Part shown: piece after piece, positions 1 to 64,000 of the stretch
How the letters are laid out: each line of letters begins with the position of its first letter
Numbering within the stretch: the first letter of the stretch is position 1
Translations under genes and position numbers: made by a program
The notes under the pieces: model-generated
The model's input: only the letters and a program-made list of their open reading frames with translations
Told to the model about the DNA's origin: nothing
The model's database searches: none
Origin: Halorarum halobium
GTDB lineage: Archaea > Halobacteriota > Halobacteria > Halobacteriales > Haloferacaceae
Direction of reading: 5' to 3'
Assembly: GCF_032116555.1 (NCBI RefSeq)
Contig: NZ_CP134949.1
Span: 434,001 to 498,000 of the forward strand
DNA length: 64,000 nucleotides

Positions 1-1
1 C

Positions 2-658
2 GTCCAGGACGGCCACATCGGCGCGTTCGGCGGCCCCATCTCGACCGGGAAGGAGGCGAACGTGTACGAGGCGCTCGGGGACGACGGGGAGGAACTCGCG
101 GTGAAGGTGTACCGCATCGGCACCTCGAACTTCCGGCACATGCGCGAGTACCTGGAGGGCGACCCACGCTTCGAGGGCATCGGCTCGGACAAGAAGAAGG
201 TCGTGCTCGCGTGGGTGCGAAAGGAGTTCGCCAACCTCCGCCGCGCGAAGGCCGCGGGCGTCCGCGTTCCCGACCCCATCGCCGTCCAGCGGAACGTGCT
301 CGTGATGGACCTGGTCGGTCACGCCGACGACCGGGCGCGCCGGCTCTCGGAGGTCGACGTGGAGAACCCCGAGACGGCCTACGAGGTCGTCCGCGAGTAC
401 ATGCGCCGGCTCTACTCGGCCGGCCTCGTTCACGGCGACCTCTCGGAGTACAACATGATCATCCACGAGGGCGAACTCGTCGTCATCGACCTCGGGCAGG
501 CGGTGACGGTCCACCACCCGAACGCGCGCGAGTTCCTCGAACGCGACTGCGAGAACGTCGCCGCCTTCTTCTCCCGGCAGGGGATGGCCGTCACGGGCGC
601 GGAACTGCAGGAGTACGTCACCGCGCCCGAGCCGGAGCCGTCGGCGGATCTGGAGTGA
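2..658 (+). CDS. rio1: RIO1-family serine/threonine kinase (5' end outside window)
   Basis: Frame is open from base 2. Motifs ISTGKEANVY, AVKVYR, LVHGDLSEYN and VIDLGQAV are typical of RIO kinases. Confidence 0.93.
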   Translation, partial: VQDGHIGAFGGPISTGKEANVYEALGDDGEELAVKVYRIGTSNFRHMREYLEGDPRFEGIGSDKKKVVLAWVRKEFANLRRAKAAGVRVPDPIAVQRNVLVMDLVGHADDRARRLSEVDVENPETAYEVVREYMRRLYSAGLVHGDLSEYNMIIHEGELVVIDLGQAVTVHHPNAREFLERDCENVAAFFSRQGMAVTGAELQEYVTAPEPEPSADLE

Positions 659-808
659 GTTCGACGGCGGCGTGACCGCTCGACCCACCGACCCAGAGAC
701 GGAACGGCCGTTCGACCCGTCCGCTCGACAGAACGAGCCTTCTGCTCGCCCGCCGACAGAAGTGTCATTCTGCGAGTACATTTCTGCCCCCGTCCCCATC
801 GGACGGAC

Positions 809-2143
809 ATGCGATCGCTCCTCGGCAACGTCGCCTTCCGGCGGCTGTTCGTGGGTCGGCTGGTGACGAACGCGGGCGACAGCCTCTACGCGGTGGCGGC
901 GATGTGGCTCGTGTTCGAGCTCACCGGGTCGACGTTCTACACCGGCCTCGCGGGCGCGCTGACGATGGGCCCGCAGGCGCTCCAGGCGTTCGTCGGCCCG
1001 CTGGTGGACCGCTGGCCGCTCCGTCGCCTCCTCGTCGGCATCCAGGTGACACAGGCGGTCGTCGTCCTCGTGGTGCCCGCGGCGTGGCTGCTGGGCGTCC
1101 GCTCGGTCGAACTCGTGCTCGTCGTCGTCCCGGCGCTCTCGATGCTGAACCAGTTCGTCTACCCGGCCCAGAGCGCCGCGCTGCCCCGCATCGTCGACGA
1201 CGACGAACTCGCGGACGCCAACGCCGCGTTCTCGTTCGCCTACCAGGGCGCCGACCTCGTGTTCAACGCACTCGCCGGGGCGCTCATCGCGCTGTTCGGC
1301 GCGGTGGCGCTGTACGCGATCGACTCGCTGACGTTCCTCGTCGCGGCGGTGCTGTTCGCCGGCGTCGTCGTCCCGGCGGCGGGGGCGGGCGATACGGCGA
1401 CCCACGGTGCCGAGGAGGCACCGTCGGCAGGCGATGCCGGGGATGCTGTGGGCGACGATCCGGCCGCGGGTCCGGCCGAGACCGACGGCGGCGAGTCGGA
1501 CGGCTCCGACCGCGGCGAACCGGACGGCTACCTCGACCGCCTGCGCGGGGGCGCGGCGTTCGTGCGCGGGACGCCGCTCGTCTGGCTGCTCGGGGCCGGC
1601 GTGCTCACGAACGGCCTGCTCGGCGTCTCGACCGCGGTGCTGCCGGCGTTCGCCGATACGATGGGCGGCGCGGGCGCCTACGGCGCCATCCGGGCGGCGA
1701 CGGCCGAGGGCCTGCTCGTCGGCGCGCTCCTCGGGTCGAAGCTGGACCACGTCGGGTTCGCGCGGCTGTTCGTGCCCGGCTTCCTGCTCTCGGCGGCGGG
1801 CTGGTTCGCCGCCCTGTTCGCGCCGACGCTGCCGCTCACGGCGCTCTGTTTCGCGCTCGCGCTGCTGCCCGTCGGCGCGACGAACGTCCTCGTCTCGACG
1901 CTGATCCAGCGGATGGTGCCCGACGACTTCCTCGGCCGCGTGAGCGCCATCCTCGGCTCCGCGTCGGTCGCGGTGATGCCCATCGGCTCGCTCCTCGGGG
2001 GGACGCTCGGCGAGACGGTCGGCGTGTGGGAGACGATGGCCGCCGGCGGCTTCGGGCTGCTCTGGATCGCGGTGTACGTCGCCGCGGTCCCGACGCTCCG
2101 GCGGCTCCCGCCGGTGTCCGAGGCGCGAACCATCGCGGCGTGA
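809..2143 (+). CDS. MFS transporter
   Basis: About 12 hydrophobic segments, GPLVDRWPLRR motif A-like, acidic central loop. Confidence 0.88.
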   Translation: MRSLLGNVAFRRLFVGRLVTNAGDSLYAVAAMWLVFELTGSTFYTGLAGALTMGPQALQAFVGPLVDRWPLRRLLVGIQVTQAVVVLVVPAAWLLGVRSVELVLVVVPALSMLNQFVYPAQSAALPRIVDDDELADANAAFSFAYQGADLVFNALAGALIALFGAVALYAIDSLTFLVAAVLFAGVVVPAAGAGDTATHGAEEAPSAGDAGDAVGDDPAAGPAETDGGESDGSDRGEPDGYLDRLRGGAAFVRGTPLVWLLGAGVLTNGLLGVSTAVLPAFADTMGGAGAYGAIRAATAEGLLVGALLGSKLDHVGFARLFVPGFLLSAAGWFAALFAPTLPLTALCFALALLPVGATNVLVSTLIQRMVPDDFLGRVSAILGSASVAVMPIGSLLGGTLGETVGVWETMAAGGFGLLWIAVYVAAVPTLRRLPPVSEARTIAA

Positions 2144-2261
2144 GGCGGCGTCGGGAGGCTCGACTCGGTGACGACTAACGCCCGTCCCCGAGATCCGACC
2201 GGCGACCGGACCGTCGGACGCCGAAGGAACTCTTAAACACGTCCGGCCGGAATTCCGGAGT

Positions 2262-2822
2262 ATGAGCACCCAACACGTCAAGGTACCGCAGGACCGCATC
2301 GGCGCGGTCATCGGCGAGGGTGGCGAGACGATGCGCGAGATCGAGTCGGAGGCGGAGGTGCGCCTCGACATCGACTCGGAGTCGGGTTCGGTCGCCATCG
2401 ACGCCGTCGGCGACCCCGTCACGGCGATGGTGGCCCCGGACGTCGTCCGCGCCATCGGCCGCGGCTTCACCCCCGAGTCGGCGCTCTCGCTGCTCGAGCA
2501 CGACCTCCGCCGGTTCGACCTCGTCGACCTGGCGGCGGAGACCCGCAACAAGAACGACCTCCAGCGACAGAAGGGCCGGCTCATCGGCGAGAACGGCCGG
2601 ACGCGGCAGCTGATGGAGGAACTGTCGGGCGCGGAGGTCGTCATCAGGGGCTCGACGCTCGGCGTCATCGGCCAGCCGGAGGAGGTCGAGGCGGTGCGGC
2701 GCGCGACCGGGATGATCCTCGACGGCGCGCCCCACGGCGCGGTGTACTCGTTCCTGGAGCGCCGGCACAACGAGATCCACGGCGTTCCCGACCTGTCGCC
2801 CGAACCCGAGGAGTCGCGCTGA
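2262..2822 (+). CDS. KH-domain rRNA processing protein (Dim2/Pno1 family)
   Basis: Two KH GxxG motifs (IGEGG, IGENG), RAIGRGF and HGAVYSFLE; near rio1. Confidence 0.9.
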   Translation: MSTQHVKVPQDRIGAVIGEGGETMREIESEAEVRLDIDSESGSVAIDAVGDPVTAMVAPDVVRAIGRGFTPESALSLLEHDLRRFDLVDLAAETRNKNDLQRQKGRLIGENGRTRQLMEELSGAEVVIRGSTLGVIGQPEEVEAVRRATGMILDGAPHGAVYSFLERRHNEIHGVPDLSPEPEESR

Positions 2823-2932
2823 TCGAGATGCGTTCTCTTGGGGCTGGTGGCAAACGGTGACTGTTCGGGTGTGAGTTACGCGGTATCTGGATGAGGAAAC
2901 GGACAGCAGGGACTGCTAGCTCACCTGAAACC

Positions 2933-3537
2933 GCACGGCACCGCACCTCACCCTCCCTTACCTCGGAGCACGCTCCTCGGAACTCACCCTCGCTCCGCTC
3001 GCGTGAGCAGCCTCCTGCGATGCTCGCTCGTAGGCTCGCTGCGCGTCTCGTTCCTCGCGCGCGTCGACTCACACAGGGGGGTTCGCGTCACGCGCGCCGA
3101 CCGCAATAGGCTGGTCGATCCACGTGGCGCGCGGCGGCCGCGCTTGCGCGGCCGCTCGTGCGAGGGACGAGCACCGCAGGCCGAAGCTCTCGTGAGCGAC
3201 GCAGGAGCGAACGAGAGCACGCGGGTCGAGCGAAGCGAGTCCCGCGAAGGCCGAGGAGCGCAGGAGGCTGGGGAGGGTGAGGCGCGGTGCCGTGCGGTGG
3301 GTGGGACTGAAAGGGGCCGCGGCGGTCGGCGACGGCGCGACTGACAAGCACCACAGCGCGACCGCAGGGAGCGCGAGGAGCGCAGCAGTCGCACCGAGCC
3401 GAGCGTCGCGGGGGCTTTCGAGGCGGTTGACGAGATAACCGAACGGATGCCGGAAACGACAGCAGCGGGAGCTTTCGAGGCGGCCGAAGCGACAGCCAAA
3501 CCACCGCAGAAGCCGACAGCAGCGGGGGCTTTCGAGG
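2933..3537. repeat. Two back-to-back copies of a modular palindromic intergenic element
   Basis: 3126-3480 is nearly identical to 9274-9580. Core GGCTGGGGAGGGTGAGG...GGGACTGAAAGGGGCC...GGGGCTTTCGAGG; a reverse copy lies at 2933-3104. Confidence 0.85.
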
Positions 3538-3697
3538 AAGTCGTCACGAAACCCGAGATCATCCCTATCGCGTCAGGTGGAACGGAAATCGCCACGAAGC
3601 CTTCCGCTCATGTCGCCGATCGAAACGCCCGCTCGTGCTCCCACGAGGACGAATCATCGCCGACGTGCTTTTCCACCCCCGCCGACTCGTACCGGTC

Positions 3698-4057
3698 ATG
3701 GACGGCGAATGCTCCCCGACGGACGTCGAGGGGTTCCTCGACGCGGACGAGGACGTCCGCGTTGTCGACATCAGGAACCCGCAGGCGTTCGCGGGGGGAC
3801 ACATCCCCGGCTCGGAGAACGTCCCGTTCCAGCAACTGCCCGACCGCGTCGAGGCGTTGACCGATGCCGACCGCATCGTCACCGTCTGTCCCCACGGCAA
3901 GGCGAGCGTGCAGGCCGCCAAGCTCATCGGCTCCTACGAGGGCACCGCCGACGCGACCGTCCTCAGCATGGCCGGCGGGCTCACCGCCTGGGACGGCGAC
4001 CTCGACGCCGACGCCCCCGAGCGGGAGGCTGACGAGGGGCCCGAGCCCCCGTTCTGA
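3698..4057 (+). CDS. Rhodanese-like domain protein
   Basis: VVDIRNPQAFAGGHIPGS, VCPHGKAS and SMAGGLTAW motifs; ATG at 3698. Confidence 0.88.
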   Translation: MDGECSPTDVEGFLDADEDVRVVDIRNPQAFAGGHIPGSENVPFQQLPDRVEALTDADRIVTVCPHGKASVQAAKLIGSYEGTADATVLSMAGGLTAWDGDLDADAPEREADEGPEPPF

Positions 4058-4091
4058 GCCAGTCGTCGCCACGGCCGCCACTTCTCCCGGG

Positions 4092-6275
4092 TCAGTCGCC
4101 CGCCGAGCGTCCCCACAGGAGCACCGACAGCAGCGACAGCACTCCCAGCGCGACCCAGGCGGTCACCGCCCCGAACCCGGGCGTCGTCACGGTCGTTCCC
4201 GCGCCCGCGTCGCGCTCGACCGTCACGGAAACGTCCCGGTCGCCGACCGACACGCGGCGGGTGCCCGGCTCGGAGAGGGTGACGGGGACCGAGACCACCG
4301 TCGTCTCGTTCGGGGCCAACTCGACCGTCGTCGTCGCCACGCGTTCGTGGTCCACGACGACCGACAGGTCGCCCGCGGCCGGCACCGCCGCGTCGTTTCG
4401 CACGACTGCGGCGACGCGGATTCGCCCGTCCGGCGCGACCGTCGTCCGGTTCACCTCGACGGACTCGACCGAGACGGTCGCCGGCTCGCGCACCTGAACC
4501 CGGTAGGTCCGGCCGGCGACCGACGCCGTGTACGTCCCCGGCTCCGGGAAGGTGTGTGAGAGCGCGAGCGTCGCCCGCTCGTCGGGGGCGAGCGTGCCGG
4601 TCCGTTCGGCGACCGGCTCGCCGTCGATTCGGAGGGTGAGCCGGTACTCGCCCGGCGACCCGCCGGCGTTCTCCGCGACCGTCCGCAGCGTCAGCGTCTC
4701 GCCCGTCGCCAGCGCCAGCGGCGGGTGCTGGGTCCCGTTCCGGGACGGCCCCTCGACCGTGGCCGTCCCGGGCGGCGTGAACGTGACGCGAGCAGGCGGC
4801 GTCCCGAAGGCGGCCTCGTGAGCCGGACGCGACCACATCTCCGGGACCGCGTCCGTTCGCGTGTAGCGCTCCGTCGCGTCGGCGGTCGAGTCGCCCGCCA
4901 GGTCGGCGACGGTCGCCCGGACCGTCCCGTCCGTCACCGGGTCCCCGCGGGCGTTCAGCCGGGACAGGACCGAGGCGAACGTCGCGCTGCCGTTCGTCGC
5001 CAGGCGGATCCGTCGGTCGAGTTCGCCCGTCACGAGCGCGCCCTTCACGTACTGGCCCCCGACACGGGGGCCGGACTCCCACGTCGCGGGCTCGGCGAGC
5101 ACCGCGTCGGCGTACGGGTCGCGCTCGCCGCGGGCCAGGTCGGCGGCGAAGTCGCCGAAGTCGATCCGGTCCTGCCGGAGCGCGAGCAGCGCGGCGTAGT
5201 AGTCGGCGCTCCCCTCGACGAGCCAGCGGCTCGACCGCGTCGGCTGGAACGCCTGTCTCGTGTGGACGTACTCGTGGAGCCAGGGGCTGTCGGGCGTGTC
5301 CAGCCGCTCCCCGGCGCGCACCCAGACGTCCGCGTCGCCGGTCTGTAGCCCCCGGACCGCCCAGTCGGGGTCCCCGGGGCCGGCGGGCGCGGCGACGAGG
5401 AAGACGGACTGGTCGCGGTCGCCGATCCGGAGCGTTCCGGACGCACCGGCGAGCGCGTCGAGCACGGCCGCCGGGCGCTCGGCCGGCTCGGCGGCTTCGG
5501 GGACGACGAGCCGGAACGTCTGCCCGTTCGCCCGCCGCGTGTGAACCTCGTGTGGGCCGAGGAACGCGATCCGCTCGCCGATCGCGCCCTCGCCGGCGAC
5601 GCCCGTCGTCCGGTCGAGGGAGAACTGGTCGCCGCTGTAGCGCCAGTGGACAGACGGGCTCGGCGTCCGGACGAGCGCCCACGGCCCGGCGTCGACGAAC
5701 AGGTACTGCTCGCCCGGCGCGCTCGCGAACTCGGCCGCAGGGGCGTCGCTCCCGCGGTCCGTGTCTCGGGCCGTTCGGAACCGCGCCGTCGGCGAGAACT
5801 GGCCGGCCCCGGCGGTCCGGTTCGCCGGGGCGCGGTAGGTGACCGTCGGCGACGCCGTCTCGCCGTCCCACTCGAACTCGTTGGGCCCCGAGCCGGTCCG
5901 GAAACCGGACGTCGAGACGACGCGGGCCTCGGGCGCGAGCGTCGTCCGGAGCGAGTCGACCCGGTCCGGAACGGCGAACCGGAGTACGACGGTGATCTCG
6001 CCGGGAACGTCCGGCGTCAGCAGGAGCGTCGAGCGGAGCCGGAACTCGGCCCGGGCCGACGCGTCGGTTCCGCGGTCGGAGCCGGTCCGCGTCGAGTCGG
6101 TTTCGTTTGATCCCGCGACGACGGAGTCGGCCCCGATTGACCCGGTCTCGATGGGGTCGCCCTCGACGGAGTCGGTTCCGATGGGATCGACGCCGGCGGT
6201 CGCCGGAGCGGCGGTCGCCGGGACGAGGGCGGCGAGAACGAGCAGGGCGACGAGCGCCAGGGTCCGCGGACGCAT
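4092..6275 (-). CDS. Secreted surface protein with gluzincin-like metalloprotease motif, CARDB-like Ig domains and PGF-CTERM anchor
   Basis: Signal peptide, HEYVH...EGSADYY motif, C-terminal TPGFG followed by a TM helix. Confidence 0.8.
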   Translation of the reverse strand: MRPRTLALVALLVLAALVPATAAPATAGVDPIGTDSVEGDPIETGSIGADSVVAGSNETDSTRTGSDRGTDASARAEFRLRSTLLLTPDVPGEITVVLRFAVPDRVDSLRTTLAPEARVVSTSGFRTGSGPNEFEWDGETASPTVTYRAPANRTAGAGQFSPTARFRTARDTDRGSDAPAAEFASAPGEQYLFVDAGPWALVRTPSPSVHWRYSGDQFSLDRTTGVAGEGAIGERIAFLGPHEVHTRRANGQTFRLVVPEAAEPAERPAAVLDALAGASGTLRIGDRDQSVFLVAAPAGPGDPDWAVRGLQTGDADVWVRAGERLDTPDSPWLHEYVHTRQAFQPTRSSRWLVEGSADYYAALLALRQDRIDFGDFAADLARGERDPYADAVLAEPATWESGPRVGGQYVKGALVTGELDRRIRLATNGSATFASVLSRLNARGDPVTDGTVRATVADLAGDSTADATERYTRTDAVPEMWSRPAHEAAFGTPPARVTFTPPGTATVEGPSRNGTQHPPLALATGETLTLRTVAENAGGSPGEYRLTLRIDGEPVAERTGTLAPDERATLALSHTFPEPGTYTASVAGRTYRVQVREPATVSVESVEVNRTTVAPDGRIRVAAVVRNDAAVPAAGDLSVVVDHERVATTTVELAPNETTVVSVPVTLSEPGTRRVSVGDRDVSVTVERDAGAGTTVTTPGFGAVTAWVALGVLSLLSVLLWGRSAGD

Positions 6276-6452
6276 TCACGGTCCGTTGGCGCGCCGGCCG
6301 GAAATACGGTTCGCACCCGTTTCGGCTCCGCTCCCGGCCCGACGGCGGCTGACCGGAAACGGACCATCGGCTGACCGGAAACGGACCGGCGGCTGGCGGG
6401 GATCGAACCGGCCGAAAAACGGGCGCTCGACGGGCGGGTACTCAGGTACCGG

Positions 6453-6758
<306 letters not shown>

Positions 6759-6913
6759 CTACAGGACCACCATATTAAACAGTGTCGGGTAGGGCGGTTC
6801 CGGGCGCGTGGGCCCCCGACTCCACCGGTTTCGGGACCGGCGCTCGGCGGTGGCGCGGCGGGTCACGCGAGGGGGGCAGGCGCGGTGCGGTCGGAACGAC
6901 CGGGGCGACCCGT

Positions 6914-9205
6914 TCAGCCCGCGAACCGGCGGAGGACGGGCGCGTGTCGGCGCACGAGCGAGTCCGCCGCGTCGACCGCCTCGGCGGCCTCACCGTCGCT
7001 CACGCCCGAGCCGTAGCGGGCGCGCTCGTAGGCCTCGCCGACGGCACGCACGCGGTCGTCGAACCCGTGTGCGGCGAGCACGTCGAGGTAGGTCCGGGCC
7101 GTCTCGCCGGGGCGACGCTCCCGGTAGGCGAGCGCGCCGAGGTGTTCGAGCCGGCGGAACGCCCGGACCGCGTCGGCGTCGGGCTCCCGCCGCGGCTGGT
7201 AGACGAGCCAGAGGGCACGGTACGCCCGCCGGGAGAGCCCCGTCCGCCGGGCGCCCGCGACGAGTCCGACAAGCAGCACCGCGCCGACGACGGCGTCCTC
7301 GGGGGTGGGCGTCCAGCCGCCCTCGTCACTCTCGCCCCCGACGCCGGCGGCCGTGCCGTTGGCCGCGCCGGCCAGGCCGCCGCCGAAGGGCGTCTGGAAC
7401 GTCGCGTTCGCGCCCGGCCCCTGGAACTCGCCGGGGTCGGGCGTCTGTCCGGGGAAGCCCGCGCCGGCGGTGCCGGTGTCGTTCGGCGTCGGATCCGGCG
7501 TCTCGTAGCTGCCGTTGGCAGAGCCCGCCGCGTCGACGCTCTCGTCGCCCTCCGCGCGGGCGGCCTCGACGCGCTGCGTCTCGGCCGAGTCGCGGGGGCC
7601 GCCGGGCGTCGGATCGAACCGGATCCAGCCCTGCTCGGGGAAGTACACCTCGACCCAGGCGTGCGAGTCGAGGCCGCGGACGACCCACTCGTCCTCGGCG
7701 ACGCGCTGGCCCGGCGTGTAGCCGGTGACGAACCGGGCCGGGATGCCCTGGGTCCGGAGCATCACGACCATCGTCGTCGCGTAGTAGACGCAGTAGCCCG
7801 ACTCCATCTCGAACAGGAACCGGTCGGCCGTATCACCCGAGGGCGGCGGCACGTCGAGCGAGTACTCCCTGTTTGATTCGAGGTAGCGCTCGATCGCGAC
7901 GGCAGCGTCGTGGGGGTTGCTCGCGTCCGCCTCCTCGATGACCGACCGGGTGCGTTCGCCGACACGGTCGGGCGTGCTGCCGGGAAGCTGGGTGTACCTG
8001 GCGGCGACGTCCTCGGGGTAGTCGGTGCCGGCGCGCCGGAGCTGGCCCTCGGTCGCCTGGGGCACCTCGCTGTTGACGACGTAGGTGTCGTTCTCCAGCA
8101 GCGTCGTGCCCGGGCGGAGCCCGTCGTGTTCGGTCACCTGCGTCGTGTCCGACACGGGGCCCTCCACGGAGACGGGTTTCCACGCGGCCGGCATCGCGTC
8201 GAGCGATCCCCTCGCGGTCACCTCCTGTCGCATCGAAACCGTCTCGCCGGGCGGCTGGGAGAGCCGGCTGGTGCTGTACGGGCTGGCGTCGCCGGTCCGC
8301 ACCCAGCCCTGCCCGGTGTAGCGGTCGTAGGAGCCGACGCGCCAGTACGCCGAGCGATCCGACTCGACGACGAAGCGCACGTCCGGGGAGAGCTCGATGC
8401 TGCCGAGGACGGCCACGCGGTCGGTGTTGGCGACGAGGCTCGACTCGACGGTCGGGTTGCCGCCGCCCGGGAGGACGGGGTTGCTCGCGCTGCCGGGGAC
8501 GACCGTGACGACCGACGTGAGCACGACCATCGCGGCGACGATGACCGTCACCGTGTCGAGCTGTGCGAGGATGCCGCGCTTGCCCGCGGCGGCCAGCCCG
8601 GTGAACCCGAGCGCGACCGTGACGCCGACCGCGCAGGCGATCGCCGCCGCCGGCCCCGCGTCGCCCGTGAGGACGAAGAACGCGGTCGTGAGGCCGGCGA
8701 CGGTCGCGGCCCACACGTAGCGCCCGCGGGCCGTGAGATACCACGCGAGGAACGTCGGGACCGGCGCGAGCAGCAGCGCCCAGGTGCCGACGCTGAGCAG
8801 GCGGAGCACCGACAGGCCGGTGAGCAGCGCGAGCACGTCGGCGACGATCCGCGAGGCGGTGAACAGCGCCCGCGCGCTCTCGGGAACCGAGTAGAAGTAC
8901 GCCACCAGCGCCAGGGCGAACCCGGCCGCCGAGAGCGCGACCGCGGTCCGCTCGCGGAGGAACCCGGCGAACCAGGTGGCGAGCAGCGCCGTCGCAAGGA
9001 GTTCGAGCACCAGGAAGCCGACGCCGCCCACGACGTCGAGCACGTGGTAGAACACCGAGAGGTACGCGAGGACGGCGAGTGCGACGCCGAGCGCCGGCGC
9101 CCCCCTGAGCGCCCCGAGGGTGTCACGTCCGCCGCCGCCCCGCATGTACTCCGGCTTCGTCCCGTGTCCGGCCATGTCGCGCAGGCCGCCCGTGCCGCCG
9201 CTCAT
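6914..9205 (-). CDS. Membrane transglutaminase-like domain protein (TgpA/DUF3488 type)
   Basis: N-terminal TM segments; GYCVYYAT, HAWVEVYF and FDPTP catalytic-triad motifs; GGAGGTG SD before ATG 9205. Confidence 0.88.
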   Translation of the reverse strand: MSGGTGGLRDMAGHGTKPEYMRGGGGRDTLGALRGAPALGVALAVLAYLSVFYHVLDVVGGVGFLVLELLATALLATWFAGFLRERTAVALSAAGFALALVAYFYSVPESARALFTASRIVADVLALLTGLSVLRLLSVGTWALLLAPVPTFLAWYLTARGRYVWAATVAGLTTAFFVLTGDAGPAAAIACAVGVTVALGFTGLAAAGKRGILAQLDTVTVIVAAMVVLTSVVTVVPGSASNPVLPGGGNPTVESSLVANTDRVAVLGSIELSPDVRFVVESDRSAYWRVGSYDRYTGQGWVRTGDASPYSTSRLSQPPGETVSMRQEVTARGSLDAMPAAWKPVSVEGPVSDTTQVTEHDGLRPGTTLLENDTYVVNSEVPQATEGQLRRAGTDYPEDVAARYTQLPGSTPDRVGERTRSVIEEADASNPHDAAVAIERYLESNREYSLDVPPPSGDTADRFLFEMESGYCVYYATTMVVMLRTQGIPARFVTGYTPGQRVAEDEWVVRGLDSHAWVEVYFPEQGWIRFDPTPGGPRDSAETQRVEAARAEGDESVDAAGSANGSYETPDPTPNDTGTAGAGFPGQTPDPGEFQGPGANATFQTPFGGGLAGAANGTAAGVGGESDEGGWTPTPEDAVVGAVLLVGLVAGARRTGLSRRAYRALWLVYQPRREPDADAVRAFRRLEHLGALAYRERRPGETARTYLDVLAAHGFDDRVRAVGEAYERARYGSGVSDGEAAEAVDAADSLVRRHAPVLRRFAG

Positions 9206-9273
9206 TCAGCGACACCTCCGTTCGACAACTCGGTGACTTCCGGCCGTGGTTCGGCACCCGACGTGAGGCATCC

Positions 9274-9580
9274 GGCGCGCGGCGGCCGCGCTTGCGCGGC
9301 CGCTCGTGCGAGGGACGAGCACCGCAGCGGGCGCGACCGAAGGGAGCGAACGCGAGGAGCACAGGAGGCTGGGGAGGGTGAGGTGCTGTGCGGTACGGTG
9401 GGTGGGACTGAAAGGGGCCGCGGCGGTCGGCGACGGCGCGACTGACAAGCACCACAGCGCGACCGCAGGGAGCGCGAGGAGCGCAGCAGTCGCACCGAGC
9501 CGAGCGTCGCGGGGGCTTTCGAGGCGGTTGACGAGATAACCGAACTAATGCCGGAAACGACAGCATCGGGGGCTTTCGAG
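9274..9580 (+). repeat. Modular palindromic intergenic element
   Basis: Near-identical to 3126-3480; sits inside the MoxR operon. Confidence 0.88.
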
Positions 9581-9659
9581 GACCGCGCCACGCGACTGAA
9601 CCAACCTCCGAACCGACCGTAGCGTCGCAGTCGAGAGACCAGCAACTCCCGACCGATCA

Positions 9660-10724
9660 TCACGCCGCCACCTCCGACAAGCCGTCACGACCAGTCCCAC
9701 GCGTCACGCCGTACGTCGGCCGATACGAGCCCACGAACTCCTCGAAGTCGACCGACTCGTCGCCGACGGCGACCGACACGCCGTCGGACTCGCCGTAGAT
9801 CGTGACGTCGGCGTCCTCGGTCGTCACCCGGCCGGGGCCGACGAGCGCGAGGCGTTCGAGCAGGCGGACCTGGCTTCCGCGGTCCGGGCCGGCGGCGACG
9901 CTGCCGCCCGGCAGGTGGACCTCGACCGGGACGCCGTCCTCGACGAGCGCGAGCGCGATGCTGGCGACGGCCTCGGCCATCCGGTCTGCCGCGCCGGGCG
10001 AGCCCGACGCGCCGGCCGCCAGCGAGACGGCCTCCGTGTCCGCCTCGGCGGCGAACTCCTTCACGATGAGGTCCTCGCGCTTGGCGGTGGACTTCCAGTG
10101 GATGTCACGCAGCGAGTCGCCGTGGTCGTACTCGCGCAGGCGGTCGAACTCGCGGCGCTCCTCGTGGACGCCGGTCTCGTGGAGCGCGCGCAGGTCGCGC
10201 CGCGCCCAGCCGGCGATGGCGTGGACGCGCGGGTAGACGAGCACGTCGGCGGTGCCGGCGGTCGTCGCCTCCGTCTCGACGAGGCCGAGCAGGTCCCGGG
10301 CGGTGACGGTGGCCGGGCCGAGCGTGTGCTGGCCGCGCGTCTCGTATCGGAGCTCGTACTCGACGGGTGCGGTCCCGACGACCGTCTTGACGGTGGGCTC
10401 CTCGACGGCGAGGCCGTCGTCGACCTGCTCGCGCACCGTGCCGGCGAACGGACGCGAGAGGGCGGTGTCGGGACCCGGCCGCCGGCCGTCGGCGTCGCCG
10501 AAGAAGCAGCGGACGGTGCCCTCGTGGTCGACGTGGGCGTCCGGCGGGGTGTCCCGGGCGACCCGGGGCGGTTCGAACCGCCGGAGTTGCAGGTAGCCGG
10601 CAGCGAGCGCGACGACCCCGGGGATGACGACGGCGTTGAGCGCGCGGGGACCGAACAGCGCCGCCGAGAGGGCCGCGAGCGCGACGACCGCGACCACGAC
10701 CCAGCCGCGGCGGGTCAGGTGCAT
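9660..10724 (-). CDS. DUF58 domain protein
   Basis: EFDRLREYDHGDSLRDIHWKSTAK motif; lies between the MoxR and transglutaminase genes. Confidence 0.9.
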   Translation of the reverse strand: MHLTRRGWVVVAVVALAALSAALFGPRALNAVVIPGVVALAAGYLQLRRFEPPRVARDTPPDAHVDHEGTVRCFFGDADGRRPGPDTALSRPFAGTVREQVDDGLAVEEPTVKTVVGTAPVEYELRYETRGQHTLGPATVTARDLLGLVETEATTAGTADVLVYPRVHAIAGWARRDLRALHETGVHEERREFDRLREYDHGDSLRDIHWKSTAKREDLIVKEFAAEADTEAVSLAAGASGSPGAADRMAEAVASIALALVEDGVPVEVHLPGGSVAAGPDRGSQVRLLERLALVGPGRVTTEDADVTIYGESDGVSVAVGDESVDFEEFVGSYRPTYGVTRGTGRDGLSEVAA

Positions 10725-10832
10725 GCGGCCCCCCGAGCGGCGTCGGCTGGCCAGGCAGCACCAGCTTGCCGGGCGGCATCGGGGTGCCAGGCGGCAGCGG
10801 CTGGCCGCCCCGTCGGTGTCGGCCCCATCGAC

Positions 10833-11792
10833 TCACTCCACCGCGACGGCGTCCAGCGCGTCCCGGACCACGTCGGCGCCCGTCTCGCTTCCGGTCCGCG
10901 GGCGGATGCGGTGGGCGAACACGGAGGCGACCTCCGTCTGGACGTCGTCGGGGACGACGTAGTCACGGCCGTCGACGACCGCGCGGGCCTGGGCGGCGCG
11001 GACGAGGGCGATGCTGCCGCGGGGGCTGACGCCGAGCTGGGCGTTCTCGCGGGTGTAGTTCGCGAGCCCGGTGACGTACGCGCGGACGGGTTCGCTCACC
11101 TCGACCTCGCCGACCGTGTGGCGGGCGCTACGGAGTTCCTCCAGCGTCGCGACCGGATCGAGCGACCGGATGGGGTGTTCGCCGGCGGTCCTGGCGAGCA
11201 GCTCCGTCTCGTCGCCCTCGGTCGGGTAGCCGAGCCGCAGCTTCTTCATGAAGCGGTCGATCTCGGCGATCGGCAGTTCGTACGTCCGTCCCGGTTCGAC
11301 GTCGTTCTGGGTGGCGATGACCGTGAAGGGGTCGGGCAGCTCCCGGGTGACGCCGTCGACGGTCACCTGTCGCTCCTCCATCGCCTCCAGCAGCGCCGAC
11401 TGGGTCTTGGGCGGCGCGCGGTTGATCTCGTCGCCCAGCACGACGTTGGCGAACACCGGGCCGGGCTTGAACTCGAACTCGCTCGTCTTCTGGTTGAACA
11501 CGTTCACCCCGGTCACGTCCGACGGGAGGAGGTCGGGGGTGAACTGCACGCGCCGGAACTCACAGTCCACCGAGCGTGCGAGCGCCCGGGCGAGCATCGT
11601 CTTCCCGACGCCCGGGACGTCCTCCAGCAGGAGGTGGCCGCGGGCGAGCAGGCCGACGAGGATGTGCTCGACGGCGGCGTCGTTGCCGACGATGACGCGC
11701 TGGACGTTGTCGGTCACCCGGTCCACGAACGCGGCGGCCTCGTCTGCGGGGAGCGACCTCGGCTCCTCGAGGTCGGCGTCGACGTCGCTCAT
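10833..11792 (-). CDS. MoxR-family AAA+ ATPase
   Basis: LLEDVPGVGKT, RVQFTPDLLPSD and DEINRAPPKTQSALLEAM motifs. Confidence 0.95.
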   Translation of the reverse strand: MSDVDADLEEPRSLPADEAAAFVDRVTDNVQRVIVGNDAAVEHILVGLLARGHLLLEDVPGVGKTMLARALARSVDCEFRRVQFTPDLLPSDVTGVNVFNQKTSEFEFKPGPVFANVVLGDEINRAPPKTQSALLEAMEERQVTVDGVTRELPDPFTVIATQNDVEPGRTYELPIAEIDRFMKKLRLGYPTEGDETELLARTAGEHPIRSLDPVATLEELRSARHTVGEVEVSEPVRAYVTGLANYTRENAQLGVSPRGSIALVRAAQARAVVDGRDYVVPDDVQTEVASVFAHRIRPRTGSETGADVVRDALDAVAVE

Positions 11793-12027
11793 TCGACGCC
11801 CGGACCCCCCTGAACCGCGAGCGGCTGGCTGTCGTTCACGTCCCCCGTGTCGGGCCGGCCGGAGGTAACTCTGCCGCCGATTCGCGGGGTGAACGGGCGG
11901 GCGATGGTGGTTAGCATCGGTGACGTCCTATTTCGGCTCCCCGATACCGCAGTGGCATACAGGTATTGTCGTAATCAGGACGCCAGTCCCGGGTCGAGTG
12001 TCTCGTCGGGAACTTCATCTCGTTCGA

Positions 12028-12240
12028 CCGCCTCGAAGGCCCGTGACCCCTTTCAGCCCCACCCACCGCACAGCCACACGTCTCCATTACCTCGGAGCGA
12101 GCTCCTCGGAACGCACCCTCGCATCGCTCGCGTGAGCAGCCGATTCGATCACTCCACTCCCTCCGGTCGCTCCCCTCACTCATCCCTCGCGCGCCGGTGG
12201 CGGACACGGAGGCCCGCCAGCCGCGCGCCAACCGCACCCG
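12028..12240 (-). repeat. Modular palindromic intergenic element (reverse copy)
   Basis: CCCCTTTCAGCCCCACCCACCGCAC core plus the TTACCTCGGAG...CGCGTGAG cassette. Confidence 0.75.
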
Positions 12241-12375
12241 CACGGCGTCCGACACCGTCAGCCCCGGAGCGGACGCGCGACGGACGGCCGTCAGACAGTT
12301 CGCAGTCGTGCGATTCTCGGGAGACACCTTTAGGTGCCTCCGGCGGGGAGACCCACTCGATTCACCGGGTGTGTC

Positions 12376-14568
12376 ATGTCACAGGGAGCATACGGTCAGG
12401 GCTTCGTTGAACGGGTCGTCGAGGCGTGCGACCGGGTCGAGGCGGGGCTCGGGCCGGACGCCGCGGCCGAGTCGGTCGCCGCCGCGCTGTGCGAACACCT
12501 GTTCGCCGGGGTGCTGGGCTACGACGAGTCGCGCTACACGCGAAACCGCGCGGTCGCCCGGTTCCGGGACGACGCCGGCCACGTCGCGGCGACGCTCGCG
12601 GCCGTCGGACGGGGCGGCAGCGTCGACGCCGCGGCCGACGCCGCGTTCGCGGCGGCGGGCGGCGAGCCGTACGTGCAGTACGTCGTCGCCGCCAGCACCG
12701 ACAGGCTCCTCGCCTACGAGCGCGTGTCGGAGGAGGACGCGGCGGACGACGCGGCCACCGAGACCCACCACGGCGTCACCGCAACGGTCCACACCGACGT
12801 CCCGCTCGACGAAGCCATCGCCGCCGGCCGCCGCGGCCGGCTCTCCCAGACGCTCCGCCCGGGCCAGCAGCTCGCGGTCGCCAAGCTGACCGCGCTCCGC
12901 CCCGACGAGCTCTCGGCCGCGGAACGCTACGAGGAGTTCGACGCGCCCGAGCGGCACTCGGTCGCCGAGGACGACGGGCTGGGCACGCTCGTCGGCACGC
13001 TCCGCGACTGCGTGACCGACGTGCTGCTCCCGGCCGTCGAGGAGGCGTTCACTGACGTCCGCGAGCGCACCGACGCCTACGAGGACCGCGAGGGGGCGCT
13101 CGAATCGGCCGTCGACTCGGCGCTGCGCGGCCCGGGCGACGACACCGCCGCGGCGCCCGCCCGCCTCCGCCTGCTCGACCACCGGCGCGGGGCCGACGGC
13201 CGGGCCGTCAGCGACCTCCGGGCCGTCTACGGCACCTGGGTCCGCGGCGCGGGCCGCACCGGCTTCACGCCCTCCGAGAACGAGCGCGCGTTCGTCCGCG
13301 TCGCCGCGTTCTCGCTGCTCGAGGAGGCGTTCCTCGTCCGCGTCGCCGAGGGGATGAGCCTCCGGGAGGAGACGCTGAGCGGCGACGCGGTCGAGCGGTT
13401 CGAGGCGTTCGCCGAGGAGTTCGGCGTCGAGCGCGACGCCGGCGACCTGCTTCTGGTCGCCCGCGAGTCGTTCTCGGAGCTGTACGACCGGCAGGCCCCG
13501 CCGCTTTGTGACTGGGCGCTCGACCACGAGGCCGTCGTGGAGGCGCTCTCGCGGGTCGTCTGGTACCTCGATCACTTCGCGTTCGACGTCGACGGCGGCC
13601 GCGCGGCTGCGGCGTACGACCGCCTGCTGAGCGTGCTCGACCTGCCCGAGATCGAGGCCGACGCGACCGACCCGCTCCCCGACGTGGCGCTCGACCGGAC
13701 GGCGTTCCCTGCCGAGCCGGGCGCGCTGCTCGACCCGGCGGTCGGTGACGGGCGCTACCTCGTCGCGGCCGCGGCGCGACTGCGGGCGAGCGAGAGCGAG
13801 GAGTCGGACCCGCGAGAGCGACTGCGGACGGTTCGCGAGCGGCTCGTCGGCGCGACGGCGGACCCGCTCGCCTGTCGCGTGACCGAGACGCGCCTGCTGC
13901 TCCGCCTGCTGGACGACTACCGGGAGGCGCGCTGGGAGGAGGCCGGGTTCACGCTCGAGCCGCTACGGCTCCACCTGACGGACCCGCTCGTGCGCCCCGA
14001 CGCGCAGACGACGCTGGGCGCGCCGGGCGAGGCGCGCGCGGCGGACCCGCTGGACAGCGAGGCGTTCGCGTACGTCGTGGGCGCGTTCCCCGCGCGGCTC
14101 CGGCGCGACGTGGCGGAGGGCCCCGCGGCGGAGGCGTACGCGGAGTACGACACCGCCTACTACACCTACGACACGTCGGCGCTGTACGTCGACCGGGCGG
14201 CCGACTGGCTCGCCGAGAACGGCACGCTCTCGGCGGTCGTCTCCGGGCGGTTCCGGGACACCAGATTCGGCGAGAAGCTGCGCGAGCGCCTCCCCCAGTG
14301 GTATCGCCTGGAGGAGGTACGCGAGGTGCCGGGCACGGCCGCGGGCCGGACGCCCGTCCTGCTCACGGCCCGGCGCTTCCGGAAGAACGAGCCGCTCGTC
14401 TCGGCCGCGGAGTACGAGCCGCCGACGTACTCCTTCGAGTACGCGGAGGGGCTCGACGCGGATTCGGTCGACGTGCCGGCGTCGCTTCTGGGCTCGGACG
14501 AGTGGGCGCTCGACGCCGCGCCGACGGTCGACGTGGACGCCGAGGCGGAGGGTAACACCGCGGATTAA
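12376..14568 (+). CDS. Type IIG/Eco57I-like restriction-methylase-derived protein with degenerate catalytic motifs
   Basis: LLDPAVGDGRYL (motif I-like), YVVGAFPA where NPPY is expected, and LYVDRAADWLAENGTLSAVVSGRFRDTRFGEKLRE (Eco57I-like). Confidence 0.7.
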   Translation: MSQGAYGQGFVERVVEACDRVEAGLGPDAAAESVAAALCEHLFAGVLGYDESRYTRNRAVARFRDDAGHVAATLAAVGRGGSVDAAADAAFAAAGGEPYVQYVVAASTDRLLAYERVSEEDAADDAATETHHGVTATVHTDVPLDEAIAAGRRGRLSQTLRPGQQLAVAKLTALRPDELSAAERYEEFDAPERHSVAEDDGLGTLVGTLRDCVTDVLLPAVEEAFTDVRERTDAYEDREGALESAVDSALRGPGDDTAAAPARLRLLDHRRGADGRAVSDLRAVYGTWVRGAGRTGFTPSENERAFVRVAAFSLLEEAFLVRVAEGMSLREETLSGDAVERFEAFAEEFGVERDAGDLLLVARESFSELYDRQAPPLCDWALDHEAVVEALSRVVWYLDHFAFDVDGGRAAAAYDRLLSVLDLPEIEADATDPLPDVALDRTAFPAEPGALLDPAVGDGRYLVAAAARLRASESEESDPRERLRTVRERLVGATADPLACRVTETRLLLRLLDDYREARWEEAGFTLEPLRLHLTDPLVRPDAQTTLGAPGEARAADPLDSEAFAYVVGAFPARLRRDVAEGPAAEAYAEYDTAYYTYDTSALYVDRAADWLAENGTLSAVVSGRFRDTRFGEKLRERLPQWYRLEEVREVPGTAAGRTPVLLTARRFRKNEPLVSAAEYEPPTYSFEYAEGLDADSVDVPASLLGSDEWALDAAPTVDVDAEAEGNTAD

Positions 14569-14697
14569 ATCGAACCGGCGTGTGGTGGTTTCTCGTGTGG
14601 CTCACCCGTTCTGACGTTACAGTGTGTCGGTCGGGAATCGGTAGTCGCCCGGCTGGTCGGGAGCAGGGGACGACTACTGCTGGCGGTGAGTAGGGCC

Positions 14698-14875
14698 ACA
14701 CCCACCCCAGCCGCCTGCGCTCCTCGCTCGCAGGCTCGCTCCGGTGCTCTCCCCTCGCGCGCGTCGACTCATCCCACGAAGGGGCTCGCGTCACGCGTTA
14801 CCCGGGACCTCCGGTCCCGTGACGTCACCATCGCTCCGCTCGCGTGACCGCCGACCGCCAGCAGCCGCCGACCGC
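14698..14875 (-). repeat. Modular palindromic intergenic element with 51-bp inserted cassette (14798-14848)
   Basis: Homologous to 3010-3104 and, inverted, to 26175-26390. Confidence 0.8.
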
Positions 14876-14993
14876 ACGCCTGCTGCCGACGTGGCCGCCG
14901 GGTGACACTGGAGGGGCCACGGCATCGGTCGCAGTCACGTCCCGGGCGCGAACGCACGAGGGAGCGCGGAACCGACCGAACGAGCGAGGGCGG

Positions 14994-16163
14994 CTACTCG
15001 GGGTCCGCCCCGAAGCCGGTCGACTCCGCGTCCCGCAGCGCGCGTTCGGCAGCCTCGTCGATGGAGAACTCCCGGACGACCTCCCCGTCGCGGATCAGCG
15101 GCTCCAGCAGCGCCTCGCCGTCCTCCGGCCCCTCGCGCCCGCGCAACCCGACGTGGTGCCCGCCGTCGGCAGTCCGATACACCTCCTTCGCGCCCGAGAG
15201 CTTCCCCCGTTTGGCCGCCGGCTCGCCGTCGACCTCGACGATGTCCAGCGCGAAGTCCACCGGGTCGGCGTTGCTGACGTGTCCCCCGACGCCGAAGCCG
15301 TCGGCCACGTCGCGGAGTTCGCGGAGGTCGTCGGGACCCAGCCCGCCCGAGAGGAACACGTCCACGTCGCCGAGCGCGCGCGCGTCGAGTTCCCACTCGA
15401 CCTCGCGGACGATGTGCCGGAAGTCGCCCCGGCGCGACCCGGTCGTGTCCAGGCGGACCCCCGAGAGGCGGTCGCCCAGTTCCTCCACCGCGCGGATGGT
15501 CTCGTCCTTCTCGTCGGAGTAGGTGTCACAGAGCGCGATGCGGGGCGTGTCCGCCGGAACGGCCTCGTCGAAGGCGCGCCAGGCGGCCTCCTGCTCCCCG
15601 CGTCCGAAGCAGATGAGCAGCGCGTGGGGCATCGTCCCCGACGCCTCGCGGCCGATGACCTCGCCGGCGGCAACGTGCGAGAAGCCGTCGAAGCCGCCCA
15701 CGAGCGCGCTCCGCTCGACCATCGCCGCGACGCTCGGATGGACGTGGCGGGCACCGAACGAGAGCAGGTTCGCCCCGGGCGCGGCGCGCCGGCACTCCAG
15801 CGCGGCGGTGGCGACGCCGGAGGCGTGCGAGAGGAAGCCGAGCAGCGACGTCTCCGTCCGGGCGAACTCGAGGTAGTTCCCCTCGATTCGCAGCACCGGG
15901 CCGCCGTCGAACAGCGTCCCTTCGGGGAGCGCGTCCACGTCGACGTCGTGGCCCGCGAGCAGCGCGGCGGCGTCCTTCACGCCCGCGAGCAGTTCGAACT
16001 CGCCGTCCGGGAACTGGTCGGCGGTCACCTCGGCGACGACGCTGGGGTTCCGGTCGGCGTGGCGCAGCGTCTCCTCGGTCCGGGCGAAGTAGGCGTCGGT
16101 CGCGCGGCCCTCCCGGATGGCCGCGGACGTGACGACGTCGAAATCGGGCGCAGGGGCGTCCAT
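14994..16163 (-). CDS. pncB: Nicotinate phosphoribosyltransferase
   Basis: ATDAYF, SFGARHVHP, GTMPHAL, VRLDT, SGGL, DGFGVG and AKRGKLSG motifs. Confidence 0.93.
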   Translation of the reverse strand: MDAPAPDFDVVTSAAIREGRATDAYFARTEETLRHADRNPSVVAEVTADQFPDGEFELLAGVKDAAALLAGHDVDVDALPEGTLFDGGPVLRIEGNYLEFARTETSLLGFLSHASGVATAALECRRAAPGANLLSFGARHVHPSVAAMVERSALVGGFDGFSHVAAGEVIGREASGTMPHALLICFGRGEQEAAWRAFDEAVPADTPRIALCDTYSDEKDETIRAVEELGDRLSGVRLDTTGSRRGDFRHIVREVEWELDARALGDVDVFLSGGLGPDDLRELRDVADGFGVGGHVSNADPVDFALDIVEVDGEPAAKRGKLSGAKEVYRTADGGHHVGLRGREGPEDGEALLEPLIRDGEVVREFSIDEAAERALRDAESTGFGADPE

Positions 16164-16293
16164 TGCCGGTGGTTCGCCCGGACGCGGGAAAAAATCACGC
16201 TTCCCGGCCGCGCGACGGGACGCCGTTTTCGGTCGGTCCCGCCCGACCGGACGCTGCCGTTCGTCGGTCCCGCCGCGGGCGGACGGCGTCCGT

Positions 16294-17934
16294 TCAGTCC
16301 CGCCGGGCGAGCAGCCCCGCCACGCCGACCGCGATGACGGCGACGAGGAAGCCGAAGCCGGCCCCGGTCGTCTCGGTTTCCGTCGTGCTCCTGGGCATCT
16401 CGTCGTTCGAGCCCTCGTCGGTGCCCGCGCCTGTGTCCTCGTCGGTGGCCGACGTCGGCGTCGGGGTCGGCGTCGCCGTTCCGGTGTCGGGCGAGAGCGT
16501 CGGACGGATCTCCTCGACCGCGTCGACGCTCGGTCCGTTCACGACGACGACCTCCGTCCCGTTCTGGACGACGAGGAAGGCGTCCTCGAAGGGGCCGCCG
16601 GGCACGACGTAGTAGCCCTCTTCGGTCTCCTCGACGTCGTGTGCTTCGAGCATCCGGAGGTAGGCGTCGTGGAACTCGGTCGCGTCACGCTCGGTGTCCC
16701 AGGTGGTCTTCCAGACGTAGCCGTACTCGGCGCCCTCGCCCTCGCCGTTGCGGTAGGGGAACACCCGGTCGTTCGCCCAGCCGTCGGAGGGCGGCGCGTC
16801 GTAGTTGTACACGTCGTACTGACCGTCGGTGTCGAACAGCGTCTGCGGGTTGATCGTGTCGGCGCCGTACTGTCTGGCCTGGTACCAGAACATCGAGTAG
16901 ATGGACGCCTCGCCGACGGTGTCAGAGCCGTTCTCGCCCTGGGCGGGGAACGTCTCCCAGCCGCCCCGCGCGGTGTCCTCGAACTCGATCGGCTGCGGTT
17001 CCTCGTCGGTGGCGTGGATGATCTGCTCGGAGGAGCGCGGCGGGTTCCGGAAGCGCTCGTCGAAGGCCGCCCAGCCGCCCTCCTCCACGACGTCGCTCAC
17101 GTACACCGGGCCGTCCGAGTACGGGTTGAAGATGGTGAGCAGCACGCCCAGGTTGGGCTGGCCACCGCCGGCCGCGGGGCCACCGGGCGTCTCCACGCAG
17201 TCCCACTCCTCGCCGCAGCGCTGGGAGTAGCGCGCCTCGACGTAGTTCGCCTCGCCCTCGACGACGCCGTTGACGCCCAGATCACCGTCCTGTGTTCGTG
17301 CGCGGTAGGTCGCGTTCGTCAGGTCGTACCGCTGGTCCTGGAGCGCGTGGACCAGTTCGTGGATGAGCGTCGCGTTGCTCACCGTCGGCGACTCCGGCGT
17401 CGACGTGATGATCTTGATCTGGTCGTCCGCGGGCGAGTAGAAGCCCGCGACCGAGGAGCCGGACGTCTCGCTGAGCGCGGTCGCGGAGCTGGTGTCCTCG
17501 CCGACGATGAACAGCGACTCCCACACCTGGTCGTTCCAGCGGTTGAACTCCGGCCGGTCGGAGGCGTTCGCCGCCGTCCGGTTGCGGTAGTCCTGCCGGG
17601 AGATGATCTCGACGGGGACCGTGCCGTTGAACTCCGCCTCGCGGACGTACTCGACGCGCGCCATCGACCGCGCGACGAACGTCTCCAGTTCGGCGTCAGT
17701 CAGCCCGTCGGACTGGTTCACCTCGATGCTCTCGTTGTGCCAGATTCCGTCCTCCCACCCGATCGTGTCGTTCTCCGGGTCCGGCGGGGCGTCCGTCCCG
17801 GCGGCCGGCTGTGCGGCCCGCGCCTCGCCGGGCGCAGCCGCCGCTGCGGGCGCGACCGCCCCGACCAGCAGCAGCACGGCGAGTGCAATCGCACCGAACC
17901 GCCGAACTCGGGCCGGCGGGGAGGAACGTCGCAT
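16294..17934 (-). CDS. Hvo_1808-like secreted surface protein with HEXXH motif and PGF-like C-terminal anchor
   Basis: Signal peptide, HELVHALQDQ...VEGEANY, Thr-rich linker, AGFG + TM + RR. Confidence 0.82.
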   Translation of the reverse strand: MRRSSPPARVRRFGAIALAVLLLVGAVAPAAAAAPGEARAAQPAAGTDAPPDPENDTIGWEDGIWHNESIEVNQSDGLTDAELETFVARSMARVEYVREAEFNGTVPVEIISRQDYRNRTAANASDRPEFNRWNDQVWESLFIVGEDTSSATALSETSGSSVAGFYSPADDQIKIITSTPESPTVSNATLIHELVHALQDQRYDLTNATYRARTQDGDLGVNGVVEGEANYVEARYSQRCGEEWDCVETPGGPAAGGGQPNLGVLLTIFNPYSDGPVYVSDVVEEGGWAAFDERFRNPPRSSEQIIHATDEEPQPIEFEDTARGGWETFPAQGENGSDTVGEASIYSMFWYQARQYGADTINPQTLFDTDGQYDVYNYDAPPSDGWANDRVFPYRNGEGEGAEYGYVWKTTWDTERDATEFHDAYLRMLEAHDVEETEEGYYVVPGGPFEDAFLVVQNGTEVVVVNGPSVDAVEEIRPTLSPDTGTATPTPTPTSATDEDTGAGTDEGSNDEMPRSTTETETTGAGFGFLVAVIAVGVAGLLARRD

Positions 17935-18022
17935 ACGTCGGCATGGGACCCCGGGTAAAAGTACCTTGTCCGACCTTCTCGCCGGCCGAGCCCTTTTCGT
18001 CGTCCCCGCCCAGGACCCACGT

Positions 18023-18607
18023 ATGTCGTCGCCCTCACCGTTCGATCCCGACGCGACCGCCGTCGTCGTGGTGGACATGCAGAACGGCTTCTGTCACCCC
18101 GACGGCAGCCTCCACGCCGAGCCGAGCGAGACGGCCATCGACCCCGTGTCGACGCTCGTCGAGCGTGCGAGCGACGCCGGCGCGCCGGTCGTCTACACCC
18201 GCGACGTCCACCCGCCGGAGCAGTTCGAGGACGCCCACTACTACGACGAGTTCGAACGCTGGGGTGAGCACGTCGTCGAGGGCTCGTGGGAGGCCGAACT
18301 GATCGACGACCTGCCGACCGACGAGGCCGCCCACGTCGTCGAGAAGCACACCTACGACGCCTTCTACCGGACGAACCTGGAGGGCTGGCTCGACACGCAC
18401 GGGATCGAGGACCTGGTCATCTGCGGGACGCTCGCCAACGTCTGCGTCCTCCACACCGCGGGGTCGGCGGGGCTGCGCGACTATCGGCCGGTCGTGGTGT
18501 CGGACGCGCTCGGCTTCATCACCGAGGACCACCGGGACTACGCGGTCGAGCACGCCGACTGGCTGTTCGGGGAGACCGTCGAGCTGGGGGACGTTTCGTT
18601 CGACTGA
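18023..18607 (+). CDS. Nicotinamidase / isochorismatase-family cysteine hydrolase
   Basis: VVDMQNGF, EKHTYDAF and GTLANVCV motifs; near pncB. Confidence 0.88.
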   Translation: MSSPSPFDPDATAVVVVDMQNGFCHPDGSLHAEPSETAIDPVSTLVERASDAGAPVVYTRDVHPPEQFEDAHYYDEFERWGEHVVEGSWEAELIDDLPTDEAAHVVEKHTYDAFYRTNLEGWLDTHGIEDLVICGTLANVCVLHTAGSAGLRDYRPVVVSDALGFITEDHRDYAVEHADWLFGETVELGDVSFD

Positions 18608-18671
18608 ACCTGATCGAGTTCTCCGTGGTTATTGGCTGATCTTTCGAGTGGCGGTGTGAGTGCGGCGTTCG

Positions 18672-19195
18672 TTTCGAAAGCCCCCGCGGCTGTCGGCTCG
18701 GTGCGGCCGCTGTGCTCCTCGGCTCGCTCCCTCCGGTCGCTCGCCTGCGGTGCTTGACGGTCCGCGCCTGCGCCGACGTACGGGAGAGCGTGCTCTCCCG
18801 AATTCACGGGCGCAAGCGCCCGTGAACGCCGCGGCCCCGGTCAGTCCCACCCACCGCACGGCACCGTGCCATCCCCAGCCGACGAGGCCCCTCCCTGCGG
18901 TCGGGACCTCGCCTTCCCTCGGAGCACGCTCCTCGGAACTCACCCTCGTGGTTCGAAAGACGCCAGGGCGTCTTTCGTCAGTACGGGAAACCGACGGTTC
19001 CCCGTCAGCGGTCGGATTCCGTCGGAATCCGACGGCATCACGAAACTCTTCGATTTTCGAACGACTCCGCTCGCGTGAATAGCCTCCTGTGCTCCTCGCG
19101 TGCGCTCGCTCCGCTTGGCCGTTCACGAGACGCACGGCGTCTCGTGAGCTCACGAGAGCAACGCTCTCGTGAACGCCGCGCGCCAGCCGGCTGAT
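18672..19195 (-). repeat. Modular palindromic intergenic element with three nested cassette levels
   Basis: Shares modules with 59310-59722, 26175-26455 and 2933-3104. Confidence 0.85.
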
Positions 19196-19357
19196 CCCCG
19201 ACACCCCTCCCGGTGGCGAAGGTTCAAATCGGAGAACGGGACCACCCCACCCGTGCGGTGAATCACGCCCGGGGCGGGCAGCGGTAGCGCGACGCCGACG
19301 CCCCGTGGGCCGCGGTGGCGTCGCCTGTTCGCCAGTCCTGAGCCGCGGCTCCGTTCG

Positions 19358-19903
19358 CTACTCCTCGTCGGCGGACGGTCCGTCGTCGCCGCCCGTCTCC
19401 TCGCGTTCCTCGTCGTCGAACCCGCCGGGCAGGAGGTTGTCCGGCTCCTCCTGGGAGAAGACGACGCGCTGGGAGTCGTCGAGCGGCCGGAGGAACGTCC
19501 GCATCTCGCCGCGTGCGGCGACGCGTTTCAGCATCTCGTTCGCCTCGCGGCGCGCGTAGTACAGCGGAAACACGACGACGAGCCCCTCGTCGGGCGCCTT
19601 CATCGCGACCACGAGAAAGACGACGTCGGCCTCCTCCCCGCGGTAGGCGTCGTACTCGTCGAACGCCGCGTCCTCGACTAGCTCCTCCAGCTCCCGGAAC
19701 TCGTCGCCGGGGAGCAGCACGTCGAGCCCCATGCGATCCGACTCGACCCGCGCCGAGGCGGTCGGGAGCGCCGTCACGTCGCCCGGGTGGAGCTCCAGCG
19801 CCTCCCAGCCGGCGTCGCGGTACTCGGCTGCGGTCGCCTCCATGTCTTCCCTGACCGCGTCCCAGCGATCCTCGACGCCAGAGAGCGGGTGACTACCGGC
19901 CAT
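19358..19903 (-). CDS. Hypothetical protein (acidic, haloarchaeal type)
   Basis: Acidic, codon-biased ORF; ATG at 19903. Confidence 0.75.
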   Translation of the reverse strand: MAGSHPLSGVEDRWDAVREDMEATAAEYRDAGWEALELHPGDVTALPTASARVESDRMGLDVLLPGDEFRELEELVEDAAFDEYDAYRGEEADVVFLVVAMKAPDEGLVVVFPLYYARREANEMLKRVAARGEMRTFLRPLDDSQRVVFSQEEPDNLLPGGFDDEEREETGGDDGPSADEE

Positions 19904-19952
19904 GGGCGTGGTTCGGGGCGCGGCGGGTGAAAACGGTTGCCTTCGGCCCGGC

Positions 19953-21290
19953 TCAGCGGCGGACGTTCCGACCCACGGCGTCACCGAACGCTTCCTCGCC
20001 GCGCTCGTCCACCTCGTCGCGTCCGTCCACCTCGCCGCCTCCCCCACGAGCGTCCCGACCGTCGTACACCACGGTCCCGCGAACCAGCGTCAGCGACGGG
20101 AACACTCCCGTGAACCCCTCGAACGGCGTCCAGCCGCAGTTCGAGTGGAGGTCCTCGCCGCGGATCCGCCGGGCGTCGTCCAGATCGACCAGCACGAGGT
20201 CGGCGTCCCGGCCCCCCTCGATCCGGCCTTTCCGCGGGAGGTCGAAGATCTGGGCTGGGTTCGCCGCGGTCAGGTCGCGGACGCGCTCGAGCCCCAGGCG
20301 GCCCTCGCGGACCTCGTTCAGCAGGAGCGGCAGCATCGTCTCGACGCCCGGCACGCCCGACGGCGCGTCCCAGACGCTCGCGTCCTTCTCTGCGCGGGTG
20401 TGGGGGGCGTGGTCGGTGGCGACGACGTCGACCGTGCCGTCGCGGACGCGCTCGACGAGTGCCTCCCGGCACGACTCGTCACGCAACGGCGGGTTCATCC
20501 GCCCGAACGTGCCCAGTTCCGGGAGGTCATCGCGCGAGAGGAACAGGTGGTGGGGCGTCACCTCGCAGGTCGCGCCCGCGTCGCTCGCCGCGTCGACCCC
20601 CTCCGGCGTCGAGGTGTGCGCGATGTGGACGTCGGCCTCCGAGTCCGCTCCAACGTCAAGGGCGCGTTCGACGGCGGCGGCCTCGGCCTCCGGAGTCCGG
20701 AAGGCGCTCCAGGCGTCGGGATCGTCGCGGGCTTTCACACTCTCGTCGAACAGGTCGGCGTCCTCCGCGTGGACGGTCACGGTCACGTCGTGTGCTGCCG
20801 CCCGCGCGACGGCGTCGGCGAACAGGTCCGCCTCGATGCCCATGTCGCCCGTCGAGTCCGCGAGGAACACCTCACCGAGCGCGAACAGCGGCCGGTCGAA
20901 CAGCGAGTCGGGGTCCCAGTCGGCCGTGACGCCGCCGTTGAGCCCGTAGTCGACCAGGGAGTCGGCCGCGAGGTCGGCCTTCCGGTCGAACGAAGCGCCG
21001 GAGGTGGTCGGCGGGTCGGTGTTCGGCTGGTCGACGACGGTCGTCACCCCGCCCGCCGCCGCCGAGCGCGACCCGGTCGTCCAGTCCTCCTTGTGTGAAA
21101 AGCCGGGCTCCCGGAAGTGGACGTGGACGTCGATGGCGCCCGGAAGGAGGTGGAACCGTCCGGCGTCGACGACCGACCCGCCGTTCTCCGGGTCGAGCGC
21201 CCCGCCGTCAGCGACCTCGGCGATCTCCCCATCGGCGACGCGAACGTCCCGGACCCGGCCGTCCGCGAGCGTGGCCTGCTGAAACAGCAT
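19953..21290 (-). CDS. pyrC: Dihydroorotase
   Basis: PGAIDVHVHFREPG, DQPNT, HAED, EVTPHHL, MNPPLR and ATDHAPH motifs. Confidence 0.92.
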   Translation of the reverse strand: MLFQQATLADGRVRDVRVADGEIAEVADGGALDPENGGSVVDAGRFHLLPGAIDVHVHFREPGFSHKEDWTTGSRSAAAGGVTTVVDQPNTDPPTTSGASFDRKADLAADSLVDYGLNGGVTADWDPDSLFDRPLFALGEVFLADSTGDMGIEADLFADAVARAAAHDVTVTVHAEDADLFDESVKARDDPDAWSAFRTPEAEAAAVERALDVGADSEADVHIAHTSTPEGVDAASDAGATCEVTPHHLFLSRDDLPELGTFGRMNPPLRDESCREALVERVRDGTVDVVATDHAPHTRAEKDASVWDAPSGVPGVETMLPLLLNEVREGRLGLERVRDLTAANPAQIFDLPRKGRIEGGRDADLVLVDLDDARRIRGEDLHSNCGWTPFEGFTGVFPSLTLVRGTVVYDGRDARGGGGEVDGRDEVDERGEEAFGDAVGRNVRR

Positions 21291-21405
21291 TTGCCCGGAC
21301 TGGGCGACGGCGGGTGGTAAGTGCCGCGGTCAGTCTCGACTGGCGGCTTGCTCGGAATGGCGATGCCGAAATCGCCCCGGCAGCAGCCGTCCACTTTGCG
21401 GGAAA

Positions 21406-21501
21406 GACGACGGAGAGACGCTTCACCAAGGTGACGACGGAGAGACGCTTCACCAAGGTGACGACGGAGAGACGCTTCACCAAGGTGACGACGGAGAGAC
21501 G
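21406..21501. repeat. 27-bp perfect tandem repeat x3.5 (GACGACGGAGAGACGCTTCACCAAGGT)
   Basis: Read directly; lies between the aconitase gene and pyrC. Confidence 0.95.
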
Positions 21502-21588
21502 AGAGGACCGAACGAGCGGTCGGTCGACGAGGGGAGTAGTCGCGCGAACGAAGAACGGTCGGAAGTCGGCGAACGATCCGCGACCCGA

Positions 21589-23577
21589 CTAGTCGTCCGC
21601 GGGGGCCGCGCCGCTCGATCCCGTGTCGTGCTGTGCCTTCGTCCAGGACAGCTTGCCGCCGGCCGCGAGGATGTCGCGTTCGCGTTCGGAGGCGTCGAGC
21701 GTGGCGGTCGCCTCCCAGTCGTCGTTCACGCGGACCGTGAACTCCTCCTGGCCCGAGCGGACGCCCTCGCCGACGTCGTCGACGATCTCGATGTCGTCGC
21801 CCTGTTCGATGCGCTCGTAGGTGTCCTGGTCGATGCTGAGCGGGGCGAGTCCGAAGTTGAACAGGTTCGCCTTGTGGATGCGGGCGAACGACTGGGCGAG
21901 CACCGCCTCGACGCCGAGGTACATCGGGCACAGTGCCGCGTGTTCGCGCGAGGAGCCCTGGCCGTAGTTCTCGCCGGCGACGAGGAAGCCGCCGTCGGCG
22001 TCACGGGCGCGCTGGGCGAACGTGTCGTCGACGCGCGAGAGCGTGAACTCCGAGAGGCGTTCGATGTTCGAGCGGAACTTGAGGATGTCCGCGGTCGCCG
22101 GGATGATGTGGTCGGTCGTGATGTTGTCGACCATCTTCAGGAGCGCCTCGCCCTCGATGTCGGAGGCGAGCTCGTCCTTCAGGGGCACGTCGCCGATGTT
22201 CGGCCCCTTGATGAGGTCGTCGTCGACCGCCTCGTCCGGCCCGATGATGTCCGGGTCGGACTCGCCCATGCCCGGGCCGTAGGCGTCGCCCATCTCGAAG
22301 CCGGGCGCCTCGAGGTCGCCGAGCTCGTCGGCGAGGTCGCGCGGGTCGACGATCTCGCCGGCGATGGCCGCCGCGGTGGCGACCTCGGGCGAGCAGAGGT
22401 AGACCGCGTCGTCCTCGATGCCCGAGCGGCCCTCGAAGTTCCGGTTGAACGTGCGCAGCGAGACGGAGTCGGAGGCGGGGACGTGACCGATGCCGATGCA
22501 GGCGCCACAGGTCGCCTCGGAGAAGTTGACGCCGGCGGCCATCAGCTCGGCCGTCCAGCCCTCGCGGGCGAGCATCTCGGAGGCCTGCTTCGAGCCGGGC
22601 GCGATGATCATCTCGGTCTTCTTGGCGACCTCGCGGCCCTTCAGCATCTTCGCGCCGGGGAGGATGTCCTCGTAGGCGCCGTTCGTACAGGAGCCGATGA
22701 TGACCTGCTCGACGTCGGTGCCGGCGACCTCGCTCACGGGCACGACGTTGTCGGGCATCGACGGCGTCGCGATGAGCGGCTCCAGCGAGGAGAGGTCGAC
22801 CTCGATGGTCTCTGCGTACTCGGCGTCCTCGTCGGGCGCGAGGTCGACGTACTCCTCCTCGCGGTCCTGGAGCGCGAGCCACTCCTCCGTCTTCTCGTCG
22901 GTGGCGAAGATGGAGGAGGTCGCGCCGAGCTCCGTGCCGAGGTTCGTGATGGTCGTGCGCTCGGGGATGGTGAGCGACTCCGCGCCCTCGCCGGTGTACT
23001 CGAGCACCTTGCCGACGCCGCCCTTGACGGTCAGCTCGCCCAGCAGGTGGAGCGCGACGTCCTTCGCGGTCGCCCACTCGGGGAGTTCGCCGGTGAGTTC
23101 GACGTTGACGACCTCGGGCATCTCGACGTAGTAGGGCCCGCCGCCCATCGCCACGGCGATGTCGATGCCGCCGGCGCCGATGGCGAGCTGGCCGAGCCCG
23201 CCGGGCGTCGGCGTGTGCGAGTCGGAGCCGAGCAGGGTCTTGCCCGGCGCCGCGAAGTTCTCCTTGTGGACCTGGTGGCAGATGCCGTTGCCGGGGCGGG
23301 AGAAGTACGCGCCGAACGTGCCCGCGGCCGAACGGAGGAAGCGGTGGTCGTCGGTGTTCTTGAAGTCGAACTGGTACGTCTGGTGGTCGCAGTACTGTGC
23401 GGCCAGCTCAGTCTGGACCTCGTCGAGGTCCAGCGCCTCGAACTGGAGCCAGACCATCGTCCCGGTCGTGTCCTGGGTGAGCACCTGATCGATCTCGATG
23501 CCGATCTCCTCGCCGGGCGTCAGCTCGCCCTCGACGAGATGGTCATCGAGGATCTGCTCGGTAATCGTCTGTCCCAT
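21589..23577 (-). CDS. Aconitate hydratase
   Basis: QDTTG, GICHQ, GSDSHT, GSCTN, CGACIG, TFNRNF, ITTDHI and GQGSSREHA motifs. Confidence 0.95.
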   Translation of the reverse strand: MGQTITEQILDDHLVEGELTPGEEIGIEIDQVLTQDTTGTMVWLQFEALDLDEVQTELAAQYCDHQTYQFDFKNTDDHRFLRSAAGTFGAYFSRPGNGICHQVHKENFAAPGKTLLGSDSHTPTPGGLGQLAIGAGGIDIAVAMGGGPYYVEMPEVVNVELTGELPEWATAKDVALHLLGELTVKGGVGKVLEYTGEGAESLTIPERTTITNLGTELGATSSIFATDEKTEEWLALQDREEEYVDLAPDEDAEYAETIEVDLSSLEPLIATPSMPDNVVPVSEVAGTDVEQVIIGSCTNGAYEDILPGAKMLKGREVAKKTEMIIAPGSKQASEMLAREGWTAELMAAGVNFSEATCGACIGIGHVPASDSVSLRTFNRNFEGRSGIEDDAVYLCSPEVATAAAIAGEIVDPRDLADELGDLEAPGFEMGDAYGPGMGESDPDIIGPDEAVDDDLIKGPNIGDVPLKDELASDIEGEALLKMVDNITTDHIIPATADILKFRSNIERLSEFTLSRVDDTFAQRARDADGGFLVAGENYGQGSSREHAALCPMYLGVEAVLAQSFARIHKANLFNFGLAPLSIDQDTYERIEQGDDIEIVDDVGEGVRSGQEEFTVRVNDDWEATATLDASERERDILAAGGKLSWTKAQHDTGSSGAAPADD

Positions 23578-23745
23578 ATCGGCCGAATATCGACTTCGCT
23601 CGGATATAAATCCGGCGAGTTATGACCCCGACAATCGTGAAGAATCGCCGGGTGCGGCGATTCTTGCGGCGAATTTTGTGTTCACGCGCCTCCGAGTGGA
23701 CGGCCGACCAGCGCGCTTTTAGCCCCTCTCGGGCCACGCACACGC

Positions 23746-24207
23746 ATGTTCGAATCCGGCGCGTTCGTCGCCGCCCGGCTGGAGCCCGTCACCGGCGAAC
23801 AGGTGCAGCCGAACGGCGTCGACCTCACCCTCGATGGCGTCCACGCCCAGACCGCTCCCGGCCGAGTCTCCACCGACGGGAAGCGCGTGGGCGAGCGGAA
23901 GGAACTCGCCCCGGAGGACGGCTGCTACCGGCTCGACCGTGGCGGCTACGTCGTCGAGTACGGCGAGCGCATCGCCGTTCCCGAGGATCACGTCGGCTTC
24001 GTCTACCCGCGCTCGACGCTGCTGCGCAACTCCTGCATGCTGAACACCGCCGTCTGGGACGCCGGGTACGAGGGCCGCGGCGAGGGCCTCCTGCAGGTCC
24101 ACCATCCGATCGAACTCGAACCGGGCGCTCGCATCGCCCAGTTCGTGCTCGCCGAGGCCGACCACGACGGCGAGTACGACGGCGACTACCAGGGCGAACG
24201 GCTCTGA
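23746..24207 (+). CDS. dUTPase / dCTP deaminase family protein
   Basis: QPNGVDL, PRSTLLR, WDAGYEG and RIAQ motifs. Confidence 0.88.
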   Translation: MFESGAFVAARLEPVTGEQVQPNGVDLTLDGVHAQTAPGRVSTDGKRVGERKELAPEDGCYRLDRGGYVVEYGERIAVPEDHVGFVYPRSTLLRNSCMLNTAVWDAGYEGRGEGLLQVHHPIELEPGARIAQFVLAEADHDGEYDGDYQGERL

Positions 24208-24345
24208 CCGGGCCGGCCGACCACTTCCCTCCGAACGCGACTCGACGTGACCGGTTCATGTCTTTCAACTAACGTGTATGTCTGACGAAAGATTGTTATC
24301 ACGTGGTTCGCTATCCGGCACCAACACGTCCCCGAGGGAGCGTTC

Positions 24346-26148
24346 ATGTCACAGGGAAGATTGGAACTCCACCGCCGCGCCTTCCGCGAGACGGCGAACC
24401 CGACGCTCATCGCGGACACGGGGTTCATCATCACCGACGCCAACGACGCCCTGCTGGAGCTGACGGGCTACGAGCGCGAGGAGCTCGTCGGCTCGACCCC
24501 GCTGATGCTCATCGACGACGACGGGGTGTACGAGGACGTCATCGACGCGCTCTCGAAGGGGGAGCCGTGGGTCGGCGACTTCGAGTCGACCACGAAGGAC
24601 GGCCGACTCGTCTACGGGAAGGGCTCGGCCGCGCCGCTCGTCGTCGACGGCGAGACGCGGGGCTACGTTGCGGTGTTCACCGACATGACGCGCCACCGGC
24701 GCTACGAGGAGTCGCTCCGCATCCTCAACCGGGTGCTCCGACACAACCTCCGCAACGACGCGAACGTCGTGCTCGGCCACGTCGAGCGCGTCGCGGACGC
24801 CGTCTCGGACCCGGAACTGACCGAGTCGCTCGAAACGGCGGTCGACCGCGTCGAGGACATGCTCGGCCGCGCGCGGACGACGCGGCGCTTCGGCGGCATC
24901 CTCACCGGCGGCGACTCGGAGTCGCTCGCGCCCGTCGACCTCGCCACCGCGGTCGGAGAGGCGCTCGAGGACGCGCCGACCCAGGAGGTCGTCGTCTCGC
25001 TCTCGGGCACCGCGGCCCCCGTCGAGGTGCTCGCGGACGACATGCTCGCCCCCGCGTTGCGCGCGGTCATCGAGAACGCGGTCGAACACAATGACAAGGA
25101 GGTGCCCAGAATCGACATCAGCGTCGACGAGCGCGAGGAGGCGGTCGTCCTCTCGATCGCCGACAACGGTCCGGGCATCGAGCCGCGCCACCACGACCAG
25201 GTGCTCGGCCGCGACGAGCGCACCCAGGTCCAGCACGGCGAGGGGCTGAGCCTCTTTTTCGTCGACCGGCTGATGGAGATGTACGGCGGGACGGTCGACG
25301 TCGGCGCGAACGACCCCGAGGGGACGGTGTTCGACCTCCGCTTCCGCCGCCCGGGGTCCCGGGAACCGGTGCAGGGCGACGCCGACCGCTGGAACGCCAC
25401 GCCGGACGAGCAGGCAGGAAACGGGTCCACCGCGGGCGAAACGACCGGCTCCGCCGCCCCGACGCTGACGGGCGAGGCGGGCGTCGACGAGGTGGCGACC
25501 GACCCGATCACGGAGTGGCCGTCCGGCTCGCGGACCGAGGACTCGGTCCCCCTCGAGGCGTCGGAACCGGGGTCGGAGGACCCCGCAGTCGGGGAGTCGA
25601 CACCAGCCGTCGAGCCGGCATCGGTCGACGCCGGAAACGCGTCCCCGGACGCCTCGGACCCGACCCAGGCATCCAACGTGGACGAGGACCCCCGGGCCGA
25701 CGACCCCCGGGCCGACGACGCCCGCGACGCCGACCGCGCGGCGGCCCTCGCGGCCGCGGCGGCGGGCGAGTCGGTCACGGCCGAGCGCCTGTCGGGAACT
25801 GCTCGCCGACTGCCCGACTCGCTCCGGGTCCTCGGTGAGTACGAGCAGCCCCACCACCTCCTGCGGCTCCGCCGGAGCGGCGGGCTCAGGCAGGACGGCG
25901 ACCTGCTGCTCCGGGGCGACGCGGCGGCGCTTCTCACCGACGACTCGGTCCGGGTCGTCGCCGACGGCTCCGACGGGGGCGAGTGGACCCTGCCGTACGG
26001 GTCGCTGACGGGCGTCGGTCACAGCGGGGACGTGCTCGTGCTCCAGGCCGAACGCGCCCGGATCGAACTGGCGCTCCCCCGGGGCGACGGCGAACCGACG
26101 GTCGTCGACGCGGCCGTGGCGTTCCTGCGGCGCGAACTGACGCGCTGA
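24346..26148 (+). CDS. PAS-domain sensor histidine kinase with long C-terminal extension
   Basis: PAS domain, RVLRHNLRN H-box, ENAVEH, ADNGPGI, GEGLSL, then an acidic linker and an extra domain. Confidence 0.88.
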   Translation: MSQGRLELHRRAFRETANPTLIADTGFIITDANDALLELTGYEREELVGSTPLMLIDDDGVYEDVIDALSKGEPWVGDFESTTKDGRLVYGKGSAAPLVVDGETRGYVAVFTDMTRHRRYEESLRILNRVLRHNLRNDANVVLGHVERVADAVSDPELTESLETAVDRVEDMLGRARTTRRFGGILTGGDSESLAPVDLATAVGEALEDAPTQEVVVSLSGTAAPVEVLADDMLAPALRAVIENAVEHNDKEVPRIDISVDEREEAVVLSIADNGPGIEPRHHDQVLGRDERTQVQHGEGLSLFFVDRLMEMYGGTVDVGANDPEGTVFDLRFRRPGSREPVQGDADRWNATPDEQAGNGSTAGETTGSAAPTLTGEAGVDEVATDPITEWPSGSRTEDSVPLEASEPGSEDPAVGESTPAVEPASVDAGNASPDASDPTQASNVDEDPRADDPRADDARDADRAAALAAAAAGESVTAERLSGTARRLPDSLRVLGEYEQPHHLLRLRRSGGLRQDGDLLLRGDAAALLTDDSVRVVADGSDGGEWTLPYGSLTGVGHSGDVLVLQAERARIELALPRGDGEPTVVDAAVAFLRRELTR

Positions 26149-26174
26149 ACGACGGGCGACGATTCCGGACTTGC

Positions 26175-26455
26175 GGGTGGCGGTCGGCGGTCACGCGAGC
26201 GGAGTCGTTCGAAAGGCGCTTCGCGCCTTTCGTGATGACGAGGGAGCTTCGCTCCCTCGAACCACGAGGGTGACGTCACGGGACCGGAGGTCCCGGGTAA
26301 CGCGTGACTCGAACCCCCTCGTGGGGTGAGCAGCCGCGCGCGAGGGGTGAGAAGCGCAGCGAGCCTGCGAGCGAGCATCGCAAGCGGCTGCTCACGCGAG
26401 CGGAGCGAGGGTGAGTTCCGAGGAGCTCGCTCCGAGGTAAGGGAGGGCGAGGCCG
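26175..26455 (+). repeat. Modular palindromic intergenic element with two 51-bp-type cassettes, one holding a 60-bp insert
   Basis: Inverted homology to 14698-14875 and 2950-3104. Confidence 0.85.
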
Positions 26456-26695
26456 AAATCACCGCCAGGGGTAGTGATCTGCTGCCCGGTAACTGAATTT
26501 GTGACGTTGCCCGGACTACCTCCGTTCTATCGAGGATCGAGTTCAACGGGGAAGGAGAGATGGGAGGGATTCGAACCACGCCGAGACGGTCGCCTCGCTG
26601 TCGCTCGGCGCTGCGTCTCGTCTCCGTCGAATCCCTCCCAGCCCGTTTTCGGCGACGCGGCTCCTCGCTTCGCTCGTCCGTGGTGCCCCGAAAAA

Positions 26696-26769
26696 CGGGC
26701 TGGGAGGGATTCGAACCCCCGACCGTCCGGTTAAAAGCCGGACGCTCTCCCTAACTGAGCTACCAGCCC
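26696..26769 (-). tRNA. tRNA-Lys(UUU)
   Basis: GGGCTGG...TCCGG-CTTTTAA-CCGGA...GGGGGTTCGAATCCCTCCCAGCCCG cloverleaf. Confidence 0.95.
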
Positions 26770-26833
26770 TCGCCCGGACTTGCCGGCGTGCCCGCATAAG
26801 CGTTTACGATACAGCCGCCACCCGAATCCACCA

Positions 26834-28288
26834 TCAGATTCCCGAGGGGGCGACGTCGTACACGTCACGGAACGCGCCCTGCACGACCTCCGAGAGCGCC
26901 GGGTGGACGTGGATGGTCTCGGCGATTCGCTCGGCGTCGCCGCCGGCCGCGACCGCGGTGCTCACCTCGTGGACGAGCATCGAGGCGTGCGGGCCGACGA
27001 CGTGAAAGCCCAGCACCTCGGCGTCGGGCCCCACGAGCGCCTTCGCGTAGCCGGCGTCCGACTCCAGCGCGACGCCCAGCGCCGTCTCGTCGTAGGTGAA
27101 CTCGCCGACGTCGTACTCGCGGCCGGCTTCCTCGAGTTCCGATTCGGTCCGCCCGAGGCTCCCGACCTCCGGGGAGCCGAAGACGGCGTGGGCCATCCCG
27201 GGGTACTCGACGGCTCGACGGTTCCCGCGGATCGCGTTCTCGACGACGTACTCGGCCTCCGTGTCGCCCGAGTGCTTGAACATGTAGTTGCCCGCGATGT
27301 CGCCGATGGCCCAGACGCCGTCGACCGACGTTTCGAGGTACTCGTTCGTCTCCACGAACCCCGTCTCGTCCGTCTCGATGCCCGCGGCGTCGACGTTCCA
27401 GGCGTCGGAGTTCGGCCGCCGGCCGGTCGCCAGGAGCACCTCGTCGCCCCGGACCGTCAGCGCCTCGCCCTCGTCGGATTCGGCGGCCACGACGACCTCG
27501 CCGTCCGCCTCCGCGAGCGCGGTCGCACTGTGCCCGAGGTAGAGGTCGTGCCGGTCCGCGTACACCTCGGTCAGGCGCTCGGCGATGTCGCGGTCCTCGC
27601 GGTCCACCAGCACGTCGCCGTGGCCGACGACGACCACCTCCGACCCCATCTGGCCGAAGAAGTGGGCCAGTTCGACGGCGATGTAGCCGCCGCCGACGAT
27701 GACGAGGCGCTCCGGGAGCGACCCCAGCCTGAGCGCCTCGTCGCTCGTCAGGAACGCCACGTCGTCCGTCCCGTCGATGGAGTCGGGGACCAGCGGCCGC
27801 GACCCGCCCGCGAGCACGACCGTCTCGCCGGTGATCCGTCGCCCGCCGGGCCCGTCACCGCCGTCGTCGCCGTCGGCTCCACTTCCACCGTCGGACCCAC
27901 CCCCAGCGCCGCCGGCGTCGAGTTCGACGGTCCGCTCGTCCACGAACCGGCCGGTCGTCCGGAAGAACGTGACGTGCTCGTTCGCCCGCGCCTCCGCGGC
28001 CTTCGACTCGGCCTCCTCGGTGATGACGTCGGTCACCTGCTCGACGATCTCCTCGAACGCGACGTCGTGTAGCGTCGCGTCGACGCCGAACGCGTCGGCC
28101 CCGCGGACCGTCTCCACGACGTTCGCGTGGTGGATGAGCTTCTTCGATGGGTTACAGCCCCGGTTGAGACAGGTCCCGCCCAGCCCGTCCCGTTCGACGA
28201 TGGCGACGTCGAGGCCGGCGTCCGCCCCGGCCGCGGCGACGAGGTTTCCGGTGCCGCCGCCGAGCACGACGAGGTCGAAGTCGGTCAT
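26834..28288 (-). CDS. Pyridine nucleotide-disulfide oxidoreductase (dihydrolipoamide dehydrogenase / mycothione reductase-like)
   Basis: GGGTG, GGTCLNRGCNPSK, GGGYIAVE and HVHPALSE motifs. Confidence 0.9.
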   Translation of the reverse strand: MTDFDLVVLGGGTGNLVAAAGADAGLDVAIVERDGLGGTCLNRGCNPSKKLIHHANVVETVRGADAFGVDATLHDVAFEEIVEQVTDVITEEAESKAAEARANEHVTFFRTTGRFVDERTVELDAGGAGGGSDGGSGADGDDGGDGPGGRRITGETVVLAGGSRPLVPDSIDGTDDVAFLTSDEALRLGSLPERLVIVGGGYIAVELAHFFGQMGSEVVVVGHGDVLVDREDRDIAERLTEVYADRHDLYLGHSATALAEADGEVVVAAESDEGEALTVRGDEVLLATGRRPNSDAWNVDAAGIETDETGFVETNEYLETSVDGVWAIGDIAGNYMFKHSGDTEAEYVVENAIRGNRRAVEYPGMAHAVFGSPEVGSLGRTESELEEAGREYDVGEFTYDETALGVALESDAGYAKALVGPDAEVLGFHVVGPHASMLVHEVSTAVAAGGDAERIAETIHVHPALSEVVQGAFRDVYDVAPSGI

Positions 28289-28312
28289 GGGTGGAGGGAC
28301 GTGGCCCGCGAC

Positions 28313-28651
28313 CTAAGGCCTGATGTAGGCGTACCCCTCGCTCTGGAGCAGCGTGAGTTCCGTGACGCCCGAGTCGACGACGTCGACGCCGTCCACGAGG
28401 TCCTCGCGGGTCAGGTCCCGCAGTTCGAGCGTGTTCCCGCAGGCGACGAATGCGATGCCTTTCTCTTGGAGCGACCGCACGCGGTCCTCGTGTGACCCGT
28501 CGGCCGTGAGCGGCGTGATGCCGTCGGCCTGTGCCAGCACGACGACGTCGTCCATCTCGACGTCCTCGTCGTCGGCGAGGTTCTCGGCCAGCGTGAGCGT
28601 CGTGTCCTGCCCCCCGGGGTCGCCGGTGATGAGGTGAAAGACGGTTTGCAT
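28313..28651 (-). CDS. DsrE-family protein
   Basis: FVACGNTL, VDSGVTELTLLQSEGYAYIRP. Confidence 0.85.
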   Translation of the reverse strand: MQTVFHLITGDPGGQDTTLTLAENLADDEDVEMDDVVVLAQADGITPLTADGSHEDRVRSLQEKGIAFVACGNTLELRDLTREDLVDGVDVVDSGVTELTLLQSEGYAYIRP

Positions 28652-28859
28652 CCACCCGAAGGCCGCTCCGGACGTGGGTAGTCGCTCGGCCTGCAACGGC
28701 AGGCCGCGCCCGCCGGTGTGACCGCCGCCGCCCTCGCTCTCCCGCTCACACTCACCCGGTCACCCGCTCACACGCTCGCTCGGTCTCCTGCCCGTCCGTT
28801 CGCCCCTTCTCCCGGCCGGGAGGCCAACGCTTACGCCACCCCTCCACGACGCCTCCCAC

Positions 28860-30152
28860 GTGACCGACCTCGACCTCCGCGCCGTCGCCGAGCGACTCTG
28901 CCGGTTCGACACGACCGGCGGGCGGGAAGCCCCCGCGGCGGCCTGGTTCCGCGACCGCATGGCCGACGCAGGCATGGAGACGTACGAGTGGGAGGCCGAT
29001 CCCGCGACGCTGGCCGAGCATCCGTCGTTCCCGGACGACCCCGCCGAGATCGACGCCGAGGGGCGGCCGAGCGTCGCGGGCGTCCTCGAGTTCGGCGACC
29101 CCGACGCCGGCCCGACGCTGGTGTTGAACGGGCACCTCGACGTCGTGCCCGCCGACGCCGACCTCTGGGACTCGGACCCGTTCGAACCGGTCTGGGACGC
29201 CGCGAGTGGGGGAAGCGACGAGGGGGTCGCGGGCGACGGCGGGACGGAGACGCTCACCGCCCGCGGGGCGGCCGACATGAAGGCCGGCCTCGCGGCGTGT
29301 CTGTTCGCCGCGCTCGACCTCCGCGAGCGCGACCCGGCCGTCGACGGCCGGGTCGTCGTCGAGGCCGTCGCCGGCGAGGAGGAGGGCGGCGTCGGCGCGG
29401 CCGCCGCCGCGCTGTCGAACCCGTACCCGTTCGACCGGGACGCGGCGATCATCGCCGAACCGACCGAACTCCGCCCCGTCACGGCGACGGAGGGCTGCGT
29501 GATGAAGCGACTCCGGCTCCACGGCCGGTCGGCCCACGCCGCGACGCGCTGGCGCGGCGTCGACACGCTCCCGAAGTTCGAGACGGTTCGACGGGCGTTC
29601 GAGCAACTCGAAGCCGAGCGGACCGAGCGCGTCACCCACCCGCTGTACGACCACCCGGTCCCGTGGCCGGTCGTCTGCGGGCGCGTCGCGGCGGGGTCGT
29701 GGTCCTCGACGGTTCCCGGCACGCTCACCGCCGAGTGGCGGCTCGGCGTCGCGCCCGGCGAGACGGTCGACGAGGTGGAGGCCGAGTACGAGGAGCGACT
29801 CGCCGAGGTCGTCGCGGGCGACGACTGGCTCGCCGAGCATCCGCCTGAGTTCGAGCGCTTCTCCGTGCAGTTCGAACCCGCCGAGGTCGCCGCAGACGAG
29901 CCGGTCGTTCGATCCCTGCAGGCGGCGATGCGGGACGCGGGGCTCGACGGCACGGAGCCGAGGGGTGCAACCTACGGCGCGGACTCGCGCCACTACGTCG
30001 CCGCCGGCGTCCCGACGGTCGTGTTCGGCCCGGGGAGCATCGACCAGGCGCACTTCCCGGACGAGACGATCCGCTGGCCGGAGGTCGAGCGGGCCAGAGA
30101 CGTGTTCTCGGCGACCGCCGAGTCGTTCCTCGCCGGCGAGAACGCGGGCTGA
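28860..30152 (+). CDS. M20-family peptidase/deacylase (ArgE/DapE-like)
   Basis: LNGHLDVV, RGAADMKAG, GEEEGG, AEPT and QAHFPDE motifs. Confidence 0.9.
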   Translation: MTDLDLRAVAERLCRFDTTGGREAPAAAWFRDRMADAGMETYEWEADPATLAEHPSFPDDPAEIDAEGRPSVAGVLEFGDPDAGPTLVLNGHLDVVPADADLWDSDPFEPVWDAASGGSDEGVAGDGGTETLTARGAADMKAGLAACLFAALDLRERDPAVDGRVVVEAVAGEEEGGVGAAAAALSNPYPFDRDAAIIAEPTELRPVTATEGCVMKRLRLHGRSAHAATRWRGVDTLPKFETVRRAFEQLEAERTERVTHPLYDHPVPWPVVCGRVAAGSWSSTVPGTLTAEWRLGVAPGETVDEVEAEYEERLAEVVAGDDWLAEHPPEFERFSVQFEPAEVAADEPVVRSLQAAMRDAGLDGTEPRGATYGADSRHYVAAGVPTVVFGPGSIDQAHFPDETIRWPEVERARDVFSATAESFLAGENAG

Positions 30153-30168
30153 GTCCGCGGAAAATCGC

Positions 30169-30834
30169 CTACTCGGGCCGGTACGCGTCGAGCGCCTCGG
30201 CGAGCACGTCGCCGGGGTCGCGGTTCTCCAGCGAGGCCCGCACCCGGAGGCGGCGGTACGCCTCGAACGGCAGGTCGACCTCGATCCGGCCGAGCGGAAC
30301 GCCCAGCTCTCGCAACGCGGTCTCGGCGGCCGTGCCGTCGTTCACCCGGGAGGCGAGCGTCCTGATCTCCCTGACCGTGAGGTCGGCGTCCAGCGCCGCC
30401 CAGGCGAGCGCGAAGCGGGCCTCGCCCGGGGTCCGGGCGATGTGTTTGGCCGCGGTCGGGGCCAACTCGCCGCGGGCGACGTGTCGCCGGATCGCCTGCG
30501 GGAGGTCGTGGACGCGGGCCCACTTCCGGATGAACGACACCGGCACCTCGTCGTCGCCGTCGCTGGCGCGCTTTGCCGCCGACTTGTACGAGCCGGTCCC
30601 GCGCACGAGCGCGGCGCAGGCGGCCGCCCCGCGGAGCATCACGACGTTGTCCTCGTCGCCGACCTCGTCCGTCGAAAAGCGCGTCACCGTCGCGGCCGCC
30701 TCCGCGAGGCTCGCCTCGTCCTCGGGATCGAACCCGACGGCGGCGTCGGCCCGCTCGCCCGTGACCGCGGGGTCGCCGCGCACGACGGGGTCGCCGACGG
30801 CCGCCTCACGGTCCGCCGGTGGCTCGCGGGTCAT
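30169..30834 (-). CDS. Hypothetical protein, possible ParB-like HTH
   Basis: Codon-biased ORF with FIRKWARVHDLP...LTVREIR. Confidence 0.7.
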   Translation of the reverse strand: MTREPPADREAAVGDPVVRGDPAVTGERADAAVGFDPEDEASLAEAAATVTRFSTDEVGDEDNVVMLRGAAACAALVRGTGSYKSAAKRASDGDDEVPVSFIRKWARVHDLPQAIRRHVARGELAPTAAKHIARTPGEARFALAWAALDADLTVREIRTLASRVNDGTAAETALRELGVPLGRIEVDLPFEAYRRLRVRASLENRDPGDVLAEALDAYRPE

Positions 30835-30991
30835 ACCGACACGTCGGCCGGATTCGGTAAAAGGCTCGCGGGGGTGGCCGTACTCGCCGCACGACCCACG
30901 GCGCCCCAAGACGCCTCCCGCCCGGCCACCCACGTCGGTTCCGTCCGCTATCGACGCCGCTAACAGCCACGCCCGCGGACTCCCGACAGGA

Positions 30992-31624
30992 ATGCTCCGG
31001 TACGTCACGACGAACGAGGGGAAGGTCCGCGAGGCGCGCGAGTACCTCGGCGACGACGTCGCCCAGCTCGAGTTCGACTACACCGAGGTCCAGGCGGACG
31101 ACCTCGGCCCCATCGCCGCCCACGGTGCCCGCGAGGCGTACCGCCACGCCGGGGAGCCGGTGCTCGTCGACGACGCCGGCCTGTTCGTCGACGGCTTCGA
31201 CGGCTTCCCCGGCCCGTACTCCGCGTTCGTCGAACACACGCTCGGCGTCGACACCGTTCAGCGACTCGTCGCACGCGAACTCGACGACGAGCGACGCGCC
31301 GCCTTCCGCTGCGTCCTGGCCTACTGCGACGGCGAGGAGTTCGACGCCAGCCCGGACGCCGTCGACCGTGAGGACCGCGTCGCCGCCGCGGCCACCGGCG
31401 CCGAACGCGGCGAGCAGGAGGAGCGCGCGCTCCCGGTCAAACTGTTCGCCGGCACGGTCCGGGGCCGGATCGTCGACCCGCGCGGCGACGGCGGGTTCGG
31501 CTACGACCCGATCTTCGAACACGACGGGAAGACGCTCGCCGAGATGGACGCCGCCGAGAAGAACGCCGTCTCCCACCGGGGGAGGGCGCTCGGGAAGTTC
31601 GCGGAGTGGGTTCAGGGGCGCTAG
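30992..31624 (+). CDS. rdgB: Non-canonical purine NTP pyrophosphatase (RdgB/HAM1)
   Basis: TTNEGKVRE, DDAGL, FPGPYS, GFGYDPIF and KNAVSHRG motifs. Confidence 0.93.
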   Translation: MLRYVTTNEGKVREAREYLGDDVAQLEFDYTEVQADDLGPIAAHGAREAYRHAGEPVLVDDAGLFVDGFDGFPGPYSAFVEHTLGVDTVQRLVARELDDERRAAFRCVLAYCDGEEFDASPDAVDREDRVAAAATGAERGEQEERALPVKLFAGTVRGRIVDPRGDGGFGYDPIFEHDGKTLAEMDAAEKNAVSHRGRALGKFAEWVQGR

Positions 31625-31798
31625 CGACGCGTGTGTCCTTCCCCGAACGCCATCATCCGGCCTCGATACCCCGCGTTCGGGAGCGAACGTTCGTATCGGA
31701 AGCCGGGACCAGCGCCCCCGTGACCTGACGACGACCCCGCGTCGGCCGGGACGGGTGTGGGGCGCACCGACGCGGGACACGAACGCGCCGCCTGTCAG

Positions 31799-32296
31799 CT
31801 ACTGCCTCGGATCCCTGTCCGGTCCTGGATACGGACCACTGACGACCGCCGCGTGGAGGCTCTCGGCGTCGAACAGCGTAGCGAACGCGGCCGGCTCGCG
31901 GACGCTCACGGGGAAGCGTTCGCGGAGCCCCGCGCCCGCACCGGGTCCGGTGAGCCCGTCGTCGAACGAGATGACGTGCATCGCGCCGCCGCGATACGCC
32001 GAGGCGAGCGCCGGCTGGTCGCCCTCCGGGTGCTCGACCGGCTCGCGCCAGGCATCAACGCGCTCGCGCCAGTCCGCCGCGAGCGACTCGTCGGCGAGCG
32101 TTTCGATCACGGTTTCGGCGTCGGTAAGCAGCGGATCGCTCGCCACGAGCGTCGTCCACGAGTGGCGACGGAGGTGGTCCAGCGCCGTTCGCGCGTCGCC
32201 CCCGACCAGCAGATCGGCGGCGAGCACGTCCGCGTCGGCGACCACCCGGGCCGGCGACGGCTCAGGCCGGTCCGGCTCGCTGCTCACCGCGACCAC
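31799..32296 (-). CDS. Hypothetical protein, PIN-like fold possible
   Basis: VVADADVL...GDQPALASA...VISFD resembles a PIN pattern. Confidence 0.65.
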   Translation of the reverse strand: MVAVSSEPDRPEPSPARVVADADVLAADLLVGGDARTALDHLRRHSWTTLVASDPLLTDAETVIETLADESLAADWRERVDAWREPVEHPEGDQPALASAYRGGAMHVISFDDGLTGPGAGAGLRERFPVSVREPAAFATLFDAESLHAAVVSGPYPGPDRDPRQ

Positions 32297-32305
32297 CGCC
32301 GACCC

Positions 32306-32401
32306 TCACGCATCGCGGTGGCCCCCGAGCGCGTCGATCACGTCGCTCTCTTCGAGGTCGAGTCCGTCGGCCCGCTCGAACAGCCGTGCCCACGTCTCCA
32401 T
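32306..32401 (-). CDS. Small acidic protein (31 aa), putative
   Basis: METWARLFERADGLDLEESDVIDALGGHRDA, directly upstream of and co-oriented with the 31799-32296 gene. Confidence 0.45.
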   Translation of the reverse strand: METWARLFERADGLDLEESDVIDALGGHRDA

Positions 32402-32723
32402 GGAGTCCGATCGGGACGCCTCGGGTAAGACGGTTGCCCGTTTCTCCGGGCCGATCCGGACGGTTCCAGCACCTCCGATCACGCGAGGCGTCAGACACCT
32501 GGCGTGCGTCTGACGATAATTTAAGGTGGCACCGGGAAACGTCCCATCCGGGCGCGACGATGCGACCCCGCGGATCGACCGCGGGGCCTGGGTTCGTTCC
32601 CGGACTGGCCTCAGTTCGACTCCACACCGCGCGCCCGGCACACCCGACACCCACCCCTTTCGACGCTCGACTCGCCGAGCCGGAGGCTCGGTCGTTCGCC
32701 GTCCCGGTGGACTGGCGTCCGTC

Positions 32724-33377
32724 TCAGCCGCCCAGCAGCGCGTTCCGGGTGTCCTCCGCCCGTGCGGTCTCGGTGATGAGCGCGAGCCTGTCGCCCGCTT
32801 CGACGGTGATCCCGGGCATCGGGATGGTCAGCGGTTCCCGTTTTCGGCCGTGGGCGTACACCCGCGCGCCGTCGAGGGCGATGTCGTGGACGGGCTGGCC
32901 GACGACCGGCGCGTCCTCCGGCACCGCGACGGCGACGACCTGGAGCTGTTCGGTCAGGTCGCCGATGGCGTTGAAGTTCCCGCCGAGCAGCGCCGTCTTC
33001 GCGCCCGCCGCGCCGAGCCGTTCGGGGTAGATCACCTCGTCGACCGCGCGCTCGTACTCGTCGTACACCTCCTCCCGGAAGTCCTCGGAGATCCGCATGA
33101 CCGTCCGACAGCCGTACTCCTTGGCGAGCATGCACACCTCGAAGTTCACGTTCGGGTCGCCGGTGAGTCCGCCGACCGCGACCGCTTCCTCGACCCCGGC
33201 CTCCCGCAGCACCGAGGGGGTACTGCCGTCGCCCGCGACGACGGTGAACCCGCGTGACCGGGCGCGGTCGACCTTCTCCGGGTCGTCGTCGACGACGACG
33301 ACCTCGTGGCCCTCCTCGGCCAGCACCCGCGCGGTCCGCGAGCCGACGCGGCCGAAGCCGACGATGATGAGTCGCAT
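32724..33377 (-). CDS. TrkA-family potassium uptake NAD-binding protein
   Basis: IIVGFGRVG Rossmann motif, GDG, VIYPE and a TrkA-C domain. Confidence 0.9.
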   Translation of the reverse strand: MRLIIVGFGRVGSRTARVLAEEGHEVVVVDDDPEKVDRARSRGFTVVAGDGSTPSVLREAGVEEAVAVGGLTGDPNVNFEVCMLAKEYGCRTVMRISEDFREEVYDEYERAVDEVIYPERLGAAGAKTALLGGNFNAIGDLTEQLQVVAVAVPEDAPVVGQPVHDIALDGARVYAHGRKREPLTIPMPGITVEAGDRLALITETARAEDTRNALLGG

Positions 33378-33489
33378 GGGGGTGTGGTACGGAGTAGCAC
33401 GACAAAAACCTACGTCTCCGCCGCGCGCTTTCCCGTCCCCGCTCGGGTGCCCGCGCCGTTTATCCGGTTCAGCGACGTACTCGAAGCCG

Positions 33490-34101
33490 ATGATGGCGAC
33501 GACGCACGCCCTGGTGGGCGTGCTGATCGGGCTCGGGGTGCTGGCGACGGTTCCGGAAGCCGGCGGTCCGGTGCTGCTCGCGGCCGCGCTCGGCGGGGCG
33601 TTCCCGGACCTCGACGTCCTGGCGGTCCACCGGCGGACGCTCCACTTTCCCGTCGGCTACGCCGCGCTGGCGGCGAGTTCCGCTCTGAGCGCGCTGGTCC
33701 TCCCCGCCTGGATGGCGATCGCGGCCGCGACGTTCTTCGCCGCCGCGGCCGTCCACGCCGCGACCGACGTGTTCGGCGGGGGGCTCGAACTCCGGCCGTG
33801 GGAGGCGACCTCGGATCGGGCGCTGTACGACCACCTCCGTGGTCGCTGGCGACCGCCGCGTCGCTGGATCCGCTACGACGGTGCGCCCGAGGACTTCATG
33901 CTCGCGCTCGCGGTCGGCCTGCCGTCCTTCGCCGCGCTGGACGGGAACGCGCGGCTGGGCGTGGTGGCGCTGCTGGGGATTTCGGCCGCCTACGCCGCGT
34001 TCCGGCGACCACTCGTCGACGGCGGCGAGACGCTCGTCGGTCTGCTCCCGGCGAGCGTCCTTCGACTGATCCCGGAGACGCTCATCGAGGACCTCCGGTA
34101 G
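33490..34101 (+). CDS. Membrane metal-dependent hydrolase (YdjM/DUF457-like)
   Basis: MMATTH, PDLD, HRRTLH and HAATD motifs. Confidence 0.82.
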   Translation: MMATTHALVGVLIGLGVLATVPEAGGPVLLAAALGGAFPDLDVLAVHRRTLHFPVGYAALAASSALSALVLPAWMAIAAATFFAAAAVHAATDVFGGGLELRPWEATSDRALYDHLRGRWRPPRRWIRYDGAPEDFMLALAVGLPSFAALDGNARLGVVALLGISAAYAAFRRPLVDGGETLVGLLPASVLRLIPETLIEDLR

Positions 34102-34196
34102 GCGCTTTCCATCACTCGGTGACGCGCTCGCTCGCCATCACCCGGTGACACCGATGTCTCCTGTCCGGCTAAGTGGCTGGCACACGTTCGGTCGGT

Positions 34197-34817
34197 ATGG
34201 CCGACTCCGAGATACCAGTCACCGCGGAGACGCCCGACAGCGCGTTTCACACCACGGGAACCGACCACATCACGCTCATCGGCAGCAACGAGGCGGACAC
34301 GGTCGCGTTCTACCGCGACGTGCTCGGGATGTCGCTCGTGTTGCGACAGCCGAACCTCGACGCCCCGGAGGTGACCCACCTGTTCTTCGACACCGGCGAC
34401 GGCCGGATCCTGACGTTCTTCGTCACCGACGACCGGGATTCGAACCCCGCGCCCCAGCGGACCGGCGTCGGCGCCGTCCACCACCTCGCGTTCAGCATCG
34501 AGGCGGGCGAACTGGACGAGATCAAGGCCGCACTGCAGGAGGAGGGACACGGCTTCAACGAGTTCGACCGCGGCGCGTTCCACTCGCTGTACACCCGCGA
34601 TCACAACGGGCTCACCATCGAACTGGTCGTGGACAAGTACGCCATCCCCGACGACCGGCGCGGCGAGGTGCTGGCGCTCTCCCAGTCCAAGCGCGTCGCG
34701 GCCGGCGCGGATTACGTCGACGACGAACACATGCAGGCCGCGCTCGAGGAACTCGGCCTCCCCGTCGAGCGCGCTGACATCCCGGACGCCGCCACCGGGA
34801 CGGGATATGACAACTGA
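34197..34817 (+). CDS. VOC/glyoxalase-family protein
   Basis: DHITL, FYRDVLG, HHLAF and SLYTRDHNGLTIE motifs. Confidence 0.9.
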   Translation: MADSEIPVTAETPDSAFHTTGTDHITLIGSNEADTVAFYRDVLGMSLVLRQPNLDAPEVTHLFFDTGDGRILTFFVTDDRDSNPAPQRTGVGAVHHLAFSIEAGELDEIKAALQEEGHGFNEFDRGAFHSLYTRDHNGLTIELVVDKYAIPDDRRGEVLALSQSKRVAAGADYVDDEHMQAALEELGLPVERADIPDAATGTGYDN

Positions 34818-35009
34818 TCTGTATGACGACTTTACGAACTCTGAAGACGTTATGAAACGTCTGATCGTCTCTGAGCGGTTCGTAAAACGTCACGGCCCGT
34901 CGGTGAACGGTCCGTGAACGGTGGGCTTACCGCGAACTGACGCGAAGCAGTTCCAAGGAATTGCACCTTATACGATGGTGGCCGTCTCAGGGTGAAACGG
35001 AGCCAGCCC

Positions 35010-35279
35010 ATGTCCACGTCCGAACCAACTGACGCCCTCCGAACGGTCGCCACCACCACCCCCGCTCTCGCCCTCCGCGACGGGGTCGAAACGCTCACCG
35101 CCGGCGCCGCCGAACTCGTGCGCGTCGTCGCGTTCTGGTTCGCAGCGTTGCTCCCGCTGACGTACCTCCCGATGGTCGCCACCAACCTCGTGGGCGAGTA
35201 CGCGGTCACGTTCACGGGCCTGCTCGCGCTGCACGCGGTCACGTTGCTGGTCGGACACGGCTACGGCTCCGCCGACTGA
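35010..35279 (+). CDS. Small membrane protein
   Basis: Two hydrophobic segments (AFWFAALLPLTYLP; LLVGHGY). Confidence 0.65.
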   Translation: MSTSEPTDALRTVATTTPALALRDGVETLTAGAAELVRVVAFWFAALLPLTYLPMVATNLVGEYAVTFTGLLALHAVTLLVGHGYGSAD

Positions 35280-35489
35280 CTCGGGCCGCTTCCCGCTGGC
35301 TTTCGACTCCGACCGGTTCGGGGCCGACGACGCTCGACACCCGGATTTTCCCGCCGGACGTTCCCAGTTCTCTCGGTCAGTCCCGTATCGAACCGGCGGA
35401 CGCCGGTAAGTTGTCGCCGATTGACGGGAGCGCTCGGTAGCACACAAATACCGAAGGAGCGTTCGCTCGAACTCGCCGACGATTCAGTC

Positions 35490-36719
35490 ATGAACGGAAC
35501 CAGGCGGAGCCTCCTTCGCGCGGCCGGTTCGATGGGAGTCCTCGGAAGCGTCGCCGGCGTGCCCGGCGTCGGCACCGTCGCCGCACGACAGGAGGGATAC
35601 GACGTCGTCCGCGTCCCGGCCGATCACGACACGATTCAGGCCGGGGTCGACGCGGCCGCGGCCGGCGATCTCGTCCTCATCTCGCCGGGCACCTACGCGG
35701 AGGAGGTGGACGTCACGACGCCGGACATCACGCTCAGAGGGGAGGACCGGAACGGGGTCCTGCTCGACGGCGGGTTCGAGCGAACCCACGCGGTCCACGT
35801 CCAGGCCGACGGGGTCGCGGTCGAGAACGTGACCGCCCGCAACTACGAGGTGAACGGCTTCTACTGGACGCAGGTGGAGGGGTTCCGCGGCAGCTTCCTC
35901 ACGGCCTCGAACAACGGCAACTACGGCATCTACGCCTACGGGTCGCGGGACGGTCGGTTCGAACACAGCTACGCGTCGGGCCACCCGGACGCGGGCTACT
36001 ACCTCGGGCGGAACCAGCCCTACGAGGCCGTCATCGACGACGTCGTCGCCGAGCACAACGCGATGGGCTACTCGGGGACGAGCACCGGCCCGGACCTCAC
36101 GATCCGGAACTCGCTCTGGCGGAACAACATGGCCGGCATCGTCCCGAACACGCTGAGCGACAGCGAGTCGCCCGAGCGCGCCTCCACCATCGTCGGCAAC
36201 GAGGTGACCGGCAACGACAACCGGGACGCCCCCGCGAAGTCGCTCACGTTCCAGACGTTCGGGATGGGCATCGTGCTCTGGGGCGGCTCCGAGAACGTCG
36301 TGGAGGACAACGACGTCACCGACCACGAGCACTTCGGCGTCGTCGCACAGCCGAACGTCGTCGAGCCGTCGGGCAACGTCGTCCGGAACAACCGCGTGAG
36401 CGGGTCGGGCGTCGCGGACCTCGCGCTCGGAGAGCCCGCGGGCGAGGGGAACGAGTTCGCGGGAAACGAGTTCGCCACGAGCCTGCCCGAGGGGATTCAG
36501 ACGGACGCGAGCGCCGGGAGCGCCGAGGTGACCGCGGTGTTCGACGAGCACGCGGAACTGGCTGACGAGGGCGAGTACCCGAACGGCGACTGGCGGGAGC
36601 AGCCGTTACCCGGCGATCAGCCGACGATGCCGGATCCGATGGCCGCGCCGCGTGTCGCCGATAAGACGACGTCCTGGGAGGCGGCGACGTCGCAGACTGA
36701 TGCCGTTCGGGATTCGTGA
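35490..36719 (+). CDS. Tat-exported right-handed beta-helix (NosD/pectin-lyase-like) protein
   Basis: TRRSLLR Tat signal, TIQAGVDAA and repeated N-N-x-GI coils. Confidence 0.85.
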   Translation: MNGTRRSLLRAAGSMGVLGSVAGVPGVGTVAARQEGYDVVRVPADHDTIQAGVDAAAAGDLVLISPGTYAEEVDVTTPDITLRGEDRNGVLLDGGFERTHAVHVQADGVAVENVTARNYEVNGFYWTQVEGFRGSFLTASNNGNYGIYAYGSRDGRFEHSYASGHPDAGYYLGRNQPYEAVIDDVVAEHNAMGYSGTSTGPDLTIRNSLWRNNMAGIVPNTLSDSESPERASTIVGNEVTGNDNRDAPAKSLTFQTFGMGIVLWGGSENVVEDNDVTDHEHFGVVAQPNVVEPSGNVVRNNRVSGSGVADLALGEPAGEGNEFAGNEFATSLPEGIQTDASAGSAEVTAVFDEHAELADEGEYPNGDWREQPLPGDQPTMPDPMAAPRVADKTTSWEAATSQTDAVRDS

Positions 36720-36759
36720 GCGGAGAGCGTCGCTAGTCGAACTTGCTGGTGTGAGAACG

Positions 36760-36778
36760 GAAGAGCCCAGGCTGGGAT
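36760..36778 (-). other. Degenerate tRNA-Thr 3'-end copy (att-like), left island border
   Basis: GAAGAGCCCAGGCTGGGAT: 13/15 identical to 54578-54592 and shares GAAGAGCC with 56014-56021; directly precedes an integrase remnant. Confidence 0.6.
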
Positions 36779-36825
36779 GTGTACATCATATTCCTGGCCT
36801 CACTTATCATATTGAAGACATCGGC

Positions 36826-37272
36826 GTGGGCAACACCAGAGCCAAAGTCGAATCCCTCCGCGAACGCATCCAGAACTCCAGCGACCTCAGCGACGACCAT
36901 CGGAGTGTTCTTCTTGAATTCCGCGACACCCTGTGTCTCCTGAAGCGGGAGTACACCGAGTATCGACACGAGAAAACTCCTGGGCCACTGTACCCGTGTG
37001 GCCGAAGTCGTCGGCGGTCTCGCGGACTCCCTCCACGACGAAAGACGCCGCGGAGAATTTCTCCCGATGGATCAACATCACCTACGAGAACGAGAGTACC
37101 AACCCGACTACCGGACGGCACTGCGTGTCTTCGGTAGCCGTGTTACCGAGGAAGAGGGAATTCCGGACAGTCTCGAATCGATTCCGTCGGGTACCTCGAA
37201 CAGCCACAACTCCGTTCGGAACCCCGCCGACAGCTCCGATGCGAAGACGACGTTATCCCGATGATCGAAACC
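36826..37272 (+). pseudogene. Frameshifted N-terminal remnant of a haloarchaeal (SNJ2/pleolipovirus-like) tyrosine integrase
   Basis: Pieces in different frames join up as RAKVESLRERI...EYRHEK / LLGHCTRVAEVVGGLADSL / RWINITYENE / DYRTALRVFG...IPSGTS / EDDVIPMIET. Confidence 0.75.
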
Positions 37273-37413
37273 AATTGAGCTGTTAGTAATTCCTCTCCCT
37301 CTCTCGTCTAATTCAACCCGACAGAAATGAATTTATAGAAACCTTAATGAATTCATAGAATAGTCAGTTGTTCGTCTCGTGACTCTTCCCAATCGAGGTG
37401 ATCCGCCCTGCGA

Positions 37414-38214
37414 GTGATCGCTCGTCTCCGAGCGAGGGCGGATACAGCCTACCAGAACGACTATCACCACAAGCTCCGTGGGCGTCTCTGGAGCGCCCTT
37501 GAGGGGACGGAGTACGAATCGGCACACGACACGAACGATCCGCCGGGATTCGCGTTCAGCAACCCGTTCCCGCCTCGGGACATGGCCGAGGGCGACGAGC
37601 GAACCCTCATCGTTTCGGCGCCCGAAGAGGGACTCCTCTCCGCGGTGACGACTGACCTCCAGGAGAACCCCGAACTGAACGTCGGGGAGATGCCGTTCAC
37701 GGTCGAGGACCTCTCGGCGATCTCGCCGGACGTCGGCGAACCGGGGAGCGGCGGCACGATCGAGACGGGGACCGGACTCCTGGTCCGCATCCCGCCGTGG
37801 CGCTGTGAGGACTACGGGATCGACAACTCCGGCGAGGAGGCGTTGTACTGGCGGCCGGAACACACCGTCGAACCGTTGCGCGAACAGCTGACGTCGAACC
37901 TCGACAAGAAGCACGGCCTGTTCGGCCCAGACTACCTCCCCGGGCCGAGCGAGACCGACGGCGACCTCTTCGAGGGGTTCGAACTGCTGAAGACGTTCGC
38001 CGTCCCGCTGCAGGTGACGACCGACCAAACTCTGACGTACGTCCTCTCAAAGTGGCGGTTCGGGTATACCGTCAGAGACGACGACCACCGTCGCCATCTG
38101 AACCTCGCGCTGGACTGCGGACTCGGGGAGCGTAACGCGCTGGGGCTGGGGTTCTGTAATCTCGTCGAGAAGCGCGACCCGTACGGCGAACCGGCGCCGG
38201 AGGTCCACGGATGA
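37414..38214 (+). CDS. cas6: CRISPR endoribonuclease Cas6
   Basis: YHHKLRG and the C-terminal GLGERNALGLG Gly-rich loop. Confidence 0.95.
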   Translation: MIARLRARADTAYQNDYHHKLRGRLWSALEGTEYESAHDTNDPPGFAFSNPFPPRDMAEGDERTLIVSAPEEGLLSAVTTDLQENPELNVGEMPFTVEDLSAISPDVGEPGSGGTIETGTGLLVRIPPWRCEDYGIDNSGEEALYWRPEHTVEPLREQLTSNLDKKHGLFGPDYLPGPSETDGDLFEGFELLKTFAVPLQVTTDQTLTYVLSKWRFGYTVRDDDHRRHLNLALDCGLGERNALGLGFCNLVEKRDPYGEPAPEVHG

Positions 38215-40364
38215 GCCTGCTCCCCGAGCCGCGTGAATTCAGGGAGGAGTACGAGGACGACGAGAAGCTGGCCGCGGAGCTTCCGAACCGGCCGATCACC
38301 TCGCTCCGTGACCTTCAGTACGTGTACGGGCGGCTCTACACGCTTGCGACCGCAGGCGGCGGCGAGTACGCGGCGTATCTCACCCCGGAGCAGTCGACCG
38401 ACCTGTTCGACGAGCCGGAGAGCCTGCTCTCCCTTCGGGTCGATCTGAGCGGCGAGGAACCCACGCTCGATTCCGATCAGCCCGTCGCCGTCGAACGATA
38501 CGGCAAGGAGAAAGTCGAGGCAGTCGCTCACGCGTGGTTCAACGCCGCCGCGGGGTTCGATCACAGCGTCACCCACCGAACGGGCAAGAACAAGGAGCCG
38601 GAGAAGGTTTCGGAGTACCTCCACGAGCGACTCACCGCGTGGGCGGCCGACGAGGTGATCCGGGACGCCGCGTTGGACCACGAGGACGGCTGGATCGTCG
38701 AAGCCCTGGCGGCCCTCGGCGAGCAGGAGGGGCTCCGTGACCGTATCGAGGCTGGCGTCGGCGAGCAGCTCGACGGCAAGACCACCGCGCTCACGACCGT
38801 GGCGGTCAAGCTCGAGCCGGACGGCGAGTACCGCTTGCCGGGCGAGGCCAGCCCGGTGTTCAACGAGGCGATGCGGGCGCGCAAGCGATCGAAGCTGGTT
38901 TCGAAGGGCGAGGCCACGAACTCCGTCGGCGAAGCGACCGACCTCGTGACCGGCCAGCGAGGGCCGACGGTGGGGACCGCGGAGGACCCGCTGAACTACT
39001 TCCTCGGCAAGCAGCTCGAGAAGTTCCCGGGCTTCGATCCGGACGAGGCGTGGCGAACCCATCCAGTCTCCGAGGACGTCGCGGTGACGCTGATGAACGC
39101 GAGCACGTTCGTCGACGCCTGTGACTACTACACGATGGGGGCGAACGTCTACTACCTCCCGTACTTCTTCGGTCGACTCGGGCCGGATGACGCGAGGGAC
39201 CTCTACCAGTTGTTGTACGACCTCGTTCACGAAGACGACATGACGCCGGTCGAAAGCGCGTACCGGAGCTACCGGAACGCGCCACGACTCCGAGAGATCG
39301 GCGAGCGGTTCCGGTTCTACGTCGCCGCGGTGATGGAACACCAGACCAAGCGCTTCGACGTGTTCGGCGACAGCATGGACGGGACACTGTTCTCGCCGGT
39401 CGAGCTCGCCCGGGCACACGAACGGGTCCTTCGGTCGTGGCTGTACGACGCGGAGGGCGGGGCCGATCTGCCCGACCCGCGACTACGAGCCGCGTTCCCG
39501 ACACCGGACAACTGGGACGTCTTCGTCCCCGACGAGAACGCGCTGCTGGGAACGCTCGCCACGGGGTGGTACTTCGAGCAGACGTTCGACGCGGCCGACG
39601 ACGACGACGCCAGCGCCGACGACTACCGGATCCGGGCGCTCGTCGCCGTCCTCTCCGGGGAGCCGCTCGACGCCGAGACGGTGCTCGCCGAGTACGTCGA
39701 CCGGCTCCTGAACGACGAGAGCGAGGGGTTCCCGGGCTTTCGAGTCGCCGCACAGTACGCACAACTCTGTGCGCTCGCCACTGAAGGCTTGCTGACCGGA
39801 CGCGACGCGTACACGGCAGTCGCAGAACCGCCCCAGTTGACCGACGAGCAGTCGACCACTATGCAACAGGACACACCAGCCCGAGCCGACGGCGGGAACG
39901 TCGCGGCGGCACGGGAGACGAAACTCGAACAGTTCCTCGAACGGACTCCGGCCCTCTCCGAGGACCAACCGGAGCGCCGTGGCAGTTTCCTCCTCGGCGC
40001 GCTGGTTGGCCAGGTGACCGGCTACCAGCAGGTGAGTGAGGGTCGCTCGACCACGCTCATCGACCAGTACCCGATCAAGGCCGTCACCGAGTCGAAGCTG
40101 AAACGGCTCGCCAGCGACGTCCTGGACAAGAACGTCGTCTACTCGCGGGAGAACAACATGGCCGGGACGATGTACCGCGAGGTCGTCGACCGGCTGGTGA
40201 CGACCCTCCCGCGCATCGACATCGACGGCGACTGGACGCTCGACACGACCGACCTCCGGTTCTACTACTCGCTCGGGGTCGCCTACGGGATGAACAACTG
40301 GGCGAGCAGCGACGACGACGAACAGGCCGACGACCGATCCGCAGCCGAGGAGGAAGACGCATGA
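38211..40364 (+). CDS. cas8b: Type I-B large subunit Cas8b (Csh1)
   Basis: Position and size; LEKFP, FLLGALVG and FYYSLGVAYG C-terminal motifs. Confidence 0.9.
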   Translation: MSLLPEPREFREEYEDDEKLAAELPNRPITSLRDLQYVYGRLYTLATAGGGEYAAYLTPEQSTDLFDEPESLLSLRVDLSGEEPTLDSDQPVAVERYGKEKVEAVAHAWFNAAAGFDHSVTHRTGKNKEPEKVSEYLHERLTAWAADEVIRDAALDHEDGWIVEALAALGEQEGLRDRIEAGVGEQLDGKTTALTTVAVKLEPDGEYRLPGEASPVFNEAMRARKRSKLVSKGEATNSVGEATDLVTGQRGPTVGTAEDPLNYFLGKQLEKFPGFDPDEAWRTHPVSEDVAVTLMNASTFVDACDYYTMGANVYYLPYFFGRLGPDDARDLYQLLYDLVHEDDMTPVESAYRSYRNAPRLREIGERFRFYVAAVMEHQTKRFDVFGDSMDGTLFSPVELARAHERVLRSWLYDAEGGADLPDPRLRAAFPTPDNWDVFVPDENALLGTLATGWYFEQTFDAADDDDASADDYRIRALVAVLSGEPLDAETVLAEYVDRLLNDESEGFPGFRVAAQYAQLCALATEGLLTGRDAYTAVAEPPQLTDEQSTTMQQDTPARADGGNVAAARETKLEQFLERTPALSEDQPERRGSFLLGALVGQVTGYQQVSEGRSTTLIDQYPIKAVTESKLKRLASDVLDKNVVYSRENNMAGTMYREVVDRLVTTLPRIDIDGDWTLDTTDLRFYYSLGVAYGMNNWASSDDDEQADDRSAAEEEDA

Positions 40365-41479
40365 GCGACACATACGCCGACGACAGCTACGAGCCAGTGA
40401 CGAATCGCTCCGAGATCGTGTTCTGCTATGACGCCGTCGACGCCAATCCCAACGGCAATCCGCTGAGCGGGGCGAACCGCCCGCGCATCGACCCCGAGAC
40501 CCAGCGGGCGGTCGTGACGGACGTGCGACTGAAGCGCTACCTCCGCGATCAGCTCGACGACGACGGCCACGGCGTCTACGTCCGGAACGTGAAAAACGAC
40601 CAGGGAAAGCAGTCTTCCCGCGAGCAGTTGCTCGCCGACCGGATGCGTGACCTCGACCCCGACGACTGGGACCTGGGAACCCTCGACGACGAGGAGGAAG
40701 CCGAACTCCGCGAGGAGGTGTTCGGGGCGTTCCTCGACGCCAGCGCGGACGTGCGCTACTTCGGCGCGACGATGAGCGTCGACATGAAGGGAAGCTACGA
40801 GGGGTTCGAGGACTACCTCCCGGACCACTTCACCGGTCCCGTCCAGTTCTCGCCCGCGAAGACGCTCCACCCCGTCACCGAGAACGAGGAGTACAACAGC
40901 CTCACTAGCGTCATCGCGACGGGCGAGGGCAAGGAACAGGGCGGGTTCGACCTCGACGACCACCGCATCCAGTACGGCTTCATCGCGTTTCACGGCCTGG
41001 TCGACGAGCACGGCGCCGCCGACACGAAGCTCTCGACGGCGGACGTGGAGCGACTCGACACGCTGCCGTGGCGCGCCATCAAGAACCAGACCATCAGCCG
41101 GAGCAAGGTCGGGCAGGAACCTCGGCTCTACCTCCGGGTCGAGTACGAGGACGAGAGCTTCCACCTCGGCGGGCTCACCCGCGACCTCGACATCGACGAG
41201 GAGCGGTCGGTGCCGGCCGACGAACTCAGGAACGTCCGGGAGTTCACCCTCGACGCGACCGACCTCGTCTCCCGGCTCGGCCGCCACGCCGACCGTATCG
41301 CCCGCGTCCGTGTCGTCGCGAGCGACGTGCTCGACGTGACCGTCGGTGATGAGGTGTCCACCGCAGGCGACGATATCGGCAAGCACGGCTTCTACGACGC
41401 CCTCCGGGAGGCGGTCGGCGACGACACGGTCGAAGTCGTTGACGTCTACGACGAGGCCGCCGAAACGATGCCCGAGTGA
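40361..41479 (+). CDS. cas7: Type I-B Cas7 (Csh2)
   Basis: NRSEIVF, ANPNGNP, TDVRLKRYLRD, DVRYFGAT and TGPVQF motifs. Confidence 0.95.
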   Translation: MSDTYADDSYEPVTNRSEIVFCYDAVDANPNGNPLSGANRPRIDPETQRAVVTDVRLKRYLRDQLDDDGHGVYVRNVKNDQGKQSSREQLLADRMRDLDPDDWDLGTLDDEEEAELREEVFGAFLDASADVRYFGATMSVDMKGSYEGFEDYLPDHFTGPVQFSPAKTLHPVTENEEYNSLTSVIATGEGKEQGGFDLDDHRIQYGFIAFHGLVDEHGAADTKLSTADVERLDTLPWRAIKNQTISRSKVGQEPRLYLRVEYEDESFHLGGLTRDLDIDEERSVPADELRNVREFTLDATDLVSRLGRHADRIARVRVVASDVLDVTVGDEVSTAGDDIGKHGFYDALREAVGDDTVEVVDVYDEAAETMPE

Positions 41480-42273
41480 TGTCCCGAGCGTCACTCGATG
41501 ACGGGACTGACGACGCCGGCGCCGCGCTGCCGGAGACGTGCCTCTCCTTCGAACTGCGCGGAGAGTGGGGCCACTTCCGACGCGTCGAGGGCAATATCGT
41601 TAAACAGACATACCGGATCATCCCCCGGACGACCGTCGCCGGGCTGGTCGCCGCGATGCTCGGGCTGGAGCGGGACAGCTACTACGAGGCGTTCGGTCCC
41701 TCGGCCTCGGCCGTCGCTGTGGAGCCTATCGAGGAGCTCCGGGCGATGAACGTGCCCCAGAACACGCTCTCGACGGCCAAAGAGCACATGACGACGATGC
41801 CCAGCCGGGGGCACGCGCGCATCTCGATGCCCGACCCAACGGAGTTGCGTCAACAGCACAACTACGAACTGTTGGTCGATCCCGCCTACCGGATAGACCT
41901 TCGACTCGCGGACGACCACCTGCGGGAGCGGCTTCGAGCCCGTCTCGAGGACGGCACGTCGTACTACTCGCCGAGCCTCGGACTCTCCGAGCATCTCGCC
42001 GAAGTGACGTACCTCGGCGAGTTCGACGTGACGCCGAAAGCGCGGGAGACCACCCGAGTCGACTCGGCCGTCGTGGAAGCGGTCGACAGCGTCGAACTGG
42101 AGCCCGACACGGAGGTGAATGTCGAGCGGTCGCCGGCGTTCATGACCGCCGACGAAGGGGGTCGTACGACGAGAGCGTTCCAGTCGCTCGCCTACGCAAC
42201 CGGAGCGGAGCCGCTGCGGGTACACGACATCGAGACCCGGGAGGTCGATGGGCGCCGGGTGATGTTCTCGTGA
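41479..42273 (+). CDS. cas5: Type I-B Cas5
   Basis: GEWGHFRR, TYRIIPRTTVAGLVAAMLG and PSLG motifs. Confidence 0.93.
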   Translation: MSRASLDDGTDDAGAALPETCLSFELRGEWGHFRRVEGNIVKQTYRIIPRTTVAGLVAAMLGLERDSYYEAFGPSASAVAVEPIEELRAMNVPQNTLSTAKEHMTTMPSRGHARISMPDPTELRQQHNYELLVDPAYRIDLRLADDHLRERLRARLEDGTSYYSPSLGLSEHLAEVTYLGEFDVTPKARETTRVDSAVVEAVDSVELEPDTEVNVERSPAFMTADEGGRTTRAFQSLAYATGAEPLRVHDIETREVDGRRVMFS

Positions 42274-42292
42274 ACTGGCGAGGACTGTCGCC

Positions 42293-44974
42293 GTGACGGA
42301 GTTCACGGAGCGGCCGTCACACCGCGGGCCGGACGGGGAGCCGATACCGCTTGACAGGCATCTCTCGGACGTTCGGGAACGGGTTGGCTGGCTCGTGCCG
42401 GCGGACGCCGAGACGCCGGCGGGGAACTCGCTGCGGGAGCTCGCGGAGACGGTCGCGGTGGTTCACGACTTCGGGAAGCTCACGAGCTGGTTCCAGCAAC
42501 ACCTGAACGACGGTGATCCCGGGGGACCGAAACACCACGCACCCATCGGGAGCCTGCTCGCATCCTACGCGCTCACGGAGCGTGGCTTCGACGGGGCGGA
42601 AGCGCTTGTGGGCTTCCTTGCGGTCGCACGACACCACGGCAGGCTCCCCGATGCCGCCGACTACGTCCATCGAGCGGCGATCGAACAGTCGAGCCGGCCG
42701 CAGACCCTCTTCCGGGCGGACGCCCTGCAACAGGCCGACAACATCGACGAGACCGTTCCGGAGCTCGCGGCAACAGTCGTCGACTGTGCGACCGCGGGCG
42801 GTGGCGGGTGGGAGGCGTTTCGGGAGCGGCTTGCCCGCGCCGAGTCGACGCAGGAGTTCCTATGGCTCGCTAATCCGGCGTGTAGCGGTCGGCGGTATAG
42901 TCCGGCCCCGGAGAAGCTCCCCGAGGGGTTCTACGAGGCGCTGCTGAACGTCTGGAGCGCGCTCGTGTTCGCGGACAAGGCGAGCGCCGCGAGCCTCTCC
43001 ACGGGCGTCGAGATCGGCCGGGACGCCTACCAGTCGTCGCCGCCCCAGCGGCAGGCGATCGACAATCACGTCGCAGAGATCCGGGAGGGGAACGCCGAAC
43101 TCGACCTCGATTCGCGAACCGAGCGGATGAACGAACGACGTGAGGCCGCCCGGCAGACGATCCACGCCCGCGCGGAAGCGTTCGCCGCCGCCGATCGACG
43201 TGTGGCGACGCTGACGCTGCCGACCGGGATGGGAAAGACCCTCTCCGGACTGGACGCCGCGCTGACCCTCCTGAGCGAGCGGTCGGAGGACACGTCGAAC
43301 CCGTCCGAGGGGCGACTCGTCTACGCGCTGCCGTACACGTCGATCATCGACCAGGTGGCAGACGAGAGCCGCAACCTGTTCGATCCCGGCGAGCGAGCCG
43401 ACCGCGTCACCGTCGACCACCATCTCGCCGACACGCTTGTCTCGCCGCCCGATTCCGCCGAGGAAGTGGCTGACGACGCCGTCGAGAACGTCGCCGCCCT
43501 GTTGGGCGAGAGCTGGCGTTCCGGAATGGTCGTCACCACGTTCGTCCAACTGTTCGAGAGCCTCGCCGGCCCGACCAACAGCCGCTCGATGAAGCTCCCA
43601 TCGTTGCACGGGAGCGTGATAGTGCTCGACGAACCGCAGGCGCTTCCCCTGGAGTGGTGGCCGCTCGTGGATCGCCTGGTCGAGCTGTTGACCGAGGAGT
43701 ACGGCGCCTCGGTCATCGCTATGACGGCGACACAGCCGAAGCTCCTCTCGACGGACGGTCGCGAGCCGTTCTCGCTCGTTCCGGACCCCGACCCGTACTA
43801 CGCCGAGCTGGACCGGCTCGACTTCGAGCTGCACCCCTCGGCGGTGGCGATGCTCCCCGGTCGAACGGACGGCCCCGCCGTCGATGCGGGCAACAGCGAA
43901 AGCGTGGTGCTCCCGTACGACCGGGCCAGCGAGCTGCTCGTCGATCGGGTCGACGACGGCTCCTCGGTGCTGACGATCTGCAACACCATCGACAGCGCAC
44001 GCGAGCTCACGACGGCCGTCGCCGACCAAGCGTCCGTGCTGAACGTCAACGAGGTGTATGCCGACCTGCTCGCCGATGGAGGACAGGCGACCGAGTCGCT
44101 CCGCCCGGAGCGAACGATCGCCGAGATCGATCGGCGACGACGAGCGGGCGAGCCGCTGCTGATCCACCTCACGACGCGCCACAGACCGTGTGACCGCCGA
44201 CACCTCATCGACGTCGCGACCGACCTCGCCGCGGCGGACGAGCCGGTGCTGTTCGTCTCGACACAGCTCGTCGAGGCGGGCGTCGACGTGAGCTTCGACG
44301 AGGTGGTACGGGACTTCGCCCCCATGGACAGCCTGGTACAGGCAGCTGGCCGGTGCAACCGCTCCTACGACCGAGCCCGTGGCCGAGTCACCGTCTGGCA
44401 ACTCGCGCCCCCGTCTGACCGGGAAACTACACCTGCGAGTGCGGTGTACGGCCGCGGCGAGAGCCTCACGAAGCTGACCGGCCAGGCTCTCGAGACGGTG
44501 TACGACGGAGAGCCGATGTCCGAGCCCGCCGTGACGCGGGACGCCGTCGAGCGCTACTTCGAGCTCCTCGATGCACGAGACGTCGGTACCGACGAGTACG
44601 TCGACTACCTCGAGCGCGCCGAGGCCGAGACGCTCGGGAGGCTCTCGCTCATCGACGAGCGGCCGGCCGTCGACCTCCTCGTCGCACGGACAGCCGGCGA
44701 ACGGGAGACGATCGAAGAGATACGGGCGGCGTACAACGAGTTCCGGTGGGACGAACTCGACCGGCTCGTCGAGCGGACCGCCGAATGGCAGGTCTCGATC
44801 CCGGTCTACCCCGGTGACGACGAGACGCTCGAAGCGCTCGCCGCATGCGAGCCGCTGTTTCCGGACGCCGACCGTCTCGTTCTGGACGGTCGGCCGGGCA
44901 GGAGCGACGGCTACTTCGACGCGACCGACGGCGCCGTCGTCCCCGACACAAGCGTGGAGGCCCGGTTGCTGTGA
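42293..44974 (+). CDS. cas3: Cas3 HD nuclease-helicase
   Basis: HDFGK, HHG, PTGMGKT, DEPQ, MTAT, STQLVEAGVD and QAAGRCNR motifs. Confidence 0.95.
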   Translation: MTEFTERPSHRGPDGEPIPLDRHLSDVRERVGWLVPADAETPAGNSLRELAETVAVVHDFGKLTSWFQQHLNDGDPGGPKHHAPIGSLLASYALTERGFDGAEALVGFLAVARHHGRLPDAADYVHRAAIEQSSRPQTLFRADALQQADNIDETVPELAATVVDCATAGGGGWEAFRERLARAESTQEFLWLANPACSGRRYSPAPEKLPEGFYEALLNVWSALVFADKASAASLSTGVEIGRDAYQSSPPQRQAIDNHVAEIREGNAELDLDSRTERMNERREAARQTIHARAEAFAAADRRVATLTLPTGMGKTLSGLDAALTLLSERSEDTSNPSEGRLVYALPYTSIIDQVADESRNLFDPGERADRVTVDHHLADTLVSPPDSAEEVADDAVENVAALLGESWRSGMVVTTFVQLFESLAGPTNSRSMKLPSLHGSVIVLDEPQALPLEWWPLVDRLVELLTEEYGASVIAMTATQPKLLSTDGREPFSLVPDPDPYYAELDRLDFELHPSAVAMLPGRTDGPAVDAGNSESVVLPYDRASELLVDRVDDGSSVLTICNTIDSARELTTAVADQASVLNVNEVYADLLADGGQATESLRPERTIAEIDRRRRAGEPLLIHLTTRHRPCDRRHLIDVATDLAAADEPVLFVSTQLVEAGVDVSFDEVVRDFAPMDSLVQAAGRCNRSYDRARGRVTVWQLAPPSDRETTPASAVYGRGESLTKLTGQALETVYDGEPMSEPAVTRDAVERYFELLDARDVGTDEYVDYLERAEAETLGRLSLIDERPAVDLLVARTAGERETIEEIRAAYNEFRWDELDRLVERTAEWQVSIPVYPGDDETLEALAACEPLFPDADRLVLDGRPGRSDGYFDATDGAVVPDTSVEARLL

Positions 44975-45519
44975 GCGACAGCCCCGTCTCTCGGTTGCTG
45001 GCGACGGCCCGCGGGGACGCCGTCGACGACCCGTTCCGCGTCACGGGCGTGATGATGCAGTACTACTACGTCTGTGAACGGGAGCTCTGGTTCGAGAGCC
45101 GGAACGTCGAGATCGACCGGGAGAACCCGAGCGTCGCCCGCGGGACGCGCGTCGACGACTCCTCATACGGCGAGCGCACACGGGAGAACCTCCGACTCGG
45201 GATGATTTCTCTCGACCTGCTTGAGGACGACCGGGTGATCGAGGTGAAACCCTCTTCGACGCTCACGGAGCCGGCCCGAATGCAGCTCTCGTACTACCTC
45301 TGGTATCTCGATCGGGTGCTGGGAGTACGACGAGAGGGGGTGTTGGCGCATCCGACCGAGCGGAGACGGGAGGAGGTACGCCTGACTCCCGAGCGGCGCG
45401 AGAAAGTCGAGTCGGCGATCCGCGGGATCCACGGTATCGTCACCGCCGACTCGCCCCCGGAAGCAACTGAGAAACCATACTGTGAGTCGTGTGCGTACCG
45501 CGACTTCTGCTGGGTCTAA
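44971..45519 (+). CDS. cas4: Cas4
   Basis: YYYVCERELWF, IEVK, QLSYYL and CESCAYRDFC; GTG start overlaps the cas3 stop. Confidence 0.93.
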   Translation: MSDSPVSRLLATARGDAVDDPFRVTGVMMQYYYVCERELWFESRNVEIDRENPSVARGTRVDDSSYGERTRENLRLGMISLDLLEDDRVIEVKPSSTLTEPARMQLSYYLWYLDRVLGVRREGVLAHPTERRREEVRLTPERREKVESAIRGIHGIVTADSPPEATEKPYCESCAYRDFCWV

Positions 45520-45521
45520 CC

Positions 45522-46514
45522 ATGGACAAGAACTACCACATTTTCTCCGATGGCCGTATCGAACGGAGCGAGGACACGGTTCGGCTCGAGACCGAGGACG
45601 GCGAGAAGAAACACATCCCCGTCGAGCACGCGGAGGCCGTCTACCTTCACGGGCAGGTCAACTACAACACGCGCCTAATGTCGTTCCTGAACGACCACGG
45701 CGTCGCGGTCCACGTCTTCGGCTGGAACGACCGCTATGCGGGGTCGCTGATGCCGGAGCGAGGGCAGACGAGCGGCCGAACCGTCGTCGAGCAGGTGCGC
45801 GCGTACGACGACCCCGAGCACCGACAGCGGATCGCGTCGGCGTTCGTCCGCGGCAGCATCCACAACATGCGGACGAACGTCACCTACTACGACAGTCGGG
45901 AGTACGAACTCGACGGCGTTCTCGATGACCTCGACGCCGCGGCGACACGCGTCGGCGACGCCGAAGACATCTCACAACTCATGGGGGTCGAGGCGAGCGC
46001 ACGCCGGGCGTACTACCGGACGTTCGACGCCGTCCTCCCGGACTCCTTTTCGTTCGATCGCCGGGAGTACAACCCCCCACCGAACCCGGTGAACGCGTTG
46101 ATCTCCTTCGGAAACAGTCTCGTCTACGCGAACTGCGTGTCGGCCATCCGCGCCACCGCGCTCGACCCGGCGGTGAGCTACCTCCACGAACCCGGAGAGC
46201 GCCGGTACTCGCTTTCGCTCGACATCGCGGATCTGTTCAAGCCGGTGCTGGCCGACAGACTGCTGTTTCGGCTGGTGAACCGGAAACAGATCTCCCGTGA
46301 CGACTTCCGCGAGGAGCTGGACTCGTGTCTCCTCGACGAGGGCGGTCGGGAGACGTTCCTCAAGGAGTTCGAGGAGACTCTCGAGCGGACCGTCGAACAT
46401 CCGGAGCTGAACCGGAAGGTGAGCTATCAGTACCTGCTCCGGTTGGAGGCGTACAAACTGAAGAAACACCTCTTGACGGGAGAGTCGTACGACCCGTTCC
46501 GCCGGTGGTGGTAG
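45522..46514 (+). CDS. cas1: Cas1 (type I-B)
   Basis: LMGVEA, NPPPNPVNALISFGN, YLHEP and LDIADLFKP motifs. Confidence 0.96.
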   Translation: MDKNYHIFSDGRIERSEDTVRLETEDGEKKHIPVEHAEAVYLHGQVNYNTRLMSFLNDHGVAVHVFGWNDRYAGSLMPERGQTSGRTVVEQVRAYDDPEHRQRIASAFVRGSIHNMRTNVTYYDSREYELDGVLDDLDAAATRVGDAEDISQLMGVEASARRAYYRTFDAVLPDSFSFDRREYNPPPNPVNALISFGNSLVYANCVSAIRATALDPAVSYLHEPGERRYSLSLDIADLFKPVLADRLLFRLVNRKQISRDDFREELDSCLLDEGGRETFLKEFEETLERTVEHPELNRKVSYQYLLRLEAYKLKKHLLTGESYDPFRRWW

Positions 46515-46775
46515 ATGTACGTCATCGTCGTCTACGATATGGAGGCGGACCGAACCCACCGCATGCTCACGCTCTGTCGGCGCTACCTCATCCACGTGCA
46601 GAACTCGGTGCTCGAAGGCGAGATCTCGGAAGGCGACCTCGCCACGCTCAAAGGCGAGATCGAGGACCTGCTGCAGACGGGAGAGTCGGTAGTCGTCTAC
46701 GAACTCTCCTCGGATTCATTGCTCAACCGCGCCGTCTATGGTGAGGACCCGGCCGAGGACAGCCGATTTCTCTAA
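46515..46775 (+). CDS. cas2: Cas2
   Basis: VIVVYD and HVQNSVLEG motifs. Confidence 0.95.
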   Translation: MYVIVVYDMEADRTHRMLTLCRRYLIHVQNSVLEGEISEGDLATLKGEIEDLLQTGESVVVYELSSDSLLNRAVYGEDPAEDSRFL

Positions 46776-46875
46776 CGCATGTCGACCCCCAGGGGTTGAA
46801 CGGGTATTGGAGGTCGACGGAAATAGTGAAGTGAATACCGTAGTTACAGGGGATATGGTGGCCGATTTCACCATG
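46776..46875 (+). promoter_or_regulatory. CRISPR leader
   Basis: 100 bp between cas2 and the first repeat, with a GTCGACC...GGTCGAC inverted motif and an AT-richer segment; the degenerate repeat is at the opposite end of the array. Confidence 0.8.
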
Positions 46876-49800
46876 GATTCAGACGAACCCTTGTGGGGTT
46901 GAAGCACTCCGAGAGGTCGCGGATCTTCGCCTGGTGGCTGAAGATTCAGACGAACCCTTGTGGGGTTGAAGCGGACGGTCCGGAAGGAGAACCGTGGCGT
47001 GACGATCGATTCAGACGAACCCTTGTGGGGTTGAAGCGGACCATTGCACACGTCCCGTCGCACCACACGGGTAGATTCAGACGAACCCTTGTGGGGTTGA
47101 AGCCTGCGAGTGGTGCGGGTCGGCCTTCACCTGCTGTGATTCAGACGAACCCTTGTGGGGTTGAAGCGTCTGCTGGCCGGGGCCGGCGCGCTCGACGAGC
47201 GGCCGATTCAGACGAACCCTTGTGGGGTTGAAGCCTCCGGGCGTTCGACGCGGTGGGACTTGTGGACGTGATTCAGACGAACCCTTGTGGGGTTGAAGCA
47301 CGTTTGCGTTCGAGACGGTCGAGAACATCCCCGCGATTCAGACGAACCCTTGTGGGGTTGAAGCTCCGGGCCGGGCGAAACGCGCGGCTGGAAAATCACA
47401 GGATTCAGACGAACCCTTGTGGGGTTGAAGCTTGCGTTCGGTCATAGTGCCGTCTCCAATTCCGCGTGATTCAGACGAACCCTTGTGGGGTTGAAGCACA
47501 GTCCGGACACACGATGTCAACGGATTTGGGGTCGGATTCAGACGAACCCTTGTGGGGTTGAAGCTTCGACACGCGCCCCGAGGCAGACGACGCGTTTGGA
47601 TTCAGACGAACCCTTGTGGGGTTGAAGCGGGCGAGGGCGGCGTCCTCAACCTGCGGCCGTTCGGAGATTCAGACGAACCCTTGTGGGGTTGAAGCCACGT
47701 CTGCGTTAGTGCCGTCACCATATCCGAAGTGGATTCAGACGAACCCTTGTGGGGTTGAAGCCGGTAGTGCTCATGGGTTACCACCCCTCTCCATCCGATT
47801 CAGACGAACCCTTGTGGGGTTGAAGCCAGTGAGGCGCGTAGTCGCCGCCGTCGAAGTCGGGGGATTCAGACGAACCCTTGTGGGGTTGAAGCGTTGTCCG
47901 ACACGGTGAGCGTCCCCGGGAACTTGCGGATTCAGACGAACCCTTGTGGGGTTGAAGCTACTTCGCGCGCGGAATGGCGCGATACGCCTACAACGATTCA
48001 GACGAACCCTTGTGGGGTTGAAGCGTCCACGGGGTCGGCCTCCTCGGTGGCGGGTGCCTCGATTCAGACGAACCCTTGTGGGGTTGAAGCTCGTACCGCT
48101 TCCGGAGGTCCTCGGACTGCCCGAGGGATTCAGACGAACCCTTGTGGGGTTGAAGCTTTCTGTAGCCAGTCGCGGCCGTGCCGGGCGAACCGCGATTCAG
48201 ACGAACCCTTGTGGGGTTGAAGCCGCTTCTCCTCGGTTGTGTTAGCACTCGGCGCTCTGAGATTCAGACGAACCCTTGTGGGGTTGAAGCGCCTGCCGCA
48301 GCGCCCGGCGGACGTCGTCGATGGTGATTCAGACGAACCCTTGTGGGGTTGAAGCCCCCACCGTCCGGGCCGCCGGGGTAGTTCTCCGGCGGATTCAGAC
48401 GAACCCTTGTGGGGTTGAAGCACCCGATGGGATTCCGAGCCTGGGACGACGTCCCCGGGATTCAGACGAACCCTTGTGGGGTTGAAGCTCGTGGACGCCC
48501 TGGGGGGCGTCCTCCCAGATGAACGGATTCAGACGAACCCTTGTGGGGTTGAAGCTCCTCTGCATCGGGAGTGGTGTCCTCCGCGTCGTCGGCGGTCTGC
48601 GATTCAGACGAACCCTTGTGGGGTTGAAGCGTGATACGATACGCCCTTTTATGCAACAGGAGCGGATTCAGACGAACCCTTGTGGGGTTGAAGCTCGCTC
48701 CGGTGCCGGTCGTAGCACAGCGAGCTGCGATTCAGACGAACCCTTGTGGGGTTGAAGCGTCTCGTCGGGGTCCGTCTCGTCCGTCTCGTCGGGCGATTCA
48801 GACGAACCCTTGTGGGGTTGAAGCCTCCGCGAATACTGCATGGTCTACACGCAGGTCGAGGATTCAGACGAACCCTTGTGGGGTTGAAGCACGTCCATGT
48901 CACGCTCGTCTACGGGTTCCTCGTTGGGGATTCAGACGAACCCTTGTGGGGTTGAAGCACGTTCTGCAGCCCTCCGTGAGAGCCGTCGATGAACGGATTC
49001 AGACGAACCCTTGTGGGGTTGAAGCCTCGAGGTACTGCCCGCGGTGCTCCTCGCACGTCACGGATTCAGACGAACCCTTGTGGGGTTGAAGCCGCTCGTC
49101 GGAGACCGTGCAGCCCCCGCAGTTGTGGATTCAGACGAACCCTTGTGGGGTTGAAGCCACTGTCCCGTGGAACTCGGGTCGCCCGCGTTGACCGATTCAG
49201 ACGAACCCTTGTGGGGTTGAAGCGACCCATGAGCATCGTCGAGGCTCAGACCGACGGGGATTCAGACGAACCCTTGTGGGGTTGAAGCGGAGGTCGGCGA
49301 CCTCGGACCGGAGGGCGTCGAGTTGATTCAGACGAACCCTTGTGGGGTTGAAGCGATCACACGACGACAGGGTAGGCAAAGGTCGGTTTGATTCAGACGA
49401 ACCCTTGTGGGGTTGAAGCCTGTACCGGGTCGAAGCGGTCGAGGTCGAGACGGAAGATTCAGACGAACCCTTGTGGGGTTGAAGCCCAGTAGGCCCACCC
49501 CGTGTCAACCATATCATCCACGGGATTCAGACGAACCCTTGTGGGGTTGAAGCGTCGCGCGGCGCGTCGAGGCGGTCCCCGGCTACGCGATTCAGACGAA
49601 CCCTTGTGGGGTTGAAGCTTGGAAGGCGTCGTTGAGCCGGCGCGTGTCCCAGTCCGATTCAGACGAACCCTTGTGGGGTTGAAGCCGCGAACGACTCCGC
49701 GAGATTGGCTCGCTCGCCAACGATTCAGACGAACCCTTGTGGGGTTGAAGCGCGTCCAGGCCGGTCGCGGTGTCCAGGTACACGATGGATTCAGACGAAC

Positions 49801-52800
49801 CCTTGTGGGGTTGAAGCCGTTCGGGTGCAGCGCGTCTTCGGCGTCCATCGTCGATTCAGACGAACCCTTGTGGGGTTGAAGCGGCCTCTACATTGAACGT
49901 CACGTCGACGGGCCCAGCTGATTCAGACGAACCCTTGTGGGGTTGAAGCAACTGCCAGTGCCATCAGCAGCTCGTGCTCGAGGAGATTCAGACGAACCCT
50001 TGTGGGGTTGAAGCGCGAGATAGCGAATCACCTTGTACGTCGTATCTCGGATTCAGACGAACCCTTGTGGGGTTGAAGCCTTGGAAGAACGACTGCCTGC
50101 GTGTCGTAGACCTGGATTCAGACGAACCCTTGTGGGGTTGAAGCGTTTGGGGGAGCATCTGTCGAACCAACCGTGTCCGTGGATTCAGACGAACCCTTGT
50201 GGGGTTGAAGCCCGCGGAAGTATCGGAGCCACAAGCACGAGTGGGCGATTCAGACGAACCCTTGTGGGGTTGAAGCACCCGCCGGCTCAGCCCCGTCTGG
50301 CTGGTCTGGAACGGATTCAGACGAACCCTTGTGGGGTTGAAGCGAGGAGACGGTCGGCCTCGAGGGGGTGCTCTCGTCGGGATTCAGACGAACCCTTGTG
50401 GGGTTGAAGCGACCGGGAAAACAGCGCGAAGCCACTCCAGGACCCGGATTCAGACGAACCCTTGTGGGGTTGAAGCGGACGAGATGGTCAACTGGTATCT
50501 TGCCGAGGGGCGGATTCAGACGAACCCTTGTGGGGTTGAAGCCGAGATATGATCGGACTCTTCGAGGTCCTCCGTCGTGATTCAGACGAACCCTTGTGGG
50601 GTTGAAGCTCCTCCCCCGTGTGGCAGAACATGCACTCCCCCTCCGATTCAGACGAACCCTTGTGGGGTTGAAGCGGTCCGATTCGGAGACGCCAGTACCC
50701 ACGGCGGTATCGATTCAGACGAACCCTTGTGGGGTTGAAGCTTGTGCAACGTCTCCCGCGTGGTCGCTTCCGGGTTGTGATTCAGACGAACCCTTGTGGG
50801 GTTGAAGCAACTCGAAGAACGTCACGAGTATGCCGGGCCGAAGGTGATTCAGACGAACCCTTGTGGGGTTGAAGCGCTGAGCCTTCCCCCTCGAAGACTT
50901 CGTCCGCGAGGATTCAGACGAACCCTTGTGGGGTTGAAGCTGCTTGGTCGGTCGTGTTCACCGTGTCTTCTTGGTCGGATTCAGACGAACCCTTGTGGGG
51001 TTGAAGCTCGCAGAGATCTCCGTCGGCGGTCTCACTCACCGTGATTCAGACGAACCCTTGTGGGGTTGAAGCCCCGTGAAATCGCCGTACGTGACGTTCT
51101 CTACGTAGATTCAGACGAACCCTTGTGGGGTTGAAGCGCCTGGAACCAGGGCGCTCCGACGGTGTCCAGTCTAAGATTCAGACGAACCCTTGTGGGGTTG
51201 AAGCCCCGCTACCCCGGACTCGTTGTCCTTGGTCGTGATGAGATTCAGACGAACCCTTGTGGGGTTGAAGCGATGGTCGTGATACCCCCGCGCTCGTCGC
51301 TGGACGCAGATTCAGACGAACCCTTGTGGGGTTGAAGCCTGGTTGATGGACACGTCGTCCAACTGCCCGAACGATTCAGACGAACCCTTGTGGGGTTGAA
51401 GCACGTGCTGCGAAACGTCGATGAACCCCGCTCGCCGGGATTCAGACGAACCCTTGTGGGGTTGAAGCGGACGAGGCTCGTTCGCGGTCGGGTGCGACTG
51501 CAAGGATTCAGACGAACCCTTGTGGGGTTGAAGCCGTCTCCCGGCGGTGGTGACGGCGGACTCGTCGGTAGATTCAGACGAACCCTTGTGGGGTTGAAGC
51601 GGCGGGTACGTCTGTCCCTCTTGCGACTTCGACGATCGATTCAGACGAACCCTTGTGGGGTTGAAGCGACAACATCGAGCCGGCGCCGCCCCGGGACCGC
51701 TCCGGATTCAGACGAACCCTTGTGGGGTTGAAGCTCGCAGTCGGACGCGCAGTACCTCCACGACGTGGTCGGATTCAGACGAACCCTTGTGGGGTTGAAG
51801 CGACAAGGAGAAGTGGCGATTTGAGGAGACAGACGGTCGATTCAGACGAACCCTTGTGGGGTTGAAGCTTCACAATCGGGTTTGTTCTTGGGTTACTGGT
51901 GCTGGATTCAGACGAACCCTTGTGGGGTTGAAGCATATTTACTGTCACATACGACGAGTCCATCGATAACAGATTCAGACGAACCCTTGTGGGGTTGAAG
52001 CCCCGTCCAGACGCGGGCGGACGACGGGCCTGATAGCCGATTCAGACGAACCCTTGTGGGGTTGAAGCCCGGTCCGGACGGCTACATCACGGTCGAAGTG
52101 TCGGATTCAGACGAACCCTTGTGGGGTTGAAGCACTCGTCCCCACGTCGCCGTCGCCGCTCGGGGACGATTCAGACGAACCCTTGTGGGGTTGAAGCAGC
52201 GGACGAGTGGCCGGGGGACGTGCGCGCCGATTAGATTCAGACGAACCCTTGTGGGGTTGAAGCATCCGCGAGGCCGTCGCCGTCCCAGTCGAGGCCGTCC
52301 GATTCAGACGAACCCTTGTGGGGTTGAAGCCACGTGTGGAATCTGTCGGTGAGGACCTTGGACGATGGATTCAGACGAACCCTTGTGGGGTTGAAGCATC
52401 CGCGAGGTCGTCGCCGTCCCAGTCGAGGCCGTCGATTCAGACGAACCCTTGTGGGGTTGAAGCCGTTACGGCCCGGAGTTCGACTCCGCCGCCGCCCGCT
52501 GATTCAGACGAACCCTTGTGGGGTTGAAGCAACTCCGGGAGTGAGACGTTGGAGCACCTTACCGCGGATTCAGACGAACCCTTGTGGGGTTGAAGCGTCT
52601 GAAGCGAACTCGTCGGCTGCCGGATCGTAGGTGATTCAGACGAACCCTTGTGGGGTTGAAGCTCGACAAAGTTCCACGCGAACGTGTTGAAAGAGCCGAT
52701 TCAGACGAACCCTTGTGGGGTTGAAGCACCAACAATCACGCCAGCGACGACGCTCTCGTGTGGATTCAGACGAACCCTTGTGGGGTTGAAGCGCGTCACC

Positions 52801-53057
52801 GAGGACCAGCCGCGAGCGTGGGAGTATCTGATTCAGACGAACCCTTGTGGGGTTGAAGCGAGAACATGGAACTCGACCAGACCACCGACACCGAGATTCA
52901 GACGAACCCTTGTGGGGTTGAAGCTCCGGCGGGACGCCCGTGTCGACGTCGTCGTCGCGTTGATTCAGACGAACCCTTGTGGGGTTGAAGCACGGTCAAC
53001 AACATCCGCGACGCGATCGCCGAGCGCGATTCAGACGTACCCTCGTGGGATTGAAGC
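46876..53057 (+). CRISPR. Type I-B array, repeat GATTCAGACGAACCCTTGTGGGGTTGAAGC (30 bp), about 94 repeats / 93 spacers
   Basis: Manual count. Spacers are mostly 34-38 bp (one is 45 bp). Terminal repeat 53028-53057 has 3 substitutions. Confidence 0.98.
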
Positions 53058-53090
53058 CTAGGCCGGGAAAGAACGCCGGGACTCTCGTCC
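53055..53090 (-). other. Degenerate tRNA-Thr 3'-half copy (att-like)
   Basis: AGCCTAGGCCGGGAAAGAACGCCGGGACTCTCGTCC versus tRNA AGCCTGAGGCGGGATTTGAACCCGCGCTCTCGTCC; similarity stops at the anticodon loop. Confidence 0.75.
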
Positions 53091-53154
53091 GCTGGGCGTT
53101 TCACGCCCTGTGTACCCGGACGACCCGTTTACGCAGGCTGTACCCAGACAGCCT

Positions 53155-53606
53155 ATGAGCCTGAAACCGACGCCGCCGCACGAAGCCAAGAACCGATTTC
53201 TCAACGACAAGAAGCCGGGCGTCACTCGGAAAACACTCAAGAACTACCGGACGTGCCTGCGCCACTTCTGCGACTGGCTGGACGACCAGCAACTCACGAA
53301 CCTGAACGACCTCGACAGCGAACTCATCCAACGGTACAAGGAGTTCCGGCTGTCCAAGGTCAAGGTCATCACGGCGCGGCAGGATATAATGACTATCAAG
53401 CAGTTCATCGAGTTCTGCGAGCACATCACGGCTGTCCCGCGAGGGATGTGCGATTAGGTTCGGATACCCCCCAGGCCAACGAGGACGACGAAATATGCGA
53501 CGACCTCCTCACGAGGGCCGACGCAGCCGCCGTGTTGGCCCTCTTCGGCAAGTACGAGTGCGCCAGGAATCAGCACGTCTCGCTGCTCGTCCTCTGGAAG
53601 ACCGGG
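53155..53606 (+). pseudogene. Truncated XerC/D-like phage integrase (N-terminal SAM-like domain)
   Basis: TLKNYRTCLRHFCDWL...LNDL...YKEFRL, an in-frame TAG at 53455, a frameshift, then KYECARNQHVSLLVLWKTG, ending where the catalytic Arg would follow. Confidence 0.78.
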
Positions 53607-54087
53607 AAGAAGGCCAGACACGGAGGTCACGAGCCCAGGATTCGTGCTGCCCTGTCTCTGGATCCCTGCAACCCTCCAGGTCGCCGCATCCACAGCAGTT
53701 TCAGATCGAGACACTCGGATTGCGGCGATCTATCCGGTGTAGTGGAAGATGAGCGACGTCCTGAGTGAGAAGAGGTGTGCTCCCAGATTTGGGAGTCGAG
53801 GCCGATAGATTGCCTGTTCCCGAGTGGAGAGGAAGGTGGTTTGAGCAGGAGTCTAACTCAGATATCAGCCCAATATGGGCTGACGTGCTGACTACCGGAA
53901 GGCTCAAGCGTTTCATTATCGGATTCGGGCCCCGGAAGGAGCGCACCTGTGGAATTCTCCATTCCCGTTCAGGGTGAGTTCGCTCGGGGCTGAGCAATCT
54001 GATCCAGATGATGAGACGAGGAGGTTCAGAACCGTCGAATTTGGAGAGATAAGGGTTTCCAACGACTCGCTCCAATTTCGGCTAAGC

Positions 54088-54338
54088 GCCAGACGGGAAC
54101 CGATTATGAAGAATTTCGGGCCTGGGTTTGGCCTCGACGACGGCTTCTGCGGCGGCGTCTCCGGCATCGATGGGGCTTCTTGGTTCAGTATTCGGCCAAT
54201 TTGGGGGTTAGCCGACGGCCAGTCTACTTCGGTTTTTGCGCACAGTGATAGGTATCTACCGGAGATTTGGGCCGATTATGATGGCACTACAGACCTGAAG
54301 CGGAGGGTTGAGATTTTCATAATCGGTTCCAGTCTGGC
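54088..54338. repeat. 251-bp segment bounded by 23-bp inverted repeats (22/23 match), MITE-like
   Basis: GCCAGACGGGAACCGATTATGAA (54088-54110) and TTCATAATCGGTTCCAGTCTGGC (54316-54338). Confidence 0.7.
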
Positions 54339-54572
54339 ATTTTGGTGTTCAATAATCTGACCCACTGTTTCGTTTCCAGCCCGTTGTCAGTAATTGAGAT
54401 TCCATTCTGCACCGTGGGCGCCAAGCTCCGGCGAAGAACCAGAACAAACCAAGTGCCCAATGAGCGTTCGCCGGGGTAAGACACGTCGTAAAACGGGTGT
54501 CCTTGTCTCCAAAAATCGGTAACCGATGTGAGCAAGAAGGGCTCTATCTGCCAGTTACGGTACGCACCGCAG

Positions 54573-54760
54573 GTGTAAGCCTAGGCCGGGATATCAGATG
54601 CCTCCCCAACGACGCTCACCCTGACGGGTTCGCACATTTGGGATTTGGCTTGTCCGTGAACTCAGCCTCAAACCCGTCAGGGTGGGCGGTAAACCCGCCG
54701 CTCAGCGTCACCGTTCCAGACTTCAGGGCAAGCTGACTGTTGCCCGTCCGCCGAGACGAC
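54573..54760 (-). ncRNA. Predicted TnpB omega/reRNA (scaffold overlapping tnpB 3' end, plus guide from 54592 downward)
   Basis: Hairpins GGGCAAC...GCTTGCCC and GCCAAATCCCAA...TTGGGGAGGC ending ATCTGAT; position typical of IS200/IS605 right ends. Boundaries are approximate. Confidence 0.65.
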
Positions 54761-55881
54761 TGTTGGCCCCGACGGACGTACCGCATTCCGATGTTCTTCG
54801 CCGCGTTGTAGTCGGCGTTCGCCTCCGACTCGCACTTCACACACTGGAAGTCGTTTCGAGTCGGGCGATTCTCATCCGCTGTGAACCCACACTCGGCGCA
54901 CCGCTTCGACGTGTACGCGGAACCCACCTGCTCCACCGAGACACCGACTGCTTCGGCTTTGTACTCCACTTGCTCGTAGAGCGTTCGGAACGCCCACTTG
55001 TGTCCCCACGACGCGCCTGTGCGGTCGCGGATGTGGGTCAAGTTCTCGAACACAATCACGTCGCACTCGTAACGTAGGGCTTCTGTGATAATGGCGTTCG
55101 ACGCGCGGTGAAGTACGTCTCGGACGTATCGTAATTCCCGACCACTCGACTGTTCAAGCGTCCGGTGAGAGCTTCGCGTTCCAGTCTGCTGCAGGCCAGC
55201 GCGTACCTTCTCGAACTCTCGAAGGTTGTGGTTTAACTCTCGCCCACTGAAGAAGTAGGCGGTACTGGTGACAGCGAGGCTTTCGATACCCAAGTCGACG
55301 CCGAGAACCGTTCCGTTCTCAGTCGTCTCCGCAGTCTCGGCCTTAAGTTTACGAAATCCGAGATGGAGGAACCATCCACCGTCACGATAGTGGAGGGACG
55401 ACTCCGTCGTCTCCCACTTCTCGGAGTCGATGTACTGGTTTTGATGTCCCTCCTCCCCCTCCGGGAGTTCAAGGTCGGCCTGCACTCGTGAGTGGTCCCC
55501 GAGGGTCGTGAGCGATACCTGCTCGCGTTCGGGGAAGAGCGTCATCGTCCGGGTATCGTAGGTGACTGTCGGGCTTGTGTACGTTGGTCTGGACGCTTTC
55601 CGCCCCATCTGGTGCCGTGAGATACACGACTGGATGTTCTCAGCTGCCTGATGACATGCGAGGACGGCGTGTTGGCTCCCTAACGATGCCCGCTCGCGGA
55701 CGTCGTCGTAGGCGAGTTTCTGGACCTCGAACGGAGAACGACACTGCCTCCATGCGCGGTCGACAGCGACCTGGCAACCGCGTTTCCACGCCGAGACTGT
55801 GTCTCGAAGGAGCGTCTCGTCTTCCGGGGAAACGGTGAGACGCGTAATCGATGTCCGGCGGTGGTACTCAGCGTCCGACAC
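54616..55881 (-). CDS. tnpB: RNA-guided endonuclease TnpB (IS200/IS605 family, IS1341-type, no tnpA)
   Basis: RuvC-I GVDLG, RuvC-II VFENL, Zn finger CAECG...CVKC and RuvC-III ADYNAAKNI; D-E-D triad intact. Confidence 0.95.
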   Translation of the reverse strand: MSDAEYHRRTSITRLTVSPEDETLLRDTVSAWKRGCQVAVDRAWRQCRSPFEVQKLAYDDVRERASLGSQHAVLACHQAAENIQSCISRHQMGRKASRPTYTSPTVTYDTRTMTLFPEREQVSLTTLGDHSRVQADLELPEGEEGHQNQYIDSEKWETTESSLHYRDGGWFLHLGFRKLKAETAETTENGTVLGVDLGIESLAVTSTAYFFSGRELNHNLREFEKVRAGLQQTGTRSSHRTLEQSSGRELRYVRDVLHRASNAIITEALRYECDVIVFENLTHIRDRTGASWGHKWAFRTLYEQVEYKAEAVGVSVEQVGSAYTSKRCAECGFTADENRPTRNDFQCVKCESEANADYNAAKNIGMRYVRRGQQSSRRTGNSQLALKSGTVTLSGGFTAHPDGFEAEFTDKPNPKCANPSG

Positions 55882-56017
55882 GGTGTTTTCTTCCTCGTGA
55901 TCAGTGATAAGGGTCCGGAGGGAATAACCTCGTCCAGAGCTCTCACTGCGTCAGTCAGATGTACAATACAGATAGAGCTGCAGCTGGGTTTCCCGAATAG
56001 GTTGAAGAGTGGAGAAG

Positions 56018-56089
56018 AGCCTGAGGCGGGATTTGAACCCGCGCTCTCGTCCTTACCAAGGACGCGCTTTACCGCTAAGCTACCCAGGC
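56018..56089 (-). tRNA. tRNA-Thr(GGU)
   Basis: GCCTGGG...CGTCC-TTGGTAA-GGACG...GCGGGTTCAAATCCCGC-CTCAGGC-T cloverleaf. Confidence 0.95.
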
Positions 56090-56171
56090 GCGAGTTGTGA
56101 TAGCCCCGAGTCGTCTTTAGGCGTTTCGATTGGGGTCGCCGCGCCGTGTCACGGATTGACGCCGCACGCGA

Positions 56172-56837
56172 TCACGGATCCGCCGACGACGCCACGGGCT
56201 CGTCCGCGAGCGCGGCGATGCGGTCGCCCGCCGAGTCGGGTAGCGCGCCCTCGCCGGGCATCCGCTCGTCGTCGTCGCCGGCGAGCTCGGCGGCGTACGC
56301 GAGCAGTTCCGCGGGTGCGGCCGCGCCGACGGTGTCCGTGCCGGCGACGACCGCGAGTTCGAACACGTCCGCCTCGAGGTTCCGGTCGAGCGCCAGACGC
56401 TCCTCGGCGTCGGCCACGTCTCGCCGGAGCGTCTGGTCGCGGCCGAACGCCCGGACCGTCTCCACGGCCTTCTCGGCGGCCTCGGTCCGGGCGAGGAGGT
56501 AGAAGCCGCGGGCGACGAACACGTCCGCCGCGAGCACGTCCATGTCGGCGTCGACGTCGCCGGCGTCGTCGAGGTCGCGGTCGGCCCACGGCTCCTCGTG
56601 GGCCAGCCGGCGGGTGAGCCGGAGGCCCTCGTAGATGAGCTGGACCCCCGCGGCGCGTTCCGCGACGGCGTCGCCGGCCGCCGCCGGGTCGAGCGCGCGG
56701 GCGCTCACGAGCGTCAGCACCCCCGGCGTCATCTCGGCGTCGGCGACCCGGCCCGTGAGGATCTCACGGAGCCGGTCCGGCTCGATGTCCGCGAGCGCCC
56801 CGTCGGCGGCCGCGCGGACCCGCACGGCGTCGTCCAT
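56172..56837 (-). CDS. Hypothetical protein, isoprenoid-synthase-like helical fold possible
   Basis: AAGVQLIYEGLRLTR...LAADVFVARGFYLLA. Confidence 0.75.
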   Translation of the reverse strand: MDDAVRVRAAADGALADIEPDRLREILTGRVADAEMTPGVLTLVSARALDPAAAGDAVAERAAGVQLIYEGLRLTRRLAHEEPWADRDLDDAGDVDADMDVLAADVFVARGFYLLARTEAAEKAVETVRAFGRDQTLRRDVADAEERLALDRNLEADVFELAVVAGTDTVGAAAPAELLAYAAELAGDDDERMPGEGALPDSAGDRIAALADEPVASSADP

Positions 56838-56897
56838 CAGCCGAACCTTCCGCCGGCATGGGCAAAGGCCTTTGGAAACGGCCCGCTACCGGGCCCC

Positions 56898-57599
56898 ATG
56901 ATCCGCTCGGAACGGGCCGACGGCGGCGACTACCGCGTCGTCACCGTCGACCGCCCGGCCGCCCGGAACGCGCTCCGCCCGGCAGACCTGGACGCCCTGG
57001 AAGCGGCGGTCGTCGAGGCGACCGAACCGGTCGTCCTCCTCCGGGGCGCGGGCGACGCGTTCTGTGCCGGCGCGGACCTCGACGTCGTCGCCGACCTCTC
57101 GGACCCGGCCGCCTTCGCCGCACACGGCCAGCGCGTCGCGGCCGGCATCGAAGACGCGGACGCGGTCGTCGTCGCCGGGATCGACGGGCCGGCACGCGGC
57201 GGCGGCGTGGAACTCGCGCTCGCCTGCGACGTCCGGATCGCGACGCCCCGGGCGACGTTCGCGGAGTCGGGCGTCCGCTTCGGCCTGTTCGGCGCGTGGG
57301 GCGGCACCGTTCGGCTCCCTCGAGTGCTCCGGGAGGGCGACGCCATGGAGTTCGCGCTCTCGGGTCGGACCATCGACGCCGAGGAGGCCCGCAGGATCGG
57401 ACTCGTCTCCCGCGTCGTCCCGGATCCGGCGACCGTCGCCGCCGAACTCGCCGGGAACGAGCCGGACGCCCTCGCCGTGGTGAAACGCAGACTCCGGGAC
57501 GGCGCTCCCGTCGCCGAGCGGGAAGCCGCCGAGCGCGAGGCGTTCGCCCGGCTCCACGCGGCCCACGGCCCCGAAATCGCCCGCGACCGGAAGGATTGA
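56898..57599 (+). CDS. Enoyl-CoA hydratase/isomerase family protein
   Basis: DRPAARNAL, AFCAGADL and GGGVELALACD motifs. Confidence 0.92.
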   Translation: MIRSERADGGDYRVVTVDRPAARNALRPADLDALEAAVVEATEPVVLLRGAGDAFCAGADLDVVADLSDPAAFAAHGQRVAAGIEDADAVVVAGIDGPARGGGVELALACDVRIATPRATFAESGVRFGLFGAWGGTVRLPRVLREGDAMEFALSGRTIDAEEARRIGLVSRVVPDPATVAAELAGNEPDALAVVKRRLRDGAPVAEREAAEREAFARLHAAHGPEIARDRKD

Positions 57600-57624
57600 A
57601 CCTCGGAGGGTCCTACGTCCCGAC

Positions 57625-58266
57625 ATGGCAGATCGCTCCGATTCCGGACGCCGGCCGCACGCCGGAGACGCCGCCGCCCCGGGGTCCCGCCCGTCGACGC
57701 GCCGCCCGTCGACGCGCCGGGCGGTCCTCGGCGTCGTCGCCGGCGCGACGATCCTCCCGCTGTCGGGCTGTCTCGGGCTCGGCGGCGGCGGTGGCATCGA
57801 GGCCGAGTCGCTCCCGGAGGGCGGCGACGACGAGGTGATCTCGAACGTCGAGACGTTCCCGAGCGAGGGCGTCGACCACGTTCGGACCGGGACCGAGATC
57901 GAGTACGACACGCGCCCCCCGACGTCGGGTCCCCACTACAACGGGACGCTGTCGGCCGGGTTCTACGAGGACACCCAGCCGCTCGGGAACGTCGTCCACA
58001 CGCTCGAACACGGCGCGGTCGTCGTCTACTACGGTCCCGACGCGCTGACCGACGAGAGCCGGAACAGCCTGCAGGCCTGGGCGAACAACCACACCAGCAC
58101 CTGGCAGAGCTTCGTCGCGGTCCCGTACTACTACGACGACCCGGAGACGGGGTTCACGCTCACGGCCTGGCGGCACATGCTCGGGATGGACGAGTACGAC
58201 GCCGAGACGGTGCGGGCGTTCTGTGCGGAGTATCTCGGACGCGGGCCGGAGAACCCGGTTCGATAG
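57625..58266 (+). CDS. Tat lipoprotein, DUF3105 domain
   Basis: TRRAVL...LSGC lipobox, PPTSGPHY and VHTLEHGAVVVYY motifs. Confidence 0.85.
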   Translation: MADRSDSGRRPHAGDAAAPGSRPSTRRPSTRRAVLGVVAGATILPLSGCLGLGGGGGIEAESLPEGGDDEVISNVETFPSEGVDHVRTGTEIEYDTRPPTSGPHYNGTLSAGFYEDTQPLGNVVHTLEHGAVVVYYGPDALTDESRNSLQAWANNHTSTWQSFVAVPYYYDDPETGFTLTAWRHMLGMDEYDAETVRAFCAEYLGRGPENPVR

Positions 58267-58302
58267 CAGGATTTTCGTCGGCCCGACGGGGGTTCCGGCC
58301 GA

Positions 58303-59136
58303 TTACAGGCGCAGCTCCTTGGGCGCGGGCGGCGTCGCCCGCTTGTGTCTCGACGACTCGTAGAGCTCGTCGACGCGCTCGACCGCGGACTCGGGGACGC
58401 CGAGGTGCTCGACGGTCGCGCTCGTCGAGAGCGGGCCGTCGACGTGGAGCGCGAGGATGGCGTCGAGCGTGTCGTAGGTGAGCCCGAGCTCCTCCTCGTC
58501 GGTCTGGCCCTCCCACATCTCGGCGGAGGGCGTCTTCATCACCAGGTCGCGGGGGACGCCGAGGTCGTCGGCGAGCTGGCGCACCTGCTGCTTGTAGAGG
58601 TTCCCGATGGGGTGGCAGTCGACCGCGCCGTCGCCGTACTTCGTGAAGTAGCCCGCGAGCGCCTCGCTCCGGTTGCCGGTGCCGAGCACCAGCCGGTTCT
58701 CCGCGTTGGCGAGGAAGTAGTTGAGCACGGCCCGGACGCGCACGCGGACGTTGCTCGCGGCCATCCGGTCGTCGGTCGCCTCGGGGACCGCGTCGTAGAA
58801 CGCCTCCGCGATGGGTTCGATCTCGATCACGTCGAACTCGATGCCCAGGTCCGCCGCGACGCGTTCGGCGTCGCTCATGTTCCCCTCGGTGTTCACCTCG
58901 CCGGGCATCACCAGCCCGTGGACCGCGTCGGCGCCGAGCGCCTCGACCGCGAGGTACGCGACCGTGGTCGAGTCGATGCCGCCCGAGAGCCCGAGGACGG
59001 CGCCGTCCAGTCCCGCGGACTCGACCTGGTCGCCGATGAACTCGGCGAGGTGCTCGCGGGTCGCCGCCAGTTCGTCCCCCGAGAGCCGGAGGTCGAGAGG
59101 GGTGTTCGATTCGTCGAGGAGGACGGTGTCGCTCAT
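58303..59136 (-). CDS. nadE: NH3-dependent NAD+ synthetase
   Basis: GLSGGIDS, GTGNRSE, GYFTKYGDG and PSAEMWEGQTDE motifs. Confidence 0.96.
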   Translation of the reverse strand: MSDTVLLDESNTPLDLRLSGDELAATREHLAEFIGDQVESAGLDGAVLGLSGGIDSTTVAYLAVEALGADAVHGLVMPGEVNTEGNMSDAERVAADLGIEFDVIEIEPIAEAFYDAVPEATDDRMAASNVRVRVRAVLNYFLANAENRLVLGTGNRSEALAGYFTKYGDGAVDCHPIGNLYKQQVRQLADDLGVPRDLVMKTPSAEMWEGQTDEEELGLTYDTLDAILALHVDGPLSTSATVEHLGVPESAVERVDELYESSRHKRATPPAPKELRL

Positions 59137-59309
59137 CGGCGGTTCCTTTCGCGGCGACGGACTAATAGCCACCCGTCGGCCAAATCCGCTGGACGCGCGT
59201 TCAGTTTACGTGGTTCACGCTGGGTGGTGGTGGCCGGAATCGCGAAAACCGGGTTCTGATTCGGCGGGCCGGGCTAACGACGCCGCGTCGAGGTACCGGC
59301 CAGCCAACT

Positions 59310-59722
59310 GGCGCGCGGCGGCCGCCCCTCGTGGGCGGCCACCCGTCGCGCGAGGGATGAGTGAGGGGAGCGACCGAAGGGAGCGCCGAGCGAATCGGCT
59401 GGGGAGGGTGAGGCCCGGTGGCGGTGCGGGGCGGTCGGGTGGGATTGAAAGGGGCCGCGGCGTTCACGGGCGCTTGCGCCCGTGAATTCGGGAGAGCGTG
59501 CTCTCCCGTCCGTCGGCGAACCCTGAGGCCTCAAGCACCGTGGTTCGAGAGAGCGGAGCTCTCTCGTCAGTACGGGAAACCGTTGGTTTCCCGTCAGCAG
59601 TCGGATTCCGCCGGAATCCGATGGCATCACGAAAATCTTCGATTTTCGAACGACAGCGCGACCGCAGGGAGCGAGGAGCACAGAGCGTCTCGCGGGAGCC
59701 GAGAGCCACGGGGGCTTTCGAG
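59310..59722 (+). repeat. Modular palindromic intergenic element with nested cassettes
   Basis: Core GGGATTGAAAGGGGCC...GGGGCTTTCGAG; modules shared with 18672-19195. Confidence 0.85.
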
Positions 59723-59872
59723 AACTGCGCCAACACACCGTACCAACCGGCTACGTCGGATGTTGCGGGAGGATTTCGAGACGACGACCACCCCATTCCC
59801 ACACGGCGGGCCCCGTTCGAGGCTACCGATTAGTTGAAGTGTCGGGATGGGGTACTCCGAACCGCACCGAAC

Positions 59873-59943
59873 GCGCCGGTGGTCCAGTGGTAGGACATTA
59901 GCTTCCCAAGCTAATAGCCCGGGTTCAATTCCCGGCCGGCGCA
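59873..59943 (+). tRNA. tRNA-Gly(CCC)
   Basis: GCGCCGG...TTAGC-TTCCCAA-GCTAA...CCGGGTTCAATTCCCGG-CCGGCGC-A cloverleaf. Confidence 0.95.
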
Positions 59944-60154
59944 TCCTCCGACCTCGCCGAAACGGCCACGGCTTCGTCTCCGTCGTGGCACCGCCGACGC
60001 CGCCTCCACGTCCACACACCCGACCGACGTCCCCGACGCCACCGCCCGAACTCGATCCGGCGTCGGCGAACCTCCCCGTCGACGGACTGACTGATACGCG
60101 TCCGTTCGGCCCCGAACCCGGGGAGTTAACCCGCCCCCGGACGCCCACCGGAGC

Positions 60155-60721
60155 ATGGTCCCGCTCCAGTTCGACATCGTGTACTCCGTCCTCGGCGTCG
60201 TCGTCCCGCTCGTCGTGGCGGCGGCCGTCTTCCTCGTCGTCTTCGGCCTCGCACGCTACGCGCTCCCGTCGGTGTTCCGCCGGCTGGCGCTCCACAACGG
60301 GTGGTCCGCGAACGGCGAGGCAGTGCTGCTCGCCGGAGCTAACGGCGCGGCCGCGACGCTCGCTGCCGTGCTCGCGCTCGGCGCGGCCGGCTTCGGCAAT
60401 CGAATCGGCGGCGTCCTCGTGGTCGGCGGCGTCGTCACCGGCGTCGCGGTCGAGCGTCGCCGGCGCTCTTCGACCTCGCCGGTGACGGAACTGCTCGCGC
60501 TCGTCGCGGGGCTGCTGGCCGTCGGCGTCGCCACGCTGGCCACGTCCAGCGGTATCGTCCGCGTCGTCGGCGTGTTCCTCGCGGGCGGCGCGTTCGGGGC
60601 GCTCGCCCGGGCCGGCATCAACGCGCTCGTCGCGTCGGAGGACCGCGGAACATCCGGATCGGCAGGGTCCTCGCCGGCGGACGCCGCCGGCGAGTACGAC
60701 CCCTCGACCGGCGACGACTAG
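60155..60721 (+). CDS. Hypothetical membrane protein
   Basis: Multiple hydrophobic helices. Confidence 0.65.
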   Translation: MVPLQFDIVYSVLGVVVPLVVAAAVFLVVFGLARYALPSVFRRLALHNGWSANGEAVLLAGANGAAATLAAVLALGAAGFGNRIGGVLVVGGVVTGVAVERRRRSSTSPVTELLALVAGLLAVGVATLATSSGIVRVVGVFLAGGAFGALARAGINALVASEDRGTSGSAGSSPADAAGEYDPSTGDD

Positions 60722-61194
60722 CGCTCCTCGGGCGTCGCGGTCGGCGTCGTCTCGCAGGCCGGCGGGTTCTGCTGGAACCAGACGCCGAACTCCCCCTCGG
60801 CGTCCACCTTCGCCATCGCGCCGAAGCAGTCGCCCCCGCCGTCGGCGATGTCGAACGACTCCCACTCGTCCTCGTCGTCCAGCCGGAGGTACACCGTGAT
60901 CTCGTCGGCGGAGCCGGTCCAGGACTGCTCGACCGTCTCGCTCGTCATCTCCCGGTCGCCATCGTCGAGTTCGTGATCGGACCAGTGGACCGGCTCGCCG
61001 TTCCGCTGGACGAGCACGTGGACGGTGTGATCGACCGCGTCCTCGTTCGCAACGCGGAGGTAGGCGAGCCTGGAGTCGCTCCCGTCGCCGCCGACCTCCG
61101 CCTGGTTCGCCGCCCCCTCGCCGAGACAGCCCGCGAGCCCGGCCGCTCCGACGCCACCTGCGGCTGCGAGGACCCCCCGTCGCGTCGTGTTCAT
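60718..61194 (-). CDS. Tat lipoprotein, hypothetical
   Basis: TRRGVL...LAGC lipobox. Confidence 0.8.
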   Translation of the reverse strand: MNTTRRGVLAAAGGVGAAGLAGCLGEGAANQAEVGGDGSDSRLAYLRVANEDAVDHTVHVLVQRNGEPVHWSDHELDDGDREMTSETVEQSWTGSADEITVYLRLDDEDEWESFDIADGGGDCFGAMAKVDAEGEFGVWFQQNPPACETTPTATPEER

Positions 61195-61339
61195 GGAGAG
61201 ACTTCCGGAGGCGCGGAGATAAGGGCTGTGACGGCGTCGTGCGGGCGTCTGACGCGCGTGCGCTGCGTTTCGGGTGGAACTGGTTCACACGCGACGTGCG
61301 TGCGGACCCGCGACGGTTCCCAGCCATCCCGCGTTCTCG

Positions 61340-62116
61340 TCAGACGGGCCACTCTGCCGGGTCGGTTTCGACGTGCTCGCGCAGCGACCGCGTCGCCGCC
61401 TCGTCGTACCGCAGGACGCGCCGCCACCACGGTCCCTTCCCCGAGTCGTTCGACAGCTCGGTGACCAGCCGGTTCGCGTCGGCACCGGCCTCGGGGGTCG
61501 ACAGCGGGACCGCCCGCTCGTAGAGCCGCGAGCGATCGGTGCCCCCGACGAGCGCCGCGGCGTCGAACGGGTCGCGGCGGGCGTGGGCGTTCGAGGCGAA
61601 GCGCTCCCGGAGCCCGGCGTCGGGAGCGGCCGCCCGGTACTCGTCGCCGGTCACCGCCGCCGCGACCTCGAACTCGCCGACGAGGAACGCGCCCCACTCC
61701 GGCGGGAGCCAGTCCCGACCGGTCCCCGTCGCCTCGACCTCCCCACTCGCGCTGACTTCACCGTTCGCGCCCCCAGAACCGTTTTCGACGCGCGAGAGCG
61801 TCGCGTAAAACAGGAGGAAGTCGCCCGGCTCCAGCCGAGAGAGCGGGCCGGCCTTCACGCCGTGCGGGTCGCCGTAGGTGTACGACTCCCGGCCGAGGCT
61901 GCCCGCGAACTCCGGATCGAGATGGACCGGGAGTTCGCGGGCCTCCGCCGGAACGTGGTCGGCGAGCCCGAGGTCACGGTACGTCGCCACCGGCTCCGCG
62001 GTCGGCTCCCGCTCCGGGATCGGGACGTAGACGAACGAGCCGTCGGGGAACACCGGGCCGCGGCTCCCGGGCAGGTTCGTGTTCGCGGCGACGTTGATGG
62101 CGACGGCTCGTGGCAC
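61340..62116 (-). CDS. Nucleotide-modification-associated domain 3 (Nmad3)-like protein
   Basis: GPVFPDGSFVYVPIPE, HLDPEF, YTYGD and GDFLLFYA motifs. Confidence 0.7.
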   Translation of the reverse strand: MPRAVAINVAANTNLPGSRGPVFPDGSFVYVPIPEREPTAEPVATYRDLGLADHVPAEARELPVHLDPEFAGSLGRESYTYGDPHGVKAGPLSRLEPGDFLLFYATLSRVENGSGGANGEVSASGEVEATGTGRDWLPPEWGAFLVGEFEVAAAVTGDEYRAAAPDAGLRERFASNAHARRDPFDAAALVGGTDRSRLYERAVPLSTPEAGADANRLVTELSNDSGKGPWWRRVLRYDEAATRSLREHVETDPAEWPV

Positions 62117-62133
62117 GACTGCGCTTCCCCCGG

Positions 62134-63057
62134 TCAGTCGTCGGTTTCGGGGGCCTCGACGTCCGGCGGCGTGAGGTCGCGGTCGAACTCGTCGAAGACG
62201 TCGAGGTCCTCGGGGAGGTCCGAGTCGATCCGGCGCTCGGCGGCGTTGTTCTCCAGTTTGTCGGCGATCGGGTCCGCGACCGACTCCCAGCCGGGTTTCA
62301 CCTTCACGCTCCGGGCCGGGCTGCCGACGGCGACGTGGTGGGCCGGCACGTCGCCCTGCACGACCGACTTCGCGCCGACGACGCTGTTCGCGCCGACCTT
62401 CACCCCCGCGCGGATCATCGAGTCGTACGTGATCCGGGCGTTGTCACCGATGATCGTGTGGAAGTTCTCGATGGCCGTCTGGTCGACGATGTCGTGGTCG
62501 TGGCTGAACACGTGGGCGTGATCGGAGATGGAGACCTTCTCGCCGATGGTCAGCCTGCCGCGGTCGTCCAGGTGAACGTCGTCGTGGATCACGGTGTTGT
62601 CGCCGATCTCGATGTTGTGGCCGTAGGTGAACGTGATCCCCTTGAACAGCCTGAGGTTCTCGCCGGCCTCGGCGAACAGGTGACCCGCGAGCATCTCGCG
62701 GAATCGGAGCGCGAACTCGATGTTGTCGGCCATCGGCGTCGCGTCGAACTGCCGCCAGAGCCACTGGAGGTGTTTCGAGCGCTCGAACGTCTCCTCGTCC
62801 TTCTCGGCGTAGTACTCCGATTCCAGGGTCGCGTTGCACGGGTCATACCCCTGCAGGCGGACCCGTTCGGCGGGCGTCACGTCGCCGCCGGCCTGCCACG
62901 CCTCGTAGGCGTCACGGTCCCCGAACAGGTCCACGAGGGTGTCGCGGACGACCTCGCAGGTCTCCTCGTCGCCGGAGAGCCGTTCGTCCACCTGCTCGAT
63001 GAAGGCCCGGAGTCCCTCCTCCGCCTCCGCCGGGAGCGAGACGTGACGCTTGGTCAT
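62134..63057 (-). CDS. Hexapeptide-repeat (left-handed beta-helix) acyltransferase
   Basis: IEIGDNTVI, LTIGEKVSI, VKVGANSVVGAKSVV and VAVGSPA repeats. Confidence 0.9.
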   Translation of the reverse strand: MTKRHVSLPAEAEEGLRAFIEQVDERLSGDEETCEVVRDTLVDLFGDRDAYEAWQAGGDVTPAERVRLQGYDPCNATLESEYYAEKDEETFERSKHLQWLWRQFDATPMADNIEFALRFREMLAGHLFAEAGENLRLFKGITFTYGHNIEIGDNTVIHDDVHLDDRGRLTIGEKVSISDHAHVFSHDHDIVDQTAIENFHTIIGDNARITYDSMIRAGVKVGANSVVGAKSVVQGDVPAHHVAVGSPARSVKVKPGWESVADPIADKLENNAAERRIDSDLPEDLDVFDEFDRDLTPPDVEAPETDD

Positions 63058-63207
63058 GTCCCGGACTTGGCAGTCGGGAGCCAAAGGGGTTCGGATGTGC
63101 GTGCCGGTCGCCGGAGCGCCATCGGGCGGTACGGCGGTCCGCTCGGTTCGTGCGGTCGGGCGAGTTCGCCGTCCTCGTCGGCGACGACGCCTGCCCGTGC
63201 CGGGCCC

Positions 63208-63387
63208 TCAGCCGTGATCGTTCGCGGTGACGACGGCCAGATAGGCGAGCATCGACCCGACGGCGACCGCCGCGAGGAGGCCGACGGCCCCCTCGGTGGA
63301 GAGGACCTCGAACAGCAGGACGCCGAGGATTCCCGCGAGGAGCGCGACGATGACGTTCAGCCGGGCGGCGAGCGCGTCGGAGGGCAT
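63208..63387 (-). CDS. Small membrane protein (59 aa)
   Basis: Two TM segments; ATG at 63387. Confidence 0.55.
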   Translation of the reverse strand: MPSDALAARLNVIVALLAGILGVLLFEVLSTEGAVGLLAAVAVGSMLAYLAVVTANDHG

Positions 63388-63477
63388 ACCCTCGACCCTC
63401 GCCCCCACCGACTTTCCTCTTTTCACTGATGACGGCTGACGTGGTTGGGATTTCGGATCGGGATTCCGGAGGCGGTC

Positions 63478-63812
63478 GGCGCGCGTGACGGCGAGCCCCG
63501 AAGTGGGCGAGCAGACGCGCGCGAGGGACGAGCACCGCAGGCGAACGAGCGAAGCGAGTGAGACGAGGAGCGCAGGAGGCTGGGGAGGGTGAGGCGCGGG
63601 GCGGTCGCGGTGGGTGGGACTGAAAGGGGCCGGCTGGGTACGCGAACCCCGGACCCGGTGAGGCGAGCAAAGCGAGGCGAACCTCGGAAGTCGCAGCCGA
63701 CGAACGTCGCGAGGAGGACCGTCTTCCGTAGCAAGCACCGCAGGCGAGCGTAGCGAGCCGAGGAGCACAGCGCGGTCCGCGGGAGCGTAGCCAGCCGGGG
63801 GCTTTCGAGGCG
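63478..63812 (+). repeat. Modular palindromic intergenic element
   Basis: GCGAGGGACGAGCACCGCAGG, GGCTGGGGAGGGTGAGG, GGGACTGAAAGGGGCC and GGGGCTTTCGAGG motifs. Confidence 0.85.
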
Positions 63813-63980
63813 GTCGTCACTATCCACCGGCCCACGCCGGACGTGACACATCAGGAGCCGAGAACGGCGAGGGATTCCGTGTCCACTGCCACGATATCCC
63901 TTCGACCTGCGTTCGACCCACACAGTTGCCCACGTTCGAGGACCGGTCCGGCTAAGTCCCCGGATGCCCCACACCCGCGC

Positions 63981-64000
63981 ATGCACTACCGCGAACTGGG
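63981..64000 (+). CDS. Start of a gene (MHYRELG..., aldo/keto-reductase-like N-terminus), truncated by window
   Basis: Only about 7 codons are visible. Confidence 0.3.

What the first reader, a model, noticed from the sequence alone, without database searches (positions are those of the whole stretch)
54573..56089. Stand-alone TnpB whose predicted guide is a tRNA-Thr 3' end, beside a recoded tRNA-Thr: candidate tRNA-att homing/exclusion system
Seen: on the minus strand the order is tRNA-Thr, a 136-bp spacer, tnpB with intact catalytic motifs, a right-end hairpin ending ...GGCATCTGAT, then ATCCCGGCCTAGGCT (54592-54578). That 15-mer is a tRNA 3' end (T-loop AT, T-stem CCCGG, acceptor CCTAGGC, discriminator T), and its acceptor strand pairs with this tRNA's 5' strand GCCTGGG. 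The resident tRNA instead reads TTCAA-ATCCCGCCTCAGGCT, differing at guide positions 7, 9 and 10, with pairing kept (T-stem GCGGG/CCCGC). A TTCAA also sits at 56006-56002, near where the element's left end could be, matching the bases 5' of the target in a tRNA T-loop. Established: TnpB guides derive from the DNA just beyond the IS200/IS605 right end, and targets need a 5' TAM. Inference: this TnpB would cut the ancestral tRNA-Thr allele, or incoming attP sites of tRNA-Thr-integrating elements, while the host allele is immune. That would act as a homing drive or att-site guard rather than ordinary transposon retention.
Basis: partly seen in the sequence, partly recalled or inferred. Interest (0 to 1): 0.92.

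Follow-up and report, generated by a model that had tools for sequence, protein, structure and literature searches.

The report
TnpB cassette that replaces tRNA genes
A small RNA-guided nuclease gene sits inside a salt-loving archaeon's threonine tRNA locus, aimed at the normal version of that tRNA gene while carrying a resistant working copy, and related cassettes seem to spread between species this way.

Summary
On the minus strand lie tRNA-Thr(GGU) (56089-56018), a 136-nt spacer, an intact tnpB (55881-54616), a right end at 54593 and then ATCCCGGCCTAGGCT(T).

Both same-genus genomes lack tnpB here. Their intact tRNA-Thr ends TTCAA|ATCCCGGCCTAGGCT. Against them, this genome has a 1,440-bp insertion exactly 3' of the T-loop TTCAA, the family's inferred TAM. 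The insertion begins with a different, still pairing tRNA tail and ends with the TnpB right end.

The predicted guide is therefore the native tRNA tail. The resident tRNA differs from it at guide positions 7, 9 and 10.

The pattern recurs. Of 66 distinct relatives, 16 lie just downstream of a tRNA (Thr, Gly, Met, Glu, Ser), and each has a guide made of a variant tail of that tRNA. None of 48 unlinked elements has a tRNA-like guide.

In another genus, four species share such a cassette at 98.5-99.1% identity. Their upstream flank is about 87% identical. Congeners keep the exact empty, guide-matching site.

My best reading (confidence 0.6) is a natural RNA-guided homing, or cleave-and-rescue, cassette. 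Cleavage, TAM and immunity are untested. The att-site-guard idea has little support. I found no prior description.

The parts
56018..56089 (-). Resident tRNA-Thr(GGU), allele B (T-stem GCGGG/CCCGC, acceptor GCCTGGG/CTCAGGC). It is the only tRNA-Thr(GGU) in the genome. Its last 15 nt (56032-56018) are the first bases of the insertion relative to congeners.
   Evidence: ARAGORN and Rfam tRNA at 71.6 bits. It is 100% identical to alleles of another genus (g7) and of G040, while the same-genus genomes carry allele A.
56033..56037 (-). T-loop TTCAA of the resident tRNA. This is the point after which the 1,440-bp insertion starts (TAM-like site).
   Evidence: Comparison with the intact tRNA of G054 and G019. 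Relatives carry TTCAAC directly 5' of the left end in 15 of 18 cases.
55882..56017 (-). Spacer between the tRNA and tnpB. It holds an 11-nt trailer and TTCAAC (56006-56001). The roughly 85-nt left-end hairpin of canonical relatives is absent.
   Evidence: Left-end alignment. The DNA fold is no better than shuffles, z +1.22. No relative matches this stretch by DNA.
54616..55881 (-). tnpB, 421 aa, open frame. RuvC-type D196 / E279 / D357 and zinc-finger cysteines C328, C331, C347 and C350 are present. The protein is a mosaic: aa 1-210 come from one lineage and aa 211-421 from the canonical crown lineage.
   Evidence: Pfam PF07282 at 1e-19 and PF01385 at 1e-8. Alignment to PDB 8j3r keeps GxDxG, the E of ..ExL.., NADxNAA and the CxxC pairs.
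54593..54777 (-). omegaRNA scaffold region, overlapping the 3' end of tnpB and ending at the right end (...CATCTGAT, 54593).
   Evidence: A 24-sequence alignment gives 41 consensus pairs, 19 of them with compensatory changes. The window RNA fold has z -2.61.
54577..54592 (-). Predicted guide, which is the remnant of the native tRNA-Thr allele A: the last 15 nt of the tRNA (standard positions 59-73) plus one trailer T.
   Evidence: 15 of 15 identical to the tail of the intact tRNA of G019 and G054, preceded there by TTCAA. Window 54592-54555 is 84% identical to the G019 tRNA tail plus trailer.
53110..53457 (+). Fragment of a tyrosine-integrase gene (N-terminal SAM-like domain only), inside a 1.5-kb decayed integrative element bounded by the two 15-nt repeats.
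   Evidence: Pfam PF02899 at 1.4e-6, 28.9 bits against a cut-off of 22.3. ORF list.
53054..53068 (-). Second exact copy of TCCCGGCCTAGGCTT (the far att repeat of the integrase element). It has no TTCAA in front (GTTCT instead).
   Evidence: family D13. There are only two copies of the core in the whole genome.

Best explanation
This is an IS1341-type tnpB-omegaRNA element that has become a tRNA-gene homing cassette, working by cleave-and-rescue.

Against the empty site kept by its congeners, 1,440 bp are inserted exactly after the T-loop TTCAA of tRNA-Thr(GGU). The insert starts with a spare tRNA tail of another natural allele. That tail, together with a matching change on the other T-stem strand, keeps the tRNA complete. 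The insert ends with the omegaRNA scaffold. The displaced native tail (ATCCCGGCCTAGGCT) becomes the guide.

TnpB-omegaRNA should then cut TTCAA plus the native tail, that is, ordinary tRNA-Thr(GGU) genes. Such targets would be other chromosome copies or DNA received from relatives. It should spare its own tRNA, which has three mismatches at guide positions 7, 9 and 10.

Repair from a cassette-bearing copy uses the tRNA body and upstream DNA as the left arm, and the remnant plus trailer as the right arm. This copies the resistant tRNA and the cassette into the cut locus.

Shown here:
- the anatomy and the empty site;
- the recurrence on other tRNAs;
- a conserved omegaRNA fold and intact catalytic motifs;
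- horizontal spread of a related cassette.

Inferred:
- the TAM, the cleavage and the immunity of the resident allele;
- the repair route;
- how the first such cassette arose. It may have arisen by an aberrant excision that used the T-loop TTCAA as the left cleavage site and so picked up the tRNA tail and trailer.
For: - Right end at 54593, from alignment with 19 relatives.
- TTCAAC lies 5' of the left end in 15 of 18 relatives.
- The syntenic loci of G019 and G054 have no tnpB and an intact tRNA ending TTCAA|ATCCCGGCCTAGGCT. In G019 both flanks align: 84.5% upstream and 84.2% over 38 nt downstream.
- Catalytic D/E/D and the zinc finger are kept.
- The omegaRNA region has 41 consensus pairs, 19 of them compensatory.
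- There is no self-target: of 2,390 TTCAA sites, the best has 4 of 16 mismatches.
- The genome has no TnpA and only this one TnpB, and the element has no left-end hairpin. Ordinary transposition therefore cannot explain why it is kept.
- Recurrence: 16 of 66 distinct relatives sit within 400 nt downstream of a same-strand tRNA. Their guides match a tail of that tRNA type at 13-14 of 14 positions, against 5-9 of 14 for 48 unlinked elements.
- Every resident tRNA differs from its guide in the TAM (TTCGA) or at 2 or more seed positions.
- In genus g18, a 1,499-bp unit is 98.5-99.1% identical in four species. The upstream 1.5 kb is 86.8-87.9% identical. The boundaries are sharp at the tRNA start and the remnant end.
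- Filled against empty site (L151 against L178): 91% identity on both flanks, with the insertion exactly between TTCAA and the tail.
- The guide equals the native allele of 4 of 30 congener loci that lack tnpB.
Against: - No experiment supports the model. The TAM, guide length, cleavage and mismatch tolerance are inferred from the family.
- The window's own cassette is a singleton. Its closest full-length relative in the tree set is 78% identical, so the spread signature comes from a related cassette, not this one.
- The resistant allele also occurs without tnpB in other genera and in 3 of 30 g18 loci.
- tRNA-linked TnpBs are not one clade (at least 3 origins; quick tree). The window's gene is a mosaic. 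Repeated accidents followed by escape could give a similar picture.
- In L015 and L100 the guide equals the resident tail (12-15 of 15) and only the T-loop reads TTCGA. If TTCGA is a permitted TAM, those copies would cut themselves or must be inactive.
- By recalled knowledge of ISDra2 TnpB, the cut falls 15-21 bp from the TAM, to the right of the 15-nt remnant. Right-side repair therefore needs homologous trailers. Three of the four g18 cassette loci have unalignable trailers.
Confidence: 0.6

Rival explanations
1. Escape relic. An ordinary TnpA-driven insertion hit a T-loop TTCAA, either in the tRNA itself in a polyploid cell or in a partial tRNA duplicate. TnpB then attacked the intact tRNA in cis. 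Survivors were cells whose tRNA had mutated or been replaced by a resistant allele. Today the element is a stranded, functionless leftover.
For: - The association arose several times (at least 3 origins forced).
- One Halolamina copy still has a canonical TTTCAAC plus left end 72 nt behind the tRNA.
- Partial tRNA-Gly duplicates that include the T-loop exist without tnpB in G043 and G153.
- Several linked copies are decaying: L017 has a truncated ORF and L015 a degenerate left end.
- The genome has no TnpA.
Against: - It does not explain a cassette at 98.5-99.1% identity in four species whose upstream flank is about 87% identical.
- In the window and in L151 the empty site is the intact tRNA itself, not a duplicate.
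- tnpB, its catalytic residues and the omegaRNA fold are intact here.
- The guides stay close to natural tRNA tails across TnpBs only 54-66% identical to the window's.
Confidence: 0.22
2. att-site guard. The guide is kept to destroy incoming viruses or plasmids whose attP carries the tRNA-Thr tail. The recoded resident tRNA also removes the chromosomal attB.
For: - A decayed integrase element lies directly beside the remnant, bounded by the same 15-nt core.
- One viral contig (L149) carries GGGGTCAAATCCCGGCCTAGGCTT without a tRNA, which looks like an attP.
- The locus abuts a 94-repeat CRISPR array.
Against: - 0 viral contigs hold the exact TTCAA plus guide.
- The single attP-like hit has GTCAA, not TTCAA.
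- The remnant still offers the att core, and an integrase element sits on it.
- The far repeat has no TAM.
- Guarding does not explain the cassette's spread between species.
Confidence: 0.1
3. One-off chance insertion into an old att scar of an integrase element, with no link between the tRNA and tnpB.
For: A second copy of the 15-nt core and an integrase fragment are present. Most relatives (50 of 66) have unrelated flanks.
Against: - The remnant starts exactly at the right end and exactly after the T-loop TTCAA position.
- Congeners have an intact tRNA there.
- The same geometry recurs at five tRNA species.
- A tRNA-like guide is never seen without an adjacent tRNA (0 of 48).
- A Campbell-type integration would leave a remnant that reaches further into the tRNA than the changed T-stem base. 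It does not.
Confidence: 0.03

Closest known systems
TnpB-omegaRNA of IS200/IS605 elements (ISDra2 type) and TnpB-mediated transposon homing. Karvelis 2021 and Nety 2023 were seen only in the reference list of PMC12558985. Meers 2023 is recalled and was not seen.
   Same: - The protein family, the RuvC and zinc-finger motifs, and an omegaRNA that overlaps the gene's 3' end.
- The guide is the DNA just past the right end, and the TAM is the motif 5' of the left end.
- The nuclease re-cuts the site that lacks the element, and repair restores the element.
   Different: - The target is an intact essential host gene (a tRNA), not a neutral donor joint.
- The element brings a resistant functional copy of that gene.
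- It has no left-end hairpin, no TnpA in the genome and a single copy, so it cannot be moving by transposition.
Free-standing homing endonucleases and 'intronless homing' or marker exclusion, such as phage T4 SegB at the tRNA gene region. Passages and a reference title were seen in PMC13565253. The term and the details are recalled.
   Same: A nuclease gene lies beside a resistant variant of its own target. It cuts the sensitive allele in related genomes. It is inherited together with the neighbouring resistant markers, seen here as co-conversion of the T-stem.
   Different: Recognition is by a guide RNA taken from the displaced target itself, not by protein. The host is an archaeal chromosome, not a phage.
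Synthetic cleave-and-rescue (ClvR / toxin-antidote) gene drives. This is recalled. The library search for TnpB with this term gave one review that holds both terms; I did not open it.
   Same: An RNA-guided nuclease aimed at an essential gene is tightly linked to a recoded, cleavage-resistant rescue copy.
   Different: This one is natural and prokaryotic. The rescue copy replaces the target in place, so the same cassette can also home.
Integrase-borne integrative elements at tRNA 3' ends, such as Haloquadratum walsbyi GI3 with tRNA-His plus a 43-nt repeat (passages of PMC3119063).
   Same: The insertion restores the tRNA with element-borne sequence and leaves a displaced tRNA tail downstream. 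Such an element lies next door, at 53054-54592.
   Different: - There is no integrase in the tnpB segment.
- The two tails differ at 3 of 15 positions.
- The remnant starts precisely at the IS right end and TAM position.
IStrons, which are IS200/IS605 or IS607 elements fused to a group I intron (abstract of PMC4227781 in the listing).
   Same: A TnpB-type element has a built-in way to make insertion into a gene harmless.
   Different: Harm is avoided here by supplying a replacement gene end at the DNA level, not by RNA splicing.

Membership tests
IS200/IS605 superfamily, IS1341 group (tnpB-only OMEGA element) | TnpB protein with a RuvC-like D-E-D triad and a zinc finger | tested here: met
   Pfam PF07282 and PF01385 score above their cut-offs. 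D196, E279, D357 and four cysteines align with identical residues of PDB 8j3r. Which residues are catalytic is recalled family knowledge.
IS200/IS605 superfamily, IS1341 group (tnpB-only OMEGA element) | Structured omegaRNA overlapping the 3' end of tnpB and ending at the right end, followed by a variable guide | tested here: met
   41 consensus pairs, 19 of them with compensatory changes, in 24 sequences. Flanks diverge right after ...TGAC/T in 19 of 19 relatives. No RNA data were available.
IS200/IS605 superfamily, IS1341 group (tnpB-only OMEGA element) | Left end with a subterminal hairpin directly 3' of the TAM | tested here: not met
   TTCAAC is present at 56006-56001, but the roughly 85-nt hairpin of relatives is absent and the spacer folds no better than shuffles.
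IS200/IS605 superfamily, IS1341 group (tnpB-only OMEGA element) | Mobility by a Y1 transposase (TnpA) in cis or trans, and more than one copy | tested here: not met
   No PF01797 match in a 99.9%-complete genome. The element is single-copy by DNA and by protein.
Homing-endonuclease-like allele drive (intronless homing / cleave-and-rescue) | Nuclease linked to a variant of its target that should resist cutting | tested here: inconclusive
   The resident tail has 3 mismatches at guide positions 7, 9 and 10 behind the same TTCAA. That these mismatches block cleavage is inferred from seed behaviour of TnpB and Cas12, which is recalled.
Homing-endonuclease-like allele drive (intronless homing / cleave-and-rescue) | The sensitive allele exists at the same locus in relatives that lack the nuclease | tested here: met
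   G019 and G054 have an intact tRNA with TTCAA and a 15 of 15 match, and no tnpB. The same holds in g18.
Homing-endonuclease-like allele drive (intronless homing / cleave-and-rescue) | Horizontal spread into the cognate site with co-conversion of nearby markers | tested here: inconclusive
   Met for the related g18 cassette: 98.5-99.1% against about 87%, with the T-stem 5' strand changed along with it. For the window's own cassette no second copy exists to compare.
Homing-endonuclease-like allele drive (intronless homing / cleave-and-rescue) | Site-specific cleavage of the sensitive allele | not testable with these tools
   Needs biochemical or genetic assays.
Tyrosine-integrase integrative element at a tRNA gene | An integrase gene and identical att repeats bounding the element | tested here: not met
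   Not met for the tnpB segment: it has no integrase, and the two tails differ at 3 of 15 positions. It is met by the neighbouring 1.5-kb remnant (53054-54592), which has exact 15-nt repeats and an integrase fragment.
Nuclease-dead TnpB-like regulators (TldR type; recalled) | Loss of RuvC catalytic residues | tested here: not met
   The D/E/D positions are intact.

The most novel reading that the evidence does not exclude
Haloarchaea harbour natural RNA-guided cleave-and-rescue drives on essential tRNA genes. TnpB cassettes are guided by the displaced native tRNA tail and carry a resistant tRNA. They convert or exclude ordinary alleles during the frequent DNA exchange between polyploid cells. 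This conflict, together with integrases that use the same tails, helps explain one pattern. In 70 tRNA-Thr(GGU) copies forming 10 alleles, all variation lies in the variable loop, the T-arm and the acceptor 3' strand. It always preserves pairing. That set was chosen by similarity and by a fixed 18-nt 5' motif.
Probability: 0.35. Interest if true: 0.9.

Novelty: new variant of a known kind. Interest (0 to 1): 0.82.

Why it matters
TnpB is known as a helper that keeps a transposon at its own site. Here it appears re-aimed at a host gene that every cell needs, with a built-in resistant replacement. This would be the first natural counterpart of engineered cleave-and-rescue or homing drives, and it would be in archaea.

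If this holds, four things follow:
- It would show how an RNA-guided nuclease leaves the transposon life style, a step towards CRISPR-like or other host roles.
- It would give a selfish-element explanation for paired-base polymorphism in tRNA stems.
- It would add a new factor to gene flow and species barriers in haloarchaea.
- It would supply natural TnpB/guide/TAM sets with predicted targets that are easy to test.

Tried and rejected
- RNA evidence: the look-up of sequencing runs listed no RNA holder, and every holder had a share of 0.10 or less.
- Viral targets: the exact TTCAA plus guide is in 0 viral contigs. A shorter pattern is in 1, which has GTCAA.
- Campbell-type (integrase) integration of the tnpB segment: rejected. 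The resident tRNA carries the incoming allele on both T-stem strands, from the first T-stem pair onward. The downstream copy would then have to include that region, yet it starts 10 nt later, exactly at the right end.
- Tandem-tRNA origin (insertion into the second of two tandem genes): rejected for the window, where only 16 nt separate the tRNA from the second TTCAA. The spacer in L014 shows no convincing likeness to a tRNA 5' part by eye. Tandem tRNA-Thr matches do occur in G139.
- Simple insertion of a unit carrying only the tRNA tail: this fits tRNA-Thr only with an extra change on the other T-stem strand (1 nt here, 3 nt in g18). It fails for Halolamina tRNA-Gly, where the 5' acceptor strand and about 45 nt upstream also differ. 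At least some events therefore replaced the whole tRNA by recombination.
- Left-end hairpin in the window spacer: none found.
- A likeness between the window's 11-nt trailer plus TTCAAC and native trailers of allele-B genomes was seen by eye only and is too weak to use.
- The tree is the quick version; the careful search did not finish. It is also confounded by the mosaic shown, so I make no claim about the number of origins beyond 'more than one'.
- Earlier notes of this scan: nothing for this genome. By words, other TnpB-tRNA cases came up, but none has this geometry.
- Literature: five searches and passages of three papers gave no description of a TnpB guide derived from a tRNA allele. Subscription journals and supplements were not searched.
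Full report
**1. What is in the window**

The minus strand reads as follows:
- a DUF7114 gene (56837-56172; Pfam 1e-85);
- tRNA-Thr(GGU) (56089-56018; ARAGORN, Rfam 71.6 bits);
- a 136-nt spacer that holds TTCAAC at 56006-56001;
- a 421-aa tnpB ORF (55881-54616; PF07282 1e-19, PF01385 1e-8);
- 23 nt ending ...GGAGGCATCTGAT at 54593;
- ATCCCGGCCTAGGCTT (54592-54577).

The host is a 68% G+C haloarchaeal chromosome. The gene is 72 nt long. 'Positions 59-73' below means standard tRNA numbering for its last 15 nt.

**2. The element and its ends**

Nineteen related elements from other genomes of the family (L002-L020, 76-87% DNA identity over the 3' part) stay alignable with the window up to ...GGGGTAGTTGAC/T. 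This aligns with the window's ...GGAGGCATCTGAT. In all 19 the sequence turns unrelated immediately afterwards.

At the other end, 15 of 18 relatives carry TTCAAC directly before a conserved hairpin-rich left end of about 85 nt. The other three read CTCAAG, GTCAAC or a degenerate site. By the established rule for IS200/IS605 elements, the target-adjacent motif lies 5' of the left end. The family's TAM is therefore TTCAA(C). This is an inference; no experiment supports it.

The window has TTCAAC in the right place but lacks the hairpin. Its spacer folds no better than shuffles (z +1.22).

The last 185 nt or so before the right end form a conserved structure. In a 24-sequence alignment there are 41 consensus pairs, 19 of them with compensatory changes. 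The window's RNA fold has z -2.61.

TnpB keeps D196, E279 and D357, and the cysteine pairs C328/C331 and C347/C350. These align with identical residues of a solved Cas12f/TnpB-type chain (8j3r). Which residues are catalytic is recalled family knowledge.

The gene is a mosaic. Residues 1-210 are closest (66-83%) to the clade of L022, L024 and L067. Residues 211-421 are closest (86-97%) to the canonical crown group, for example L011.

The genome (99.9% complete) has no Y1 transposase (PF01797). It has exactly one TnpB.

**3. The empty site**

Both same-genus genomes hold the syntenic locus: G019 at 84.5% identity and G054 at 83.1% identity over about 1.5 kb upstream. Neither has tnpB there, and elsewhere they give only weak DNA matches to the element.

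Their intact tRNA-Thr(GGU) ends ...CCGGGTTCAA|ATCCCGGCCTAGGCT. In G019 the tail plus trailer aligns with window 54592-54555 at 84%.

Against these, the window has 1,440 extra bases (56032-54593) placed exactly after the T-loop TTCAA. It also has one change (C to G) at the first T-stem pair, which matches the incoming tail.

The inserted DNA begins with a tRNA tail of another natural allele (CCCGC/CTCAGGC). The whole resident tRNA is 100% identical to alleles of another genus (g7: G155, G161, G006, G105) and of G040, all of which lack tnpB there.

The native tail survives as the 15 nt after the right end. That is where a TnpB guide is taken from.

No other site in the genome comes close to TTCAA plus guide. 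Of 2,390 TTCAA sites, the best has 4 of 16 mismatches. The resident tRNA is among these, with 3 mismatches in the first 12.

**4. The neighbours**

A second exact TCCCGGCCTAGGCTT lies at 53068-53054, and these are the only two copies in the genome. Between the two copies lie 1.5 kb with an integrase N-terminal fragment (53110-53457; PF02899 1.4e-6).

This is a decayed integrase-type element that used the native tRNA tail as its att core. Its far repeat is preceded by GTTCT, not TTCAA. It abuts the degenerate last repeat of a 94-repeat CRISPR array.

**5. Recurrence**

I screened 65 full-length relatives. Three pairs were the same element fetched twice.
- Twelve have a same-strand tRNA within 400 nt upstream, and 53 have none.
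- With L022 and L041-L043 added, 16 of 66 distinct proteins are tRNA-linked. The tRNAs are Thr(GGU) in ten, Gly(CCC) in three, and Met, Glu and Ser(GGA) in one each.
- In every linked case the bases after the right end are the last 15 nt of that tRNA type, starting exactly after the T-loop TTCRA.

As a control, I compared guides with 72 distinct tRNA tails. The guides of 9 linked elements match one at 13-14 of 14 positions. Those of 48 unlinked elements reach only 5-9 of 14. A tRNA-like guide is thus never seen without a tRNA directly upstream.

Each resident tRNA differs from its guide. The difference is either at 2-7 guide positions or, where the tail is the same, in the T-loop (TTCGA instead of TTCAA in L015 and L100, and additionally in L022).

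In Halolamina the resident tRNA-Gly differs from the remnant allele in both acceptor strands and in about 45 nt upstream. Congeners carry either haplotype without tnpB.

**6. Spread between species**

In genus g18, four species (G108, G138, G191, G215) carry a tRNA-Thr cassette whose TnpB is 54% identical to the window's.
- The 1,499 bp from the tRNA start to the remnant end are 98.5-99.1% identical between three of them. The 1.5 kb upstream is 86.8-87.9% identical. The 73 nt downstream cannot be aligned.
- In a four-way alignment, variable columns per 50 drop from 5-32 upstream to 0-3 inside the unit. They jump to 39-40 after the remnant.
- Of 30 g18 tRNA-Thr loci examined, 3 hold the cassette, 3 hold the same resistant allele without tnpB, and 4 hold an allele whose TTCAA plus tail equals the cassette's guide, 15 of 15.
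- G215 (filled) against G185 (empty) aligns at 91% on both sides. The insertion sits exactly between TTCAA and ATCTCGG... and the T-stem 5' strand has changed with it.

This is the signature expected of homing with co-conversion. It is evidence for the class, not for the window's own copy, which has no near-identical partner.

**7. How it most likely works**

Shown: the geometry, the empty sites, the recurrence, an intact nuclease gene and RNA fold, the absence of transposition machinery, and horizontal spread of a related cassette.

Inferred:
- TnpB-omegaRNA recognises TTCAA followed by the native tail and cuts ordinary tRNA-Thr(GGU) genes.
- Three seed mismatches protect the resident gene.
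- The break is repaired from a cassette-bearing copy, through the tRNA body and upstream DNA on the left and through the remnant and trailer on the right.
- The resistant tRNA keeps the cell alive.

Haloarchaeal polyploidy and inter-species recombination would give such a cassette its opportunities. Both are recalled knowledge.

The origin is open. One aberrant TnpA excision from a site just downstream of a tRNA, using the T-loop TTCAA as left cleavage site, would create a unit that begins with a tRNA tail. That is what the window and L151 look like.

A weak point is the cut position, recalled from ISDra2 as 15-21 bp from the TAM. It falls at the outer edge of the remnant, so right-side repair needs homologous trailers. 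These are present in the G215/G185 pair but not visible among three of the four g18 loci. Integrases that still use the remnant as attB may have replaced them.

**8. Rivals**

- An escape relic (0.22) explains the repeated origins and the decaying copies, but not the 99% against 87% contrast.
- An att-site guard (0.10) has only one attP-like viral hit, with GTCAA, in its favour.
- A chance insertion into an att scar (0.03) is contradicted by the empty sites and by the control.

**9. What is known**

The parts belong to the IS1341-type TnpB-omegaRNA family. The left-end and mobility criteria are not met (see the membership table).

The behaviour resembles three things:
- TnpB-assisted transposon homing;
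- free-standing homing endonucleases with resistant neighbouring targets, such as T4 SegB at tRNA genes (passages of PMC13565253);
- synthetic cleave-and-rescue drives (recalled).

Haloarchaeal omegaRNAs are expressed in Halobacterium (abstract and passages of PMC12558985). The great diversity of tnpB-only elements in haloarchaea has been noted before (passages of PMC3119063).

Five library searches and this scan's own notes gave no description of a TnpB whose guide is an allele of the adjacent tRNA. Subscription journals and supplements were not covered.

**10. Verdict**

The guard arm is not. I rate it a new variant of a known kind, with interest 0.82.

Noticed in passing
window 46876-53057 (+): A long CRISPR array: 94 repeats match the 25-nt repeat core with up to 3 substitutions, and Rfam calls them CRISPR-DR24. 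Its last, degenerate repeat (53028-53057) overlaps the far att repeat of the integrase remnant by 4 nt, so the array ends exactly at an old tRNA-Thr attachment site.
   Followed up: partly
window 54088-54110 and 54316-54338: A 23-nt inverted repeat, 96% complementary, encloses 205 nt inside the decayed integrase element. It may be a miniature inverted-repeat element.
   Followed up: no
whole genome G000: The genome has no Y1 (IS200-type) transposase and only a single TnpB/TNB-domain match. From passages of PMC3119063 and from recall, haloarchaea often carry dozens of tnpB genes.
   Followed up: partly
L139 (G153) and L140 (G043), about 95 nt downstream of tRNA-Gly(CCC): An intact tRNA-Gly is followed by a filler of about 95 nt and a 22-nt repeat of the tRNA end that includes the T-loop (GGTTCAATTCCCGGACGGCGCA). 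There is no tnpB. This may be the footprint of a small integrated element and a possible substrate for T-loop insertions.
   Followed up: no
L149 (IMG/VR contig, 33 kb), positions 151-168: A viral contig carries GGGGTCAAATCCCGGCCTAGGCTT with no tRNA gene around it. It looks like an attP for tRNA-Thr(GGU) allele A, with GTCAA where the tRNA has TTCAA.
   Followed up: partly
window 54616-55881 (tnpB): The TnpB is a recombinant of two lineages, with a breakpoint near residue 210. Such gene conversion between TnpB elements blurs trees of this family.
   Followed up: yes
G161 (three places) and G139:C19:104736-104907: One genome of genus g7 has three matches to the window-type tRNA-Thr allele (two over 1-73, one over 1-72, all 100% identical). 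Another genome has two tRNA-Thr(GGU) matches in tandem, 28 nt apart.
   Followed up: no
70 tRNA-Thr(GGU) copies in the fetched loci: All 10 alleles are identical at gene nt 1-45. They vary only in the variable loop, the T-arm and two acceptor 3'-strand positions. The 5' acceptor strand stays fixed, and the 3' strand toggles between two G-U wobble arrangements. The set was selected by similarity and by a fixed 18-nt 5' motif.
   Followed up: partly
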